From the NCBI GenBank assembly GCA_963705305.1, contig OY970067.1, positions 736,001 to 800,000 of the forward strand: a stretch of DNA of 64,000 nt, given 5' to 3'. Every line of letters begins with the position of its first letter. The stretch's first letter is position 1. The position numbers and the translations under genes were made by a program. This DNA comes from an uncultured Methylomirabilota bacterium (GTDB lineage: Bacteria; Methylomirabilota; Methylomirabilia; Methylomirabilales; 2-02-FULL-66-22). Positions 1 to 64,000 of the stretch are shown here, one piece after another. Below the pieces are notes generated by a model. The model did not search any database, was not told the origin of the DNA, and was given only the letters and a program-made list of their open reading frames with translations.

Positions 1-75
1 CGGGTGCCGGAAACATCCCGGCGACGGTGGTGCGGTGAAGGTGGGAAACCGGTATTTGTTTTTCTCCTTCCGCGG

Positions 76-414
76 TCAGCGTGCGGCGGTCACGACCTTC
101 TCTGCGCCAGTCTCCGCCTTGTCCATCTGGCTGCGGCCGTCGAATACCGCCTTCCCTTTCTTCAGCGAGTCGATCATTCTCTGGAAGACGGCCCTCGGAA
201 CGTCCCTCGCCTCGTTATACTTCCCGCACAGAGGGCAGCGCACCGCTGGGTAGAAATGTTCCGACGATCCATCTTCCCAATACATCAAGATCAAGTCGTC
301 TTCCTCTACCTCCATAACCGCCCCGCACCCCGACATTTCGTGATCGTGATGCTTCCCACAGGACACATACCCCTTCCAATTCTTCACGCCCTCACGCCCC
401 AAGAGAACTCTCAT
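76..414 (-). CDS. Small hypothetical protein with possible zinc-ribbon (Cys pairs CGKHHDHEMSGC and CPLC)
   Basis: 112-aa ORF with strong RBS (AAAGGAGGGGACC-ATG); an upstream TTGACA-17-TAAAGA promoter-like site lies at about 630-658. Confidence 0.7.
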   Translation of the reverse strand: MRVLLGREGVKNWKGYVSCGKHHDHEMSGCGAVMEVEEDDLILMYWEDGSSEHFYPAVRCPLCGKYNEARDVPRAVFQRMIDSLKKGKAVFDGRSQMDKAETGAEKVVTAAR

Positions 415-741
415 GGTCCCCTCCTTTCTCGCAGGTCGCTCGCCAGAGAAAGGCCCGGATGGAGAGTTGCCTGTCGGTCGCAGAAGGGCCTAATCCTGCC
501 GGTGGGATCGCCTCCCATGCGCTGCCCATGAGAGACTCGCTGGAGGAACAGCTGGCGGCAAATCCCCATGCTGGCTCCCGCAACTTGGGTGCGATCCGCA
601 CACGCTGGGAATTTGGAAGGTATGAGCTCTCTTTATCACTGCGCCTCGTTTATGTCAAGGTCGGGGTGCGCGCCCGGTCCTCCTTGACCGCCCTTCTGGC
701 GCAGAGTAGTCTCCTGGGGCGTCGCGCTCCTCATTCCCGCG

Positions 742-2037
742 GTGCCGAACGGGGAGACGGACGGAGCGCAGGGACGCCCGAAGGAGTCCTGCGAATTGGG
801 GGAATCGTTGGACGCGAAGAGCGGGTGGCTCTCCTGGGTCAGCAAGACCAAAGCGGATCGGACGCTCGTGGCCGTGAGCCTCGGGCACACGGTGACGGAC
901 TGGTTTCCCAACAGCCTCTTCATCATCCTGCCCTATCTCGCAACGGACCTCGGTCTCACCTACAGTCAGATCGGCGTCCTCATGGGCTGGAACTATTTCA
1001 CCAGCTTTTTCGTGAATCTGCCCGGCGGCCTCATTGTCGATCTGGTCGGCAAGACTGGACTGCTCTTGGGGGTGGCCGTGGCGCTGACGGGCCTTCCCTA
1101 CGCCCTTCTGGGGTTCTGCACGAGCTATGCGGCCGCCATCCTCTGCATTACCTTCGTCGGGATCGGCAGCAATGTCTGGCATCCGGCGGCCCTGTCTTTC
1201 CTCGCCAGGCGCTACCCCAGCCGCAAGGGACTGGCGATGGCCCTGCATACCATGGGCGGCAACGTGGGCAGCACGTGCGCGCCCATGGCTATGGGTTTAG
1301 CCCTTACCGTGATGGTCTGGCGTCGCGTCCTGCTGGCCAATTTCCTCGTGGGGATGCCCATGGGATTCGTGCTGTGGCGGCTTCTCGCCACGGTCGAGAT
1401 GGCCCGCCAAGAAGGGGACCGCACCGCCCTTTCCCTCCACGAGTACGGCCGCGCGGTTCGGACCATGGCCCGGAACAAGGGTATCCTGTTGCTGTGCTCG
1501 CTGGGCGGGCTCCGGGCGATGACCTCGATCGGCCTCTTTACATTCCTTCCCATCTACCTGGCTCACGAGCTGCAATATTCCCCCGCCCTGGTAGGGGCAT
1601 ACATGACGGTCGTCCAGGGCGCGGGGATCCTCGCCTCCCCGGTGTCGGGCGTCCTGTCGGACCGGAGAGGACGGCGCCCCGTCCTAACCACGGGCCTTGT
1701 GGTCACCAGCCTTCTCCTAATCACCCTGGCCGCGCTTAAGCTGCGCCTCCTCTTTGTCGGCGTGCTCGCGGTCCTCGGCTTTTTCCTGTTCTCCCTACAG
1801 CCCGTCATCCTGGCCTGGATGATGGACATCGCCCCGGCGAACCTGGCGGGGACCACGGTGAGCGCCCTATTCGGGATGCAATCCCTCTTCGCCGGCTTCT
1901 CCCCGGCCATCTGCGGCCTCATCGCGGACCGCTTCGGCATCCTGTACGCTTTCTATTTCCTGGCCTCCACCATCTTTGCCGCGAACTGCCTCGTCTACCT
2001 GATTCCTGAGAAGGCCGCCAGAGATTCCAACCGCTAG
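742..2037 (+). CDS. MFS transporter (fosmidomycin-resistance/Fsr-like)
   Basis: About 12 hydrophobic segments; GHTVTD, HPAALS and GxLSDRxGRR motifs; start codon uncertain. Confidence 0.85.
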   Translation: MPNGETDGAQGRPKESCELGESLDAKSGWLSWVSKTKADRTLVAVSLGHTVTDWFPNSLFIILPYLATDLGLTYSQIGVLMGWNYFTSFFVNLPGGLIVDLVGKTGLLLGVAVALTGLPYALLGFCTSYAAAILCITFVGIGSNVWHPAALSFLARRYPSRKGLAMALHTMGGNVGSTCAPMAMGLALTVMVWRRVLLANFLVGMPMGFVLWRLLATVEMARQEGDRTALSLHEYGRAVRTMARNKGILLLCSLGGLRAMTSIGLFTFLPIYLAHELQYSPALVGAYMTVVQGAGILASPVSGVLSDRRGRRPVLTTGLVVTSLLLITLAALKLRLLFVGVLAVLGFFLFSLQPVILAWMMDIAPANLAGTTVSALFGMQSLFAGFSPAICGLIADRFGILYAFYFLASTIFAANCLVYLIPEKAARDSNR

Positions 2038-2444
2038 CCAGCCCCCCGGACGCCACAATTTCGCGAGCAGGCGCGAGTGCCGATTGCATGGTCTGTCGGC
2101 GCGCACCGCGAAAATGGGGATTCAGCAAGGAATCCGCGGGGGGGTTCCTCACGCACCCGGGCAGGAGGTAGTCAACGTAGTCAAAGACGTCCCTGGTTTC
2201 TGGGCTCCGGCCGACATGCCGCTGGCCCCCTACGGCCGGGCCTAGCCCGTGCTTGCATTGCCTCCGCGATCGGAGGTAAAGTTGGCCGGTCCGCGGAACG
2301 AGTCTCAGGGCGGGCCGATGCCGAGGCGCGTCGGATGGAGTACCCGAAATGGAGGAAAACGTCGGCGATTGGGGTAGGCTGCCGCCCCAGGCTGCGGGCG
2401 ACGGCCGGGCCGCTCGCCGGCAGTCTCGGAGATGCAGCACCATT

Positions 2445-3502
2445 TAGGGGACGTTGCCAACTACAGCAATTTGTTCCAGAGCGCGTCCCATCGGGCCGTG
2501 GCTTGCTGCCCCCGCCGGACAGCGGCGTAGACGGCCTGGGGGAGATCCCGAGCACCTGGGCCAGAGGCCGAGCGGCGCGGCCGGCGCGCGCGACCCAGAG
2601 ATACGCGATCCCCTCCCGGGTGCGGGAGACGGCCGCCCGCCGGTTCCCGCCTTGCAGTGCCTGGGCGGTGATTCCCGCCTCCCGGCAGACCCGTCCCACC
2701 AGACGGGGCAAGGACAGGCCTCGGGCCGACGCCGGCGACTGGGCCTCCACTTGGCGGCGGAGGTCCTCCACGAACTCGCTGCTTCCGAGAATTCGCTCGT
2801 CCCCCAGATAGGCTTCCCGCCCCCGCCGGAGGGCTGCCACGACGGCCCAGCCGCCCAGACTGCGGATCAGCCCCCCGCCCTGCAGGTCCGGTCGACGGCC
2901 TTGCGGGACCCCGGCCGCTACAAAGGCGCGGTAGCCGGCCCGGGCGCGGCGACGGGTGGGGCCGAAGCGGCCGAGGACCTCCTCGGTTGCCTGCCAGGAA
3001 CGGGGGACGGTCCCCAGGAGGGCACTGTGGCCGGTCCAGGGGTACCGGTCGAGGCGACGGAGTGTTGCCACGACGCCGGCCCGGATTGGATTCAGGTGCA
3101 GGTAGCGGACGAGCTCGAGGAAGTACGGCTCCGCTTCCACGACCACGGACTTGTACCGGTTCTGAAACAGGTGCCCCGCCCGCCGATGGCGCCGGTTGAA
3201 GGCCCCGGCGTAGCCGGTCAGGAGACTGCGCATACTGCGGGCCAGGGGGCGCGTCCCGGTGCGGACGAGCAGGTGGGCATGGTTCGGCAGGAGCGCCCAC
3301 GCGAACAGCGTCCAAGCGCCTGCCGCCGCCAAGGCCGCCAGGCGAGCGACGAAGTCTTCCCGGTCTCGGTCGTCCCGGAACACGGCGCGCCGCTCGATCC
3401 CGCGCACCATGACATGGTGCAGGACATTGGGGGCATCCAGCCGGGGTCCCCGAGGCATGCGGGGAGGATAGCAGCGATTGGTCTATTTGGCAACGTCCCC
3501 TA
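2445..3502. mobile_element. RAYT-like HUH (Y1) transposase element bounded by perfect 16-bp inverted repeats
   Basis: TAGGGGACGTTGCCAA at 2445-2460 and TTGGCAACGTCCCCTA at 3487-3502 enclose the transposase gene exactly. Confidence 0.75.
2461..3458 (-). pseudogene. REP-associated tyrosine transposase (IS200/IS605-like Y1_Tnp) with C-terminal HTH; 1-bp frameshift near the 3' end
   Basis: MPRGPR...HHVMVRG, PNHAHLL (HUH), GHLFQNRYKS and YLHLNP motifs; a G5 run at 2538-2542 shifts the frame, and one extra G restores ...GISPQAVYAAVRRG...NKLL* ending at 2461. Confidence 0.8.
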
Positions 3503-3602
3503 TTCCGTCCTATTCCGTCCCCGTCTCAATGCTCGGCGCCCGCTTCCGTTTGGTGTTGGCGTGTCGCAAGCTGCGCTAACGGGCAATCCTCCGAACGGCG
3601 GG

Positions 3603-4724
3603 CTAGCTCCCGTCACGCAGGAAGAACTTCACGCACACGGGCGTCGGCACCTGCGTGACGTGTCCGGTGGGACGAAGCGACCCGGTCTGCTCGTCGATGC
3701 GGAATGTCACGATCGTATCGGTATCCTGGTTGGCCGCAAGCAAGAACCTCCCGCTCGGATCGATGCCGAAGTGGCGCGGTGTCTTCCCCCCGGTCGGCCA
3801 GTGGTCGACGCCGGTAAGCCCCCCGGTGCGCCGATCGATTCGGAAGGCCGCGATGCTGTCGTGACCCCGGTTCGACGCGTACAGGAAGCCTCCCGATGGA
3901 GCGACCTGCACATCGGCGCAGGTGCTCTCTCCCGAGAAGTTCGCCGGAAGCGTGGAGATCCGCTGCAGCGCTTTGAGCGTGCCGCTCTCCCCGTCATAGG
4001 ACAGGGCCAGGATCGTCGAGTCGAGCTCGTTGATGAGATACGCGAACCGGCCGCTCGGGTGGAAGGCCAGGTGGCGGGGACCGGCCCCGGGTTTCACGGC
4101 GATCCAGGGAACGTCGTGCGGCTCGAGCCTTCCTCGACCGGCATCCAGCCTGTACACCATGAGCTTGTCCAGCCCTAGATCGGGAACGAAGGCGAATCGA
4201 TTTGCCTCATCCAGCGTGACCGAATGGGCATGGGGGCCCCTTTGGCGGAGGGGATCGATGCTCGAGCCCTGATGCTGGACGATGTGAGAGGCTTCCCCAA
4301 GGCTGCCGTCCGCGCGCACCGGCAGCACGCAGATGCTCCCGCTCATGAAATTCGCTACCAGGACGTATGCGCCTTTCCTGTCGATCGCGAGGTGACAGGG
4401 ATCGGCCCCCCCGGTCGGCCGCCTGTTCAAGAACCCCAGACGCCCCGTTCCCGGGTCCACGGCAAAGGCGCTGACGCTTCCGCCCGGCCTGCCTTCGCAG
4501 GTCTTCAGCTCGTTGACGGCATAGAGGAAACGCCGTGTGGGATCGAATGCCAGGTACGAGGGGTTGGCGACGCCGGTCGCCTGTCCGGCCGGCTCCATCG
4601 CGCCTGAGGACCGATCCATCCAGAAGAAGTAAATCCCCTCGCCTTTTCCCTGGAGGACCTTCCCGCTGCCGAACCGGATCGGCTCGGTGTACGTCCCGAC
4701 ATATACGAGCAATGCGTCTGTCAT
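3603..4724 (-). CDS. Lactonase family protein (6-phosphogluconolactonase/Pgl-like beta-propeller)
   Basis: YVGTYT, NPSYL, PHAH, GPRH, SNRGHDS and PRHF motifs. Confidence 0.9.
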   Translation of the reverse strand: MTDALLVYVGTYTEPIRFGSGKVLQGKGEGIYFFWMDRSSGAMEPAGQATGVANPSYLAFDPTRRFLYAVNELKTCEGRPGGSVSAFAVDPGTGRLGFLNRRPTGGADPCHLAIDRKGAYVLVANFMSGSICVLPVRADGSLGEASHIVQHQGSSIDPLRQRGPHAHSVTLDEANRFAFVPDLGLDKLMVYRLDAGRGRLEPHDVPWIAVKPGAGPRHLAFHPSGRFAYLINELDSTILALSYDGESGTLKALQRISTLPANFSGESTCADVQVAPSGGFLYASNRGHDSIAAFRIDRRTGGLTGVDHWPTGGKTPRHFGIDPSGRFLLAANQDTDTIVTFRIDEQTGSLRPTGHVTQVPTPVCVKFFLRDGS

Positions 4725-4775
4725 GGCTCGGCCATCCTTGTTGAGAACCAATCGGGTGATCGCTGAATAGATTAC

Positions 4776-5852
4776 CTAATTCGGCTCGACCACGACCTTG
4801 ATGGCGTTCTCCCGCCGGTGCACGAAGGTATCCAGCGCCGTCGCGAACTGCTCCAGGGGGAAGGTGTGCGTGATCAGATCCGTCACCTGCAACTGCTTCG
4901 TCGCGATCCAGTTGATGACTTTGCGCGAGACGTTCGGATTGGCCCGCGAGCCGAAGATGGCAATCTCGTTGTGGACGATGTGTTTGAAGGGAAGCGGCTC
5001 GACCACGTGGCCCGGGGGCACGCCCACCAACGCCACGCGACCCCCCTTGCGCACCATCTCGACGGCCTGCCGGAAGGTCCCGGGCGCGCCCGAGCACTCG
5101 ATCGCCTCGTCGGCCCCTCGCCCGCCCGTGGTCGCCCGCACCGCCTCCACCGGGGCCTCCGTCTCGAAATTCACCACCGCATCGGCACCGGCGCGCCGGG
5201 CGGCCTCCAACCGCGAGCCGCGGCCGACGACGATCACACGGGCAGCGCCCAGGAGCCGCGCCACGCGCATGGCGATGAGGCCGATCGGTCCCGGGCCGAT
5301 CACCGCCACCGTCCCCCCGGGGGTCACCCCGGACAGCTCCAGACCGTGGAGGACGACCCCGGCGGTGTCCACCAGCGCCCCTTCCCGAAAACTCACGTCG
5401 GCCGGCATGCGATTCACGCTCTTGACCGAGAACGCTCCATACTGTGCGTAAGCGCCCGGGGTGATGAACCCATAATGCCGATGGCCGGCCTCCGGCCGGC
5501 CGTAGTTTTCGCAGAGCGTGTAGCGCCCTTCCAGGCAGTTGGCGCACACCCCGCAGCCGCGATGCGCCTGGCCGGCCACCCGGTCGCCGACCAGCAGGTC
5601 CACGACCTCGGGGCCGAGGGCGACGATCTCGCCGGCCCATTCGTGGCCCGGGATGAACGGGTACGCAGGCGGCCAGGTCCCGGCCAGGTCGCCGCGAAGG
5701 ATCTCCGGGTCGCTCCCGCAGATCGCCACGGCGCGGACCTTGCAGAGGACCTCACCTGCCCCGGGGGCGGGGACCGGAACGGTCTGCACGGCGAACGCGC
5801 CGGGCGACGGGAGAACCAGAGCACGCATGGTGGTCGGGATGCCTTCCAACAT
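4776..5852 (-). CDS. Zinc-dependent alcohol/polyol dehydrogenase
   Basis: CGSD, GHE, CGVCANC and GPGPIG motifs. Confidence 0.9.
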   Translation of the reverse strand: MLEGIPTTMRALVLPSPGAFAVQTVPVPAPGAGEVLCKVRAVAICGSDPEILRGDLAGTWPPAYPFIPGHEWAGEIVALGPEVVDLLVGDRVAGQAHRGCGVCANCLEGRYTLCENYGRPEAGHRHYGFITPGAYAQYGAFSVKSVNRMPADVSFREGALVDTAGVVLHGLELSGVTPGGTVAVIGPGPIGLIAMRVARLLGAARVIVVGRGSRLEAARRAGADAVVNFETEAPVEAVRATTGGRGADEAIECSGAPGTFRQAVEMVRKGGRVALVGVPPGHVVEPLPFKHIVHNEIAIFGSRANPNVSRKVINWIATKQLQVTDLITHTFPLEQFATALDTFVHRRENAIKVVVEPN

Positions 5853-5874
5853 GGGGATCTCCTCCAGCAACAGG

Positions 5875-6918
5875 TTATGGCGTCGCCCCGCCCGGCCGCG
5901 TGAGGACGACGCGGCCCAGCAGATCTCCCGATTCGAGGCGCGCCGCGGCCTCCCCGGCCGCTTCCAGCGGATAGCGGGCCCCGACGACCGGTGTCAACCG
6001 CCCCTCCCGTACCAGGCGCACGACATCGACCAGGTCCTGTTTGGTGCTGCCTCGGCAGCCGATGATCTGGAGCTCGGTCTTGAACAACGGAAGCGAGGGA
6101 ACCTCGAACGTCTCGTCCAGGTATCCGACGATCAGAAGCTTGCCCCCCGGCCGGAGCGCGGCCAGCCCCTGCTGCACGCTCACCCGGCTGCCGATGTTGT
6201 CCACCACGAGGTCAACACCCTCCCCCTGCGTGAAGTCGGCGACGGCGTCTTCCAGCGACGCGCTGCCCGTCTGGACTGGGACGGCGCCATACTGCTCGGC
6301 CAGCCGCAGCCGTTCGGGGCGGCGGCTGGCCGCCAGGACGCGGGCCCCGGCCAGGCGAGCGATCTGCACGCCGTGAATCCCCAGCCCGCCCACCCCAAGC
6401 ACCAGGACCCGCTGGCCTTCGCCCACCCGGCCCTGGTGGAGCAGGCTGTGGTACATGCACGCCACCGCATCGGGAAGGATCGCCGCAGCCTCGTAGGAAA
6501 GGCGGGGCGGGAGCGCCACCAGATTCGCCGCCGGCAGCGCCACGTACTCCGCATGACCGCCGTCCCGCTCGAATCCGATCCGCTGCATGGCCCGGCAGCG
6601 CTGCGTCTCTCCGGCCTGGCAGTCCCGGCATCGGCCGCAGGTGACATCGATGGCGGCCGTCACGCGATCCCCCACGCGCCAGCCGCCGACTCCCTCTCCT
6701 AGCTCCGCCACGTCCCCCGCCAGCTCATGGCCGATGACGCGCGGCAGCTCCCCCAGGGGCTGCCGCCCCGACAGCAGGTGCAGATCCGTGCTGCACAGGC
6801 CGCTGGCCCGCACGCGGACCACCACTTCGCCGGGGGCCGGGCGCGGCACCGGGCGATCTCCCACCTCGAGGCTGCCGCCGTAGCGGGCGATGAGGACGGC
6901 CCGCATCCTCTCCGGCAT
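5875..6918 (-). CDS. Zinc-dependent alcohol dehydrogenase
   Basis: CSTD, GHE, CGRCRDC and GVGGLG motifs. Confidence 0.9.
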   Translation of the reverse strand: MPERMRAVLIARYGGSLEVGDRPVPRPAPGEVVVRVRASGLCSTDLHLLSGRQPLGELPRVIGHELAGDVAELGEGVGGWRVGDRVTAAIDVTCGRCRDCQAGETQRCRAMQRIGFERDGGHAEYVALPAANLVALPPRLSYEAAAILPDAVACMYHSLLHQGRVGEGQRVLVLGVGGLGIHGVQIARLAGARVLAASRRPERLRLAEQYGAVPVQTGSASLEDAVADFTQGEGVDLVVDNIGSRVSVQQGLAALRPGGKLLIVGYLDETFEVPSLPLFKTELQIIGCRGSTKQDLVDVVRLVREGRLTPVVGARYPLEAAGEAAARLESGDLLGRVVLTRPGGATP

Positions 6919-6920
6919 GG

Positions 6921-7748
6921 CTACTCCTTCAACCCCGTGATCGCGATCCCTTGGATGAACGACCGCTGGAGGAAGAAGAACAGCAGGATCATGGGGAGCG
7001 TCCCAATGGCGGCAACGGCCATGAGCTGATCCCAGGCCGTGCCGAAGCTGCTCATGAAGAGCGAGATGCCCAGCGGCAGCGTGCGCAGGGAATCCTTCGT
7101 TACGATGATGAGCGGCCAGATGTACATGTCCCAGGCCTCTCGGAAGGTGAAGACCCCCAGGGCCGCCAGCGCGGGCTTGCAAAGCGGCAGCACGATCTGC
7201 GCGTAGATGCGCAGCTCGGACGCCCCGTCGATCCGTGCCGCTTCGATCAACTCGTTTGGGATCCCCAGCAGGTACTGCCGCATCAGGAAGACGCCGAAGC
7301 CCTCCACCAGGAACGGCACGATCAGGCCGGAGTAGGTGTTGGGCCAGTTCAGCTTCTTGATGATCAGGAAGAGGGGCACCATCGTCACTTCCAGCGGCAG
7401 CATCATCGTGCTCAGAATCAGGAGAAAGAGGAAGTTACGCCCGAAGTAGCGGAACTTGCTGAGGCTGTACCCGGCAAGGGAGGCCAAGAGCAGGTTGCCG
7501 ACGGTGATGGCCACGGACACCGCCGTCGAATTCAAAATGTACCGGGTGAAGTCCTGCGCCCGCCAGGCCTCGCCGTAGGCGCTCCAGTTGGCCGGGTGGG
7601 GCACCCACTGGGGCGGGACGGCGAACATGTTGGCGTTGGTCTTGAACGAGCAGGACACCATCCAGTAGTAGGGCAGCAGCCCGATCAGCCCGATGAGGAT
7701 CAGGAGCGGGTAGAGGACGAACGCCCGGAGGCGAGCGGACCGGCCCAT
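6921..7748 (-). CDS. Carbohydrate ABC transporter permease (MalG-like)
   Basis: EAARIDGA loop and TM segments. Confidence 0.92.
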   Translation of the reverse strand: MGRSARLRAFVLYPLLILIGLIGLLPYYWMVSCSFKTNANMFAVPPQWVPHPANWSAYGEAWRAQDFTRYILNSTAVSVAITVGNLLLASLAGYSLSKFRYFGRNFLFLLILSTMMLPLEVTMVPLFLIIKKLNWPNTYSGLIVPFLVEGFGVFLMRQYLLGIPNELIEAARIDGASELRIYAQIVLPLCKPALAALGVFTFREAWDMYIWPLIIVTKDSLRTLPLGISLFMSSFGTAWDQLMAVAAIGTLPMILLFFFLQRSFIQGIAITGLKE

Positions 7749-7750
7749 GC

Positions 7751-8617
7751 TCAACTCTCCCCTTGCGAGAACAGCCGGATCTGGAAGACCGTGAAGAGCA
7801 TGACGGCGGCGAAGAGAAAGACGCTCATGGCCGCCGCCCGTCCCATCTTGAAGAACTCGAAGGCGGTCTGGTAGATGAAGAGCGGCAACACCCTGGTCGC
7901 GTCGGCCGGCCCGCCCCCGGTCATGATGAGCGGGACGGCAAACACCTTCATGGCGACGATCACGCTCATCACCATGACGAGCAGCGTCGTGGGCTTCAAG
8001 AGCGGCAGGGTGATGTGGCGGAATTGCCCCCAGGGGCCGGCGCCGTCGATCTCGGCCGCCTCGTAGTACTCCCGCGGGATGGCCTGGAGGCCGGCTAGGA
8101 AGATCACCATGTAATAGGGGGTGGCCCGCCAGATGCCGATGATGATGATCGCCCACAGCGCCCACACACTGCTGCGCAGCCAGGGGATGGGATCGAGACC
8201 GAACCAGCCCAAGATGGTGTTGACCACGCCGTCCTGGTTGTACATGAAGGTCCAGACGACCGCGTTTACCACCGCCGGCATGACCACGGGCATGAAGGCT
8301 GCCGAGCGAAACAGGTTCTTGGCCCGGATCTCCCGGTTGAACAGCACGGCCAGGGCCAGCGATAGCACCCAGACGGGGACGCAACTGAACACCACGTAGG
8401 CGACCGAGACCCAGGCCGAGTGCAGAAACAGGGGATCCTGGAGCAGGTCGACGAAGTTCGCCAGCCCGATGAATTTCGGCGGGCGGAGCAAGTCGTACTC
8501 CTGGAAGCTGATGTAGAACGCCTGCAGCATGGGGAGAAAGCGGAAGAGGACGATGATGGCCAGCGTCGGGAAGAGAATGGCATACGCGAAGAATGCCTGC
8601 TTGGCCGCCAGGCTCAT
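7751..8617 (-). CDS. Carbohydrate ABC transporter permease (MalF-like)
   Basis: YEAAEIDGA loop and TM segments. Confidence 0.92.
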   Translation of the reverse strand: MSLAAKQAFFAYAILFPTLAIIVLFRFLPMLQAFYISFQEYDLLRPPKFIGLANFVDLLQDPLFLHSAWVSVAYVVFSCVPVWVLSLALAVLFNREIRAKNLFRSAAFMPVVMPAVVNAVVWTFMYNQDGVVNTILGWFGLDPIPWLRSSVWALWAIIIIGIWRATPYYMVIFLAGLQAIPREYYEAAEIDGAGPWGQFRHITLPLLKPTTLLVMVMSVIVAMKVFAVPLIMTGGGPADATRVLPLFIYQTAFEFFKMGRAAAMSVFLFAAVMLFTVFQIRLFSQGES

Positions 8618-8736
8618 GCCGAGCCTCCGGCGGACGGCCTGCGGGCGGGCGGATGCGAGGTCGTGCAAGCGAGTCTCCCGCGGCCGACGGGCCCCGCAGT
8701 TTCCTGCCATGCGGGGCCCGTCGCCGGACGGCTGCC

Positions 8737-10050
8737 CTACTTTTTCAGGATCTTCTCGACCGACGCCTGAGCGGCGTCCAGCGCCGCCTTCGGATCGGCG
8801 TTGTCGTAGACCACGCTGTCCACGGCGCGTCCGACGGCTTGCGCGATCTCGTTGACATCCTCCGACCGGACGTACCAGCTGGCCGTCGCGACATCCTTCA
8901 TGTGCACGTCAAAGAAGGGGAACTTCTTGGCCACCTCGGTCTCGGCCAGGCCCTTGACGGGCTGCACGAAGCCCGCCTTGGCCAGCCACTCGTCCGGCTT
9001 GGCCAGCATGAACCGGACGAAGTCCCAGGCGGCGATCTTGTTCTTCTCGGGCCGGTTCTTGTTCACGCCCCAGGCCCACCCGTAAACCATGGTGTGCGGC
9101 TTGGCCGGATCGACCTGCGGGAATCCGACCACGGTGAAGTCGTTCTTGATGGGCGACTTGACGACCTGCGGCGTGGCCCAGGGGCCGGTGACCCACATGG
9201 CGGTGAAGCTGTCCAGAAAATCCTGGTTCGGGTCGCTGGCGGTGTTCTTGGTGGTCTTGGGATCCCCGCACGCCTTGGTGACGTCGCGCCAGAGCGTGAG
9301 GGCCTTCACCGTCTCGGGGCTGTTGAGATAGGCGGTCTTCCCGTCGTCGCTCAGGATCTTGCCGCCGAACTGCTCGGTCATGGGCTGGAGGTCCTGCAGT
9401 TGCCAGCGGGGGCTGTGATAGGGGAACTCGAAGGCCTTCTGGATGGTCCGCCGGCCCTCGACCTTCCGGAGCTTCGGGCAGATCGCCATGAGGTCTTTCC
9501 AGGTCTTGGGCGCGTCCTTCCGAGGGTCGAGGCCCGCGGCGGCGAACAGTTTGTTGTTGAGGAAGAGGCTCATGGAGTTTCCCTGGTAGGGCAGCGTGTA
9601 CACCTTGCCGTCGAACGTGCCCGAGGTCAGCCCGCCGGTCACGTAGTGGGCCATGAGCTCGCGGTACGTCTTGACCCCGAAGACGTTGAGGTTGACGGGC
9701 TCCAGGACCCCTTTGACGTAGTAGGCCACGTAGTACGAGGCATCCGCATCCATGATGTCGGGGCCGGTGCCTGACGCCAGCGCCACCGTCAGCTTCTGGT
9801 TCATGTCGGTGGACGAGGCCACGGTGGGATTGATGGTGACGTTCGGCCGCACTTTCTTGTAGGCCTCGATCAGCTCTTTCACGTAGGCGGTGAACGGCCC
9901 GTACTCGTGCCACCACACTTCCAGCGTGATCTTGTCGGTCGGGAAGGCAAAGCTGGGCTGCGCGGCCCGGGCCGGCCCCGGCGTCAGGCAGCCGACCAGG
10001 AAGGCACCCACGAGGAGCGGAACTACGAGAACTCCTGCCGGCACTCTCAT
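8737..10050 (-). CDS. Carbohydrate ABC transporter substrate-binding protein
   Basis: Signal peptide; GTGPDI and GKVYTLP SBP family-1 motifs; RBS GAAGGAG. Confidence 0.9.
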   Translation of the reverse strand: MRVPAGVLVVPLLVGAFLVGCLTPGPARAAQPSFAFPTDKITLEVWWHEYGPFTAYVKELIEAYKKVRPNVTINPTVASSTDMNQKLTVALASGTGPDIMDADASYYVAYYVKGVLEPVNLNVFGVKTYRELMAHYVTGGLTSGTFDGKVYTLPYQGNSMSLFLNNKLFAAAGLDPRKDAPKTWKDLMAICPKLRKVEGRRTIQKAFEFPYHSPRWQLQDLQPMTEQFGGKILSDDGKTAYLNSPETVKALTLWRDVTKACGDPKTTKNTASDPNQDFLDSFTAMWVTGPWATPQVVKSPIKNDFTVVGFPQVDPAKPHTMVYGWAWGVNKNRPEKNKIAAWDFVRFMLAKPDEWLAKAGFVQPVKGLAETEVAKKFPFFDVHMKDVATASWYVRSEDVNEIAQAVGRAVDSVVYDNADPKAALDAAQASVEKILKK

Positions 10051-10150
10051 CTGCCATCTCCTTCGCACAAAACGTTGCGGCCGCCTCTGCACGCACGCGC
10101 TTCCGACATGTCCCGCCGCGCCGCCCATCCGGCGCGCGACGCGCTCTCGC

Positions 10151-10516
10151 TCACTCCTGCTCCATCGCCTGCAAGCGGGCGAGGATGTCCGGTCTGAGCG
10201 GGGCGAACACATCCAGGACCTGCACGTACTCCTCGAGACTTTCGATCGAGTGGAGGACCTGGCTGGGAATATGGGCAATCTCGCCGGGGCCGAGCACGCG
10301 CTCCTCCCCTCCGATCACGAAGCGCATGCGTCCCTTCAGGACCAGGCTGAATTGTTCCGCCTCGTGCCGGTGCGCCGTGCATTTCAGGTTGGGGAAGGCC
10401 TCGTGCAGGCACAGCATGGCCCGCTCGCCCAGGATGGTCTGGCGGGACATGCCGGCGGGGAGGGATGCGTTGGGCACGAGGTCCCGGGCCACCTCGCGCC
10501 AGGCATAGAATGGCAC
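10151..10516 (-). CDS. Cupin domain protein
   Basis: HRHEAEQ...GE...IPSQVLH and DVFAPLR cupin-2 motifs. Confidence 0.88.
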   Translation of the reverse strand: MPFYAWREVARDLVPNASLPAGMSRQTILGERAMLCLHEAFPNLKCTAHRHEAEQFSLVLKGRMRFVIGGEERVLGPGEIAHIPSQVLHSIESLEEYVQVLDVFAPLRPDILARLQAMEQE

Positions 10517-10519
10517 GGA

Positions 10520-11188
10520 TTACCTCGCGGGGTGCTCGCGCTCTGCGCCGATCGAGGTCAGGAGCCGGCGCGCCGTCCCCTCATGGTGTTCAATCGCATG
10601 CCGCTCGGCCGCCGCCGCGTCGCCCCGGGCCAGCGCCCTCGCAATCAAGCGGTGATCTTGCGTGAGCCGCTCCAGCCGTCCCGGGATGAGCACGCTGATG
10701 TTGCGGAAGCGCTGGCTGGCGGCGTACAGGTTCTCCAGCAGCTCTTGGAGTCGAGCCGCTCGAGCGGCCTTCCAGATGATCCGGTGGAATTTGCGGTTCG
10801 CATCCAGCACCGCCTTGAGATCGCGGACGCCGACGGCGGCCTGCATGTCGTCCAACAGGTCGCTCAGCCGCTGGTGGTCGGCGGGGGTGAGATGGGGGGT
10901 TGCCAGGCGGGCAGCCAGCCCGTCCAGGACGGCGCGGATGTGATAGATCTCGACGATCTCTGCTTCCGACAGCTCGCTGACGACCGCGCCCCGGTGAGGC
11001 GTGATGGTGATCAGGCCTGCAACCCCGAGCCGGTGGAGGGCCTCCCGGACCGGCATTCGGCTCACGCCGAGCTCTTTGGCGACCTCGTCGGCGATGAGGC
11101 GTTTCCCCGCCGGGTAGCGGCCACTGAGCACCGCGTCCCGGATGGTGTCGTAGGCGATCTCCTGCATGGTCCGATAGGCCACCGCCAT
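10520..11188 (-). CDS. GntR (FCD) transcriptional regulator
   Basis: wHTH LGVSRMPVREAL; FCD NRKFH...DH motifs. Confidence 0.92.
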   Translation of the reverse strand: MAVAYRTMQEIAYDTIRDAVLSGRYPAGKRLIADEVAKELGVSRMPVREALHRLGVAGLITITPHRGAVVSELSEAEIVEIYHIRAVLDGLAARLATPHLTPADHQRLSDLLDDMQAAVGVRDLKAVLDANRKFHRIIWKAARAARLQELLENLYAASQRFRNISVLIPGRLERLTQDHRLIARALARGDAAAAERHAIEHHEGTARRLLTSIGAEREHPAR

Positions 11189-11278
11189 GCGCGATCTTCC
11201 TTCGTCGACCGGGTTGGCCGATCTTCCGGTTTCGGAGCGTCCGAGCGTTCAGGCCGGCTTTACCCGGCAGCTGGATAA

Positions 11279-11313
11279 TGGATACAATATCCAATTCTCC
11301 ACCGGCGTGTCAA
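11279..11313 (-). promoter_or_regulatory. Sigma70-like promoter with overlapping palindromic GntR-type operator
   Basis: TTGACA-18-TATTGT (11313-11284); near-palindrome TGGATACAATATCCA at 11279-11293 overlaps the -10. Confidence 0.65.
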
Positions 11314-11477
11314 GGCGGAAAACCTCCCCAGGTGGAACGCGTCCCGGCGATGGCACCCATGGAGGAGCGCCGCGCAGCCGGTGAGGCGGGGGTGCCTGGC
11401 GGAGGGGTGCGGGCTGGGGTGTGGACGTGATTGCTCACCCGTAACGAGGATATTGTTGCTGAACTACAGTAGGGGCC

Positions 11478-12997
11478 CCCTAATCTCCGGCTAAGAAGTT
11501 GAGGGGGATCGCGAATCACGCAGCGGCCCGCAGTGCGCGCGGCCCGCGGGGTTGGCATCGGCCTTGCTTGGTTTCACCCAGTGGGTGCAAACACCACAAG
11601 GAGGAGAGCGATGCCCGACACCTCGCCCCGGTTGCCGTTCGAGATCGATGACGCGATCGACCCCACGCTGGTCACGGGCCGGGCCGGGGTCCCGCTCGTG
11701 ATCGAGCTGTTCCGCCAGCTCGGGGTGGCCCAGGCCGTCGACACCCACGTTGCGGTCAAGCAGCGGCAGCGCGGATTACCCCCCTCGCAGCTCGTGGAGA
11801 GTCTCGTCGCGTTGTGGACGAGCGGCGGGGACCGCTGCCAGGACCTCACGACGCTCCGGGAGGATCAGGCCCTGGCCACGCTGCTCGGCTACCCCCTGCC
11901 GGCCGCGACCACGGTCCGGGACTTCCTCGAGGCCTTCCACGTGGAGGACGGGCCGCTCTGGGTGGCCGGGCCCGCGGCCACGGTCCCCCTGGAGTCCGCC
12001 CCCTTGGCGGGCCTCGGACAGGCGAACCGGACGCTGGTCGCGGGCGTCCAGCGCGGGGCCCGGGCGGCGACGGCCACCCTGGATGTGGACGCGACGCTCG
12101 TCGAGAGCCACAAGGACGCGGCGACCGTGGCCTACGACGGGACCCGGGGCTACCAGCCCGTCGTGGTCCTCTGGGCCGAGCACGATGTCATCGTGCACGA
12201 CCAGTTCCGCGATGGCCAGGTGCCCGCCGGGTGCGGCAACGTGCGCGTCCTCGAACAGGCGGTGGCCAACTTGCCCCAGGGCGTGGACCGCATCTCCCTG
12301 CGGGCCGACAGCGCCCTCTACGAGACGGAGGTCCTCCGCTGGTGCGAGGAGAAGAAAATCGCCTACGCGATTAGCGCCGATATGTCCGCGCAGCTCCAGG
12401 CCGAGATCCGGCGCCTCCCCGCGGCCGCCTGGCAGCTCGAGCGGGAGGAGCCCGAGGCGATCCGGGCCTGGGCCGAAGTCCCCTACGTCCCCGAGGATGG
12501 CGATCACCGGAAGGCGCGGCCGTGCGTTCGCCGCTACCTCGCGGTGCGTATCCAGCGACGCCAGGGGAGCCTCTTCGCCGACGGGAGTAGCGTGCAGTAC
12601 TTCGCCGTGGTCACCAATCGGCCGGAGGATGGGCTCACGATCCTCCGGTGGCACCGGGAGAAAGCAGGGACCATCGAGCACACCCATCACGTCCTCAAGA
12701 CCGAGCTGGCGGCCGCCGCGCTGCCCAGTGGGAAGTTCGGGGCGAACGCCGCCTGGTTCCGGCTGAACGTGCTCACCTACAACCTGCTCACCGCGCTCAA
12801 GCGGTTGACCTTACCCGGAGATCTCCGGACCGCCCGGCCGAAGCGTCTCCGGTTCCTGCTGTTCAACACCGTCGGGAAGGTCGTCGCGCATGCCCGACGG
12901 ACGCTCTTGCGGCTCTCGGGCGCCCTGCAGCACGCCTTGCTCGTCCGGGCGCGGCGCAAGATCGCCCGGCTGGCCACCGCTTAGCCGGAGATTAGGG
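11478..12997 (+). mobile_element. IS1380-family insertion sequence
   Basis: 18-bp perfect TIRs CCCTAATCTCCGGCTAAG / CTTAGCCGGAGATTAGGG; 5-bp target duplication GGGCC (11473-11477, 12998-13002). Confidence 0.9.
11611..12984 (+). CDS. IS1380-family DDE transposase
   Basis: LDVDAT, GYQP, LRADSALY, E...LK.E and FGANAAW motifs; RBS AGGAGAG. Confidence 0.92.
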   Translation: MPDTSPRLPFEIDDAIDPTLVTGRAGVPLVIELFRQLGVAQAVDTHVAVKQRQRGLPPSQLVESLVALWTSGGDRCQDLTTLREDQALATLLGYPLPAATTVRDFLEAFHVEDGPLWVAGPAATVPLESAPLAGLGQANRTLVAGVQRGARAATATLDVDATLVESHKDAATVAYDGTRGYQPVVVLWAEHDVIVHDQFRDGQVPAGCGNVRVLEQAVANLPQGVDRISLRADSALYETEVLRWCEEKKIAYAISADMSAQLQAEIRRLPAAAWQLEREEPEAIRAWAEVPYVPEDGDHRKARPCVRRYLAVRIQRRQGSLFADGSSVQYFAVVTNRPEDGLTILRWHREKAGTIEHTHHVLKTELAAAALPSGKFGANAAWFRLNVLTYNLLTALKRLTLPGDLRTARPKRLRFLLFNTVGKVVAHARRTLLRLSGALQHALLVRARRKIARLATA

Positions 12998-13044
12998 GGG
13001 CCCCTTTTGGCTTGACTCCAACGCTGAACCTGTGGCAGGGTCAA

Positions 13045-14892
13045 ATGAACTCGCCGCCGAGTTCCTCTCGGGGGCCATTGACTACCGGCGACGGCTCAGA
13101 TGTGAACGACGGCATCTTCCCCCGGTCGCAGTCGGCCAGAGTGGACAACGCGAACTTCACCCCGGCTCCCAAGGAGCCGGCCATCGGGTCCCCTTCGAGC
13201 GCACGCGCTTGCCGGGCTGAGTTCGCCCTGCTCCTCGCGATCTGCCTGCCGTTTCTTTTCTTCAAGCTGGGGTTTCCATTCCTCGACATGGGTGAGGGCC
13301 TGTACGGGACGGTCGCCAGCGAGATGCTCAGGGGCGGCGACTGGGTCTTCCCACATTTCAACGGCCTGCCCTACCTCGAGAAGCCACCCCTTTACTTCTG
13401 GCTGTCGGCCGCGACGCTGGCGCTCGGCCTCTCCGCCGAGTGGGCGACCCGTCTGTGGTCTGCCCTGCCGGCCTTGGGGAGCGCGCTCCTCACGTGGCGA
13501 CTGGGGGTGCGCCTCTTTGGCGGGGACGCCGGTCTGCTGGCGGGCATCGCGCTGGCGACGACTCCCGGCTTCGTGCAGCTCGCCAGGCGGGCCTCCCCCG
13601 ACCTGCTCACGGTCTTCTGTCTTACCCTCGCCATCTACGGCTTCGTCCGCGACCTGGAGCGGCCGGCCGGCAGGGGGCGCTTCCTCATCTGCTACCTGGG
13701 CATCGCCCTGGGCCTCCTGAGCAAGGGGCTCATCGGCGCGCTCTTCCCACTCCTCATCCTCGGCATCTGGCTCGCCTGCACCCGGCGACCGTCCTGGCGC
13801 GAGCTGAACCTCGGGTGGGGCATGGCGCTCGTCGCCCTGGTGGCGCTGCCGTGGCACCTCGCCGTGGCCTGGCGGAGCCCCGCGCATCTCTGGTTCTACC
13901 TCATGGACAACCAGGTGCTCCGGTTTCTGAACTGGCGGGGCGTCGTCGAGGACGACGTTCCCATGTCCGCCCTCGCGTTCCTGCTGGTGACCTTTCTCCT
14001 GGCCTTTCCCTGGAGCGTGTTCGTGTTTGCCCGCGGGGAGCGGAGGCAGGCGCCGGCCTCCCGATCATTGGTCGGAATCTGGACGCTGGTCGTGATCGGC
14101 TTCTTCGCCCTGTCTCGGTCCAAGCTCGAGTACTACGCGCTGCCTGCCTTTCCCGCCCTGGCGCTCTGCGCCGGCTCGGCCTGGGCCTGGCGTCGCGGGA
14201 TAAGAATCTGGCTGCTGCTGGGCGCGGCGGGCTCCGCCTTGGTGGGGATATGGGCGCTCGCCGCGGGTGCCACGCTCACAGCCAGCCAAGCCCTGCGGGG
14301 GCTGGCGGAACTCAATGTCCAGTACCGCATCCTGCTCAATCAGGGCCTTCCGCTGCCGTTCGCTTCTCCCCGCCCGTTCGGGCTGCTCCTGCAGGGGCTC
14401 GGCGTCACACTGCTGGTGGGCTGGGGCCTTGCCGTGGCATGCTGGCTGCGGTCGCGGCCGCGCGGCGCCTTCGGGGCGCTGGTCCTCACGGCAGCCGGCA
14501 TCGCGGCTCTGATTCTTCTGCTCCTGCATGTCATCCAGCCATACCACTCCGCCCGGGCCGTCGGCCTAGCCATCCGCGAACGCGCCGCCGCCGCCGACGT
14601 TGTGGTCCACGAAGGGATGCTGGAGTACAGCGGGGCGTTGCCGCTGTATGCCGGGCGGCGGGTGCTGGTGGTTGACGGCCGGAGGGGCGACCTGGCCTTC
14701 GCGTCGCGGCTGCCCGAGGCCAAAGGCGTATTCCTCGACCGCCAGGAATTCACCCGCCTCTGGCAGGGCGAACGGCGCGTATTCCTGGTCACCCAGCGGC
14801 TTCCGTCCCGGAGCGTCATCTCGACGCTTCCCGCGGGTACCGTCCACGACCTCGGCCTGTACGGGTCGCGCCACCTGTTCTCGAATCGCTGA
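13045..14892 (+). CDS. ArnT-like glycosyltransferase family 39 (PMT_2)
   Basis: EGLYG...EM, YLEKPPLYFW, LSKGLIG, ALPWH and SKLEYYALP motifs; start uncertain. Confidence 0.88.
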   Translation: MNSPPSSSRGPLTTGDGSDVNDGIFPRSQSARVDNANFTPAPKEPAIGSPSSARACRAEFALLLAICLPFLFFKLGFPFLDMGEGLYGTVASEMLRGGDWVFPHFNGLPYLEKPPLYFWLSAATLALGLSAEWATRLWSALPALGSALLTWRLGVRLFGGDAGLLAGIALATTPGFVQLARRASPDLLTVFCLTLAIYGFVRDLERPAGRGRFLICYLGIALGLLSKGLIGALFPLLILGIWLACTRRPSWRELNLGWGMALVALVALPWHLAVAWRSPAHLWFYLMDNQVLRFLNWRGVVEDDVPMSALAFLLVTFLLAFPWSVFVFARGERRQAPASRSLVGIWTLVVIGFFALSRSKLEYYALPAFPALALCAGSAWAWRRGIRIWLLLGAAGSALVGIWALAAGATLTASQALRGLAELNVQYRILLNQGLPLPFASPRPFGLLLQGLGVTLLVGWGLAVACWLRSRPRGAFGALVLTAAGIAALILLLLHVIQPYHSARAVGLAIRERAAAADVVVHEGMLEYSGALPLYAGRRVLVVDGRRGDLAFASRLPEAKGVFLDRQEFTRLWQGERRVFLVTQRLPSRSVISTLPAGTVHDLGLYGSRHLFSNR

Positions 14893-14970
14893 GCCCCCCG
14901 CGTCGGCGCCGCGGCGAGGCGAGGCGGCGGGGCGCAGGGTAGTCGGCCCAGCGACGAACCGGGCACGCGC

Positions 14971-16296
14971 ATGGAAAGCGGTCGCCTGCCGAGAGTGGTC
15001 CTGGTCCTGGGCGCCCGAGGCTTCCTGGGCGAGCACATCGTCGAGCAGCTGGCTGCCAGCGGTTGCGACGTGCTGGCCGCCCAGCGTTCGGGCTCCGGCC
15101 ACGCCTATTCGTCGCCGCGCATCACAGTGATCGAGGGGGATCTCCTGGACGGCGCATTCGTGCGCGGCGCCCTGGATCAGGCCGATGCCGCCATGTTCGC
15201 GGCCGGCCGCACCTGGCAGCCCGGCCTGGACGTCACCGAGTACCAGCGGCAAAACGTGGAGATCACCCGGCGATTCTTCGAGGCGCTGGGGCACCGGCCA
15301 CGCCTGCCCGTCGTCTTCACCTCGTCGCTCGCCACACTGTCCGGCAGCCGGATGCCCCATCTGTTCGCCGAGGACTCCGGCCGGCGTGAGGTCTGCGAGC
15401 GCGGGCTCAACCCGTATGCCCGGGCTAAGATCGTCTGCGAGCAGATGGCGCTGGATGCCGCCCGGCGCGGGAATCACGTCGTGATCCTCAACCCCGGTCA
15501 GCTCCTGGGGCCGGGGGCCCATCCCGGCTCGAACCTGGCATCGGCCTTCGTGCTGCTCTGGGTGTGCCAGGGAAAGGCTCCCTTCTTCGTCCGCGGCGGG
15601 ACGACCTACAGCGACGTGCGCGACGTGGCCCGCGGCCATGTGGCGGCGCTGGCCTGCGGCCGCAGCGGCCAGCGGTATGTGCTGGGCGGACATTGCCTCG
15701 AGCGGAGCGAGTTCTACGAGCGCGTCGCTCTTCTCAGCGGCCTGCGGCCGCCGCGGGGAGTGCCCCGCGGCGTCGCGTACGTGGTGACAGCACTGCATGA
15801 CGGGTTCGCCTCCCTCTCCGCCGGGCTGTTTAAGAGCCCCGTTCACCGCTCATTCGTCCGCGGGGAAGGCCTGTATTACTACGGCGACTCGCGGAAAGCG
15901 ATTCGCGAGCTCGCCTATACCATAACGCCCATCGAGGCGACTGTCCTCGACACCCTGCGCTACTATCACGCCAGGGGGCTGCTGCCTTCAGAGTTGGACT
16001 TCGTCAAGGACCTGACGGTGGAGGATGCTCCGGCGCTTGTGTTCCTGAGACAACTGGCGGCCAAGAACGCCTTTTCGCGTTTCCTGCTGGCCCGGATCGG
16101 GCGTGTACACGCGATCTGCCGATCGAACCACCAACTGCAGGCGGCCTTGACGCGATTACTCGCGGCGGCTCTGGGCGGCGGGCGAGCGGAGTCCGTCGCG
16201 AGCGCCAAGCAACTGGCGGAGGATCGCAAGCTTCTGAACCGATTCTTCGAGTACCTGTACTTTGCCTCCGACGAATTCCTGCGCGAGGTTGACTGA
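14971..16296 (+). CDS. NAD-dependent epimerase/dehydratase (HpnA/dihydroflavonol reductase-like) with about 100-aa C-terminal extension
   Basis: GARGFLG, TSS, YARAK and DVRDVARGH motifs. Confidence 0.85.
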   Translation: MESGRLPRVVLVLGARGFLGEHIVEQLAASGCDVLAAQRSGSGHAYSSPRITVIEGDLLDGAFVRGALDQADAAMFAAGRTWQPGLDVTEYQRQNVEITRRFFEALGHRPRLPVVFTSSLATLSGSRMPHLFAEDSGRREVCERGLNPYARAKIVCEQMALDAARRGNHVVILNPGQLLGPGAHPGSNLASAFVLLWVCQGKAPFFVRGGTTYSDVRDVARGHVAALACGRSGQRYVLGGHCLERSEFYERVALLSGLRPPRGVPRGVAYVVTALHDGFASLSAGLFKSPVHRSFVRGEGLYYYGDSRKAIRELAYTITPIEATVLDTLRYYHARGLLPSELDFVKDLTVEDAPALVFLRQLAAKNAFSRFLLARIGRVHAICRSNHQLQAALTRLLAAALGGGRAESVASAKQLAEDRKLLNRFFEYLYFASDEFLREVD

Positions 16297-16300
16297 GCGG

Positions 16301-17965
16301 ATGGGGGATCTCCCGCGAATCGAGGGCGGTGAATTCTGCGTCGTGGGGACCGGCGCGGCCGGCGGCATCCTCGCCTACCGCCTGGCGATGGAAGGCTTTT
16401 CGGTTCTCTCCCTGGAACAGGGTCAGCCCATCGCCGACAGCTACTTCACCAACGAGCTCAATCCCGAACACGACCCCCTGTTCGGCATCGCCCCGGATAT
16501 GCCCTGGCCGATCGACCCGAACGATCACTACTTCTACGGCGACGCCCAGGCGCACGCCCTTTACGCACGGGATGACGAGACCTCCACCACGGCCGCCTCC
16601 CACCGGGTGTTCGTGAATCGGCAGGTGTTCCGGCTGAACGGCAAGACCAATTTGTGGGGCGGCACAAGCCTCCGGTACTCCTCCCGGGATTTCCTCGGCA
16701 GGGAGTACGGAGATTCCGACGCCAACTGGCCCATCCGCTATGAGGACCTCGCCGCCCACTACGCGGCCGTCGAGCGGCTGATTGGCGTCTGCGGCACCCG
16801 CGAAGGGCTGGACCAAGTGCCGGATGGGGAGTTCCTGCCCCCCCTCCCGCTTCGCCCGGCGGATCACATCCTGCTGGAGGCGGTGAAGAGGCTGCGCGGA
16901 GCGGCGATTAGTGCCATCCCCAATCGGAAAGCCATTGAGACCCGCCTCGAGCAGCCCAATCACTGCCGCAGCTGCTGCGACTGCGTCTACGGCTGCCAGG
17001 CCGGGAGCGTCTACAAGTTTTCCAGCCGGCTGCAGCCACGGATCATCGGGCGAGGGAACTACCGCCTCCGCTGTGGGCTGAAGGTCGTGCGCCTGCTCCG
17101 CGAGGCCGGCACGAGCCGGATCCGGGCGGCCGAATGCCTGGACCTGGCCACCGGGAGGGCCGTCCAGGTCGAGGCGCGCGCCTTTATCCTGTGCTGCGGA
17201 GCCCTGGAAACCCCCCGCATCCTGTTCAATTCCAGGGACGACGCCTTCCCAAACGGATTGGCCAACAGCTCGGGGCTCCTGGGGCGCTATCTCCAGGATA
17301 ACGTCAGGGCCCTCCTCGGCGCATCGTTGGCGCCGCTCCTCGGCACGAGGGAGCGGTATCCGCAGGGCGCGGCCGACGCCCTCTTGATCCCGAGATTCCT
17401 TTTCGACAATCAGGGATTCCGGGGAGGCTACCAGGCCCAGTACTGCCACTTCCTACCTAAGCGGCCCTACTACCTCGATCAGATCCGGTGGGTCCCGGGC
17501 CGGATTAAGCCGCGGGTCGCCCGGCTCATCTTCCGCAGTCTTGTCGCCCTCTACTTCTTCGGCAAGCCAGAGGCGCGAGAGGATAACTGCGTGTTCCCCA
17601 GCCCGCAGCGGGACAGACACGGGGTCCCGCAAGTCGATGTCAGGTACGCCTTCCATCCGAACGATCTGCGGATGCAGGACAGTATGATCCGGTATGGTCG
17701 CCGGATCCTGCGGAAGTGCGGGGCTGTCGCGATCTCGGTCTTCACCGACCCCCGGCCGGGAGCGGGCATCCATTATGCCGGCACCTGTCGCATGGCATCC
17801 TCCCGCGACGCTGGAGTGGTCGATGATTGCCTCCGAGCCTTCGACCATGCCAACCTGTACCTGTGCGACGGCAGCGTCGTGCCCGAGATCTCAGAGAAGA
17901 ATCTGACCCTGACGATCATGGCGCTGGCCCACCGCCTGGCCGACCACCTGGCCGCCACGCGGTAG
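16301..17965 (+). CDS. GMC family oxidoreductase (FAD)
   Basis: VGTGAAGG, LNGKTNLWGG, WPIRYEDL, LANSSG, HYAGTCRM and NLTLTIMALA motifs. Confidence 0.9.
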   Translation: MGDLPRIEGGEFCVVGTGAAGGILAYRLAMEGFSVLSLEQGQPIADSYFTNELNPEHDPLFGIAPDMPWPIDPNDHYFYGDAQAHALYARDDETSTTAASHRVFVNRQVFRLNGKTNLWGGTSLRYSSRDFLGREYGDSDANWPIRYEDLAAHYAAVERLIGVCGTREGLDQVPDGEFLPPLPLRPADHILLEAVKRLRGAAISAIPNRKAIETRLEQPNHCRSCCDCVYGCQAGSVYKFSSRLQPRIIGRGNYRLRCGLKVVRLLREAGTSRIRAAECLDLATGRAVQVEARAFILCCGALETPRILFNSRDDAFPNGLANSSGLLGRYLQDNVRALLGASLAPLLGTRERYPQGAADALLIPRFLFDNQGFRGGYQAQYCHFLPKRPYYLDQIRWVPGRIKPRVARLIFRSLVALYFFGKPEAREDNCVFPSPQRDRHGVPQVDVRYAFHPNDLRMQDSMIRYGRRILRKCGAVAISVFTDPRPGAGIHYAGTCRMASSRDAGVVDDCLRAFDHANLYLCDGSVVPEISEKNLTLTIMALAHRLADHLAATR

Positions 17966-18178
17966 ACAGGATGGATACAGGGGACGGCCACGGATTGCAT
18001 CATGTGCCCACATCCCCCTTCACTGACCAGTTGAGGTAATCAAGGGGAACCAGGCGGGTACCACACACGACCTCCCACCCGGCCAAGACGGACGAACAGG
18101 GGCGGGGAAAAGAATCTCCTTCTGGCCGTGGAGATCGGCTCCGACCAGATGGGCCTCGCCGAATGCGGAGGGCGTCCC

Positions 18179-19441
18179 TCAGGCCAGGGCAGCCGCCGGG
18201 TCCCCGCCGCTCCCGCCTCCTGGCAGCACCAGCCCGGCATAGCGGATGGGCCGGGCGGGGTCGAACCGCGGAAGCGCGGAGAGCGGGCGCCCCTGGCGGA
18301 TCAGCATTGCGATCGGGCCCGCGTCGGACACGTCGCCCACCAGGACGGCCCCGACCAACCGGTCGCCCGCGATCACGAGCTTGCGGTAGACGCCAGCCCG
18401 CCCCCGCACGGCGGCCCGCGCCTTGGCATCCGGCGCCTCGATCATCCCGATCGAGGCCACCGCCAGGCCGAATGACTCCATTACGTTCATCTTGAGGGCC
18501 CCGGCGGTTGGCCGGGACAGCCCCAGCATGTTGGCACCAGCCATCTCGCCCTGCGCCACGGCTTCACACCACGTCCCGGCGATCGTCTTTTTCCCCCGCT
18601 CGAGTAGATCGGGGGCCTCGGCGCAATCCCCGGCCGCGAAGATCTCCGGCCGGCTCGTACAGAGGTACGGGTCGACCAGGATGCCGCGACCGGTCGCCAG
18701 CCCGCTCACCTGGGCCAGCTCGGTGCGCGCCCGGATTCCCTTGGCGAGGATTACGAGGTCTGCCGGCAGCTCGTCGCCGGCCGCGGTCACCACGGCGCGG
18801 ACGCGGCCGTTCCGGCCCACGATGCGCGCGGCGTCGGTGTGCAGGAGCACGCGCACCCCGGCGGCCGCCAGGCGCTGCTGGACGAGCGCCGCGCCGCCTT
18901 CGTCCATCATGCGCGAGAGCAACCGCCCCGACGAGACCGCGATGGACACCGCGAGGCCCAGCTTGACCAGCGCGCGGACCACGAGGAGGCAGATGAGCCC
19001 GCCGCCCAGAATCACCGCCTGGCGGGCACCCGGGAGGTGCTCCCGGATCCGGAGCGCGTCGGCCATGGTCTTGAGGGGAAAAACCCCGGGCGTCTCGATC
19101 CCATCGCAGGCGGGGATGGTGGCATGCGACCCTGTCGCCAGCAGGAGCCGGTCGAAGGGCAGGCTCGTCCCGTCATCGAGCCCGACCGCCGAGGCGTCGA
19201 TCTGCACGGCCCGGCGGCCCAGCAGGATCCGCGCGCCCATCCGCTGAACATAATCGGGCGGGCGAAGCGCTAGGTCGCGGCGCTCCCCGCTCAGCAGGTA
19301 GGGCAGCATCACCCGCGAGTAGGCGGGGATGGGCTCGTCCGAGACCAGCGTGACCGGGCACTGGCCACCCAGGCGCCGGATGCTCTCCAGCGCTGCGAGG
19401 CCGGCGGCGCTGTTGCCGACAATGACGATTCGCGGCGACAT
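18179..19441 (-). CDS. FAD/NAD(P)-dependent oxidoreductase (AorC-like partner of AOR)
   Basis: VGNSAAG, LLATGS, GGGLI and TSRPEIFAAGDC motifs. Confidence 0.88.
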   Translation of the reverse strand: MSPRIVIVGNSAAGLAALESIRRLGGQCPVTLVSDEPIPAYSRVMLPYLLSGERRDLALRPPDYVQRMGARILLGRRAVQIDASAVGLDDGTSLPFDRLLLATGSHATIPACDGIETPGVFPLKTMADALRIREHLPGARQAVILGGGLICLLVVRALVKLGLAVSIAVSSGRLLSRMMDEGGAALVQQRLAAAGVRVLLHTDAARIVGRNGRVRAVVTAAGDELPADLVILAKGIRARTELAQVSGLATGRGILVDPYLCTSRPEIFAAGDCAEAPDLLERGKKTIAGTWCEAVAQGEMAGANMLGLSRPTAGALKMNVMESFGLAVASIGMIEAPDAKARAAVRGRAGVYRKLVIAGDRLVGAVLVGDVSDAGPIAMLIRQGRPLSALPRFDPARPIRYAGLVLPGGGSGGDPAAALA

Positions 19442-19486
19442 CGGAACTCCTTGCCCGGGCGGCCCGTCACCGGGCTCCGCGGGCGG

Positions 19487-19954
19487 CTATCCCTTGGCCG
19501 CCTCGGCCACTCGCCGCGCAAACTCGCGCCCCTTGGGGACCCCGGCCAGGGCTGACTCCCGGAACTCGAGGGCGCCGGCGATGCAGAAGCGCACGCACTC
19601 CGGGTCCCCGCCACAGGTGTCGCACTTGGCGATCACGCGTGCCGCGGGGTCGAAGGCGATCACCCCGAAGGGGCAGACGAGCATGCACATGCGGCAGCCG
19701 ATGCACGCCTCCTTCACGAAGCGCACGAGGCCGTCGCCCTGCTGGAGGGCGTTCGCCGGGCAGACCTTGACGCAGGGGGCGTCTGCACACTGGAAGCAGG
19801 CGAGAGGGATGTGTCTGAACTCCTCGGCAAAGACATAGACCTTGATGCGGCTCTGCGTCGGGGCGAAGGCGCCGGTCGCCTGGAGTGAGCACGCCATCTC
19901 GCAGAGGCGGCAGTTCGTGCACTTGGCGGGATCGACGACCAGCATGCGGCTCAT
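19487..19954 (-). CDS. 4Fe-4S dicluster protein (AorA-like)
   Basis: Four Cys clusters; ATGA overlap with the AOR stop. Confidence 0.9.
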   Translation of the reverse strand: MSRMLVVDPAKCTNCRLCEMACSLQATGAFAPTQSRIKVYVFAEEFRHIPLACFQCADAPCVKVCPANALQQGDGLVRFVKEACIGCRMCMLVCPFGVIAFDPAARVIAKCDTCGGDPECVRFCIAGALEFRESALAGVPKGREFARRVAEAAKG

Positions 19955-21861
19955 CGGCCGCCTCCTTTCGGAGCGAGCTGTTGCACCACGTCCTCCAGCC
20001 CCAGCTCCCGGAGCTTGGATGCGGTGGGCGCGCCGCGCTCGGTCCACCCGCGGACCCGGTAGTACGCCTGGAGCGCGGTCGAGAACTCCTGGTCGGTGAA
20101 GATCCGGCCGCGGGACGCGCCCTCGCGCAGGCTCCGGGACAGCTTCGCCGGCAGCCGGTCGTCGGGGGGACCGCCGCTCTCCCGCAGAGTGAATGCCCGC
20201 GCGAGGTTGTAGGCCCGCTCGCCGATCGCCATCTCTTCGTCGAGGGAGAGGTCCTGCCAGCCCGTGGCCGCCGCGAGCATACCGGTGATCTCGTCACAGT
20301 TATGCAGCCCCCCGACCGCAAGGCTCATGAACGAGCAGAGGGGGAGCGAGTTGATGAAGGACGTGTAGTCCTCCGCCAGGCGCACCACCCGGGGCTTGCC
20401 ATCGAGCGCGAAGCGGTCCATGGCCTCGGTGACGCCCAGTTCGGGCCAGGCGCCGGGGCCGGCGACCATTGGGTCGTGAAAGCCCTCCATGTGGTCCGCG
20501 CCGCGCGGCGCCGTGGCGTACGAGAGGCCGAGCCCCTTCTTGCCGCGGGCCTCGTGCATGCCCAGCTCGAGGCCCTTGACTTCCACGGCGAGCTCCGAGG
20601 CCCCGCGGCCGATCCTGGCAGCCGCCCGGCGCGTGCCCTCCGCGAGGAGGTCACCGACCCCCTCGCGCCGGGCGATCAGGTCGAGCAACCGGACCATGGC
20701 CGCTGCATCGCCCCAGGGGAGCGGGAAGCCGATCTCCTTCTCCCTGAGCAGCCCTTGCTCGAAGCACTCCATGGCGAAGGCAATGACCGAGCCGGCGCTG
20801 ATCGTGTCCAGGCCATACGCGTTACACTTCTGGTTGAGCAGCGCGATGGCCTGGAGGTTCCGGTTGTCGCAGAGGGAGCCGAAGGCCGCCACGGTTTCGT
20901 ATTCGGGCCCGCCATACTCAGGCTGGACACCGGCGAAGGGGCCGTCACTGACCCGGACCACCCGCGTGCAGCCGACGGGACAGGCCTCGCAGGCGCGGTG
21001 CCCGAGGAGGATGGTGTTCCGCATGGCGGTGCCGCTGATCCGGTCGGCGGCCTCCCAGGCGCCGCTCTCCCAGTTCCGGGTCGGCAGGATGCCCAGGCTG
21101 GACAGGTCCTCGACACCGCCCGCGGTGCCAAGCTGGCTGAGGCTGCCAGGGCCTCCTACCAGCCCTGGGTGCTGCCGGATCTTGGCGAGGTTGGCCAGGG
21201 CGTGGTCTCGGAACCCCCTCGGATCGGCCACGGTGACCCGGCCGGTCCCGCGAATGGCGATCGCCTTGAGGTTTTTCGCGCCCATCACGGCCCCCAGCCC
21301 TGTGCGCCCCGCCGCACGGTCGGTGTCGTTCATGATGCAGGCGAAGCGAACGCCGTTCTCCCCGGCCAGGCCGACGCTCACGATCCGGGCTTCGGGGTCG
21401 CCGACTTCTTCCTTGATCTGCTCCTCGGCCTCCAGGGTCCCTCGTCCCGTGAGATGGGAGGCCGGCCGGAACTCGGCGTGCTCGTCGGTGATGGCAAGGT
21501 AGACTTTGGCCGGGGCCCGGCCCTGCACGATGATGCCATCGTAGCCCGCATACTTGAGCTCGTGAGCCACGAAGCCGCCAGTGTAGGCCTCGCCGAAGCC
21601 GCCGGTCGCGGGGGACTTGGCGAGGACTACGTAGCGACCCGCACCGGGGGCGAAGGTTCCCGCCAAGGGGCCCATGGCAAAGACCAGCCGGTTCTCCGGC
21701 CCCAGCGGGTCACACCCCGCGGGGACCTCATCCATCAGGATGCGCGCCCCCAGGCCCCTGCCGCCCAGGTAGCGGCGCGCTCTCACCTCGTCGAGGGATT
21801 CGACCGAGGTCGTGCCCCGGTCCAGATCCACCCTGAGCAACCGTCCTGCATATCCGTCCAT
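19951..21861 (-). CDS. Aldehyde:ferredoxin oxidoreductase (tungsten AOR family)
   Basis: YLGGRGLG, KSPATG, ELKYAGYD, AGRTGLGAVMGAKNLKA, GPEYET and GLDTIS motifs. Confidence 0.93.
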   Translation of the reverse strand: MDGYAGRLLRVDLDRGTTSVESLDEVRARRYLGGRGLGARILMDEVPAGCDPLGPENRLVFAMGPLAGTFAPGAGRYVVLAKSPATGGFGEAYTGGFVAHELKYAGYDGIIVQGRAPAKVYLAITDEHAEFRPASHLTGRGTLEAEEQIKEEVGDPEARIVSVGLAGENGVRFACIMNDTDRAAGRTGLGAVMGAKNLKAIAIRGTGRVTVADPRGFRDHALANLAKIRQHPGLVGGPGSLSQLGTAGGVEDLSSLGILPTRNWESGAWEAADRISGTAMRNTILLGHRACEACPVGCTRVVRVSDGPFAGVQPEYGGPEYETVAAFGSLCDNRNLQAIALLNQKCNAYGLDTISAGSVIAFAMECFEQGLLREKEIGFPLPWGDAAAMVRLLDLIARREGVGDLLAEGTRRAAARIGRGASELAVEVKGLELGMHEARGKKGLGLSYATAPRGADHMEGFHDPMVAGPGAWPELGVTEAMDRFALDGKPRVVRLAEDYTSFINSLPLCSFMSLAVGGLHNCDEITGMLAAATGWQDLSLDEEMAIGERAYNLARAFTLRESGGPPDDRLPAKLSRSLREGASRGRIFTDQEFSTALQAYYRVRGWTERGAPTASKLRELGLEDVVQQLAPKGGGR

Positions 21862-21971
21862 CGCCTCCGCCTTTCTCTAGTACCTCTGGCAGGCCATCAC
21901 GGGCATGCCCGCTGTCAACAGCCTCCCAACATCCAGCTCATCGCCTACTGTAAGGCGTCATGAGTACCCTC

Positions 21972-22253
21972 TCAGTCTTGACTGCAACGTCTCGCCTCCC
22001 TCAGCGATTCGACCGCCGACTTCCGCATCAGATAGAGCGAGGTTACGCGCGGATCTTGATGCCCGGCCGTTCAATCTGCAAACCAGGCCGCCTGCACCCA
22101 GGCCCTCCCCAGGAGGGCGAGCACATCCCTATTCATTCTGATCGTCCGTATGTCAGGCCTGCAGGTACAGCACACCTGCCCCCCTGTCGATGGCCTGGGT
22201 GGCCGCCAGCATCTCGTCCACGAAGGCGAGGGGTCGTTGATGATTTTCTTTAC
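21972..22253 (-). pseudogene. Collapsed remnant of a dhaK-dhaL operon
   Basis: Consecutive fragments KKIINDP/AFVDEML, AATQAID...VLYL, the dhaK-stop/dhaL-start junction and AAWFAD*TAGHQDPRVTSLYLM match the intact dhaKL at 42693-44337. Confidence 0.8.
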
Positions 22254-22284
22254 ATGATGCCTGTTCGGGGGATCGGACCCCCCA

Positions 22285-22569
22285 TCAAGGTCGCCCACCT
22301 CCACCCGCGATCGCTGGGAAAATCGCGACCGTGTCGTCAGGACAGAGGGGGGCATGGATGCCACCCTGATGCCGCGAATCGTGCCCGTTGATCACGACGA
22401 TGACGGCGTCGCCCAGATCGTCCCCCTTCAGGACCCAGCGCCGGAAGCTTGGCCCGTAGCGCGCGGACAGCGCCTGGAGCAGCTCCCGCAGGGTGGCTGC
22501 GGGCTCATCCCAGCGGATCTCCCTCGCGCCCGTGCAGCTTCGAATAGTGGCGAAGAAGAGAATCTGCAT
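22285..22569 (-). CDS. MoaD/ThiS ubiquitin-like sulfur carrier
   Basis: FFATIR...VINGH...DTVAIFPAIAGG followed by a GGRP tail. Confidence 0.88.
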   Translation of the reverse strand: MQILFFATIRSCTGAREIRWDEPAATLRELLQALSARYGPSFRRWVLKGDDLGDAVIVVINGHDSRHQGGIHAPLCPDDTVAIFPAIAGGGGRP

Positions 22570-22716
22570 AGGTGCCCTTGACCGATCCGCTCCGCCGCCG
22601 CTAGCTGGATCCTGGGCCAGTCGAAGCCCGCCACGAAGGCGGGCCCCCACTGACCCAGGACACCCGGCTCGCTTACACCCAGGAACCGCCGCGCCCCGAC
22701 CCGAGGGCGGGCCGGC

Positions 22717-24522
22717 TCATGCCAGCGCCAGCTCCTTGAGTTTCTTTTCGCTCGGAACGCCGTTCTTGTCCCAGCCGCGGAGCTGGTAGTACTCGGGCAG
22801 CATCTGCCCCAGCTTGCTGACGTACCCTTTTGCACCGCCGCTGGGAAGCGGATCCTTCAACAGGCGCTCGGGCAGCGTGTCATCCTTGGCGCTGAGCCCG
22901 GCCTTCAGGTTCCACAGCCGCTCCAGGTTCCAAATGCGCTCGCCCGCCGCGAGAAGCTCCTCGGTCGGGTATGAGACGCCGGTGAGCGTGCTCAACATCT
23001 GGGCCAGCTCGTTCACGCCGATGCCGAAGGTAGCAAAGAGGCACGCCCCCGTCGAGTCGAGGGCGGCGGTCAGGTTCTGGAAGGCGATGGCGGCCTGGGC
23101 TTTGCCCTCGGTGGTCAGGTTGTCCATCTTCACCGGGTTCCCCAGGACCTCCACCGCAATGGTGTAGCCCCGAACGTGGCAGCCGCCCCGGTTGCTGGTG
23201 GCGTACTGGAGGCCGATGCCCTGGACCGCCCGTGGGTCGTAGGCGGGCATCTCCTGCTTCTTGGCTGTCATGCTGTATTCGGGATGCCCGTAGCTCTCGG
23301 CCAGCCGGTAGGAGCCCAGGGCCAGCTTGTCCCCGAAGCCCTCCCGCAACCCGGTCTTGCGGACCATCTCCACCATGGTTTCGGCGTTGCCGAAGTTGAG
23401 CGGGATCCCGCCGGTGTCCTTGAGGGTGATGACGCCTGCCTCGTACAGGTCCATGGCGCAGGCGATGGTGGAGCCCATGGTGATGGGGTCGATCCCCAGC
23501 TCGTTGCACAGGTAATTCGCCTTGGTGATGGCCTCCAGGTCGTCGACGCCGCAGTCCGGGCCCAACGCCCAGGCCGTCTCGTATTCAGGTCCTTCGCCCG
23601 CACCCTGGTACTTCGGGTTCTTGACCTCGGTCACCCGCCCGCAGCTGATGACGCAGGCAAAGCAGCCTTTGGGGCGCAGCAGGAGATTGGCGGCCAAGGA
23701 TTCCCCGCCGACCTTGTCGGCGGTTGCAAAGGTAGCTTCGCGGAAGTTGCGGGTGGGCAGGCCTCCGGTCTGGTTCATGATGTTGATCAGCACGTCGGTC
23801 CCGTACGCCTTGAGCACCTGGCCCCCCACCGGATGGGACAGGATTTTCTCGCGGGCGGTCTTCACGGCGGCCTTGAACCCGTCGGGATCGGCGACTTTCA
23901 CCGCGCCGCCGCCCACCACCGCGACTGCCTTGAGGTTTTTGGACCCCATGACCGCGCCTACGCCGCTCCTGCCCGCGGCCCGCTGCATCTCGTTCATCAC
24001 GTTGGCGAAGAGCACCAGCCGCTCTCCGCCGGGGCCAACGCAAGCGACCTTGGCGCAGTCGTCGATTTCGGCCCGGATCATGTCGGTCGTGTCGGGGATG
24101 TCCTTCCCCCACACCTTCCCCGCGTCGCGGATTTCCACCTTGTCGTCCCAGATGGAGAGGTAGACGGGGCTGCTGGCCTTGCCCTCGACGATGAGCAGGT
24201 CGTACCCGGCGAACTTCAGCTCCGGCCCGAACTCCCCGCCCGAGTTCGAAGCGGCGATGGCGCCGGTCAGCGGACCCTTGGTGACGACGTTGTAGCGGCC
24301 TCCGGAGGGCGCGAAGGTCCCGGTGAGCGGGCCGGGCGCGAAGATCAACGTGTTCTCGGGACTAAGGGGCTCCACCCTCGGGTCCACCTCGTCGTACATG
24401 ATCTTGGTCCCCAGGCCCCGCGCCCCGATGTACTGCCTCGCCAGTTTGGGATCCAGGGGCTCCTTGCTCACGGTGCGGGTCGTCAGATTCACCCGCAGGA
24501 TCGTCCCAATCCAGCCGTACAT
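22717..24522 (-). CDS. aor: Aldehyde:ferredoxin oxidoreductase (tungsten AOR, second paralogue)
   Basis: [45 protein letters not shown] and DSTGAC motifs. Confidence 0.93.
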
Positions 24523-24534
24523 GGGAATCACCTC

Positions 24535-25002
24535 CTAAAAGGCTTCCTTGAACTTGGCTGCGAACGCCTTCTTGCGCGAGCGGGTTGCGAGCGTATCTTC
24601 GGTGAACTCCAGCGCCTTGTTCGGGCAGAAGGCGACACATTCGGGCTCGCCGTTGCAGGTGTCACATTTGAAGAGGCTGTTGCTCAGGGTATCGTACACG
24701 ACATTCCCGAAGGGGCAGGCCTGGACGCACATGCGGCAGCGGATGCATTGCTTGGCCTCCCATTCCACCAGTCCACTCGCGCTGTTACGCCGCATGGCGC
24801 CGGGGACGCAGACGCTGACACAGGGGGCGGGATCGCAGTGCTGGCACATCATCGGCACGGAGATCCCCTCCCGCTCCCAGGTGAAGACGTGCACCCGCGC
24901 GGCGCGCGGCCGGAACTGGCTCTCTTTCGTGAAGGCGCAGGCCAGCTCGCAGCTCCGACACCCAGTACACTTGTTTGGATGGATCATCAGGACATTGGTC
25001 AT
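24535..25002 (-). CDS. 4Fe-4S dicluster protein
   Basis: CTGCRSC, CQHC, CIRCRMC and KCDTC clusters; RBS AGGAGG. Confidence 0.9.
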   Translation of the reverse strand: MTNVLMIHPNKCTGCRSCELACAFTKESQFRPRAARVHVFTWEREGISVPMMCQHCDPAPCVSVCVPGAMRRNSASGLVEWEAKQCIRCRMCVQACPFGNVVYDTLSNSLFKCDTCNGEPECVAFCPNKALEFTEDTLATRSRKKAFAAKFKEAF

Positions 25003-25139
25003 CGCTGCCTCCTTTCCTGTTCGGCTCAAGGACCAGCCTTTTGGGCCAGCGTCTCCCTTCCCCCGCAGGAATACCGGGACATACACGAGGTGGTAGGGAC
25101 GAACACAGAAGGATGCACGAGGAGCGGACGGATGGGGAG

Positions 25140-25272
25140 GAGCGAGTACGGCGAGCCGCTTGCCAGAGTCAGGTCCCAAGAGCTATCCCGGGCCGACCTC
25201 ATGGAGCCTCCTCCGTCGTTACCAGGAGGGGCAACCGACTGAAGGTTACTCCTGAGCCGCTCGGCCTGTCAA
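25140..25272 (-). promoter_or_regulatory. Promoter plus conserved leader (copy A of a 4-member family)
   Basis: TTGACA-18-TAACCT (25272-25243), then GTTGCCC...GGAGGCTCCATGAGGTCGGC.CGGGATAGCTC, similar to 34683-34810. Confidence 0.55.
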
Positions 25273-25471
25273 GAAGGCCGATACCCTGCTCACAAGGCTG
25301 GTCGGACGTACCGACTTTCAGTGGGAAGTGCGGGGCGGAGTCTCATCGGGGCGCTGGATCCTGTGGGGTGTTGGGCCGATCCTCAACTCGACAGGGCTGT
25401 TCGGGACACGGCACTCGCGCCCGCGCGCAATTTCGCTGGCGGGGGGGCATCTTCGAAAAAATCCCCCCACC

Positions 25472-25550
25472 TAGGCGCCAGGGGAAAATTCGAATTTCGA
25501 AGTTCGAATTTCGAAGTTGAAGTGGGGCCTTGGCGTCATGACGGTAGAGC
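25472..25550. repeat. REP-like dispersed repeat (TTCGAA heptamer array with CCTTGGCG...GGT arm)
   Basis: AAATTCGAATTTCGAAGTTCGAATTTCGAAGTT; related copies at about 39437, 50195 and 62551. Confidence 0.7.
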
Positions 25551-25595
25551 GGTTCTTTCGCCTCAGGGTTAATTCGCAGGGTTCCCTGCCGGGTA

Positions 25596-26630
25596 TCATA
25601 ATTGCCAAAAGGCCGTCAACATGGCCTCGGCATTCGCCAGGGGGACGTCGGTGCCGACCTGGCCGTAGCCGACGTAGCCTCCCGCCGGCCGGCTGAAGGC
25701 CCGGCCCAGTCGCTGGACGTAGGCGGTGACCTCCGGCGGTGTCCCGAAGGGCAGGGTGTACTGCCGGTCCATGTCTGCCCGGAAGCAGACCCGGCCGCCG
25801 AACCGCCGCCCCACGTCTTCGATGTCCATGCAGGACATCTGGGGGTTCAGCTCGTTGAAGCCGATTTCGATGAGGTCGTCCATGATTTCGTGGGTAACGC
25901 CGTCGGTGTGCAGGTGGGCGAAGCACCCCCCGCTGCGGATGGCCGCTACGATCTTCGCGTAGGCCGGCTTGTAGATCTTGCGCCAGTGGCCGGGTTTGAT
26001 CATCAATGCCTGCTGGGTCCCCCAGTCGTCGTTGACCAGGATCCCGTCGATGTGCTCCCGCTGCCGGAGGAGGAGCTCCACCCGTTTCAGCAGAAATTCG
26101 GTGATGCGGTCCCGGAGGAAGCACATCTCGGGGCAATCCTCCACCACATCCACCAGGGAGTTCTCGAAGCCGCGGAGCCAGTTGGTGAGGTGCCAGAGGG
26201 TCCCCACCTCGATCAGGGCGTAATGCCGGTGGCCATCCGCCTTCACCGCCGCCACGAGCTCTTCGAGCCCCTGGATCCCCACGGCGGGCTCCGGCCACTT
26301 GAAGCCGTCGAGCTTCTCCCACTCATCCAGCGGGTGGCCGAACACCTGCCCCAGGTGGTCGTCGGTCAGGCTGTCCCAGACGCAGCCCCACTCATCCTTC
26401 ACCCCGCGCAGCGCCCCGCTCCCCTCCGCCACGCCGCGCTTGAACGCGAACCAGGCCCGGGTGGAGGGCGAGAGCAGCACGTCGCTGGGGTAGCGAGCGT
26501 ACAGCTCCTCCAGAGGCCTGCCCAGCTTACGAAATGCTCCGGGGATGGTGCGGTGCATGACGGGCACGCGGTCCGGCCCGGCGAAGGTGATGGCCCGCCT
26601 ATACCGCTCGCGGCTATTCATCTCGCCCAT
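25596..26630 (-). CDS. Uroporphyrinogen decarboxylase (URO-D)/MtaA-like family protein
   Basis: MNSRER...PDRVP, DEWG, LRGFEN, DDWGTQ, HTDG and LPFGTP motifs. Confidence 0.88.
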   Translation of the reverse strand: MGEMNSRERYRRAITFAGPDRVPVMHRTIPGAFRKLGRPLEELYARYPSDVLLSPSTRAWFAFKRGVAEGSGALRGVKDEWGCVWDSLTDDHLGQVFGHPLDEWEKLDGFKWPEPAVGIQGLEELVAAVKADGHRHYALIEVGTLWHLTNWLRGFENSLVDVVEDCPEMCFLRDRITEFLLKRVELLLRQREHIDGILVNDDWGTQQALMIKPGHWRKIYKPAYAKIVAAIRSGGCFAHLHTDGVTHEIMDDLIEIGFNELNPQMSCMDIEDVGRRFGGRVCFRADMDRQYTLPFGTPPEVTAYVQRLGRAFSRPAGGYVGYGQVGTDVPLANAEAMLTAFWQL

Positions 26631-26724
26631 TTCTCTCTCCTCGGCCTCGGTACCCCCCGGGCCACGCCTCGGAGCTCCGCCTCCGCTGGGCCAGGATTTC
26701 CGGTCAGATCGGCCCCGTGACGCA

Positions 26725-27747
26725 TTACCCCTTGTACTCCTGGATCTTCTCCCGCAGCTCCTTCGTCCATATCTTGTCGTACTTCTCGTAGAGCGGCTTC
26801 ATGGCCGCGCGGAAGGCGGCCCGGTCGGGCTCGATGACGGTCATCCCGTGCCCCTTGAGCTGTTCCAGCATCTTGCCTTCCTGGGCGGTCAGGTACTCGA
26901 AGAACCAGTCCATTGCCTCCTGGGCGGATTCGTTCAGGGCGGCCTGGTACTCTTTCGGTTGCTGCTGATACAGCCTCTCGTTGAAGATGATGGATCCGCA
27001 CTGGATGATGTGGGCCGTCTGGATCAGGTACTTCTGGACCTCGTAAAACCGGTTGGACAGGATCTGGGCGTAGGGGTTTTCCTGTCCCTCGATGATCCCC
27101 GTCTGAAGCCCCATGAAGACTTCGGCCATGGGGACGGGCGTGGGGGTGGCCCCCCAGGCGGCCACCATGTCGCGATATACGGGGATCTCGGGCACGCGAA
27201 TCTTGAGGCCCTTGAGATCGGCCGGCTCTTTGGCCGGGGTGTTTTTGGTGGTCAGATGCCGGGTGCCGATGTAACCGACCGCCAGGGCCCGAAAGCCCTT
27301 CTTGATGACCGGACTGTACAGCAGGTTGAGGATACTCGGATCGCGAACGGCCTTTTGCAGTTGATACCGATCTTTCCAGATGAAGGGTGCGCTCAGGATA
27401 TTGAGGGCCTGATTGAAGGAGGCATACTCCGAGGGGTCGACATAGTAGGATTCGAGCGTGCCGATGGCCACCCCTTCGGGGGCCGTCCGGCCGCTGCCCA
27501 AGACGCCGCCCCCATGGACCTGAACCTCGAAGGCTCCGCCTGTCTTCTCGGCCAAGCTCTTTCCCCACCGGGTCAGCAGTTCCGTGGCCGGATGCTCGGG
27601 CGCCAGCGTGTGTCCCGTGCGGATGATGGTGACCTTCTTGGCCTGGGCCGCCGCCACTCCCGGCACGGAGGTCGCTACCATGCCCCCCGCCGCTAAGATC
27701 TTCAGGAAGGTGCGTCGATCGTGCCCGCCTGCCAACCGCTTGCCCAT
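26725..27747 (-). CDS. dctP: TRAP transporter substrate-binding protein (Tat signal)
   Basis: DRRTFLK Tat motif; DLKGLKIRVP, LQTGIIEGQENP and FYEVQKY motifs. Confidence 0.92.
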   Translation of the reverse strand: MGKRLAGGHDRRTFLKILAAGGMVATSVPGVAAAQAKKVTIIRTGHTLAPEHPATELLTRWGKSLAEKTGGAFEVQVHGGGVLGSGRTAPEGVAIGTLESYYVDPSEYASFNQALNILSAPFIWKDRYQLQKAVRDPSILNLLYSPVIKKGFRALAVGYIGTRHLTTKNTPAKEPADLKGLKIRVPEIPVYRDMVAAWGATPTPVPMAEVFMGLQTGIIEGQENPYAQILSNRFYEVQKYLIQTAHIIQCGSIIFNERLYQQQPKEYQAALNESAQEAMDWFFEYLTAQEGKMLEQLKGHGMTVIEPDRAAFRAAMKPLYEKYDKIWTKELREKIQEYKG

Positions 27748-27954
27748 CGTTCTCCCTCTCCTTTCCGCCTCTTCACGAAGTGTTGAGGGCCCCGCGCAAT
27801 TGTCGTTACAACGAAAGAGGGACGCCGCCTGTTGTCTCGACCGGAAAACAAGCCCCAGACTTGGGCTTCGAAGCTCTTCGTACCCCGGGCATTCCAGGTG
27901 AAGCGGAGCCGGCGAACACCATTCGGGACGGGCGCACCAGAGGTGTCGTTCGCG

Positions 27955-29241
27955 TCACTTGGCCACCCCCATGAGGAGGTTGGGAATGAACATGACGAGC
28001 GGCGGGTAGAAGGTGATGAGGAAGAGCACCGCGATCAGGGCCAGGACCATTGGCCACACCTCGCTCGCAAACTCCCTCATGGTGACCTTCGAGATGTTGA
28101 GCACGACGTACATGACCGTGCCGACGGGCGGGGTGATCGTGCCGATCATAAGGTTCAGCACGTAGAACACCCCGAAGTGCACCCGATCGATGCCCAGCTT
28201 ATCAATGGTGGGCAGGAACAGGGGCGTGAACAGCAATAGGAGGGCTGTCGTCTCCATGATGCAGCCGAGGAACAGGAAGAGGACATTGATGAAGATCAAG
28301 GCGACCACGCGATTGGCATAGAAAGGCTGGAACACGCTCTGGAGCGTTTCCCCGACATCTTCCCGCGTGAAGATGAACTGCAGCACATTGGCCGCCGCCA
28401 CAATGAACAGCACCACCGCCGTGCTGGTCACGATCCGTGTCGAGATGGCCAGGAGATCTTTAAGGGTGATCTCCTTGTAGACGAAGAAGCCGACAAAGAG
28501 GCCGTACAAGGCCGCAACCCCCGCCGCCTCGGTCGGGGTGAAGATCCCGCTGAGAATCCCGCCGATGATCAGCACCGGCATGAACAGAGCCCAGGAGGCA
28601 TCCTTGAGGGCGAGGAAGACCTGCCGGAGTGTCGACCGCTGATGGCGCGGATACCCGCGGCGGCGGCTCACGATGTAGACCGTGGCCATCAGGAATAGCC
28701 CCATCAGGACCCCGGGAATGACGCCCCCCAGAAAGAGGCGCCCCACGGAGGTGGAGGCAATGAAGCCGTAGAGCACGAAGGCGATGCTGGGGGGAATGAT
28801 GGGCCCAATCGTCCCTGCGGCGCTGACGATGGCAGTGGCAAACGGCTTGTCGAATCGCTCCTGTACCATGGCGGGGATGAGAACGCGTCCGGTCCCCGCC
28901 GCATCGGCCAAGGCGCTGCCGGACATGCCGGCCATGATCATATTGGCGACCACCGTCACGTGCCCCAGGCCGCCCGTGATGTGTCCCACCACGGTGGACG
29001 CCAAGCTGACGAGCCGGCGGGTCACCCCGCCGGTGTTCATCGTCTCTCCGGCCGCGATGAAGAAGGGAACCGCCAGGAGCGGGAAGGACTCGACGCCATT
29101 CGTCATCTTCTCGGCGATGGCGTACAGGGGAACGTGCTGCTGGACCAGGTAGATGACCGCAGGGACCAAAAGAGAGTAGGCAACGGGCACCCCAACCAGG
29201 AACGCGATCAGCATAACCGCGATAATGGTGAGGGTGGCCAT
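27955..29241 (-). CDS. dctM: TRAP transporter large permease
   Basis: LLAVPFFI, SGSALAD, IIPPSI, FTPTEA and TPPVG motifs. Confidence 0.95.
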   Translation of the reverse strand: MATLTIIAVMLIAFLVGVPVAYSLLVPAVIYLVQQHVPLYAIAEKMTNGVESFPLLAVPFFIAAGETMNTGGVTRRLVSLASTVVGHITGGLGHVTVVANMIMAGMSGSALADAAGTGRVLIPAMVQERFDKPFATAIVSAAGTIGPIIPPSIAFVLYGFIASTSVGRLFLGGVIPGVLMGLFLMATVYIVSRRRGYPRHQRSTLRQVFLALKDASWALFMPVLIIGGILSGIFTPTEAAGVAALYGLFVGFFVYKEITLKDLLAISTRIVTSTAVVLFIVAAANVLQFIFTREDVGETLQSVFQPFYANRVVALIFINVLFLFLGCIMETTALLLLFTPLFLPTIDKLGIDRVHFGVFYVLNLMIGTITPPVGTVMYVVLNISKVTMREFASEVWPMVLALIAVLFLITFYPPLVMFIPNLLMGVAK

Positions 29242-29251
29242 GCTCCATCCC

Positions 29252-29767
29252 CTATCGGTGCCGCAAGAGCGAGACCAGGTGCCGGGCGTTATGGATGAGC
29301 ATCAGGAATGCGGACACCGGGACCGCCGCGTAGATGTACATGGTGGGAATGCCGAGTGCAGTCGTCGTCACATCCTGCGTGACATCCACGAGCAGGCTGC
29401 CCTGCCACACCAGCATGGCCAGGACGGCCATCACCACCACGAGGGACGCACACTCCATGGTCCGAGCGAGTCTTCTCGGAACTAGGGTCACGACGATGTC
29501 GATGATGATGTGCTCCTTGTGCTTGGTCGCGATGCTGGCGCCCAGAAAGACGAGCCACACCAGGCACAGCAGGACGACTTCTTCCGTCCACGCCAAGGGC
29601 ATGTGGAGCACGTACCGGCAGAGGACGCTGAGGCCGATGGAGCCGAGCATCACGGCAAGCAGGATCGCCGTGAGGACCTCCTCGAGGTGGGTGAGCGCCC
29701 AGCGCCATGCGTGAGTTGGGGTTGCTGCGGGGAAAGCAGGTCCTTCGGATTCGGGAGGTCCATTCAT
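29252..29767 (-). CDS. dctQ: TRAP transporter small permease
   Basis: RY...WTEE...W..FLG...HI motifs; 4 TM segments. Confidence 0.9.
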   Translation of the reverse strand: MNGPPESEGPAFPAATPTHAWRWALTHLEEVLTAILLAVMLGSIGLSVLCRYVLHMPLAWTEEVVLLCLVWLVFLGASIATKHKEHIIIDIVVTLVPRRLARTMECASLVVVMAVLAMLVWQGSLLVDVTQDVTTTALGIPTMYIYAAVPVSAFLMLIHNARHLVSLLRHR

Positions 29768-30121
29768 CCTGAGAGGTCCTTCCCCCCGGTCTTCAGGGTC
29801 CGAAATCTGGCGTGGAATCTAGCGGGGGGCGCCCCCAGCGTCAACACGCGAGCCTGCGCATGTCTGGTGACGTGGACCATTGCCGTGTGGCGCTTTCGCC
29901 TTTGAGCCCGGCCAGAGGGAGGTCAGAGAGGAGGAGGCAGACTGTGCGCCGCTCGCCCCCCCATCGGCCGTCGGGTCGCGGAAGAGAATTCGTCCCCCAA
30001 TCCGGCGGCCGGCGGAGAGCTCGTCAAGAGCCAGGACAATTGGGCCACAACCTCTCTCTTATGCCGGCACACTGTTAGAGCGGGAATTCGGCAAGGAGCA
30101 CAAGGAAGCGGCGTCCGCTAA

Positions 30122-30673
30122 CTACGACACCTGAGGCGGCCGAACCATGCCGAGCCAGAGGGGCCGCGCCAGTCCGCCGGCGTCCTCAAAGAAGTGGATG
30201 GCCCCCGGCGCGTGAAGCTTGGCGATCCAGACGACTTGCCCCAAGTGTTGTGAGAAGTGCTGGACGACGGTCAGAATAGCCTCGAATACGGTGACATCCC
30301 TGCCCTGGATGATGCGACGTTCGCACAGGCCCTCGGGTGTCACTGCGCTCAGGACTCTATCGGCTGCAGCCAGCACGCGCTCGAGTTCGGTAAGGAGTTC
30401 GGCGGCCGATGATCCCTCCCGAGCGGCGAACTCGGCGGCGCGGTTTCGCGAGTCGGGCGTGCCGCCCACACCGCTGATGACCCATTGGCGCACGTTCCCG
30501 ATCAGGTGAAGCAGCAGGTTGCCAACGCTGTTCGACGATTCGTTCGGTCGCCACCAGATCGTGCCGGCCGGCAGGACCTCCACCGCGCAACGAAGCTTCG
30601 TTCGGTACTCGGTTGCGAGATAGTAGCGAGAACGGCCCAGGAACAGCGACCCGAGCTCGAATGATTCCACCAT
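30122..30673 (-). CDS. DinB/DUF1572-like metal-dependent protein
   Basis: SNSVGNLLLHLIGN, RNRAAEF and HFSQHLGQ motifs. Confidence 0.85.
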   Translation of the reverse strand: MVESFELGSLFLGRSRYYLATEYRTKLRCAVEVLPAGTIWWRPNESSNSVGNLLLHLIGNVRQWVISGVGGTPDSRNRAAEFAAREGSSAAELLTELERVLAAADRVLSAVTPEGLCERRIIQGRDVTVFEAILTVVQHFSQHLGQVVWIAKLHAPGAIHFFEDAGGLARPLWLGMVRPPQVS

Positions 30674-30889
30674 GGCTCTGGCTACCTCCGAGTATGAGCC
30701 CCCTCACGGAGCCATCTAGGGGACGCCTAGGGGACGTTGCATTATCTGTCGAATCTCTTCACCGAAACCATCGCGGAATCTCGGCCTGCCAGCGAGACGT
30801 TTTTTGGGGACGTTGCTACGCTTAACGCGTTGCGCCCAGCAGGCGCTGCCGCTCGAGGGTGGCGGCGCCCTGCGCCCCAGTCCGAGACG

Positions 30890-31012
30890 CGTTCTGCGGG
30901 CGACGACGTCGGCCCGGCCGGTATCATCTCTGACTATGGCACGGCGCTCGACGCCGCGCACCGTCACGTGGTGGAGGATCCCGGGGGCATCCAGCCGGGG
31001 CCCCCGAGGCAT
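30890..31012 (-). pseudogene. RAYT-like transposase, 5' fragment
   Basis: MPRGPRLDAPGILHHVTVRGVERR...DDTGRAD, near-identical to 34387-34502; end motifs at 30728-30740, about 30806-30816 and 31114-31126. Confidence 0.85.
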
Positions 31013-31158
31013 GGGGACCCCTTATGCTGTGCCAGGAGGGCTGCCAATACATATCTTCATTATCCTACCTACGTCCTTCACTTCCGCAGGAATTCAGCAA
31101 GGATAATAAGGAAGCAACGTCCCCTAAATCCTACGTGTCCACCCGTGCCGGGGATTCC

Positions 31159-32793
31159 TCACTTCGAGAATACCGGCTCCTCCTTGCTGATGACTTCCAG
31201 CAGGGCGGGGCGGCAGCGGTCGGCGACGGCCAGCGCTCGGTGGGCCGCGGGGATGATCTCCGCCGGTTTCTCCACCACCTCTGCCCACGCCCCCAGGCCT
31301 TCCGCTATCTTGCTGTAGCTCCCCGATAGGAAGCGAGTCCCATAGCGCTCCGTGGCGACCTTGAGATGCTTGTCGTAGCCGCCCAGGCACGAGTTGTTGA
31401 GGAGGACGGTCACGATGCCGATCTTGTTCCGGACCGCCGTCTCCAGGTCCATCCCGCATTGGCCGAAGGCGGCATCGCCCAGGACGTGCACGACGGTCGC
31501 CTCGGGCCGGGCCACCTTGGCGCCCATGGCAAGGGGCAGGCTGTAGCCCAGATGCGTTGAGCGCCCCCAGCCGAGGTAGCTGTTCGGCTCCACGGCGCTC
31601 CAGAAGGGCGTCATCTGGTCGCGCGGGTTCCCGGCGTCGTGCGTGACGACCATGTCGCGCCCCTGCACGGCCTCCTGGAGATCATGGACCACCCGGTACG
31701 GATTCACGGGCGTCTCGTCCGAGGTGAGCCTCGGCATCCACTCGGCCAGCCACGCCTCCTTGATCCCCCGGATCTGCTTCGCAACGCGGTCATTCCCCTT
31801 GCGGCCATCGGGGCCCAGGAGCCGCTTGGCTTCCTCGATCATCTGTCGCAGGGTGAGCTTCGCATCCCCCGTCAGGAGGTGCTGGGCCAGGTAGTCCTTG
31901 TTCAGATCGCGGTCGTCCACCGTGAGCTGGACCCCGACCTTTCCCCGGGGGATCGGCGCAGCAAAGGGGGAAATGGAGAGGCTGGCTCCGGCACCGAAGA
32001 TACAATCCGCCTCGGCCAGGAACTGTGTGACCACCCGGGGCCAGGCCATGCCGCCGCACCCGATGCTGAGGGGATGGTTCTCGGGGAAGGCGCTCTTGCC
32101 GGACAGGGTGGTCATCACCGGCGCCTGCAGCAGTTCGGCGAACTCCTGGAGCTCCGGCGACGCCTCCGCGTAGAGCACCCCGTGCCCGGCGTGGATGAGG
32201 GGCAGCTTCGCCGCGACGATGGCCTTGACCGCGGCTGCCACGTCGCCGGGGTCGGCCATGGATCGCGCCCCCTTGACGGGCGTATACGAGCGGGCCGCAT
32301 CGTCACACTCGGCCGCCGTCAGGTCGGTGGGCAACTCCAGGACGATCGGCCCCCGCCGTCCGGTCCGCAGGTAGGTGAAGGCGCGGCGCAGGAATTCCGG
32401 GATGCGGTCGGCGCGATTGACGCGCGCCACCCACTTGCTGATCTCCTGGAAATTGGGGACGGCCTCGAAATTGGGCCTCGCGCCCATCCGGGCCTCCGCA
32501 ATGCCGCCGGGCAGAAAGAGGATGGGGCTCGAGTCCGAGTAGGCCTGCGCCAATCCCCCGAAGGAGTTCTCAACGCCCGGGCCGTGCTGGACTGCGCAGA
32601 CGCCGATGCGCCGCCCGCCGGTGACCCGGGCGTAGCCGTCGGCCATGCCGATCACTCCCCGCTCGGTCCGCGCCATGATGGGGCGGATGCCCAGCGCCGC
32701 GGCGGCGTCGATCAGGTGGTTGATGGGAAAGCAGAAGAGATGCTCGACATTCTCCTGCTTGAGGATACTCGCGACGGCTGCTGCACCCTTCAT
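31159..32793 (-). CDS. Thiamine pyrophosphate-requiring enzyme (acetolactate synthase-like)
   Basis: R.ER...MADGY, GPGVEN, LSGKSAFPENHPL and GDAA...NN TPP motifs. Confidence 0.9.
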   Translation of the reverse strand: MKGAAAVASILKQENVEHLFCFPINHLIDAAAALGIRPIMARTERGVIGMADGYARVTGGRRIGVCAVQHGPGVENSFGGLAQAYSDSSPILFLPGGIAEARMGARPNFEAVPNFQEISKWVARVNRADRIPEFLRRAFTYLRTGRRGPIVLELPTDLTAAECDDAARSYTPVKGARSMADPGDVAAAVKAIVAAKLPLIHAGHGVLYAEASPELQEFAELLQAPVMTTLSGKSAFPENHPLSIGCGGMAWPRVVTQFLAEADCIFGAGASLSISPFAAPIPRGKVGVQLTVDDRDLNKDYLAQHLLTGDAKLTLRQMIEEAKRLLGPDGRKGNDRVAKQIRGIKEAWLAEWMPRLTSDETPVNPYRVVHDLQEAVQGRDMVVTHDAGNPRDQMTPFWSAVEPNSYLGWGRSTHLGYSLPLAMGAKVARPEATVVHVLGDAAFGQCGMDLETAVRNKIGIVTVLLNNSCLGGYDKHLKVATERYGTRFLSGSYSKIAEGLGAWAEVVEKPAEIIPAAHRALAVADRCRPALLEVISKEEPVFSK

Positions 32794-32877
32794 GTCGGCT
32801 CTCCCGTCTTGAGTGTTGCGCGTGGAATCGCCGTCCTCCCGGCTGCCAGACTTCAGCTCTTGAGGGTCAATCCCGTA

Positions 32878-33076
32878 CACACCCTCGCCCCTCGGGAGCA
32901 TCGGCCCCCAGGAACACAAAAGCCCCCGAGGGATGCGGAGGTCCACCGGGGGCCGTCAGCTTCGCACGCCAGGAGCTGTCCGGTCGGATCATTGCCTCCT
33001 TCAGGCCGCCTCGCTGGGCACCGAGATCATCCGCGCAACACCCTACTTCTCACCAGAGGGCCTAGTCAAGATGAAA
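32878..33076 (-). repeat. About 200-bp promoter-leader-terminator module, copy C
   Basis: Colinear and highly similar to 37992-38191; TTGACT-18-TAGGGT; GCCCCCG/CGGGGGC hairpin followed by TTTTGT. Confidence 0.8.
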
Positions 33077-33403
33077 GAGACGCGGACGGGGGAGGGAGGC
33101 GAAGCCTCACGAGACGGCACCTTTCAGGACGGCCTGCCTCTCGAGGCCGCGCACCACCATGTGTGGAGGGTCCCGGGGGTATCGAGGTGAGGGTTCCGGG
33201 CCGCGGTCGCCCTCCGCCTAGCCTTCAGTCCCCAGGGGCTGGAGGGCAGCCAAGCAGAATTCACGCTTTCGAGGAACGCCCCGCACACCCGGCCAAAAGG
33301 TTAGGACAATTAGGCCACAACGTCCCCTTCACAACCTCCCCTTCAATAAACCTGAATGTGATGACGAGGGAGAGCAAGAGGAGGCGACGCGGCTGGGTTC
33401 TGG

Positions 33404-33679
33404 CTATTCGTAGACGACATAATGAGGGCCGATACTGTGAAAGAGGACCTCGTCGGCCCCAAGGAACTCGAACACAACTCGGACATCCCGCGTCACAGAG
33501 AAAGCCCAGAGATCTTGCAGTCGACCCAAGAGCTTGTGGGTGCGTAAGGGAGGGTCGAAGGCGTCCGCGCGAAAGAGGCACTCTCGGGCTTCGGCGATCT
33601 CCTGGATTTCGGGCGTCAGACCCTTGTACTGGCGGGCGAAATGCGAGGTGACCCGGATGGTTGCAATCGGGCGTTTCAC
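33404..33679 (-). CDS. Type II toxin, RelE/ParE/YafQ-like mRNA interferase
   Basis: F.RQYK.L, LRTHKL.G, W.FSV...R and IGPH motifs; GTGA overlap with the antitoxin. Confidence 0.88.
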   Translation of the reverse strand: MKRPIATIRVTSHFARQYKGLTPEIQEIAEARECLFRADAFDPPLRTHKLLGRLQDLWAFSVTRDVRVVFEFLGADEVLFHSIGPHYVVYE

Positions 33680-33939
33680 CGGAGATCTGCCAGGGACTTA
33701 ATCCTGCGGGTCTTCCCCCGCCTGTGCTCGTCACGGCCTTCTGCCACGACGCGCAGCAGATGTTCCTCTTCCAGCTCTCGCAGGCGGCTCTGCATGGCCT
33801 CGAAGGTCTCATAATCAAGCAAGACCGCGACGGGCCGTGACCGCTGGATCAAGGTCCACGGCTGCCTGTGCTCACGCAACTCACGGACGACCTGGGTGAC
33901 GCCCTGACGGAGGCCGCTGATGCTGATAATCTTGGGCAC
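33676..33939 (-). CDS. Type II antitoxin, Phd/YefM family
   Basis: ISISGLRQ...P..L.QRSRPVAVLLDYE motif; GTG start after GGAG. Confidence 0.88.
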   Translation of the reverse strand: MPKIISISGLRQGVTQVVRELREHRQPWTLIQRSRPVAVLLDYETFEAMQSRLRELEEEHLLRVVAEGRDEHRRGKTRRIKSLADLR

Positions 33940-33969
33940 CTTCTCCACCTTCCCGTTGCTTGTATTGTT

Positions 33970-33998
33970 AACGTATATGTTGACAGTACAGATGTCAA
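33970..33998 (-). promoter_or_regulatory. TA promoter with palindromic operator
   Basis: TTGACA-17-TACGTT; inverted repeat TTGACA-N7-TGTCAA at 33980-33998. Confidence 0.7.
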
Positions 33999-34039
33999 GA
34001 CAAAAGGCCTGTCGCAGGTCAGCAAAAATGTCCGCCTCC

Positions 34040-34502
34040 ACCGGACGGCGCGGCGCGGGCTGGCGCCGAACTGGGCCAGGATGGTCCCCGTGTCTTGCCC
34101 GATCCGGGGGACGCTCCCGAGGAGGGTGCTGTGGTCGGTCCAGGGGTAGCGGACCAATTCCAGGAGGTACGGTTCCTCCTCCACGACGACCGACTTATAC
34201 CGATTCTGGAAGAGGTGGCCGGCGCGCTTGTAGCGCCGATTGAAAGCGCCGGCGTAGCCCGTGAGGAGGCTTCGCATGCTCCGGGGCAAGGGGCGCTGGC
34301 CCGTCCGGACCAGGAGGTGGGCGTGGTTCGGGAGGAGGGCCCAGGCGTACACCGCGAGGGCCCTGTTCTCCGCGAGGGTTGCGAGGCGGGCGACGATGTC
34401 GGCCCGGCCGGTATCATCCCTGACTATGACACGGCGCTCGACGCCGCGCACCGTCACGTGGCGGAGGATCCCGGGGGCATCCAGCCGGGGTCCGTGAGGC
34501 AT
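34040..34502 (-). pseudogene. RAYT-like transposase, truncated and internally deleted
   Basis: Matches the N-half of the 2461-3458 copy; ELVRYPWT shows loss of LHLNP...LDRY; end motif TTGGCAACGTCCCCTA at 34531-34546. Confidence 0.88.
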
Positions 34503-34682
34503 AGCGGGAGGATAGTCGTGATTGTTCTATTTGGCAACGTCCCCTATTCCGTTTTTACGTCCCCTATTCCGTCATTACGCTCTTTCCGTCCTGTTCCGTA
34601 TTCCGTTAAAGGAGCGGACAGAATCCCTGATCCGTTCGAGCGGACAAGTTTGCTGAGCTACCACACCCCGGAAGCATCGGCC

Positions 34683-34845
34683 TTGACAGAGCGAAATAGT
34701 CAGGAGTAGCCTCCGGCCCGTTGCCCACCCTTGTGTTGGCGGATGAAGGAGGCTCCATGGGGTCGGCGCGGGACGGCTCCCCGAACGCGAGCCAAGCCGG
34801 CGGCGCGGCCCATCTGCTAGTGCCAGCCCACGGGTGGCTTTGTCC
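34683..34845 (+). promoter_or_regulatory. Promoter plus conserved leader (copy B)
   Basis: TTGACA-18-TAGCCT, then GTTGCCC...GAAGGAGGCTCCATGGGGTCGGCGCGGGACGGCTCC. Confidence 0.55.
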
Positions 34846-35315
34846 CCTCTCGAGCCACGAGCCGCCGCCCTCCTCCGGATCCCGGGGTATCTCGGCACGG
34901 TCCTGCGACAGCCTCCCGGCTTCCGCGCCTCTCTCCAGTGCGTCGCCGTTGACCGGCCTTCCGGACCTCCCCCACTTTTCCCGCACCCCCCGTTGCGCGG
35001 CCACCCCACCCGTGGAAGCGGGCAGTGACATCCGTGCCGTGGCGGGGCGTCCCGGCCGCCAGGACGGCAACGCCCCGAGGATCCCCACGCGCGTGCTCAA
35101 CCGAGGCAAGGTGGAAGCCTGCAGTCCAGGGGATGCGTTAAGGGTACTGTCCGCCGGCATGGGGCGAAACCATTCGCCGCCGGCAAAAGAGCGGGAAGGT
35201 TTGGGCACGACAAGGCGAACGACGGCTTCGCACCGCTTGCCGGCTCCGAAGCCGCCTGGCGAAGGGGCAGACGCCCCACGCACGGGTCCCTAACACCGCA
35301 AGGGAGAAGACGACA

Positions 35316-36458
35316 ATGAGAGACGTCAGGCGTGTTGTGTTGATTGCCTTGGTATCCACCGTGTTGGTTGCAGCCGCGGCGGCCAGCGGCGCTGCCGCCG
35401 AGATCCCCATCGCCGCCACACTCAACATCACCGGGCCGACCGCCTCGCAGGGCGTGCTCTTCGGAAATGCCGCCAAGCTGGCCGTGAAGCAGATCAACGC
35501 TACGGGCGGGGTGAACGGCAAGCGCATCAACCTGATCCCGGAAGACGCCCAGTCCAGCAACTTTGGTGCGCTTGCCGCACTGAACAAGGCCATTGAGAAG
35601 GACAAGGCGCTGGTCGTACTGGGACCGTCCCTGAGCACGATGATCCAGGCGATGTCCGAGACGGACAAGAACGCGGGCGTGCCCTTCGCCACCGGCGGCA
35701 CGGCCGTCAAGAACACCCACATGGGTAACCCCTGGATCTTCCGCCTCCGGCCGGACGATTCTATCTCCGCCGCGGCCATGATCCAGTTCATCAAGAACGA
35801 CCTGGGGCTCACCAAGGTCGGGATTCTCCACGACACCGATGCCTTCGGCTCTGGCGGGGCGGCCTTGCTGGAGCAGTACAGCAAGGAGCAGGGGATCACG
35901 GTGGTCAAGGACTTGGGGTACACCGGCGACACCAAGGACTACACCGCCCAACTCCTGGCAATTAAGGACGCGGGAGCGCAGATCCTCTGCACCTACGTCC
36001 CCCGCCCCGAGGATGGCGCCCTCATCCAGCGCCAGTACCACGATTTGGCCCTCCCTTACAAGTACATGGGGTCCGCCTCCAACGCCGAACGGGACACGCT
36101 GGCTCTGTCCAAGGACTCGGCCGCGGGGATCTACGTGGCTATTGATTTCATGCCCGGCGTGACCGAGGAATCCAAAAAGTACGAGGAGGCATACCAGAAG
36201 GAGTACGGTCAGCCGGCAGATGCGCTGTCGGCCTTTAACTACGACGCCATCAATATCTTCGCCAAGGCCATCGGCGCGGCGGGCGAAGACCGGGCCAAGA
36301 TCATGCCCTACATCCTCAACCTCCACGGCTACCGGGGGGCCGTCGGCACCTTCGACTTCACCCCTAACGGGGATGGCCTGCACGCAAACACCATCATCCA
36401 GGTCGAGAAGGGGGGTCACCTGAAGTTCCTGAAGGTGGTCACGGTTCAGTCGCACTAG
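35316..36458 (+). CDS. ABC substrate-binding protein (branched-chain amino acid/LivJ-like), orphan
   Basis: Signal peptide; INATGGVNGKRI, FRLRPDD, DYTAQL and YDAI motifs. Confidence 0.9.
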   Translation: MRDVRRVVLIALVSTVLVAAAAASGAAAEIPIAATLNITGPTASQGVLFGNAAKLAVKQINATGGVNGKRINLIPEDAQSSNFGALAALNKAIEKDKALVVLGPSLSTMIQAMSETDKNAGVPFATGGTAVKNTHMGNPWIFRLRPDDSISAAAMIQFIKNDLGLTKVGILHDTDAFGSGGAALLEQYSKEQGITVVKDLGYTGDTKDYTAQLLAIKDAGAQILCTYVPRPEDGALIQRQYHDLALPYKYMGSASNAERDTLALSKDSAAGIYVAIDFMPGVTEESKKYEEAYQKEYGQPADALSAFNYDAINIFAKAIGAAGEDRAKIMPYILNLHGYRGAVGTFDFTPNGDGLHANTIIQVEKGGHLKFLKVVTVQSH

Positions 36459-36959
36459 CGGGCGGCGAGCAATGCCTCTCTCGTCCCGCAGGCCAGGGAG
36501 AGGGAGCAGGCAGGCGCTCTCGTCCTGGCGGGCATGGCATCCGCAGGGGGGCATTGCGGCGCCACGTGGGACGCCGGTGCGGAGGGCATGCGGCCCGGGG
36601 CGGAGGTCCCGGCGGCTAGGCCCGGTGCGATTGTACCCGAGGCGTAGCCGCTTGGCGCAAGCTACCCGGGTAGAGAGGCGAGGTTGCTCGCGGGAAATGA
36701 CCTCAAGATGAGAGCTCGGCTCCGGCGGGTCTTTTGTGGCCCGCCGGAGCCGCTCGGGATGGAAAGGACGGAAACGGGGCCCCAACCAGGGCGATATGGA
36801 GCATACTGGCAGGTAATCTGATCTGCTGCGCGCGCGGGTGGGTCCTCATGGAGCCTTTGACCTCACACGCCTCCGATTGCGAGCCAGAGCTTCCAGGGCA
36901 ACCGCGTGCCACGCCCGCCCAATGCCATGCCGTTAAGGTGCAGGCGCCGAAGGCGACTG

Positions 36960-37916
36960 TCAGCTTCGACCGCCTGTTATACCGCTCACACCCGGCCAAC
37001 ACTCCGCGCGCAGCCAATCTACGAGCCGCCTCGCCAGCTCGATTCGATGAGCAGAGAACACGTGGTCGTCGTCGAGGACCGCCTCCGTTAACCGCTCCGC
37101 GCGTGCCTGACGCAAAGCGGCGACCACTCTGTCGTGGTGATCGGCCTTCGGCGTTAGTCCATCACGCGCGGCCGCCGCCAGGAGAAGGGGTCGGGTCGCC
37201 AAATCGGCCGTGCGGGATGGGACGCTCCACGCCTCCGCATGGCTCACTATCTCGCTGGCAACGCGCCGCGGATCTCCGTGGACGGGACCACCCCTCGCAT
37301 CCATGCCTTGATGGAAGAGGGACTCCAGCCCTGCGAGGGCGCTCGCGTCTTCGCGCGCCCGCAGACCCATCCAGCCAAGATCGGCCCCGGCTAGGAAGGC
37401 GAGGCACGCGATGCGCTCGTCCTTGGCGGTCGTAATCGCACCGAGGAATCCACCGAGGCTGTGGCCAGCCAGCGCCACGCGGTCGGGGTCCGCCCGGTAC
37501 GCCGACGCCCACGCTTCACTCCGCGCTCGCTCCACGGCCGTCGCCACGTCCTCAAGCGCGTGCGCGATCGAGAACTTGCCGCCGCTCCCCCACGTGCCCC
37601 GGTAATTGAAGTAAAGCACGTTCATGCCGGCTCGCCTCACAGCCTGCGCCAGGTCGAGATTCCGCTCGTTGCCGGGGTAGCCGTGCAGGATTATGACCGT
37701 CGGGTGCGGACCGGGCCCGTTGGCCACGTACATGAGCCCATTGAGTTTGCTTCCGCCGCTCTCGAATGACAACCCCTCCATGGTGGGGGGGAACGCCGAG
37801 TCCACCGCGGCGTCCGCGGTGGTCGGATGATCGATCTGCGACGCAGCGCGTTGCGCGGCAGACGAGGCGAAGGACGTCGCAGAGTCCGCCACAAAGCCAT
37901 TTGACCACTCTCTCAT
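36960..37916 (-). CDS. Alpha/beta hydrolase
   Basis: HGYPGNE, YRGTWGS, GHSLGG nucleophile elbow and DDH motif. Confidence 0.88.
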   Translation of the reverse strand: MREWSNGFVADSATSFASSAAQRAASQIDHPTTADAAVDSAFPPTMEGLSFESGGSKLNGLMYVANGPGPHPTVIILHGYPGNERNLDLAQAVRRAGMNVLYFNYRGTWGSGGKFSIAHALEDVATAVERARSEAWASAYRADPDRVALAGHSLGGFLGAITTAKDERIACLAFLAGADLGWMGLRAREDASALAGLESLFHQGMDARGGPVHGDPRRVASEIVSHAEAWSVPSRTADLATRPLLLAAAARDGLTPKADHHDRVVAALRQARAERLTEAVLDDDHVFSAHRIELARRLVDWLRAECWPGVSGITGGRS

Positions 37917-37991
37917 GCGTGTTTCCTTTATGTAATGGGGGGCATTGCCAAACTCGTCACCTTGCGGGGAGAACGATCCCGCCACACCTAC

Positions 37992-38191
37992 CACACCCTC
38001 ACCCCTCGAGGGCATCGATCCCCAAGAGCACAAGAGCCCCCGGGGATCCGGAGATCCACCGGGGGCCGTCAGGTTCGCACGCCAGGAGCTTTCCTGGTCG
38101 GCACCTTCGCCTCCTTCAGGCCGCCTAGCTGGGCATCAAGATTATCCGCGCAAGACCCTATCTCTCACCAGAGGGGCTAGTCAAGATGAAA
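37992..38191 (-). repeat. About 200-bp promoter-leader-terminator module, copy D
   Basis: Similar to 32878-33076; hairpins CCAGGA-AAGC-TCCTGG and GCCCCCGG/CCGGGGGC. Confidence 0.8.
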
Positions 38192-38332
38192 TGGACGGGG
38201 GCGGGGGAGCGAGGCAAGCCTTCATAAGACGATGCTTTTCAGAATCGCCAAACCCGAGGACTACCCAGGTCTCCCGGGTTCGGTGGCACCCGATCGAAGC
38301 TCTTTGAAGTAGCGCAATCAGGCCTGTCCCGT

Positions 38333-39277
38333 TCACGCCTTCTTGGTCAGTCTGTCGACCTCCGCCAATTCCTCCGGGGTCAGGGCCCACTCAACCGCCT
38401 TCACGTTCTGCTCCACCTGCTCTGGGCGCGTGGCGCCGGCGATCACGCTGCACACCCGCGGCCGGGCGGCCAGCCAGCTAAACGCCAGCTCCAGCAGGCT
38501 ATGGCCCCGCCTGGCGCAGAACGCCTCCAGTCGCTCCACGATCTCCCAGTTCGCGGCCGTCAGGTAGCGATCGGCGAGCCGCTGCGTCTTTGCCAGGCGC
38601 GTCCCTTCCGGGAGGGGTGCATTCCGCTTGTACTTGCCGGTGAGGAGGCCGGAGGCCAGCGGGAAGTACGGCAACAGGCCGAGCCCGTACGCCTCCATCG
38701 CCGGTACCAGCTCGCGCTCTGGATCGCGCACGACCAGGCTATACTCGTCCTGGCACGAGACGAAGCCGTTCACGCGGAGGTGCCGGGCCGTCCACTGCGC
38801 CTCCACCACCTGCCAGGCGGGGAGGTTGGAGCAGCCGATGTAGCGCACCTTGCCCTGGCGAATCAGGTCCTCCAGGGTGCGGAGGGTCTCCTCGATCGGC
38901 GTCGCGGGATCCGGATAATGGAGCTGGTACAGGTCGATCCAGTCGGTCCGGAGCCGCCGCAGGCTGGCCTCCGCCGCCGACAGGATGTAGCGGCGCGAGG
39001 CCCCCTTGAGCACCCCGGCGTCATCCATGGGGCCGCTGAACTTGGTCGCCAGGATGATGTCCTTGCGCCGATCACCCAGGATCTGGCCCAGGACGGTTTC
39101 CGAGCCGCCGCGCTCGCCGTAAATGTCCGCCGTGTCGAACAGGGTGATTCCGAGATCCAGGGCCCGGTGGACGACCCGCCGGGATGCCTCCAGATCGATC
39201 CGCCCGCCGAAATTGTTGCAGCCCAGGCCGACCAGGGATACCTGAAGGCCGGATGTACCAAGATTTCGCTGCTGCAT
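38333..39277 (-). CDS. Aldo/keto reductase
   Basis: GLGCNNFG, FDTADIY, ATKF, IDLYQLH and GKVRYIGCSN motifs. Confidence 0.93.
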   Translation of the reverse strand: MQQRNLGTSGLQVSLVGLGCNNFGGRIDLEASRRVVHRALDLGITLFDTADIYGERGGSETVLGQILGDRRKDIILATKFSGPMDDAGVLKGASRRYILSAAEASLRRLRTDWIDLYQLHYPDPATPIEETLRTLEDLIRQGKVRYIGCSNLPAWQVVEAQWTARHLRVNGFVSCQDEYSLVVRDPERELVPAMEAYGLGLLPYFPLASGLLTGKYKRNAPLPEGTRLAKTQRLADRYLTAANWEIVERLEAFCARRGHSLLELAFSWLAARPRVCSVIAGATRPEQVEQNVKAVEWALTPEELAEVDRLTKKA

Positions 39278-39321
39278 GCGCATCCTCCCAACTCTCACCG
39301 CCAAGCCGCCATCTCCAGTAT

Positions 39322-39553
39322 GCAGTAGGCAGAAGTCAGTAGTCCTGTCATCCACCCTCCTATTCGGCTTTACTTTGCGACCTTTGCGCCCTTGGCGTGA
39401 GAACGCTCTGACTCTTGCCCTAAGCTCGCCGTTCTTCAATTTCGAAATTCGAACTTCGAAATTCGAATTGTCCCGGCTCCGCCTCTCCCCTGCTCCCCCG
39501 CGCCCCTGCGCCCCCTCGTTCCCTCCTGCGCCCTCGGCGCCTTGGCGGTTCAA
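39322..39553. repeat. Cluster of short dispersed repeats (TTCGAAA array; CTTTGCGCCCTTGGCGTG; CCTCGGCGCCTTGGCGGTTCAA)
   Basis: Several repeat types stacked in one intergenic gap. Confidence 0.65.
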
Positions 39554-40440
39554 GGTTGCTCTTTGGCCGGCGCGGCCTGCTGCCGCACCGCCGCCACGAC
39601 ATCGGCGCCCGCATGGTAGCTCTCGTCGGCGGACGGGAAGGCCCCCGACCGGACATCGCCCACGAAGTCCGCCAGGGCCTTCTCGATGGCCGCACCCACA
39701 TCCGCATACCGCCGGACGAATTTCGGACTGACCCCCTCACTGAGGCCGAGGAGATCGTGCCAGACGAGCACCTGTCCGTCGCACCGGGGGCCGGCCCCGA
39801 TGCCGATGGTGGGGATGGGAATCGCCGCTGTCACGACCTCTGCGATCTCGGCCGGAATCCCCTCCAGGACGATGGCGAAGGCGCCCGCCCCCGCCAGCGC
39901 GCGCGCATCTTCCAGCAGGGCCCGGGCGGCCTCGGCCTGCCGCGCCTGCACGCGGAAGCCGCCCATCCGGTGCAGCGACTGCGGTGTGAGGCCGAGGTGG
40001 CCCATCACCGGGATGTCGGCGGCGACCAGCCGCTCGACGGCGTGGAGGCAGCGCCGGCCTCCCTCCAGCTTCACCGCCTGGCACCCCCCCTCGGCGACGA
40101 GCCGCCCGGCGCTCCGGATCGTCTCGGGGACGGACACGTGGTACGAGAGGAACGGCATGTCTCCCACCACCGGCGCCCGCGGCCTGGCGGCGGCGACGGC
40201 CCGCGCATGGTGCAGGATCTCCTCCACCGTCACGGAGAGGGTGTTCTCCCGTCCCAGCACCACCATGCCCAGCGAGTCGCCGACCAGCAAGAGGTCGGCG
40301 CCCGCGCGGTCCGCCAGGCGGGCGGAGACGACATCGTAGGCGGTGATCATGGCCAGGGGTTCGCCGCGACCCGCGGAAGCCTTCCGGGCGGCGATGTCGG
40401 GGATGGTGAGGCGGGAGGGCGGACCGGCATGGGAACTCAT
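39550..40440 (-). CDS. panB: 3-methyl-2-oxobutanoate hydroxymethyltransferase
   Basis: TAYD, LVGDSLGM, DMPF, VKLEGG, GHLGLTPQS and GIGAG...DGQVLV motifs. Confidence 0.96.
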   Translation of the reverse strand: MSSHAGPPSRLTIPDIAARKASAGRGEPLAMITAYDVVSARLADRAGADLLLVGDSLGMVVLGRENTLSVTVEEILHHARAVAAARPRAPVVGDMPFLSYHVSVPETIRSAGRLVAEGGCQAVKLEGGRRCLHAVERLVAADIPVMGHLGLTPQSLHRMGGFRVQARQAEAARALLEDARALAGAGAFAIVLEGIPAEIAEVVTAAIPIPTIGIGAGPRCDGQVLVWHDLLGLSEGVSPKFVRRYADVGAAIEKALADFVGDVRSGAFPSADESYHAGADVVAAVRQQAAPAKEQP

Positions 40441-40499
40441 GGCACTCCTTTCTCCCCGCCGCGAAGGGTCGGGGGAAACTGCGGGTGCGACTCACCCTA

Positions 40500-40615
40500 C
40501 CCCAGGACCGGCTGCCTGTCCAGCCCGTCGGGCCGTCCCGGTGCGCGGCGGCGCCCCGTGGCGGTCTCCGCAGGCGGATCGCCGGCGATTCCGGGCGCGA
40601 TCGGACACGGCCCGG
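40500..40615 (-). ncRNA. Candidate pan RNA motif (cis-regulatory) in the panB leader
   Basis: GGGCCGT...ACCGGGACGGCCC stem followed by a GGACAGGCAG segment directly upstream of panB, where the pan motif is known to occur; match judged by eye. Confidence 0.4.
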
Positions 40616-40686
40616 ACTCCCGGCGTTTGCCGGTCAGGGGTAGCCAAGGCAGGGCGGACTTGGTGTCGTTCCTTCTTTATCGATTA

Positions 40687-40777
40687 TTGCATAAGTGATG
40701 GATCATTTGAAGCATAGGTAGGCCAGGCCGGGGCGCCCCGGCCTGGCCCCAATCGGTCGATCACATTACTTATGCAA
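40687..40777. repeat. 91-bp palindromic element
   Basis: Arms TTGCATAAGTGATG / CATTACTTATGCAA and a perfect 28-bp core GGCCAGGCCGGGGCGCCCCGGCCTGGCC. Confidence 0.8.
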
Positions 40778-40823
40778 GATTCAGCAACTTCGGCTATCCG
40801 TGCTTGGCGCTGCGCGGTCATCG

Positions 40824-42416
40824 TCATGGGTTCGCCCACATCCGGCCGGCCACCTGAATGAAGCGATCGGCCTCCGCCGGCCCCCAGGTCCCCGCCGGGT
40901 AATAGGTCAACCCCTGGCTCCCCGCCCCCGCCCACGTCTCGAGGATGGGGGTCACCAGCGCCCAGGCTGTCTCCACCTCGTCCCGCCGGATGAACAGGGT
41001 CGAATCCCCCAGCATGCAGTCCAGCAACAGCCGCTCGTACGCCTCGGCCGGGTCCACCCCGAAGGCCTCCCGGTAGGCGAACCCGAGATGGGCGGGGACC
41101 AGCTGGATCCGCGGGCCGGGCGGCTTGAGGCCCACCCGCAGCGAGATGCCCTCGTCGGGCTGGATGCGCAGCGTCAGACGATTGGGCTCCAGCTCGTCTC
41201 CCGGCTTGTGGCCCGGGTGTTCGGCGTGCTGGAACAGGAGCAGCGGCGGCTGCCGGTACTGGATGGTAACCTCCGTCACCTGCTTGGGGAGGCCCTTGCC
41301 CGTCCGGAGGTAGAATGGCACCCCGGCCCAGCGCCAGTTCTCGATCTCCAGCCGCAGCCCGACATACGTCTCCGTCGTCGTGCCATCGGCGACCCGGTCC
41401 TCGTCCGCATACGCCTGGACCCGCTTCCCCCGCAACGTCCCCCGGACGTACTGGCCGCGGATCGCGGCCCGTGCGACATCGGCCGCCGGAATGGGCCGGA
41501 TGGCCCGCAGCACCTTCACCTTCTCGTCCCGCACCGCCTCGGCCCCGAAGGTCGCGGGGGGCTCCATCGCCACCAGGGAGAGCAGCTGCATCATGTGATT
41601 CTGCACCATGTCCCGCGCCGCCCCGGCGGTGTCGTAGTAGCCGCCGCGCCCCTCCACGCCCAGGTCCTCCGCCACCAGCACCTGCACATGGTCGACGTAG
41701 CGCCGGTTCCACAGGGGCTCGAAGATGCTGTTCCCGAACCGGAAGGTGAGGATGTTCTGAACGGTCTCCTTTCCCAGGTAATGGTCGATGCGGTAGACCT
41801 GCCGCTCCTCAAAGACCCGGTGGATCTCCGCGTTCAGCTGCACGGCAGTGGACAGGTCCCGCCCGAACGGCTTCTCGACGATGACCCGGCTCCACCCCTC
41901 GCCGGACCCCGCGCCGCCCCCCTCGGAGGCCTCCCCCGCCCCGGTCACGAGCTTGGCGGCGCCCAGCCGGTCCACGATGGTGGCATAGGCGCCGGGCGGC
42001 GTGGCCAGATAGAACACCCGGTTGCCCCCGGTGCCGAGGTCCCGCTCCAGCTCGTCCAGGCGACCGGCCAGACGCCCGTAGCCCTCGGAGTCCTCGAAGG
42101 TGGAGGAGACGTAGCGGAGCCCCCGCGCCACCCGATCCCAGATGGCGGCATCGACCGGACGAAGCCGCGAAAACTCCTCCAGCGACGCCCGCATCTCCTC
42201 GCGGAAGGCGTCGTCGCTCTTCTCCCGCCGCGCGAATCCGATGACCCCGAACTGCTCGGGCAGCAGGTTATCGTGAGCAAGGGCGTACAGGGCGGGCAGC
42301 AGCTTTCGGCGCGTGAGATCGCCCGACGCCCCAAAGATGACCAGCGTACAGGGCTCGGGCCGCTGGTAGGGCGCCGGCTGAATGGAGACGTCGCTGAGGA
42401 TCGAGGACGATGACAT
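40824..42416 (-). CDS. zwf: Glucose-6-phosphate 1-dehydrogenase
   Basis: GASGDL, EKPFG, RIDHYLGKE, DMVQNH and RWAGVPFYLRTGK motifs. Confidence 0.97.
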   Translation of the reverse strand: MSSSSILSDVSIQPAPYQRPEPCTLVIFGASGDLTRRKLLPALYALAHDNLLPEQFGVIGFARREKSDDAFREEMRASLEEFSRLRPVDAAIWDRVARGLRYVSSTFEDSEGYGRLAGRLDELERDLGTGGNRVFYLATPPGAYATIVDRLGAAKLVTGAGEASEGGGAGSGEGWSRVIVEKPFGRDLSTAVQLNAEIHRVFEERQVYRIDHYLGKETVQNILTFRFGNSIFEPLWNRRYVDHVQVLVAEDLGVEGRGGYYDTAGAARDMVQNHMMQLLSLVAMEPPATFGAEAVRDEKVKVLRAIRPIPAADVARAAIRGQYVRGTLRGKRVQAYADEDRVADGTTTETYVGLRLEIENWRWAGVPFYLRTGKGLPKQVTEVTIQYRQPPLLLFQHAEHPGHKPGDELEPNRLTLRIQPDEGISLRVGLKPPGPRIQLVPAHLGFAYREAFGVDPAEAYERLLLDCMLGDSTLFIRRDEVETAWALVTPILETWAGAGSQGLTYYPAGTWGPAEADRFIQVAGRMWANP

Positions 42417-42692
42417 GGGTGCCCTCTCGACACCGCCAGCGGTCCGGCCGCGGATCCGTCCCACGAGGCGCGCCGCGGCCGGTAACCGTTGCGGATGTTG
42501 TGGCTCATTCTTACCCACAATCGCCCGTTTCGCAAGGTCGCTTCTCCGGCAGGCCCGGCTGGCGCCGGGGGCCGGCCCTCCCGTCCGGCCGTCGAGGGCG
42601 GCGGGGCGGCCGGTCGACCTTGACACGTTTCCGGCTTGCTATATAGTTCCGGCTGCCGGACCCCCCACACGAACCCGCAAAGGAGGCTCCCC

Positions 42693-43694
42693 ATGAAGAA
42701 GATCATCAACGACCCCTTCGCCTTCGTGGACGAGATGCTGGAGGGCATTCTCCTGGCGCATCCCGACAAGCTGCGTTTGGTCGGCGCGGACAAGCGTGCC
42801 GTCGTCCGGGCCGACGCGCCGGTGAAGGGGAAGGTGGGAATCGCCACCGGCGGCGGCTCCGGACACCTCCCCGTCTTCATGGGCTACGTGGGGAAGGGGC
42901 TGGTGGACGGCTGCTCCATCGGGAACGTCTTCTCCTCCCCCACCGTGGAGCAGATGCTGGCCGCCACCCGGGCGATCGACGGCGGGGCCGGCGTGCTGTA
43001 CCTGTTCGGCAACTACTCCGGGGACGTCATGAACTTCGGCATGGCCGCCGAGATGGCCGAGGCGGAGGGGATCCACGTGGAGACGGTGCTGGCAGCCGAC
43101 GACGTGGCGTCGGCGCCCAAAGGCCAGGAGGCGCGCCGCCGGGGCGTCGCGGGGATCTTCTACGCGTACAAGCTGGCAGGCGCCAAGGCCGAGACCATGG
43201 CACGCCTCTCCGAGGTGAAGCGCATCGCCGAGAAGGCCGTCGCCTGCACCCGGTCCATGGGCGTGGCTCTCTCCCCCTGCACGGTCCCCGCCGCGGGCCG
43301 GCCCACCTTCACCTTGGGTGACGACGAGATGGAGATCGGGATGGGCATCCACGGCGAGCCCGGCGTGCGGCGGGGCCGGCTGGAGCCGGCCGACCGGATC
43401 ACGGACATGCTCGTGGACGCGATCCTCGCCGACATGGAGCTGAAGCGCGGGGAGGAGGTCTCCGTCCTGGTAAACGGGCTGGGGGCCACGCCCAAGGAAG
43501 AGCTGTACGTGATGTACCGCCGCGTCCACCAGATCCTGGCGGCGCAGGGAATCCGGATCCACCGGCCGTATATCGGCGAGTACGCCACCTCGATGGAGAT
43601 GGCGGGCGCATCCGTGAGCCTGTGCAAGCTGGATGGCGAGCTGAAGACCCTGCTCGACGCCCCGGCGTCCACCCCGTTCGTGGAGCAAGCCTGA
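42693..43694 (+). CDS. dhaK: Dihydroxyacetone kinase-like K subunit
   Basis: MKKIINDP, GGGSGHLP, GNYSGD.MNF and GMGIHGEPG motifs. Confidence 0.93.
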   Translation: MKKIINDPFAFVDEMLEGILLAHPDKLRLVGADKRAVVRADAPVKGKVGIATGGGSGHLPVFMGYVGKGLVDGCSIGNVFSSPTVEQMLAATRAIDGGAGVLYLFGNYSGDVMNFGMAAEMAEAEGIHVETVLAADDVASAPKGQEARRRGVAGIFYAYKLAGAKAETMARLSEVKRIAEKAVACTRSMGVALSPCTVPAAGRPTFTLGDDEMEIGMGIHGEPGVRRGRLEPADRITDMLVDAILADMELKRGEEVSVLVNGLGATPKEELYVMYRRVHQILAAQGIRIHRPYIGEYATSMEMAGASVSLCKLDGELKTLLDAPASTPFVEQA

Positions 43695-43695
43695 C

Positions 43696-44337
43696 ATGCG
43701 GACGACCATCACGAGCGACGACCTCATCGCGATCCTGGAGAGGATGGCGGACGACTTGGAAGCGGCGAAGGATTTCCTCTGCCAACTGGACGGGGCCGTG
43801 GGGGACGGCGATCAGGGGGTCACCATGGCCATCGGCTTCCGGGCCATCCGGGGTGCCCTGGAGGGCCTGCGGGGCCAGGACATCGGAACGATCGTCACCA
43901 AGAGCGGGCTGACCTTCAACGGGGCTGCCGCCTCGACCATCGGGGCCCTGCTGGCCACGGCCTGCATGCGGGCCGGCCGCGAGGCCAAGGGCCGGCAGGA
44001 GATCGGCCTAGCCGAGGTGGCCAGGATGGCGGAGGCGGCCGAGACAGGGATCCGCGAGCGGGGGAAGGCCGAGGTGGGCGACAAGACCGTGCTGGACATG
44101 CTGGTGCCAACCGTGCGGGCCCTGCGGGCCGCCGCGGACGAGGGGGCGCCGCTCGCCGAGGGGCTGACACGGTCGCTGGCCGCCGCGGAAGACGGGGTGC
44201 AGTCCACCATCCCTCTCAAGTCCAGGATCGGCCGCGCCTCCTGGCTGGCGGATCGCACCGTGGGTCACCAGGATCCGGGCGCTACGTCCTTCTTCCTGAT
44301 GTGGAAATCGGTGGTGACGTACTTGACCGCAGGGTGA
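43696..44337 (+). CDS. dhaL: Dihydroxyacetone kinase-like L subunit
   Basis: LDGAVGDGD, GDKT.LD, GRAS and DPGA motifs. Confidence 0.93.
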   Translation: MRTTITSDDLIAILERMADDLEAAKDFLCQLDGAVGDGDQGVTMAIGFRAIRGALEGLRGQDIGTIVTKSGLTFNGAAASTIGALLATACMRAGREAKGRQEIGLAEVARMAEAAETGIRERGKAEVGDKTVLDMLVPTVRALRAAADEGAPLAEGLTRSLAAAEDGVQSTIPLKSRIGRASWLADRTVGHQDPGATSFFLMWKSVVTYLTAG

Positions 44338-44412
44338 GCGGACCGGCTATTCGTGCAGGGAAACGCCGACGGAGACCGATCCTCCGGCCGGGGACGGCCA
44401 GGCGCCGGAGTG

Positions 44413-45609
44413 CTACCGCGGCTTGCGTCGACCCTTGGCCGGCCTCTTCGATTCGGGGGCTCCCGGGGGGGGGCGGTCCTCGGGGTGGAAGACGACGCCG
44501 ATGCCCTGCTGCCCCGTCTCCTCATCCACGGCGGCCCGGACCACCTCCCCGGTGATCGTCGTGCCCCCCTCGGGAGGGTCATCCAGCTTGATCTCGATCT
44601 CGGAAGAGAGGCCGGGGGATTCGGGCGCGACGAGGTAACCCCCCCGCAGAGTCAGGTTGGTGATCACTCCCGCCAACTCCATCTCGGACCCGTCGGCGCG
44701 CCGTCCGCGCAGGCGGACGGGGAGCCGCGTCACCAGGCGGGGACCGGCCCGCGGTCCTCCCATCTCCATCTCGATCACCGGCGTGCGGCAGGTGACCTGG
44801 AGTCCCTCGGCCGCCGCCCAGGTGTTCGGCCACCGCTCCCGGGCCGACTGGAGGAAATGATCAACGGTGGTGTCGTCCGAATCGGGATCGTGATGAAAGA
44901 GGACGAGGCACCGGGCGTCCGCGTCCTGGGCCACCGAGACCGCATGCTCCCACGAGCTGTGGCCCCAGCCTCGCCGCTTGACGAGCAGCTCGGGGGAGAA
45001 GTGGGCGTCATATATCAGGACGTCCGTATGCCGGGCCAGGTGGCGAACCGCCGCGTCTCCGCGGGCGTCCCCCGGCTCGGTATCCGTGGCGTAGGTGGCC
45101 ACCCCGTGCTCGGTCTCGATGCGATACCCCAGTGAGCCCTGGGGGTGGTTCAGCCGGTCCGCCTCGATGGTGGCGTCGCCAAGCTGCCAGCGGTGGCCCT
45201 CCTCGACGACGGTGAAGGACCGGGCCGCCGCCAGGGCCGACAACTCCGTGGGGAAATAGGGGCGGAACATCTGGCCCTGGAGGGCCGATTCGATTCCTTC
45301 GCCCCCTTCCGGGCGCAGGCCGAAGAATTCGAAGTGATTGCGGCCGTCGTACAGCGGCGGGAAGAACGGGAGGCCCTGGATGTGATCCCAGTGGTAATGG
45401 GTCAGCAGCCAGAAGGCGCGGACGGGGTCGGGCGAACCGACCCACCCGGAGGAGCGGTACAGCGAGCGCAGACCCGTCCCCCCATCGAGGATGATCCGGT
45501 GCCCTGCCGGGGTCTCCACTTCAATACAGGATGTGTTCCCCCCGTAGCGCCAGGTTCGCTGGTCGCTGGTGGGAATGGAGCCCCGAACGCCGTGAAACCT
45601 GAGAATCAC
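44413..45609 (-). CDS. MBL-fold metallo-hydrolase fused to a C-terminal PilZ-like domain
   Basis: GVRGS, YGGNTSC, THYHWDHIQG, GWGHS and HHDP motifs; C-terminal RAGPR...NLTLRG...GEVVR...GIGVVF. Confidence 0.85.
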   Translation of the reverse strand: MILRFHGVRGSIPTSDQRTWRYGGNTSCIEVETPAGHRIILDGGTGLRSLYRSSGWVGSPDPVRAFWLLTHYHWDHIQGLPFFPPLYDGRNHFEFFGLRPEGGEGIESALQGQMFRPYFPTELSALAAARSFTVVEEGHRWQLGDATIEADRLNHPQGSLGYRIETEHGVATYATDTEPGDARGDAAVRHLARHTDVLIYDAHFSPELLVKRRGWGHSSWEHAVSVAQDADARCLVLFHHDPDSDDTTVDHFLQSARERWPNTWAAAEGLQVTCRTPVIEMEMGGPRAGPRLVTRLPVRLRGRRADGSEMELAGVITNLTLRGGYLVAPESPGLSSEIEIKLDDPPEGGTTITGEVVRAAVDEETGQQGIGVVFHPEDRPPPGAPESKRPAKGRRKPR

Positions 45610-45772
45610 GTCTGGGTCTCCCCGCACGAGAGCCTGCAATCCCGGACCCTTCGCCCCGGGCCGGCAGACGGCTTCGCGTGGGCCGCATCCTAGACTATAT
45701 GCGGGGCAGAAATCAAGGGGCAGCCTCACTTTCCGTGACGAAGGAGACCATCCCGGTCCCGGATCGACCCCC

Positions 45773-46714
45773 CTAGCCCACCTTCTTCAGCAGGGCCTTG
45801 GCTGCTTCGGCCACGTGGCGGGGCGTCAGCCCGTACTTCTCCAGCATGGCGTCATTCGGCCCGGATTCCCCGAAGCAATCCTGCAGCCCGTGGATCTTCA
45901 TGGGGGTGGGCAGGTACTCGCCCAGGAGTTCGGCCACCGCCCCGCCCAGGCCGCCAATGATCGTGTGGTCCTCGGTCGTAAGCACCCGGCCGGTCTTTCG
46001 GGCGGCCGCCACAATGCCGTCGACGTCGATGGGCTTGATCGTGTGGACGTGCACCAGGTGGGCGCTGATGCCGTCCCTCGCCAGCAGGTCACAGGCCTCC
46101 AGGGCCCGCACGCTCTGCACGCCGGTCCCGAAGATGGTGACGTCCCTTCCCTCGCGCAGGGTGACGACCTTGCCGAACTGGAACCGGTAGTCATCGCCGA
46201 AGATGACCGGGGTGGCGTCGCGGGTGATGCGCAGGTACGCCGGTCCGGGCATGTCGGTGAGGGCCAAGGTCGCCAGCCGGCATTCCACGCCGTCCGCCGG
46301 CGCCACCACCGCCATGTGGGGCATCGCCCGCATGATGGAGATGTCCTCCACATCGATGTGTGTCTTGCCCGTCTTGCCGGTGAGGATACCGCTGTAGCCG
46401 GCGCCCAGCTTCACGGGAAGGTTCGGCTGGGCCACGCTGATGCGCAGCTGATCCAGGGCCCGGCTCGACAGAAAACAGGCAAACGTGCTCACCCAAGGGA
46501 TCAGGCCGACGGTGGCCATCCCGGCCGCTACCCCCATCAGGTTCTGCTCGGCGATCCCCATGTTCATGTAAAAATCAGGGGCGTTGTAGGCCACGGTCTG
46601 CGCCATGGTGGAGCTGCCCAGATCCCCGTCCAAGACCATCAGATTGGGGTGGGTCTTGGTCAACCCCAGCAGCGCATCGCCCCAAGCTGCCCGCATTTCG
46701 GCCATCTTCCCCAT
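45773..46714 (-). CDS. Transketolase C-terminal subunit
   Basis: GIAEQN, GKTH, GPAYLR, TIKPID and EDH...GGLG motifs. Confidence 0.92.
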   Translation of the reverse strand: MGKMAEMRAAWGDALLGLTKTHPNLMVLDGDLGSSTMAQTVAYNAPDFYMNMGIAEQNLMGVAAGMATVGLIPWVSTFACFLSSRALDQLRISVAQPNLPVKLGAGYSGILTGKTGKTHIDVEDISIMRAMPHMAVVAPADGVECRLATLALTDMPGPAYLRITRDATPVIFGDDYRFQFGKVVTLREGRDVTIFGTGVQSVRALEACDLLARDGISAHLVHVHTIKPIDVDGIVAAARKTGRVLTTEDHTIIGGLGGAVAELLGEYLPTPMKIHGLQDCFGESGPNDAMLEKYGLTPRHVAEAAKALLKKVG

Positions 46715-46787
46715 CAGTTTCCTCCATCGCCTCGGCCGGCAGGCCCGACGGCCCGCCAGGTGGACAGGGGTTGAAACGCGCCGGGCC

Positions 46788-47645
46788 CTACCGCGGTCGC
46801 TGCGCCTCCAGCTCGGCGTAGGCGCGGGTCAGGTCGTCCTTGCTGGGCACCTTGGCGTGCCAGTTGTAGTCCCCCTCCATGAAGGAAATCCCTTTTCCTT
46901 TCACGGTATGGGCAACGATGCAAGTGGGGCGGCCCCGGGTGGCCTTGGCCTCTTCCATCGCGGCGATCAGGGCATCGAAATCGTGCCCGTCGCACTCCAG
47001 GACATGCCAGCCGAAGGCGCGCCACTTGTCGGCCACCTGCGTCAACGGATTCACGCGGTGCCGGAGGTTCCCGTCCTTCGGAAACCCGAACTGCTGGACT
47101 TTGTTGTAGTCCACGATGGCCGTCAGGTTGTCCACCTTGTAGTAGGCGGCGACCCAGGCCATCTCCCACACCTGTCCCTCCTCGATCTCCCCGTCCCCCA
47201 AGAGGACCCAGGTGTGAAAGTCCTTCCCCAGGCGCTTGGCGGCCAGAGCCATGCCGAGCGGGGGGCTGGCGCCGGTCCCCAGGGAGCCCGAGGCCATATC
47301 GATTCCGGGCGTCTTGGTCATGTCGGGGTGTCCCTGCATGCGCGAGTTGATGGCGTCGTAGGTATTGACCTCTTCCGGCGGGAAGAAGCCTTTGAGGGCG
47401 AGCACGGCATACAGCGCCACACAGGAGTGGCCCTTGGAGAGCACGAACCGATCCCGCTCCGGCCACTGGGGGATCTTGGGATCGACCCGCAGCATCTTGA
47501 AGTAGAGGGCGATGGCGATCTCCACCATGGACAGAGGGCCGCCGACGTGGCCGGCCCCGGCGGTGTGCACGGCCTCCAGGATCATTTTGCGAGCCCGGAC
47601 CGCCTTCTCTTGCAGGTCCCGTTTGAACGCCGCATCAATGGGCAT
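46788..47645 (-). CDS. Transketolase N-terminal subunit
   Basis: GHVGGPLS, DRFVLSKGH, GHP, GSLG, GDGE..EGQVWE and T.KGKG motifs. Confidence 0.93.
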   Translation of the reverse strand: MPIDAAFKRDLQEKAVRARKMILEAVHTAGAGHVGGPLSMVEIAIALYFKMLRVDPKIPQWPERDRFVLSKGHSCVALYAVLALKGFFPPEEVNTYDAINSRMQGHPDMTKTPGIDMASGSLGTGASPPLGMALAAKRLGKDFHTWVLLGDGEIEEGQVWEMAWVAAYYKVDNLTAIVDYNKVQQFGFPKDGNLRHRVNPLTQVADKWRAFGWHVLECDGHDFDALIAAMEEAKATRGRPTCIVAHTVKGKGISFMEGDYNWHAKVPSKDDLTRAYAELEAQRPR

Positions 47646-47727
47646 GAATCCCTCCTTCGACTGTGATGGACACAGGCCGGATGATTGTGCCGCCCATGCC
47701 TCCCCGCCCCCGGTCGGGCGAGCGGCC

Positions 47728-48609
47728 TCAGACGCCAAAGGCATTCCGCACGTAACACCGGTTGATCTGGGCGGCCAAGAGCGGCGGCAGCGGCGACGTG
47801 TCCTCCTCGATCACCATCCATCCGGAGAACTCTACAGCCTGCAGGACCTCCATGAACCGCCGCAGATCTACGCAGCCCCGACCCAGCGGGCAGAAGATGT
47901 AGGACTTCAATGCGCCCAGGAACCCGAGGCCGTTCTGCCGGGACCGGGCCAGGATCGCCGGGTTCACGTCCTTGATGTGGACGTACCACACCCGCGGACC
48001 GTAGGTCTGCACCACCTCCACCGGGTCGCCGCCGCCGTACACCAGGTGCCCGGCGTCCACGCACAGGCCCAGATCCCGGGGGTCCGTGATGCGCAAAAGG
48101 GTCTCCAGCTCGTCCCGGGTTTCGACGAAGGATCCGGCATGAGGATGCACCGCCACGCGGACGCCCAGCGGCTCGCAGCGCTTCGCCAGGACGTGAATTC
48201 CGTCACCCAGGATGCCCCACTGCCGGTCCGTCAGGCCCGCGCTCCCGTCCGTGGGCACATGCCCCGCCACCGCCATGCGCCGGGGGGTGCCGCGGATCCC
48301 CAGGATCAATTCGCACACTTCCATGGCCGAGAGCGTGCGGGCAATGCCCAGGGCCCGCTCGATCTCCGCGGGCTGCTGGTCGCGCTCTTCCAGCGATACC
48401 CAGCAGAACATCGAGGCCAGCGCCAGCCCGTGCGGCGCCAGCAGGGCCCGCAGGGCCCGGGGGTCGGACGGAAGGCCGGTGCCGTACTCGGTCCCCTCGT
48501 ACCCGGCCAGGGCCATCTCCTCCACCACCTGCTCGATCGGGACCGTCGGGCGGAGGTCGGGAAGGTCATCGCTGTTCCAGTTCATGGGTGCCGTTGCCAC
48601 TCGGATCAT
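47728..48609 (-). CDS. IolE-like sugar phosphate isomerase/epimerase (myo-inosose-2 dehydratase family)
   Basis: APMNWNSDD, GYEGTE, HPHAGS.VET, DAGH, HIKD, PLG.G and W.VIE motifs. Confidence 0.82.
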   Translation of the reverse strand: MIRVATAPMNWNSDDLPDLRPTVPIEQVVEEMALAGYEGTEYGTGLPSDPRALRALLAPHGLALASMFCWVSLEERDQQPAEIERALGIARTLSAMEVCELILGIRGTPRRMAVAGHVPTDGSAGLTDRQWGILGDGIHVLAKRCEPLGVRVAVHPHAGSFVETRDELETLLRITDPRDLGLCVDAGHLVYGGGDPVEVVQTYGPRVWYVHIKDVNPAILARSRQNGLGFLGALKSYIFCPLGRGCVDLRRFMEVLQAVEFSGWMVIEEDTSPLPPLLAAQINRCYVRNAFGV

Positions 48610-48812
48610 GCCGCGCTCTCCGCAGCGCCGTCCCCAAAGAGGGAAACGGCGAGGAAATATACACTAGCCGATGTATCTCGCCCGCGCAAGGCCGGCCTTG
48701 TCCGTCGGCGAGCCCCTGGCGAGGCCCCCTGCAAGCCCCCCGTCCCGGCTCGACCGAGCGCCCCCGCCGCCGGATTCCCCGCCTGGAGGAATCGGGCTTG
48801 CTTGGAAGGGCT

Positions 48813-48824
48813 GTTAGCGCTAAC
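48813..48824. promoter_or_regulatory. LacI/GalR-type operator between the divergent inositol operons
   Basis: Perfect palindrome GTTAGCGCTAAC with central CG. Confidence 0.65.
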
Positions 48825-49002
48825 GTTACTCTATCTGAACAAGGTGGCGGGGTCCAGAGGTGGGCCTTGACAGGGGCGGCCCCCCGCACCGAGAGTAATG
48901 CTGTTGGGCGCCGGGCCGGGGGTCGAAAAGGAGGAGTGGAACCGCCGAGCTGGGGCGTGGGGTGAATCAGGTCTCGGTGTACAGGGACGGAGGAGGTGTC
49001 CA

Positions 49003-50175
49003 ATGCGTGGGCTGCTGCTGGAGGCAAAGTGGGACCCCAAGCCAGGGTATCAGGTGAGTGAGTTCGAGAAGCGCACCGGGAAGGCCGTCACCGGCAACAG
49101 CGTCTATAAGGCGCCCAGCTTGGTGGTGCGCGAGGTCCCGGTCCCCAAGATCGGCCCGAAGGACGTGCTGCTCAAGGTGAAGGCCTGCGGGGTATGCGGG
49201 TCGGACATTCACATGTATGAGACGGATGCCCAGGGCTACGTCATGTACCCGGGACTGATGAAGCTCCCCTGCATCACCGGGCATGAATTCTCGGGCGTCG
49301 TCCAGGAGGTGGGGAAGGAGGTTCGCGACCTCAAGCCCGGCGACGTGGTCACGGCCGAGGAGATGATCTGGTGCGGCGAGTGCAAGCCGTGCCGCGGCGG
49401 CTTCGTCAACCAGTGTGTGAACCTCGAGGAGATCGGCTTCACCATCGACGGGGCCTTTGCCGAGTACATCGCCCTCGGGAGCAAGTACTGCTGGAAGCTG
49501 GACGCGATCGCCGAGCGGTATCCCGACCCCGAGACGGTCTACGAGCTGGGAGCCACCGTCGAGCCCACCAGCGTCGCCTACAATGCGGTCTTCGTCCGCG
49601 GGGGCGGGTTCAAGCCGGGCGCCTACGTCGTCGTCTACGGCGGCGGCTGCATCGGCCTGACCGCCATCGCCATGGTCAAGGCCGCCGGGGCCGCCAAGGT
49701 CATCGTCTTCGAGACGGTGGCGGAGCGGCGCACCCTCTGCACCGCCATGGGGGCCGATCACGTCTTCGATCCGGTGGGGCTGACCAAGCAGGGCACCCGG
49801 CCGTCGGACGTCGTCCTGGACCTCACGCACGGCGAGGGGGCCGATTTCCAGCTGGAGGCGGCGGGCGCCCCGCTCCACACCTTCCCCGAGATGGAGCGGG
49901 TCCTGGCGGTGAACGGGAAGATCGCCCAGGTCGGGCGGGCGGCCGACCGGGTGCCGGTCTACCTGGATCAGTTCCAGGTCCGCCACGCGCAGCTTTTCGG
50001 GTCGCAGGGGCACTCCGGCGACGACATCTTCCCCAACGTCATCCGACTCATGGCCAGCGGGGCCGTGGATAACCGGAAGATCATCACGGCCCGCTTCCGC
50101 CTGGACCAGGTTGTGGAGGCCATCAAGCGGTCGGGCAGCCGGACCGACGGCAAGATCCTCATCAAGCCGAATTAA
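49003..50175 (+). CDS. iolM: Scyllo-inosose 3-dehydrogenase-like Zn dehydrogenase
   Basis: N-terminal AKWDPKP extension; CGSDIHM..TD..GY..YPGL, GHEFSG, EEMIWCG and GSQGHSG recall Thermotoga IolM. Confidence 0.8.
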   Translation: MRGLLLEAKWDPKPGYQVSEFEKRTGKAVTGNSVYKAPSLVVREVPVPKIGPKDVLLKVKACGVCGSDIHMYETDAQGYVMYPGLMKLPCITGHEFSGVVQEVGKEVRDLKPGDVVTAEEMIWCGECKPCRGGFVNQCVNLEEIGFTIDGAFAEYIALGSKYCWKLDAIAERYPDPETVYELGATVEPTSVAYNAVFVRGGGFKPGAYVVVYGGGCIGLTAIAMVKAAGAAKVIVFETVAERRTLCTAMGADHVFDPVGLTKQGTRPSDVVLDLTHGEGADFQLEAAGAPLHTFPEMERVLAVNGKIAQVGRAADRVPVYLDQFQVRHAQLFGSQGHSGDDIFPNVIRLMASGAVDNRKIITARFRLDQVVEAIKRSGSRTDGKILIKPN

Positions 50176-50194
50176 CCGTGATTCGAAAGAACTG

Positions 50195-50272
50195 TTGAAC
50201 CGCCATGATGCCAAGGCAGCCCCTTTCAACTTCGAAATTCGAATTTTTTTCCTTGGCGCCTTGGCGGTGAGA
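50195..50272. repeat. REP-like hairpin repeat inside the iolM-iolN operon
   Basis: ACCGCCATGATGCCAAGG ... TTCGAAATTCGAA ... CCTTGGCGCCTTGGCGGT. Confidence 0.7.
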
Positions 50273-50360
50273 GTTCTTTGGATTGGGGCCAACCATCCGC
50301 ATCGCCGCAGCCGGCCCGCCACACGTGGCAGCTCCGGACCGCGGAGGAGGAAGAATCGCC

Positions 50361-51476
50361 ATGAGCGCCAAGATACCGAGTGGAGTCCTGGAGACGAAGC
50401 AGCCCGACCTGTGGTTCGAGGACAACGCCGTCGGCCGGCTCAAGAAGGAGATTTGGGAGGCGTCCGACGCCCAGATCGACGCCTGGCTGAAGGAATACGG
50501 GTTCCCAGCCCACGGCTGCGAGTGGGCCACGCCCGGCAGCTATATCCAGACCACCGTCCGCCACCAAGTCGAGGCCAACCGGAAGAAGAACGACATCGTG
50601 CTCGTCCCGGTCGGCTGCACCGAGAATCACGGCCAGCACATGGTGAGCGCCGCCGACACCCTGTACGTGAGCATGATCTGCGAGGGGGTACGCCGCTACA
50701 CCGCCAAGCAGGGCGCCCCGATCAGCCTGGTGCTCCCTCCCTTCAGCTACGGGGGCCACCCCTACCACCACCTGGGCATGCCCGGGACCGTCATCCTGCG
50801 AGAGGAGGTGGTGCGGGAGCTGATGATCGACGTCATGCTCGGCCTCTGGAACGACGGCTTCCGCAAGCAGATCTGGATCAACAACCACGGCCACCTCTGG
50901 ATGCTGGAATCCGCGCTGCAGGAGTTCTGCAAGCGCTACCAGCTCCCCGGCATCTACCGGGTGATGGACTGGCACCGGGCCGTCCGGGAGTTCTTCCGGA
51001 CGGTGGAGAAAGGGGGACAGTACGACACCCCCTTCATCCACGCCGACGAGTCCGAGACCTCCCTGTCCCTCTACCTCACCCCCGAGATGGTGGACATGAC
51101 CCGCGCGGTGGATACGGAGTCGGTCCAGTTCCTGCCGGGCGGCCACTTCGACACCTCGGTGGACATGTATCACCGCCCGCACCGCTGGAGCGAGGGCGAG
51201 GGCCACTTCGCCATCGAGATCAAGGGCACCCCCGAAGGGGTCGTCGGCAAAGCGACCCACGCCGATCCCAAGAAGGCCAAGCGGCCGCTGGTCGCGATCC
51301 TGCGCTACCTCACCCTGGTGCAGGACGAGATCCTGGCGGCCTTCCCCGCCGGCACGCTGCCGCCGGTGGAGAAGACCAGCCTGCGCGATCCGGCCGAGCT
51401 GGCCCCCTACCTCAAGGAGCCCATGAGCCCCGGGTGGAAATCGGTCTACGGACTCCCGCTGGTAGGGCCGCGGTAG
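50361..51476 (+). CDS. iolN: 3-dehydro-scyllo-inosose hydrolase-like (creatininase family)
   Basis: PVGCTENHG, NNHG and HADESETS motifs; position after iolM. Confidence 0.75.
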   Translation: MSAKIPSGVLETKQPDLWFEDNAVGRLKKEIWEASDAQIDAWLKEYGFPAHGCEWATPGSYIQTTVRHQVEANRKKNDIVLVPVGCTENHGQHMVSAADTLYVSMICEGVRRYTAKQGAPISLVLPPFSYGGHPYHHLGMPGTVILREEVVRELMIDVMLGLWNDGFRKQIWINNHGHLWMLESALQEFCKRYQLPGIYRVMDWHRAVREFFRTVEKGGQYDTPFIHADESETSLSLYLTPEMVDMTRAVDTESVQFLPGGHFDTSVDMYHRPHRWSEGEGHFAIEIKGTPEGVVGKATHADPKKAKRPLVAILRYLTLVQDEILAAFPAGTLPPVEKTSLRDPAELAPYLKEPMSPGWKSVYGLPLVGPR

Positions 51477-51616
51477 CGCCCGCTCGTCGCGCTTTTTCAG
51501 AGGGGGGGACTCGGCTGTCCCGCGGCTGGGCAGCGAGCCCAGCCGTCCATGTCGGCTGACCGCTGATTGCTGATCGCTCGCCGGGCAGGGCTCCGCCTGC
51601 CAGAGGTGGCGCACCC

Positions 51617-52426
51617 ATGGGACGCTATCGGTACTTCCTGGCCATTCAAACGCGGCTGCCGGAGGATTACACGGCAGACGCGGAGTTCCGCCGGAACCTG
51701 GAGGCGCTGCAGCGTCTCGGCTTCGACGGGGTGGAGCTGAACATCCGCGATCCGGAGTCCGTGGAGCCCGGTCGCCTGAAGGCGCACCTCGCAGAGTTCG
51801 GCCTGGTCCTTTCCATGTTCGCCTCCGGCCTCACGGCCAAGACCTATCGGCTTTCCCTCGCCACAGCCGACGAGGGGCGGCGGCGCGAGGCGGTCCGGCG
51901 CAGCGTCCGCTTCCTGGAGTACGCGCACGAGTTCGGCGCGGGGATGATTGCCGGCCTCCTCAAGGGCGCGCCCCAGGAAAACGACCCGGCGGCGCTGGAG
52001 CGGCTGGCCGCCTCCGTGCTGGAGCTCGCCCCGGTCGCCGACCGGCTCCGGACCCCGCTGCTCATCGAGGCGGTGAACCGGTACGAGTCGCCCGTCGGTC
52101 ACAGCCTGGCGGACACCTGGGGCATCGCCGGCCGCGCCGGAAGCCCCTTCGTCCAGATCCTTCCGGACACCTTCCACATGAACATCGAGGAGACGAACAT
52201 GGAGCAGGCCCTGCGAACCCACCGGGCCTGCTTCAGCTCCCTCCACCTCTCGGACAACACGCGGTACTTCCCCGGCTTCGGAGCCCTGGATTTCGCCCGC
52301 ATCATCGGGATCCTGGACGGACTGGGCTACCAGGGGAAGCTGGCCATCGAGGGGAACGTGCGGACGAGCTTCGTCGCCGACGTGGAGACGGCCATGCAGC
52401 ACCTGGCGCCGGTCTTGGGTCGGTAG
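51617..52426 (+). CDS. iolO: Sugar epimerase, TIM barrel (5-keto-L-gluconate epimerase IolO-like)
   Basis: GFDGVEL, EAVNRYE, DTFHMNIEE and HLSD.TR..PG.G motifs; context iolM-iolN. Confidence 0.65.
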   Translation: MGRYRYFLAIQTRLPEDYTADAEFRRNLEALQRLGFDGVELNIRDPESVEPGRLKAHLAEFGLVLSMFASGLTAKTYRLSLATADEGRRREAVRRSVRFLEYAHEFGAGMIAGLLKGAPQENDPAALERLAASVLELAPVADRLRTPLLIEAVNRYESPVGHSLADTWGIAGRAGSPFVQILPDTFHMNIEETNMEQALRTHRACFSSLHLSDNTRYFPGFGALDFARIIGILDGLGYQGKLAIEGNVRTSFVADVETAMQHLAPVLGR

Positions 52427-52530
52427 GCGCCCGCGCCGCCGGGCGGGCCCAGGCGCGTGTCCGCGGCCGGGAGGCGGGGACCCCCGCGGCACAGCTCTTT
52501 AGGAGGGTGCTGAATAACTCGCTTTCATTG

Positions 52531-52711
52531 AGGCTGATCAAAAGGGCCCAAGTGCAAGGCGCCGCGCCGGGTACCCATCCGTGAGGATGGGTGCAGGCGC
52601 GAGGCGTACTTAGCACGTACGTCGCAGCGTCGCGGGAGCGCGCGGGTACCCGGCCGTAGGCTGGGCACCCATCAGATGGGTACCCGGCAGATGGGACTTT
52701 TTCAGCAGCCT
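52531..52711. mobile_element. MITE-like palindromic element
   Basis: Imperfect TIRs AGGCTGATCAAAAGGGCCCA / TGGGACTTTTTCAGCAGCCT; internal hairpins; extra partial end AGGGTGCTGAATAA at 52504. Confidence 0.7.
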
Positions 52712-52908
52712 GTCAGGAAGACGAACGCCCGGCTCCACCTTACGGAGCCGGGCGTCGGTCTTTTCTCGGACAGGCAGGGGGACGGGGGACGCCCCCTGGC
52801 AGGGCTACTCCAGCGCCGCGGGGACGCGCGACCCGACCGAGCACCCGACGGCGAGCCGGCCCCCCGGAATTCCTCCCGGCGCCCGCCGCGACCGGCCGAC
52901 CTGACGGG

Positions 52909-54183
52909 CTACCGCGCGACGAACTCCCGGTAGTTGTCCCGCAGCAGGCGCGCCACGTCCGCCTGGATGTGCTTGGCCGTCACCCGGAAGCCCGTGGCCT
53001 CCAAGTCCACATACTTGTCCGCCAGCACCTTGGCCAGCGTGCGACGGCTGTGCTCCCACTTGTACAGCAGCTGATCCAGGATCCGGGCATCCGAGTGCTG
53101 GGGGACGAAGCTGGTCCCCAGCAGCTCCAATCGCATCCGGGTGATCTCCTCGACCAGGGAGGGATTGTTCAGGAACCACCAGCAGCCGAAGGGCAGCAGG
53201 TTCCCGAACTTCCGGGCCGACGCGGCCAGCTCGTGCTGGTTCTCCCGCGCCAACATCGTCACTATGAACTTGTTCCTGGGAAAGTCCCGGCAGAGATTCA
53301 CCACCGACATCACATCCGCCGCTCCCACCGTGTCCCCGCCCTCCTGCAGCCCGGGATTGACGCGCAGCCTGGCGCCGATCATGAGGGCCCAGGGGGTCCG
53401 CCGCTCCGCCAGGACCGGCATCAGCGCCTCCTGGATGAACCGGTCGCCGGCCGGGTTCGCAGGATCCGGATAGCGGAATTCCGGCGGGAGGCTTGTGGCC
53501 ACATAGACCGCCCGCATGTGATCCAGCCAGTGCGCGAGAAAGCGCCGCACCTCCTCGACGGTCCTCCCGGAGAAGTCCGGTCGGGCCTCGTAGCCCCAGC
53601 CGGCCAGCTTGGCGCACGCTTCCGGCCAGTTCCGGAGCAGCGGGTCGATCCGCAGGACCGCCGCGAAGCGCGGATCGCCGGCCCCCTTCGGTCTCTTCTC
53701 CCACAGGCCGCGCTCGTGGTCGTCGAACACCGGATTGGTCATCGTGATGAGGTCGACGTTGGCGGCCCGCATCACCTTGTCGATATACTTGTCGGGGTTC
53801 TGCCGGGCGAACCACTTCCGGTAAGGAGCCAGCGACTTCTCATTGGGATCCAATCCCAGCATCTCCAGAGCCGTGAGCACTCCCCGGCAGGCCTCGCTGA
53901 CGGGCGCGCGCTCCACAAACAGGTGCTTCCAGATGTGGTCGGCCTGGGCCGACTTGCCCAGGGACCAGAATTTCTCATAGGGGAACTGCGTGGCCGGCAC
54001 GACCCGGAACACCTCGGCCACCAGGTAATGGTACGTCACCAGCTCGCCCACCCCCCAGAGCAGCAGCGCCCCCGGCGCCGGCGACGCCCCGAACACCGGA
54101 GGATAGGAGTGGGTGTGGAGATCGCTGACGGGCTGGGACCAGACCGCTTTGTCGACCTGTTGCTCGATGCGCGCCCGGCTCAT
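52909..54183 (-). CDS. Uronate (glucuronate) isomerase, divergent Bh0493-like type
   Basis: DLHTH, TYHYLVAE, SEACRG, FGCWWF and QHSDAR motifs. Confidence 0.85.
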   Translation of the reverse strand: MSRARIEQQVDKAVWSQPVSDLHTHSYPPVFGASPAPGALLLWGVGELVTYHYLVAEVFRVVPATQFPYEKFWSLGKSAQADHIWKHLFVERAPVSEACRGVLTALEMLGLDPNEKSLAPYRKWFARQNPDKYIDKVMRAANVDLITMTNPVFDDHERGLWEKRPKGAGDPRFAAVLRIDPLLRNWPEACAKLAGWGYEARPDFSGRTVEEVRRFLAHWLDHMRAVYVATSLPPEFRYPDPANPAGDRFIQEALMPVLAERRTPWALMIGARLRVNPGLQEGGDTVGAADVMSVVNLCRDFPRNKFIVTMLARENQHELAASARKFGNLLPFGCWWFLNNPSLVEEITRMRLELLGTSFVPQHSDARILDQLLYKWEHSRRTLAKVLADKYVDLEATGFRVTAKHIQADVARLLRDNYREFVAR

Positions 54184-54638
54184 GGGAATCCTCCTCGGCG
54201 GTGAATGTGTCGACCGGCCTCCGGCGAAGCATGGGCTACCCGAGGGAGCGCCGCGGGCGGAACCGGCATCCGACGACCAACCGCACCGTTGGCTGTTCGC
54301 GGCGCCCGTGCCCACTGCAGCATCCTCCAGGGTTCGCACCACTGTCAAGGCCTATTGCGCCGCGTTCCGGCGCGAACGCCGGGCCGATCCTGCCAGGAGC
54401 CTCGACCGGGCGCCCGCCGCGCCTTGCACTGTCTGCAGGGTTGCGCACAGGGGGGCGAAGCGGGTATCATTCCTCCCCGGGCGTCCAGGATCGGGCCGTC
54501 CTCCCCCCGTTCTGTTACGGCGAGGCGAGGGGCGGATCTGTGTGCGCCCGGAAGGGCTGGCGAATTTCCGGGCGGAGGGATGGGATCGTCGTAGCGCGGC
54601 GGCCCGGAGCTCCCCCGGAACGCCGGAGGAAGCACCCC

Positions 54639-55898
54639 ATGAAAGAGCAGCCGGCGCCGAAGCGCCGAGTGGTTGTCACGGGAATGGGGGCGCTCACCCC
54701 CCTGGGTATCGGGGTGGAGGAAAGCTGGCAGGCGCTCTGCCGCGGAGTCTCCGGCATCCGGCGGATTTCGCGGTTCGACACCACAAACCTCCGCACCAAG
54801 ATCGCCGGCGAGGTCAAGGGGTTCCGGCCGGCCGATTTCATGGACCCCCGGTTCGAGAAGCGGTTCGATCGCTTCATCACCTTCGGGCTGGCGACCAGCC
54901 GCATGGCGGTCTGGGACAGCAAGCTGGAGATCACCCCCCAGAACTCCGGCCGCATCGGCGTGATCGTCGGCAACTCCCTGGGGGGCGTGATGCTGCTCGA
55001 GGACAGCTTCCGCCTCATCGCCGAGGGCCGGGAGCGACGGGTCTCCCCCTTCTTCGTGCCCGGCATGCTCCCCAGCATGGCCTCCAGCCTCGTCGCCATC
55101 GAGCTGGGCATCCGCGGCCCGTGCCTTGTCATCAATGCCGCATGCGCGTCCGGATCGGATGCCATCGGCTCCGGACTTCGCCTGATCCAGTCCGGCGAGG
55201 TCGATGTGGTCCTGGCCGGGGGCACGGAGGCGGCTATCAGCCGCGTCATGTTCGCGGGCTACCACCCCATGAAGGCCACCACCGCCCGCAACGATTTCCC
55301 GGAGAAGGCATCGCGCCCCTTCGACCGCAACCGAGATGGGTTCGTTCCGGCGGAGGGGGCCGGCATGCTTGTTCTGGAAGAGCTGCAGACAGCGGTCGAC
55401 AGGGAAGCCAGAATTTACGGCGAAATCGCCGGCTACGGCTCCGTGTGCGAGGCCTACCACATCACGGGCCCGGACCCGGCCGGTACTGGCGCCATCGGCT
55501 GCATGACGCGGGCGCTCGCCGACGCGAATCTCCCCCCCGCCGCCGTCCAGTACGTCAACGCCCACGGCACATCCACCCCATTGAACGACATCGTAGAGAC
55601 CAAGGCCATCAAAAGCGTCTTCGGAGACCAGAGTCGCCGGCTCATGGTCAGCTCCAACAAGTCCATGACCGGCCACGCGGTCGGCGCGGCCGGGGCCATC
55701 GAGGCCATCTTCTCGCTGTGCGCCATCCAGGACGGCATCGTTCCTCCCACGATCAATTACGAGACACCCGACCCCGAGTGCGATCTCGATTACGTGCCGA
55801 ATACGGCCCGGCAGGCGCGGGTCGACGTCGTGCTGTCCAATTCCTTTGGCTTCGGCGGCACGCACGCATCCCTCGTCTTCCGCCGATTCACCGGGTGA
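54639..55898 (+). CDS. fabF: Beta-ketoacyl-ACP synthase II
   Basis: RRVVVTG, ACASG (Cys), SRPFD..RDGFV, NAHGTST, KSMTGH and SNSFGFGG motifs. Confidence 0.9.
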   Translation: MKEQPAPKRRVVVTGMGALTPLGIGVEESWQALCRGVSGIRRISRFDTTNLRTKIAGEVKGFRPADFMDPRFEKRFDRFITFGLATSRMAVWDSKLEITPQNSGRIGVIVGNSLGGVMLLEDSFRLIAEGRERRVSPFFVPGMLPSMASSLVAIELGIRGPCLVINAACASGSDAIGSGLRLIQSGEVDVVLAGGTEAAISRVMFAGYHPMKATTARNDFPEKASRPFDRNRDGFVPAEGAGMLVLEELQTAVDREARIYGEIAGYGSVCEAYHITGPDPAGTGAIGCMTRALADANLPPAAVQYVNAHGTSTPLNDIVETKAIKSVFGDQSRRLMVSSNKSMTGHAVGAAGAIEAIFSLCAIQDGIVPPTINYETPDPECDLDYVPNTARQARVDVVLSNSFGFGGTHASLVFRRFTG

Positions 55899-55948
55899 GT
55901 GGGCTCCGCGGAGCCGGGGTGAGGCTTCGCGGAGAAGGGAGGGTTGCC

Positions 55949-57571
55949 ATGGGTGACTTCGGCGAGCTCTTTGCGCGGGACTTCACCTACCTGCGAGCCT
56001 TCATGAAGAATGTCGCTCGCTACCCCGACCGGTACGCCTTGACCTGCACGACCCGGCAAGAATCCTGGACATACAGGGCGTTGAATGCCGAGTGCAACCG
56101 GCTGGCCCGTGCCTTCCTCGACTGGGGGCTCGGACCGACCGACGTGGTGATGGCCTGCCTGTTCAATACGGCGGAGTTCGTATTCTGCTGGATCGGGACC
56201 CAGAAAATGGACGCGGTGTTCTCGCCGATCAACTTCCGGCTGTCCGAGGGGGAGATCGCAGCCCATATCGAGGACTCCTCGCCGAAGCTCTTCCTGTACG
56301 ATGCCGACCTCAAGGAAATCATTCAGCGGGCCGTCCGACGCACGGAGCACCCGCCCGAGACCCTGATCATGGTGGGAGAGGGGGAGACTCCGCGGGGTTC
56401 CCTCGCCTACGCCGACTTTGTCGCGGGCAAGGCCGAAGACGATGTGGGGGTCTGTCGCAAGGGTCCCTTCGACGAGATCCTCAGGCTGTACACCTCCGGA
56501 ACCACCGGCCAACCCAAGGGGGTGCCGCTGACCAACGTCAACAACCTCCTCCGGAGCTACGACGTGATCATGCACTTCCCCTTGAGTCCCAACGACAAGG
56601 TCATGAACATGACCCCTTGGTTCCATGCAGGCGGGGTGCACACCGGCCCCTGCCCGAGCCTCCACGCAGGGGCGGAGAGCGTGGGACTGAAGGCGTTCAG
56701 TCCCAAACTGGTTCTCGACTCCGTCGAGAAGCTCCGGCTCACCTTCCTCGTGGGGGCCCCCACCAGCCTCGAGCTGCTCTCCCTGGCGCAGGCCAATGAG
56801 CCGCGGGATCTGAGTAGCTTGAAGGGGATCGTCACCATGGGGGCCCCCTTGAGCCGCGAGGCCTGCCTGAGATACCACGAGCTCCTCACCCCCAATATCT
56901 TCAACGGGTACGGGACCACCGAAACGTTCTGGAACACATTCCTGCGCCCGTACGACCTTCCGGCCAAGGCCGGCTCCGCGGGTCGCTCGTGCACCGACGA
57001 TATCGTGCGGGTGGTCAAGATCCCGGAAGACAGGACACACGCCGAGCCGGATGATCTGGTGGCCAGGGATGGAAAGGAAGAAGGCGAGGTCATCATCCAG
57101 ACGCTGAAGGCTCCCTACCGCTATCACAACAAGCCCGAAGACGAGCGCAGGAACTACTACCAGGGGTGGTACTATACCAAGGACATCGGCTGCTGGGACG
57201 AGGCCGGCTACGTCACCATCTGCGGGCGCCGCGACGACATGATCATCTCCGAGGGGGAGAACATCCACCCGGCGCAGGTCGAGGCCATCATCAACGAGTA
57301 TCCCAAGGTCGCCGACTCGATCGTCGTCGGCGTCCCGGATGCCGTGAAGGGGCAAGCGGTGGCCGCCTACGTGGTCCTCAAGGACGCCAGCCTGACGACG
57401 CGGGAGCTGTTCCAGTTCCTGACCCACCATCCGCGGCTGGCCCTCTTCAAGCGACCCCGCTATTTCAAGTTCGTCGATCAGATTCCGCTCACGGCGACCG
57501 GCAAGAAGAAGCATTTCCTGATCGAGGCACGGGCCAGGGAGGATCTCGAAAAGGGCGATTTGAAGCGCTGA
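55949..57571 (+). CDS. Acyl-CoA synthetase (AMP-binding enzyme)
   Basis: YTSGTTGQPKG, YGTTE, GRRDDMII and KRPR motifs. Confidence 0.92.
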   Translation: MGDFGELFARDFTYLRAFMKNVARYPDRYALTCTTRQESWTYRALNAECNRLARAFLDWGLGPTDVVMACLFNTAEFVFCWIGTQKMDAVFSPINFRLSEGEIAAHIEDSSPKLFLYDADLKEIIQRAVRRTEHPPETLIMVGEGETPRGSLAYADFVAGKAEDDVGVCRKGPFDEILRLYTSGTTGQPKGVPLTNVNNLLRSYDVIMHFPLSPNDKVMNMTPWFHAGGVHTGPCPSLHAGAESVGLKAFSPKLVLDSVEKLRLTFLVGAPTSLELLSLAQANEPRDLSSLKGIVTMGAPLSREACLRYHELLTPNIFNGYGTTETFWNTFLRPYDLPAKAGSAGRSCTDDIVRVVKIPEDRTHAEPDDLVARDGKEEGEVIIQTLKAPYRYHNKPEDERRNYYQGWYYTKDIGCWDEAGYVTICGRRDDMIISEGENIHPAQVEAIINEYPKVADSIVVGVPDAVKGQAVAAYVVLKDASLTTRELFQFLTHHPRLALFKRPRYFKFVDQIPLTATGKKKHFLIEARAREDLEKGDLKR

Positions 57572-57639
57572 GTCCGGACGGACGGGTGGGCGGCGGCGCG
57601 CCGGGAGCGGTCCCCGGCTCCCCCGGCGGTGGGTTCTCC

Positions 57640-58785
57640 CTACCGCGCGAAGGTCGGGACGTATTCGCGGGCGTGCTCGAACATGGCGAGGACGTTCTCC
57701 GTTGGCACATCGGGCTGGATGTTGTGGCAGGAGGAAAAGATATAGCCGCCCCCCTCGCCCATGGCCTCGATCAGCTCTTCCACCATTCGCCTTACCTCCC
57801 GGAGGCTCCCCCGGGGCAGGATATGCTGATTCTCTGTGCCTCCCCAGAAGGCCAGGCGACCGCCGTACCTCCGCTTCAGCTCGGCGGGCTGCATCCCGGC
57901 GGCGGTGGGCTGGACGGGATTGAGGCCATCCACCCCGATCTCGATGAGGTCCTCGAGGATGTCGGCGACGGATCCGCAGGAGTGAAAGACCAGCTTGGCA
58001 GGCGACAGGTCGTGCACGGCCTGGAAGAACTTGCGGTGCCGCGGCTTGATGGACTTCAGGTAGTGCTGGCGGCTCACCTGGAGCCCCATCTGGGTCCCCA
58101 GATCGTCCGAGCAGACGATGACGTCCACATCCCGCCCGACCTGCCTGAGCTGGTTCTTGGTGATCTGAATCGTGACCTCCAGGACGGCATCGAAGAGGAC
58201 CTCCAGCCGCCTCAGATCCACCACGAAGTCACAGAACCAGTCCTCGAAGCCGCGCAGGTACTGGCTGATGTGGACGAAAGCCGAGGACACGTTCAGGACG
58301 ACCGCGCAATCCGTCTGCTCCCGGATCCGGCGCACGCGCTCCCGAAGGCCGGCCACCAGGCCGGGATCGTCGGGGTCCGGCCAGGGGTACTTCAGAATGT
58401 TGCCAGTGGTGATCTCTCCCGCCAGGGGCGAGCCCTTGAGGTCGTAGTAGTAGCTGCCCTCGGGCTGGACCCGCTCCACCCCCCACATATCTCGGTAGGC
58501 GCGCGGCCCCAGCTCCGCCAACACCCCTCGCGTCGCCGTGCCGGGCGAGACTCCCCGGGTGTCGATCGACAGCGCCCGCAGCGCGGTCTCGTCGATCTCG
58601 GCGATGCGCATCATGCGATCCACCAGGCGCGTTCCCGCCCCGATCCCGAAATGGGCCTTCAGTCGCTCGTACCCCTCCACCACCATGCTGGAGTTGCGCG
58701 TCCCGCCCAGATCCATCGGCACGCGATCCGGCTGCCGGTGGGATAGAGCCGCTATCACACGCTCGCGCGATGTCATCTGACTCAC
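57640..58785 (-). CDS. URO-D/MtaA-like family protein
   Basis: MTSRERV...PDRVP, DMWG, LRGFE, DDLGTQ, HSCG and HNIQ motifs. Confidence 0.88.
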   Translation of the reverse strand: MSQMTSRERVIAALSHRQPDRVPMDLGGTRNSSMVVEGYERLKAHFGIGAGTRLVDRMMRIAEIDETALRALSIDTRGVSPGTATRGVLAELGPRAYRDMWGVERVQPEGSYYYDLKGSPLAGEITTGNILKYPWPDPDDPGLVAGLRERVRRIREQTDCAVVLNVSSAFVHISQYLRGFEDWFCDFVVDLRRLEVLFDAVLEVTIQITKNQLRQVGRDVDVIVCSDDLGTQMGLQVSRQHYLKSIKPRHRKFFQAVHDLSPAKLVFHSCGSVADILEDLIEIGVDGLNPVQPTAAGMQPAELKRRYGGRLAFWGGTENQHILPRGSLREVRRMVEELIEAMGEGGGYIFSSCHNIQPDVPTENVLAMFEHAREYVPTFAR

Positions 58786-58852
58786 GGCAACTCCTCCTGC
58801 ATCGGGCGGGGAGGCGGCGCGCCAGAGTGCGCCGGGGGTCCCCCCCGGCCTC

Positions 58853-59749
58853 TCAGTAGTCCTTGGGGTCCAGGAAGTCCCGCAGGCCGTCGCCGGCCAG
58901 GTTGAACGACAGGGCCAGAGAGAAAATGGCGAGCCCGGGCCACCAGGCCATCCAGGGGGCCTGCTCGAGGAACTGCTGGGCGGTGTTGAGCATGGTGCCC
59001 CAACTCGGGGCCGGCGGTTGTACCCCCAGTCCCAGGAATGACAGGATGGCCTCGGCGATGATGGCGCTGGGGATCGAGACGGTGGCCTGGACGAGGAGAA
59101 CGCTGAAGATGTTGGGAAGGATGTGCTGGAGCATCATGCGCAGGTCCCCGCCGCCCAGGGCGCGCGCGCTCTGGACATAATCCTCCGCCGCCGTGGACAG
59201 AACCAGGCCCCGCGTCAGCCGAATATAGGTGGGAGTGGCGGCCATCCCGATGGCCACGGTCGCGTTCAGCAGCGAGGCCCCCAGGATGGTGACGAGGCCG
59301 ATGGCCAGGATCAGGAACGGGAAGGACAGCCACGCGTCGGTCAGCCGCATGATCGCTTGATCGATAACGCCGCGGTAAAAGCCGGCCAGGAGGCCGATCG
59401 GGACGCCGAACGCGATGGCCAGGATGATGGAGAATACTCCCGCCTCCATCGAGATCCGCGCCCCCCAGATCACGCGCGAGTACACGTCCCGCCCCAGATC
59501 GTCCGTCCCGAAGGGGTGGGCGGCCGAGGGGGGCCTGCGGATTTGGCTCCAGTTGGTCTGGAGCGGGTCGGCCGTTGCGATCCACGGCGCGCCGATCGCC
59601 GTCACCAGGAACAGAAGCACGATCGCGGCGCCAACCAGTGCCGGGGGCCGCCGCAGGGCGCGGCGCCACGTGCGCCGCCGGCGGGAGGCGGGTGCGCCGG
59701 TCTCGCCGACGGTGTTCGCCTGTGGCCGTTTCCCACCCTCACGATCCAC
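58853..59749 (-). CDS. Peptide/nickel ABC permease (DppC-like)
   Basis: HPFGTDDLGRD, HILPN and EA.LSFLGLG motifs. Confidence 0.93.
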   Translation of the reverse strand: MDREGGKRPQANTVGETGAPASRRRRTWRRALRRPPALVGAAIVLLFLVTAIGAPWIATADPLQTNWSQIRRPPSAAHPFGTDDLGRDVYSRVIWGARISMEAGVFSIILAIAFGVPIGLLAGFYRGVIDQAIMRLTDAWLSFPFLILAIGLVTILGASLLNATVAIGMAATPTYIRLTRGLVLSTAAEDYVQSARALGGGDLRMMLQHILPNIFSVLLVQATVSIPSAIIAEAILSFLGLGVQPPAPSWGTMLNTAQQFLEQAPWMAWWPGLAIFSLALSFNLAGDGLRDFLDPKDY

Positions 59750-60701
59750 CGGCCGACCCCTTGACGCGAATCCGCGGGTTGAGCAGCGAGTAGGACACGT
59801 CCACCAGGAGGTTGATCAGGACATAGGCGCTGGCCGTGATCATGACGACTCCCTGAACCAGGGGGTAGTCCCGCGTGAACACCGCCTCCACGATGAGTCG
59901 CCCAAAGCCGGGGATGACGAAGATCTGCTCGGTGACCACGGCGCCCCCCATGAGGGCCCCCATCTGCAGCCCCAGGATGGTGACGATGGGGATGAGGCCG
60001 TTCCGCAGGGCGTGGCGGAACACGACCACCCGCGCTGCCAGCCCTTTGCTGTAGGCGGTCCGGACGTAATTTGCGCTCATGACGTTGATCATGCTGTTGC
60101 GGGTCTGGCGCATCAGCACGGCCGCCAGCGACGCGCCCAGGACGAAGGCGGGCATGAGCATCCGCTCCAAGTTGGCGAGGGGGTCCCGGAACACCGGGAC
60201 GAAGCCCGAGGCGGGCAGCAGGTGGAGCCGGACGGAGAGAAAGAGAATCAGCATGATCCCCAGCCAGAAGCTCGGGATGGAGACGCCGCACAGCGACACG
60301 GCGTTGGCCAACAGATCCCAGACCGTGTTGCGGCGCAGGGCCGAGAAGATCCCGGCCGGGATGGCGATCCCGACGGCGATCAGCAGGGAGAGACAGGCGA
60401 GCTCCATCGTAATGGGGAGCTTCATCGCCACCACGTTGACCACCGGCTCCCGCGTCCGGATCGACTCGCCCAGATCCCCCCGCAGGGCCAGGCGGAGCCA
60501 GTGCACGTACTGGACGGGGACGGGGTCGTCCAGCCCGTACTTCGCCCGGATCTCTTGCAGTCCGGCCTCGTCCGCATCCGTCCCTGCCATGACGCGGGCG
60601 GGATCCCCGGGGATCATGCGGACGCCCGTGAAGACGATGAGGGTGATCAGGAAGAGAGTGAGGACAGAGATCGCCAGCCGCCGAATCAGGAACTCGAGCA
60701 C
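59739..60701 (-). CDS. Peptide/nickel ABC permease (DppB-like)
   Basis: PGDPA, GDLGES, SKGL...HALRN and RDYP motifs. Confidence 0.93.
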   Translation of the reverse strand: MLEFLIRRLAISVLTLFLITLIVFTGVRMIPGDPARVMAGTDADEAGLQEIRAKYGLDDPVPVQYVHWLRLALRGDLGESIRTREPVVNVVAMKLPITMELACLSLLIAVGIAIPAGIFSALRRNTVWDLLANAVSLCGVSIPSFWLGIMLILFLSVRLHLLPASGFVPVFRDPLANLERMLMPAFVLGASLAAVLMRQTRNSMINVMSANYVRTAYSKGLAARVVVFRHALRNGLIPIVTILGLQMGALMGGAVVTEQIFVIPGFGRLIVEAVFTRDYPLVQGVVMITASAYVLINLLVDVSYSLLNPRIRVKGSAGGS

Positions 60702-60763
60702 GCATCATCCCCGATCCGGCGCCGCGTCCTCGGCGGACGCGGCGCCGGACCCGTTCCGGAAGG

Positions 60764-62323
60764 CTACTTCCAGGACACCCCTTTCAGGCGGATCAGGCCA
60801 TCCGGCACCGCGACGTAATGCTGCAGGTTCTTCGGGTAGGCCACGATGTAGTTCTGGTGGTACAGGTAGATCAGGTTGCGTCGGCTCAGAACCATCTTGT
60901 CGATGGCCTCCTTGTACAGGGCGGCACGCTGGGAGAAGTCGGTCACCTCCCGCGCCTTGTTGAGCAGGACGTTGATGTCCGGGTCGCAAGCGCCCGTGGT
61001 GTTCAGGCTACCGCCGCAGGTATGAAACTGGTGGATGTTCCCGTCCGGGTCTACTCGCCCGCTCCAGCCAATGAGGAAGGCCCGCAGATTGCCCGCGTCA
61101 TCGTCCTTGAGGGCCGAGGCGAACTCCTCCGGCTTGAGCGTGATATTGAACCCGGCCTCCTTGGCCATGCCCTGGATCACCTCTCCCACCCGCCGCTGTT
61201 GAGGATCGTTGACGATGGTCAAGTCAAAGCTGTAGCCGTTCGGCAGGCCGGCCTCGGCCAAGAGCTGCTTGGCCTTGGCCACGTCCCGGGTCGGGCACTT
61301 GCGGCTCTTGTCATAGAACGGGCTCACGGGGGAGATCGGCGTGCAGCCCGCCGTATACTGCCCGTCCCAGGCCACCTGATTCAGGGCGTCCCGATCGATG
61401 CTGAGATCCAGCGCCTCGCGCACCCGGGGGTCGTTGGCCAGGGGGGCCCCCAGGTCGGCGGGCGGCGTGTCTTTCCCATTCTTGTTGTGGAGGTTGATGG
61501 TGATGCTCTGGTAGGCGAGGCCGGTGACGCTCGACACCACGAACTGGCCCTCCTTGCGCAGGCTGCTCGCGTCCGTGGGCGCCACCAGGTGCATCATGTC
61601 GATGTCGCCCGAGCGCAGATTGGCCAGCCGGACATTGTCGTCGGGGATGATGCGGAAGATCAGCCGGTCGAACTTGGCCTGGCTGGGGTCGAAGTAGTAC
61701 TTGGATTTGACCAGGACGATTCGATCCTGGGGCACCCGCTCGGCAAAGGCCCAGGGGCCCACGCATACGGGCTGGGTCCCGAACTTCTCGCCCAGCTTTT
61801 TGGCCTGGGTGGGGGAGACCGGCATCCCCGCCCGGTCGGCCAGCGTCGCCACGATGGGGGAGAACGGCGCCTTCAGGCGGAGCCGCACTGTCAGGGGATC
61901 CACGACCTCGATGGCGCTCACCAGCTCCAGCTCGCTACGCCGGGCGGAGCCTTTCATGGTGAGGTGCCGGTCGAGCGAATAGCGGACCGCCTCGGCATCC
62001 ATGGAGGTGCCGTCGTTGAACTTCACCCCCTTGCGCAGCTTGATGATCACGGTCTTGCCGCCGTCGTTGAAGGTCGGCAGCTCGGCCGCCAGCTGGGGGA
62101 AGATCTTCAGGTGCTCGTCGACCTCGTACAGCTTCTCGCACATGTGCTCGTAGATGATCCGGCCCACGTAGGTTCGGGACAGGCTGGGATCCAGGATATC
62201 GGGGTCCTGGTTGAGCGCGACGACGAGGGTCGTCTTATGGGGTTGGGCAGCCCTCGCCGGCAGCGTCAGGGCAACGAGCAGTCCCACGAGAATGCACACC
62301 GTCAGGATCATTACCCGACGCAT
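60764..62323 (-). CDS. Peptide/nickel ABC substrate-binding protein (DppA-like)
   Basis: Signal peptide; LDP, LRKGVKFNDG, GPW and DPRVREAL motifs. Confidence 0.92.
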   Translation of the reverse strand: MRRVMILTVCILVGLLVALTLPARAAQPHKTTLVVALNQDPDILDPSLSRTYVGRIIYEHMCEKLYEVDEHLKIFPQLAAELPTFNDGGKTVIIKLRKGVKFNDGTSMDAEAVRYSLDRHLTMKGSARRSELELVSAIEVVDPLTVRLRLKAPFSPIVATLADRAGMPVSPTQAKKLGEKFGTQPVCVGPWAFAERVPQDRIVLVKSKYYFDPSQAKFDRLIFRIIPDDNVRLANLRSGDIDMMHLVAPTDASSLRKEGQFVVSSVTGLAYQSITINLHNKNGKDTPPADLGAPLANDPRVREALDLSIDRDALNQVAWDGQYTAGCTPISPVSPFYDKSRKCPTRDVAKAKQLLAEAGLPNGYSFDLTIVNDPQQRRVGEVIQGMAKEAGFNITLKPEEFASALKDDDAGNLRAFLIGWSGRVDPDGNIHQFHTCGGSLNTTGACDPDINVLLNKAREVTDFSQRAALYKEAIDKMVLSRRNLIYLYHQNYIVAYPKNLQHYVAVPDGLIRLKGVSWK

Positions 62324-62512
62324 GGCCGCTCCTCCCGGAGAATGGGTTGACCCCCAGGGCCGTCGGGGACGTCATAGTCGCGGGGGCAGCACGTGCTGGT
62401 CACACTGCATGCCTGCGGCGACTGCCCCCCATGGGGCAGTCGCCCGCGTTCGGGTCGCGAGCGCTCAAAGGCCGAAGGAGCATGGCGCAAGCAGAGAATC
62501 GGTGTCAAGTCA

Positions 62513-62603
62513 AAACCGCCGGCAAGAGGCCTCGGAAGGGGGAGGCCAGCTTCGAAATTCGAATTTCTTCTTTGGCGCCTGGGCGGTGAGATATGTTCGA
62601 AAT
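62513..62603. repeat. REP-like dispersed repeat
   Basis: AACCGCC ... TTCGAAATTCGAATTT ... TTTGGCGCCTGGGCGGTGAGA. Confidence 0.65.
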
Positions 62604-62607
62604 GGAG

Positions 62608-63795
62608 TCAGACCACGCCGAGCTCCCGCCCGACCTTTGCGAACTTCTCCAGGGCGAAGTCGAGGTCCGCATCCTCCAAGGCCGCCGACAGCTGGACGCG
62701 CACCCGTGCGGCGCCCTTCGGCACCACGGGGTACGAGAAGCCGATGACGTAGACTCCCTCTGCCAGCATCGCCTCGGCCACGCGCACCGCCAGGTGTGCG
62801 TCCCCCAGCATGACGGGCACGATGGGATGCTCGCCGGGGGTGATTCGGAACCCCGCCTGTGCCATCTCCTCGCGGAAGCGCCGCGTATGCCGCAGCAGGC
62901 GGGCCCGCAGCTCCGGTTGGGAGGCCACCAGCTCCAGCGCCTTCAGCGTGGTGGCGGCCACCACGGGGGCCAGACTGTTCGAGAAGAGGTAGGGACGCGA
63001 GCGCTGGCGCAGGGTGTCGATGATCTCCTGCCGGCCCGCCGTGTACCCTCCCGACGCCCCACCCAGGGCCTTGCCGAAAGTTCCGGTCAGGACGTCCACC
63101 CGTCCCTTCACTCCGCGGTATTCGGGAGTCCCGCGGCCGCCGGCCCCCAGGAAGCCCACGGCGTGCGAGTCGTCCACCATCACCAGCGCTCCGAATCGCT
63201 CGGCCAGGTCGCAGATCCCCCTCAGATCGGCAATGATGCCGTCCATGGAAAAGACACCGTCCGTGGCGACCAGCCGGAGGCGTGCGTCGGCCGCCTCGGC
63301 GAGCTTTGCCTCCAGATCCGCCATGTCGTTGTTCCGGTATCGGAGTCGCCGCGCCTTGCTGAGCCGGATCCCATCGATGATGCTGGCGTGGTTCAGCTCG
63401 TCGCTGATGACCGCGTCCTGCTCCGTGAGAAGCGCTTCGAAGAGGCCCCCGTTGGCGTCGAAGCAGGAGGAGTACAGGATGGCATCCTCCACCTCGAGAA
63501 ACTCGGCCAGGCGCCGCTCCAGCGTCCGATGCAGGGTCTGGGTGCCGCAGATGAACCGCACCGAAGAGAGGCCGTACCCCCAGCGGGCCAGGGCCGCCTG
63601 CGCCTCGGCAACCAGCTCGGGGTGTCCGGAGAGCCCCAGGTAGTTGTTGGCGCACAGGTTCAGAGCTCTGCGGCCGTCCTCCAGGACAATGGAGGCCCCC
63701 TGCGGCGAGGCGATCAGTCGCTCGACTTTGAACAGGCCGGCGGCGCGGATCTCCTCGAGCTGCCGGGTCAGGTATTCGCGTATCGCTTCGTCCAT
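62608..63795 (-). CDS. kbl: Glycine C-acetyltransferase (2-amino-3-ketobutyrate CoA ligase)
   Basis: [33 protein letters not shown] and GKALGG motifs. Confidence 0.96.
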
Positions 63796-63835
63796 GGGAA
63801 TCCCCCCACGCGCTGCTGCGGCGTCCGCTCCCTGA

Positions 63836-64000
63836 TCACAGCCACTCCAGGAGCACCTTCCCGCAGCTGCCGGTGCGCATCACCTCGAAGGCGTCCTCGA
63901 AGCGCTCTGCGGGAAACCGATGGGTCAGCACCGGCCTGACGTCCAGGCCGCTCTGCAGCATCATGGTCATCTTGTACCACGTCTCGTACATCTCGCGGCC
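63836..64000 (-). CDS. tdh: L-threonine 3-dehydrogenase, C-terminal part (runs off the window)
   Basis: [11 protein letters not shown]...THRF...GKVLLEW*, directly upstream of kbl. Confidence 0.9.

Follow-up and report, generated by a model that had tools for sequence, protein, structure and literature searches.

A genus-restricted promoter-leader cassette precedes unrelated genes in an uncultured Methylomirabilota bacterium

Introduction

What role is played by a promoter, a leader and a terminator-like hairpin that occur twice in one bacterial genome, each time before a different enzyme gene? The question arises from a 64,000-nt stretch of the genome of an uncultured Methylomirabilota bacterium (contig OY970067.1, positions 736,001 to 800,000 of the forward strand; the whole of this stretch is called the window below, and coordinates refer to it). 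A sequence-only reading had pointed to two such modules, one upstream of a gene for a TPP-dependent enzyme and one upstream of a gene for an alpha/beta hydrolase, and had proposed a new riboswitch or attenuator or, as a fallback, a portable expression module.

Sequences that recur before unrelated genes have been described under several names. Putative mobile promoters (PMPs) are non-coding sequences that share ≥80% identity across 50 nt or more and stand before non-homologous genes within one genome (Matus-Garcia, Nijveen & van Passel 2012, PMC3575422); most of these families have just two members, regulatory RNA motifs occur in some, and how they move is not known (PMC3575422). Promoter-bearing miniature repeats include Correia elements, ERIC and REPINs (PMC3575422). 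Finally, TIRtrons, or TIRYT elements, carry RAYT-like Y1 transposase genes between terminal inverted repeats (TIRs) with G-rich motifs of a type similar to one met below, according to the part of the account by Di Nocera et al. 2013 (PMC3733652) that is drawn on here.

Results

Pairwise alignment and BLAST confirmed the two modules, here called copies C and D, as colinear homologs on the minus strand: they are 84.6-85% identical over 250-253 nt (E = 2e-70 to 1e-70), which is far above chance, and their homology spans 32870-33130 and 37992-38242, somewhat beyond the 32878-33076 and 37992-38191 first given. Both contain the promoter hexamers, the conserved leader, and the G+C-rich hairpin with its U-rich tail that had been read from the letters. 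Based on sequence and on conservation within the family described below, the predicted promoter of copy C lies at 33040..33069 (minus strand, as do all features that follow unless stated otherwise), with its -35 hexamer at 33064-33069, a spacer of 18 nt and its -10 hexamer at 33040-33045; that of copy D lies at 38155..38184, with the corresponding hexamers at 38179-38184 and 38155-38160 and again an 18-nt spacer. The predicted leader RNA of copy C (32906..33039; 134 nt; covariance-model match of 119.9 bits, E = 6e-28) includes a purine-rich putative ribosome-binding site (32995-33000), an ATG specific to this copy (32990-32992), the hairpin (32922-32954), which a simple terminator scan flags as well, and the U-rich tail (32911-32921). 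In copy D, the predicted leader RNA (38020..38154; 135 nt; 139.1 bits, E = 9e-33) contains a hairpin at 38036-38067, also present in its single-sequence fold (z = -2.56), and a U-rich tail at 38024-38035.

The genes behind the two copies are those that had been proposed, now with Pfam support. Copy C is followed by the TPP-dependent enzyme gene (31159..32793), in which all three domains were recognized (TPP_enzyme_N/M/C, E = 1e-25 to 5e-29), and beyond it by DinB-like and TRAP transporter genes (DUF1572/DinB_2, DctQ, DctM, DctP). Copy D is followed by the alpha/beta hydrolase gene (36960..37916; Peptidase_S9, Hydrolase_4, Abhydrolase_1/6), which was found in one of the five related genomes searched. 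Upstream of copy C, outside the module, lies a Y1 (IS200-like) transposase gene (33849..34502; Y1_Tnp, E = 2e-6) with about 20 homologous stretches and 16 family matches in the genome.

Copies C and D are part of a larger family. This genome contains 8 copies, of which 6 were found by BLAST and 2 diverged ones by the covariance model. A third copy is 86-91% identical, where the PMP definition asks for at least 80% over at least 50 nt within one genome, and together with C and D it precedes non-paralogous genes (TPP enzyme, alpha/beta hydrolase, an unknown 209-aa protein, and others). The genus as a whole holds about 50 good copies, with approximately 45 covariance-model matches below 1e-8; 18 of its 21 genomes have a match at E≤0.01, and the distribution is patchy. 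The covariance model found no copy in three well-assembled genomes of the genus (G005, G009 and G013), which indicates that the cassette is dispensable for essential host processes. Outside the genus, no match at E≤1e-5 was obtained in 143 genomes representing 53 further genera of the phylum, and 45 genomes of the order gave a single marginal match. Plasmid and phage collections searched with blastn in distant mode gave no cassette match. A literature search returned no publication pairing "Methylomirabil" with riboswitch, and none of the best-ranked matches of a broader search dealt with RNA elements of the phylum. An Rfam scan, proposed earlier as a check, assigned neither copy to a family: Rfam 15 gave no match at gathering score across the whole window, and between 32600 and 38600 only seven chance-level matches at E≤10, none of them relevant, of which the only one to touch a copy was to a miRNA model, at 18 bits vs a threshold of 90.

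From these comparisons, C and D represent an intergenic cassette that is confined to the genus, measures ~330-400 nt and behaves as a single unit. It often begins with a short run of 7-nt tandem repeats, and continues with a sigma-70-type promoter, a leader of ~134 nt ending in the hairpin and U-rich tail and, in some copies, a motif of ~30 nt. Across 49 copies, the -35 hexamer is conserved at ≥90% and the -10 hexamer at 80-90%, with 50-80% in the spacer, which contains a short inverted repeat, and 30-45% at upstream positions. Promoter and leader always occur together: all 8 matches to a promoter-block profile in this genome (E≤4e-4) coincide with leader copies. The hairpin by itself was not found elsewhere in the genome by BLAST, unlike REP/REPIN palindromes, which are themselves scattered in many copies and often as inverted pairs.

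The sequence-only reading had named a lack of further instances, or of covariation, as what would speak against it; instances proved numerous, and covariation is present to some extent, chiefly in the terminator stem. This stem is a 14-bp G+C-rich helix, paired in 92% of cells of the family alignment and followed by a U-rich tail consensus, and it is the only long helix with compensatory changes. Over the four helices of the model, 86.4% of cells are paired, vs 40-61% with slid partners, and both partners are altered in 20 pairs, a number that 2 of 500 shuffles attained. The two short helices before the terminator (5 and 9 pairs) include some pairs that have changed on both sides (5/5 in helix 1), in an alignment that was itself fitted to the model. 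The first 30 nt of the leader fold no better than shuffles (-7.3 vs -7.5 kcal/mol), and a column-pair scan for an antiterminator yielded nothing longer than 5 bp, with alternatives of 4-5 bp. In 85% of copies, the GGAG/CTCC-type pairing that had been suggested, which would involve the ribosome-binding site, can form a helix of 4 bp, but in G+C-rich RNA this is indistinguishable from chance.

A short open reading frame (ORF) is a further element of the leader. A conserved purine-rich stretch, the putative ribosome-binding site, precedes a family start position that reads ATG in 41 of 49 copies, GTG in 4 and another codon in 4. The hairpin lies inside this ORF, and the frame of the start is open across the entire hairpin in 44/49 copies, compared with 33/49 and 35/49 for the other two frames (Fisher p = 0.013 and 0.039), an excess that is modest and comes from related copies. 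Selection on the peptide was considered and rejected: pN/pS is 0.70 in frame, 0.68 in the second frame and 1.16 in the third. Only 33 of 51 rows are free of indels in the short ORF, frameshifts occur in 18/51 rows, and neither tandem regulatory codons nor a conserved (arrest) peptide was found in the family alignment. Given that protein-level selection is not seen, conservation of the start codon could instead reflect constraints on RNA or DNA.

The two window copies suit a model involving translation poorly, in contrast to intact members of the family such as the copy at genome positions 516544-516707. The 41-codon ORF of copy C (32867..32992) that had been pointed out does exist, and its ATG is indeed absent from copy D. 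A 1-nt deletion puts this ORF outside the family frame, to which a subsequent 1-nt insertion returns it; the family start codon, which would lie 3 nt downstream of the copy C ATG in a different frame, has been lost in copy C by a 1-nt deletion. Copy D has a GTG at the family start position (38102-38104) and, with a 1-nt insertion, an ORF of only 11 codons that ends before the hairpin. The absence of the copy C start from copy D had been taken to favor conservation at the level of RNA. The similar pN/pS values in frame and in the second frame agree with this, but the start codon itself is conserved family-wide.

We then considered how copies are placed relative to genes, using Pfam support to assign the strand of neighbors because ORF length is too ambiguous for this at 66% G+C (23/46 downstream cases undecided). 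A Pfam-supported gene on the same strand starts within ~450 nt of 32/45 copies (5/6 and 27/39), while only 2 of the remaining 13 have a Pfam-supported convergent gene, so that the orientation bias is 32 vs 2 (binomial p = 7e-8, calculated on copies that are kin and not independent). In several copies, the ribosome-binding site of the gene begins 13-30 nt past the last conserved block, too short a distance to accommodate a separate promoter. The genes behind the ~50 copies represent more than 20 unrelated Pfam families, among them TPP enzymes, hydrolase, catalase, DNA methylase, AbiU2, ECF sigma factor, RNase II-type RNB, DsbA, collagen-like proteins and many transporters, with transporter binding proteins over-represented (11 of ~52). 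Some cassette-gene pairs are retained across species, such as that with a collagen-like gene in three genomes. No regulator gene was found to recur next to copies.

The relationships among copies point to reuse within genomes as well as to inheritance. In a tree, the 6 strong copies from this genome together form a single monophyletic group despite their unrelated downstream genes, and three copies of G016 likewise group together; such clustering could be due to gene conversion instead of transposition. Other copies group by orthologous gene across species (collagen-like genes, a signal-peptide protein family), which makes part of the pattern vertical inheritance. The TPP locus is the only one at which filled and empty states could be compared. 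Orthologs of the TPP enzyme gene with 75-78% identity in G005, G009, G004 and G013 lack the cassette; a different gene lies 0-190 nt upstream of them, and homology to this genome begins ~30 nt before the ATG. A larger rearrangement has occurred at this locus, and its junction is not cleanly readable. The fallback proposal of a portable expression module is supported by these results: the cassette is present in multiple copies before unrelated genes, the copies cluster by genome, and it is absent from the TPP locus of four relatives.

"End motifs" had also been proposed near 33318 and 38323. The first is real: at 33301..33329 (plus strand, inverted relative to the cassette, ~230 nt upstream of the copy C promoter) lies a motif of ~29 nt resembling Y1 (IS200-like) terminal repeats. 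It has 6-7 further copies in the genome, and BLAST places copies of 100% and 94% at genome positions 230351-230379, 227865-227896, 2411881, 5409824 and 5410916; related motifs bound Y1 elements of 0.9-1.0 kb as inverted pairs. The second site is not real. Copy D does have a Y1-end-related motif downstream, at 37925..37968, in the same orientation as the leader (profile match at +186 from the leader start, E = 9e-5; genome match at 773930, E = 0.007). This second conserved block, of ~30 nt and in one or two units, occurs in about 21/50 copies (~4 of 10).

Two explanations by transposon biology were tried and rejected. A miniature element bounded by TIRs does not fit, with an inverted motif within 900 nt upstream of only 2/50 copies and no flanking inverted repeat at the other 48. 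Nor does the number of Y1 genes predict the number of cassettes (Spearman 0.21, p = 0.36, 21 genomes). None of 47 cassette loci contains a tRNA gene. As a separate observation, one copy is flanked by a 26-nt stretch that matches the 3' end of tRNA-Leu at 92% and adjoins an integrase gene.

Discussion

We propose, with a rough probability of 55%, that the family is a promoter-leader cassette which is mobile and reused, and whose attenuator is ligand-independent and probably coupled to translation, a reading that rests on comparative sequence analysis. The gene behind the cassette would receive from it both its promoter and its 5' leader, and transcripts would either stop at the hairpin, yielding an RNA of ~130 nt, or read through into the gene. 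The fraction reading through would be set without a ligand: a ribosome on the short ORF that follows closely behind RNA polymerase would prevent the hairpin from forming. As a mobile promoter, the cassette would be copied or recombined before new genes, often accessory or rearranged ones.

The mechanism has a precedent in attenuation of the pyrBI/pyrE type, in which a ribosome trailing the polymerase blocks the terminator. Like these leader-peptide attenuators, the cassette has a leader with a short ORF and ribosome-binding site, an intrinsic terminator inside or just after this ORF, and then a structural gene. Unlike them, it has no tandem regulatory codons or conserved antiterminator, its peptide is unconstrained, it is not tied to a single pathway, and it is multi-copy and propagating. 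The earlier suggestion of an attenuator is therefore plausible as far as the conserved hairpin and U-tail with their compensatory changes and the preceding start codon and ribosome-binding site are concerned, but has no counterpart in a conserved antiterminator pairing.

Regarding mobility, copies C and D fall under the published description of PMPs, being 85% identical across 250 nt and standing before genes for a TPP enzyme and a hydrolase. The family differs from most PMPs in its size (8 copies in this genome, ~50 in the genus), in its defined inner architecture and in being partly kept at orthologous loci. With Correia elements, ERIC and REPINs, the cassette shares the property of an intergenic repeat that brings promoters, and sometimes terminators or processing sites, beside unrelated genes; however, those repeats are palindromic or bounded by inverted repeats and occur in either orientation, whereas 48/50 cassettes lack inverted repeats and nearly all are co-oriented with a gene. 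The resemblance to TIRtrons/TIRYT, as far as the portion of their description used here allows the comparison, is limited to the second block and the motif at 33301-33329, which look like the ~30-nt repeats that bound the Y1 copies of this genome as inverted pairs, but the cassette has no transposase, its motif is one-sided, and its copy number does not follow that of the Y1 genes. A bolder form of our proposal, speculative and not probable as a whole, is a mobile attenuator: a self-copying promoter/short-ORF/terminator cassette that wires newly acquired or rearranged genes into a genus-specific regulon and responds to a global cue, either ribosome-polymerase coupling or a putative dedicated antitermination factor, with the transposon-end-like block as its mobilization handle.

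Several alternatives need to be weighed against the attenuated mobile promoter. The cassette might be a stand-alone gene for an sRNA, a small protein or both, whose terminated RNA of ~130 nt acts in trans, much like multi-copy sRNA families or liberated attenuator RNAs, while the downstream genes use other promoters, for example in the second block. The conserved promoter of its own, with a terminator at fixed distance, would be expected of such a gene; two copies face a convergent gene, and the second block has hexamers with promoter-like spacing in many copies. An attenuator RNA acting in trans has been reported as well, in the part of the source on which we rely (PMC6614838). We nevertheless regard this reading as unlikely, given the strongly co-oriented placement (32 same-strand vs 2 convergent). 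In addition, only about 21/50 copies have the second block, and in some of these the ribosome-binding site of the gene begins directly past it, so that a transcript begun in that block would lack the site. No conserved single-stranded seed is apparent other than the ribosome-binding site.

It is doubtful, though conceivable, that the cassette is instead a loading site for a dedicated antitermination factor (Q/qut, RfaH/ops, LoaP or an RNA-binding type), where the promoter spacer, the initial transcribed region or the leader helices would recruit a protein that makes the polymerase ignore the hairpin. With a short terminated transcript that would be made constitutively ahead of diverse and often accessory genes, the cassette resembles such systems, and its spacer, with its short inverted repeat, is better conserved than the upstream flank (50-80% vs 30-45%). 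A second NusG-family gene is also present in most genomes of the genus; however, the cassette-free G005, G009 and G013 have this paralog too (2 matches each), so that its occurrence, shared by carriers and non-carriers, does not follow that of the cassette. The absence of a recurrent regulator gene beside copies and of a match to any curated RNA family further argues against this reading.

We find it similarly improbable that the cassette is a repeat of selfish or neutral character left over from a mobile element, for instance a Y1 transposon end or the edge of an integrative element, with an accidental promoter and hairpin and no selected role. Several features are in keeping with such a relic: the second block resembles Y1 terminal repeats, three copies are found within an island where Y1 relics abound, one copy has the tRNA-Leu fragment and integrase gene, the distribution in the genus is patchy, and the short ORF is often frameshifted. 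Yet the -35 and -10 hexamers, the start codon and the compensated hairpin are far better kept than neighboring positions, the orientation toward genes is non-random, and cassette-gene pairs are retained across species; the lack of flanking inverted terminal repeats in 48/50 copies and the failure of cassette number to follow Y1 gene number speak against it as well.

Finally, a metabolite- or ion-binding riboswitch with a terminator as expression platform, as initially suggested, is very unlikely: like Rfam 15 riboswitches and other cis-regulatory RNAs, the cassette has a 5' leader that ends in a terminator hairpin, and the covariation in two short helices and the excess of transporter binding proteins downstream would fit, but the scan found no relevant family match even at E≤10, the downstream genes span unrelated functions with no common pathway or coherent set, the copies have propagated within a genome, and no complex, strongly covarying multi-helix aptamer was found in the leader, whose 5' 30 nt fold like shuffles and which has only short helices of 4-5 bp apart from the terminator.

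One implication of the attenuated mobile promoter is a caution, namely that duplicated leader and terminator modules before unrelated enzymes are not necessarily riboswitches. In practical terms, the ~50 natural promoter/terminator variants are a resource for the study of translation-coupled termination, and the cassette can serve to mark loci of these genomes that were recently rearranged. Provided that it works as we propose, a lineage known almost only from metagenomes gives a ready-made attenuated promoter to unrelated genes, with accessory and defense genes among the recipients, and would thereby offer a sequence-defined case of regulatory rewiring via promoter reuse.

Two copies in the window belong to a multi-copy family

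Copies C and D, two homologous stretches on the minus strand (window 32870-33130 and 37992-38242), share 84.6% identity over 253 nt (BLAST, E 2e-70), with 85% identity over query positions 4-253, and the colinear repeat described in the sequence-only reading is therefore borne out by both pairwise alignment and BLAST. Also as described there, each copy carries promoter-like hexamers with an 18-nt spacer (33064-33069 and 33040-33045 in C, 38179-38184 and 38155-38160 in D, minus strand) and a G+C-rich hairpin with a U-rich tail (hairpin 32922-32954 and tail 32911-32921 in C, 38036-38067 and 38024-38035 in D, minus strand), that of copy C also being flagged by a simple terminator scan; a conserved core lies between hexamers and hairpin in both. 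Pfam agrees with the enzymes proposed for the downstream genes: copy C is followed by the gene for a TPP-dependent enzyme (closest public records at 79-80% identity) and then by DinB-like and TRAP transporter genes, and copy D by an alpha/beta hydrolase gene.

C and D are members of a multi-copy family rather than a pair. The source genome (one contig, 5.65 Mb, 66% G+C) contains six copies of this cassette of promoter, leader and terminator hairpin by BLAST, every one on the minus strand, and a covariance model of the leader, trained on 11 copies, added two diverged ones (genome 1862055 and 182225). Matches at E<=0.01 were found in 18 of the 21 genomes of the genus (source genome counted), with about 45 matches below 1e-8 and up to 15 matches in a single genome; the model had no match in G005 (6 contigs, 98% complete), G009 and G013. 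Beyond the genus, the cassette was detected by BLAST in none of 40 genomes of the order, and the covariance model gave a single marginal match (7e-5) in 45 genomes of the order and none at E<=1e-5 in a phylum sample of 143 genomes representing 53 other genera. Plasmid and phage collections yielded no cassette match.

The cassette is reused in front of unrelated genes

The conserved promoter-leader-hairpin unit lies a short distance ahead of the next gene, points the same way, and recurs before unrelated genes. To each copy we assigned the longest same-strand ORF beginning at most 450 nt away and searched it against Pfam. A Pfam-supported same-strand gene was found behind 5 of the 6 strong copies in the source genome and 27 of 39 in its relatives, and a convergent one at 2 of the 13 others; overall, 32 cassettes were co-oriented with the next gene and 2 convergent. 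Besides the TPP enzyme and the hydrolase, the source-genome neighbours are an MFS transporter with a URO-D-like gene, AbiU2 with an FRG protein, and DsbA with a rhodanese protein, and behind the two diverged copies lie a collagen-like ORF and an operon that includes a Peripla_BP_6 binding protein. In the relatives, ten copies precede TRAP, TAXI-like TAtT and ABC transporter binding proteins, and others LysE, a HAD hydrolase, RNB ribonuclease, AsmA, catalase, zinc alcohol dehydrogenase, aldehyde:ferredoxin oxidoreductase, a DNA methylase, an ECF sigma factor, collagen-like repeats, URO-D and a second TPP enzyme, which at only 29% identity is a paralogue. These genes belong to no single pathway, and exported and membrane proteins are frequent among them. 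In several copies the ribosome-binding site of the gene begins 13-30 nt past the last conserved block, leaving hardly any possibility of a promoter of its own; this spacing argues that the cassette promoter would drive those genes through the hairpin; that the unit instead encodes a stand-alone small RNA is a less likely alternative.

A tree of the copies (FastTree, midpoint-rooted, on a short alignment from the promoter to 60 nt beyond the terminator) placed the six strong source-genome copies, with unrelated genes behind them, in one clade, and three copies of the related genome G016 (before DctP, ADH and SBP_bac_5 genes) clustered likewise. Other copies clustered by orthologous gene, namely those before the collagen-like gene of G006 and G020 and the signal-peptide protein gene of G016 and G020. 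The two patterns indicate that some copies are retained vertically and that others spread, or undergo gene conversion, within a genome.

At the loci of the TPP enzyme orthologues in G005, G009, G004 and G013 (75-78% identity), the cassette is absent and another gene ends 0-190 nt upstream. Homology to the source genome starts only about 30 nt 5' of the start codon, and in the source genome a Y1 (IS200-like) transposase gene, repeats and the cassette stand in place of that upstream gene, a comparison that supports a probable recent gain. In G005 and G004 the short spacers upstream of the orthologue (loci L072 and L074) have unrelated short tandem repeats of their own. The hydrolase gene that follows copy D turned up in only one of five related genomes searched and is thus an accessory gene. 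Its only orthologue found (locus L071, G009:C85:2761-3612, 48% identity) contains two in-frame TGA codons, marking either a pseudogene or selenocysteine codons.

The co-oriented reuse before unrelated genes, the clades by genome and the cassette-free TPP orthologue loci support a portable expression module, which the sequence-only reading had held as its second option. The C/D pair fits the published operational definition of putative mobile promoters, with which regulatory RNA motifs can travel (PMC3575422).

Promoter, leader fold and short ORF

Across the family, identity is at least 90% in the -35 block, 80-90% in the -10 block and 50-80% in the spacer, which contains a short inverted repeat, and falls to 30-45% farther upstream. 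A profile of the promoter block matched the source genome at the eight leader copies only; promoter and leader therefore form one unit rather than a regulon motif used elsewhere in the genome. Just upstream of the -35 block, 14 of the 46 copies with sufficient flank have tandem repeats with a period of 7, 14, 21 or 28 (for example loci L010, ~7104-7160, L046 and L059).

The consensus leader fold has four helices, including a 5-pair hairpin spanning the purine-rich ribosome-binding site, a 9-pair hairpin beginning at the start codon, and a long terminator stem in two parts. Over 51 distinct rows, 86.4% of cells were paired, compared with 83.4% in shuffled alignments (0 of 500 reached the observed value) and 40-61% with slid partners, and 20 pairs showed two-sided changes, a count matched by 2 of 500 shuffles; the alignment behind these counts was fitted to the covariance model and is biased in its favour. 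In an independent column-pair scan of the leader alignment, the sole long conserved helix was the 14-bp terminator (92% paired), all other helices had 4-5 bp, and no antiterminator was found. The first 30 nt of the leader folded no better than shuffles.

In 45 of 49 copies a start codon (ATG in 41, GTG in 4) is found at the same place in the alignment, 6-8 nt downstream of the conserved purine-rich stretch, and the resulting translations are alike across their first 16 residues. Coding selection on codons 2-16 failed its test, with pN/pS at 0.70 in the start frame versus 0.68 and 1.16 in the second and third frames. Indels in these codons affect all but 33 of 51 rows, two of the 33 have in-frame stops, and past the hairpin loop the copies split between two reading frames. 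The similar pN/pS in two frames, the indels and the two frames past the loop place the conservation at the nucleotide rather than the peptide level, as had been suspected from the sequence. In 44 of 49 copies the start frame runs without a stop to the far end of the hairpin, compared with 33 and 35 for the other frames (Fisher p 0.013 and 0.039, with copies that are not independent). C and D are atypical here: in copy C a 1-nt deletion removed the family start, and the ORF opens instead at an out-of-frame ATG 3 nt upstream, the frame being restored by a later insertion, and copy D has a GTG start and a 1-nt insertion that leave an ORF of 11 codons. The previously noted 41-codon ORF of copy C is real, and its ATG is absent from copy D.

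Relation to transposable elements

In many copies the terminator is followed by a block of about 30 nt, which lies at either of two favoured distances. Of 50 copies, 21 have its 6-letter core within 160 nt, compared with 3 in a control window, at about 36 or 70 nt beyond the model end, and with a block profile built from the source genome about 12 copies match at +180 to +187. The block and the motif at window 33301-33329 resemble the ~30-nt inverted repeats that bound the Y1 transposase copies of the source genome (about 20 homologous stretches, 16 family matches), with inverted pairs ~0.9-1.0 kb apart at genome 490227/491137, 738449/739489 and 1845266/1846176. This organization of the full Y1 copies is TIRtron-like: TIRtrons or TIRYTs are described as RAYT-like genes flanked by TIRs, with a G-rich motif common to some (PMC3733652). 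The window itself has a Y1 transposase gene (IS200-like/RAYT-like) at 33849-34502 (minus strand), partial homologues at 30896-31012 and 3326-3508, and Y1-type motif pairs at 2444-2480 and 3470-3510.

The cassette as a TIR-bounded element was rejected, an upstream inverted copy lying within 900 nt in only 2 of 50 copies, and across 21 genomes cassette count and Y1 gene count were not correlated (rho 0.21, p 0.36). A neutral mobile relic is a further, unlikely alternative reading of the cassette. A 95-nt piece at genome 5111168-5111260 (85% identical) consists of the post-terminator part alone, which carries the transposon-end-like block but has neither promoter nor leader.

The copy at genome 516544, beside an integrase gene, has an upstream 26-nt flank matching the 3' end of tRNA-Leu(CAA) at 92%, of which C and D have a degenerate form; none of 47 loci checked had a tRNA gene adjoining the cassette. 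The tRNA-Leu 3'-end copy at genome 516745-516770, adjoined by a tyrosine-integrase gene, and the intact tRNA-Leu(CAA) at 552102-552187, 35 kb away (loci L009 and L024), look like the two att ends of a ~35 kb integrated island, which also contains IS481-type transposase genes.

Between the transposase gene and copy C lies a 47-nt repeat (window 33140-33186; about 10 genome copies on both strands, 79-83% identity) that may be a REP-like element. Two weak matches to a CRISPR direct-repeat model at window 35039-35088 and 35373-35411 (plus strand; 18-19 bits against a threshold of 39, E 3-5), both inside a 562-codon ORF without a Pfam match, are probably due to chance.

Possible mechanism

We propose that the cassette would serve as promoter and 5' leader of the genes behind it, with the hairpin acting as an intrinsic terminator that halts a share of transcripts. 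Read-through would then need a ribosome that initiates at the conserved start codon and trails the polymerase across the hairpin region, and the two small helices over ribosome-binding site and start codon would tune initiation. Such regulation would be ligand-free and resemble pyrBI, a translation-coupled attenuator. This reading is plausible but unproven: weighing against it are the missing antiterminator, the weak open-frame excess, and copy D, which is not translatable into the hairpin. The cassette shares a short ORF and a terminator with leader-peptide attenuators, but differs from them in having no regulatory codons, conserved peptide, antiterminator or coherent operon set. A factor-dependent antitermination site is a less likely alternative to translation-coupled attenuation; the presence of a NusG paralogue, a candidate factor, does not track the cassette. 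The riboswitch first suggested is very improbable, given downstream genes of no single pathway and no Rfam match at gathering score across the whole window, nor any relevant one at E<=10. A literature search on riboswitches in Methylomirabilota found no paper, and the 12 best matches of a wider search included no work on RNA elements of this phylum.

The cassette family is real, sizeable and uncatalogued, with a function that we infer from its sequence. As a repeated, reused promoter-leader element it is of a known kind; its unusual and testable part is the built-in short-ORF/terminator unit.
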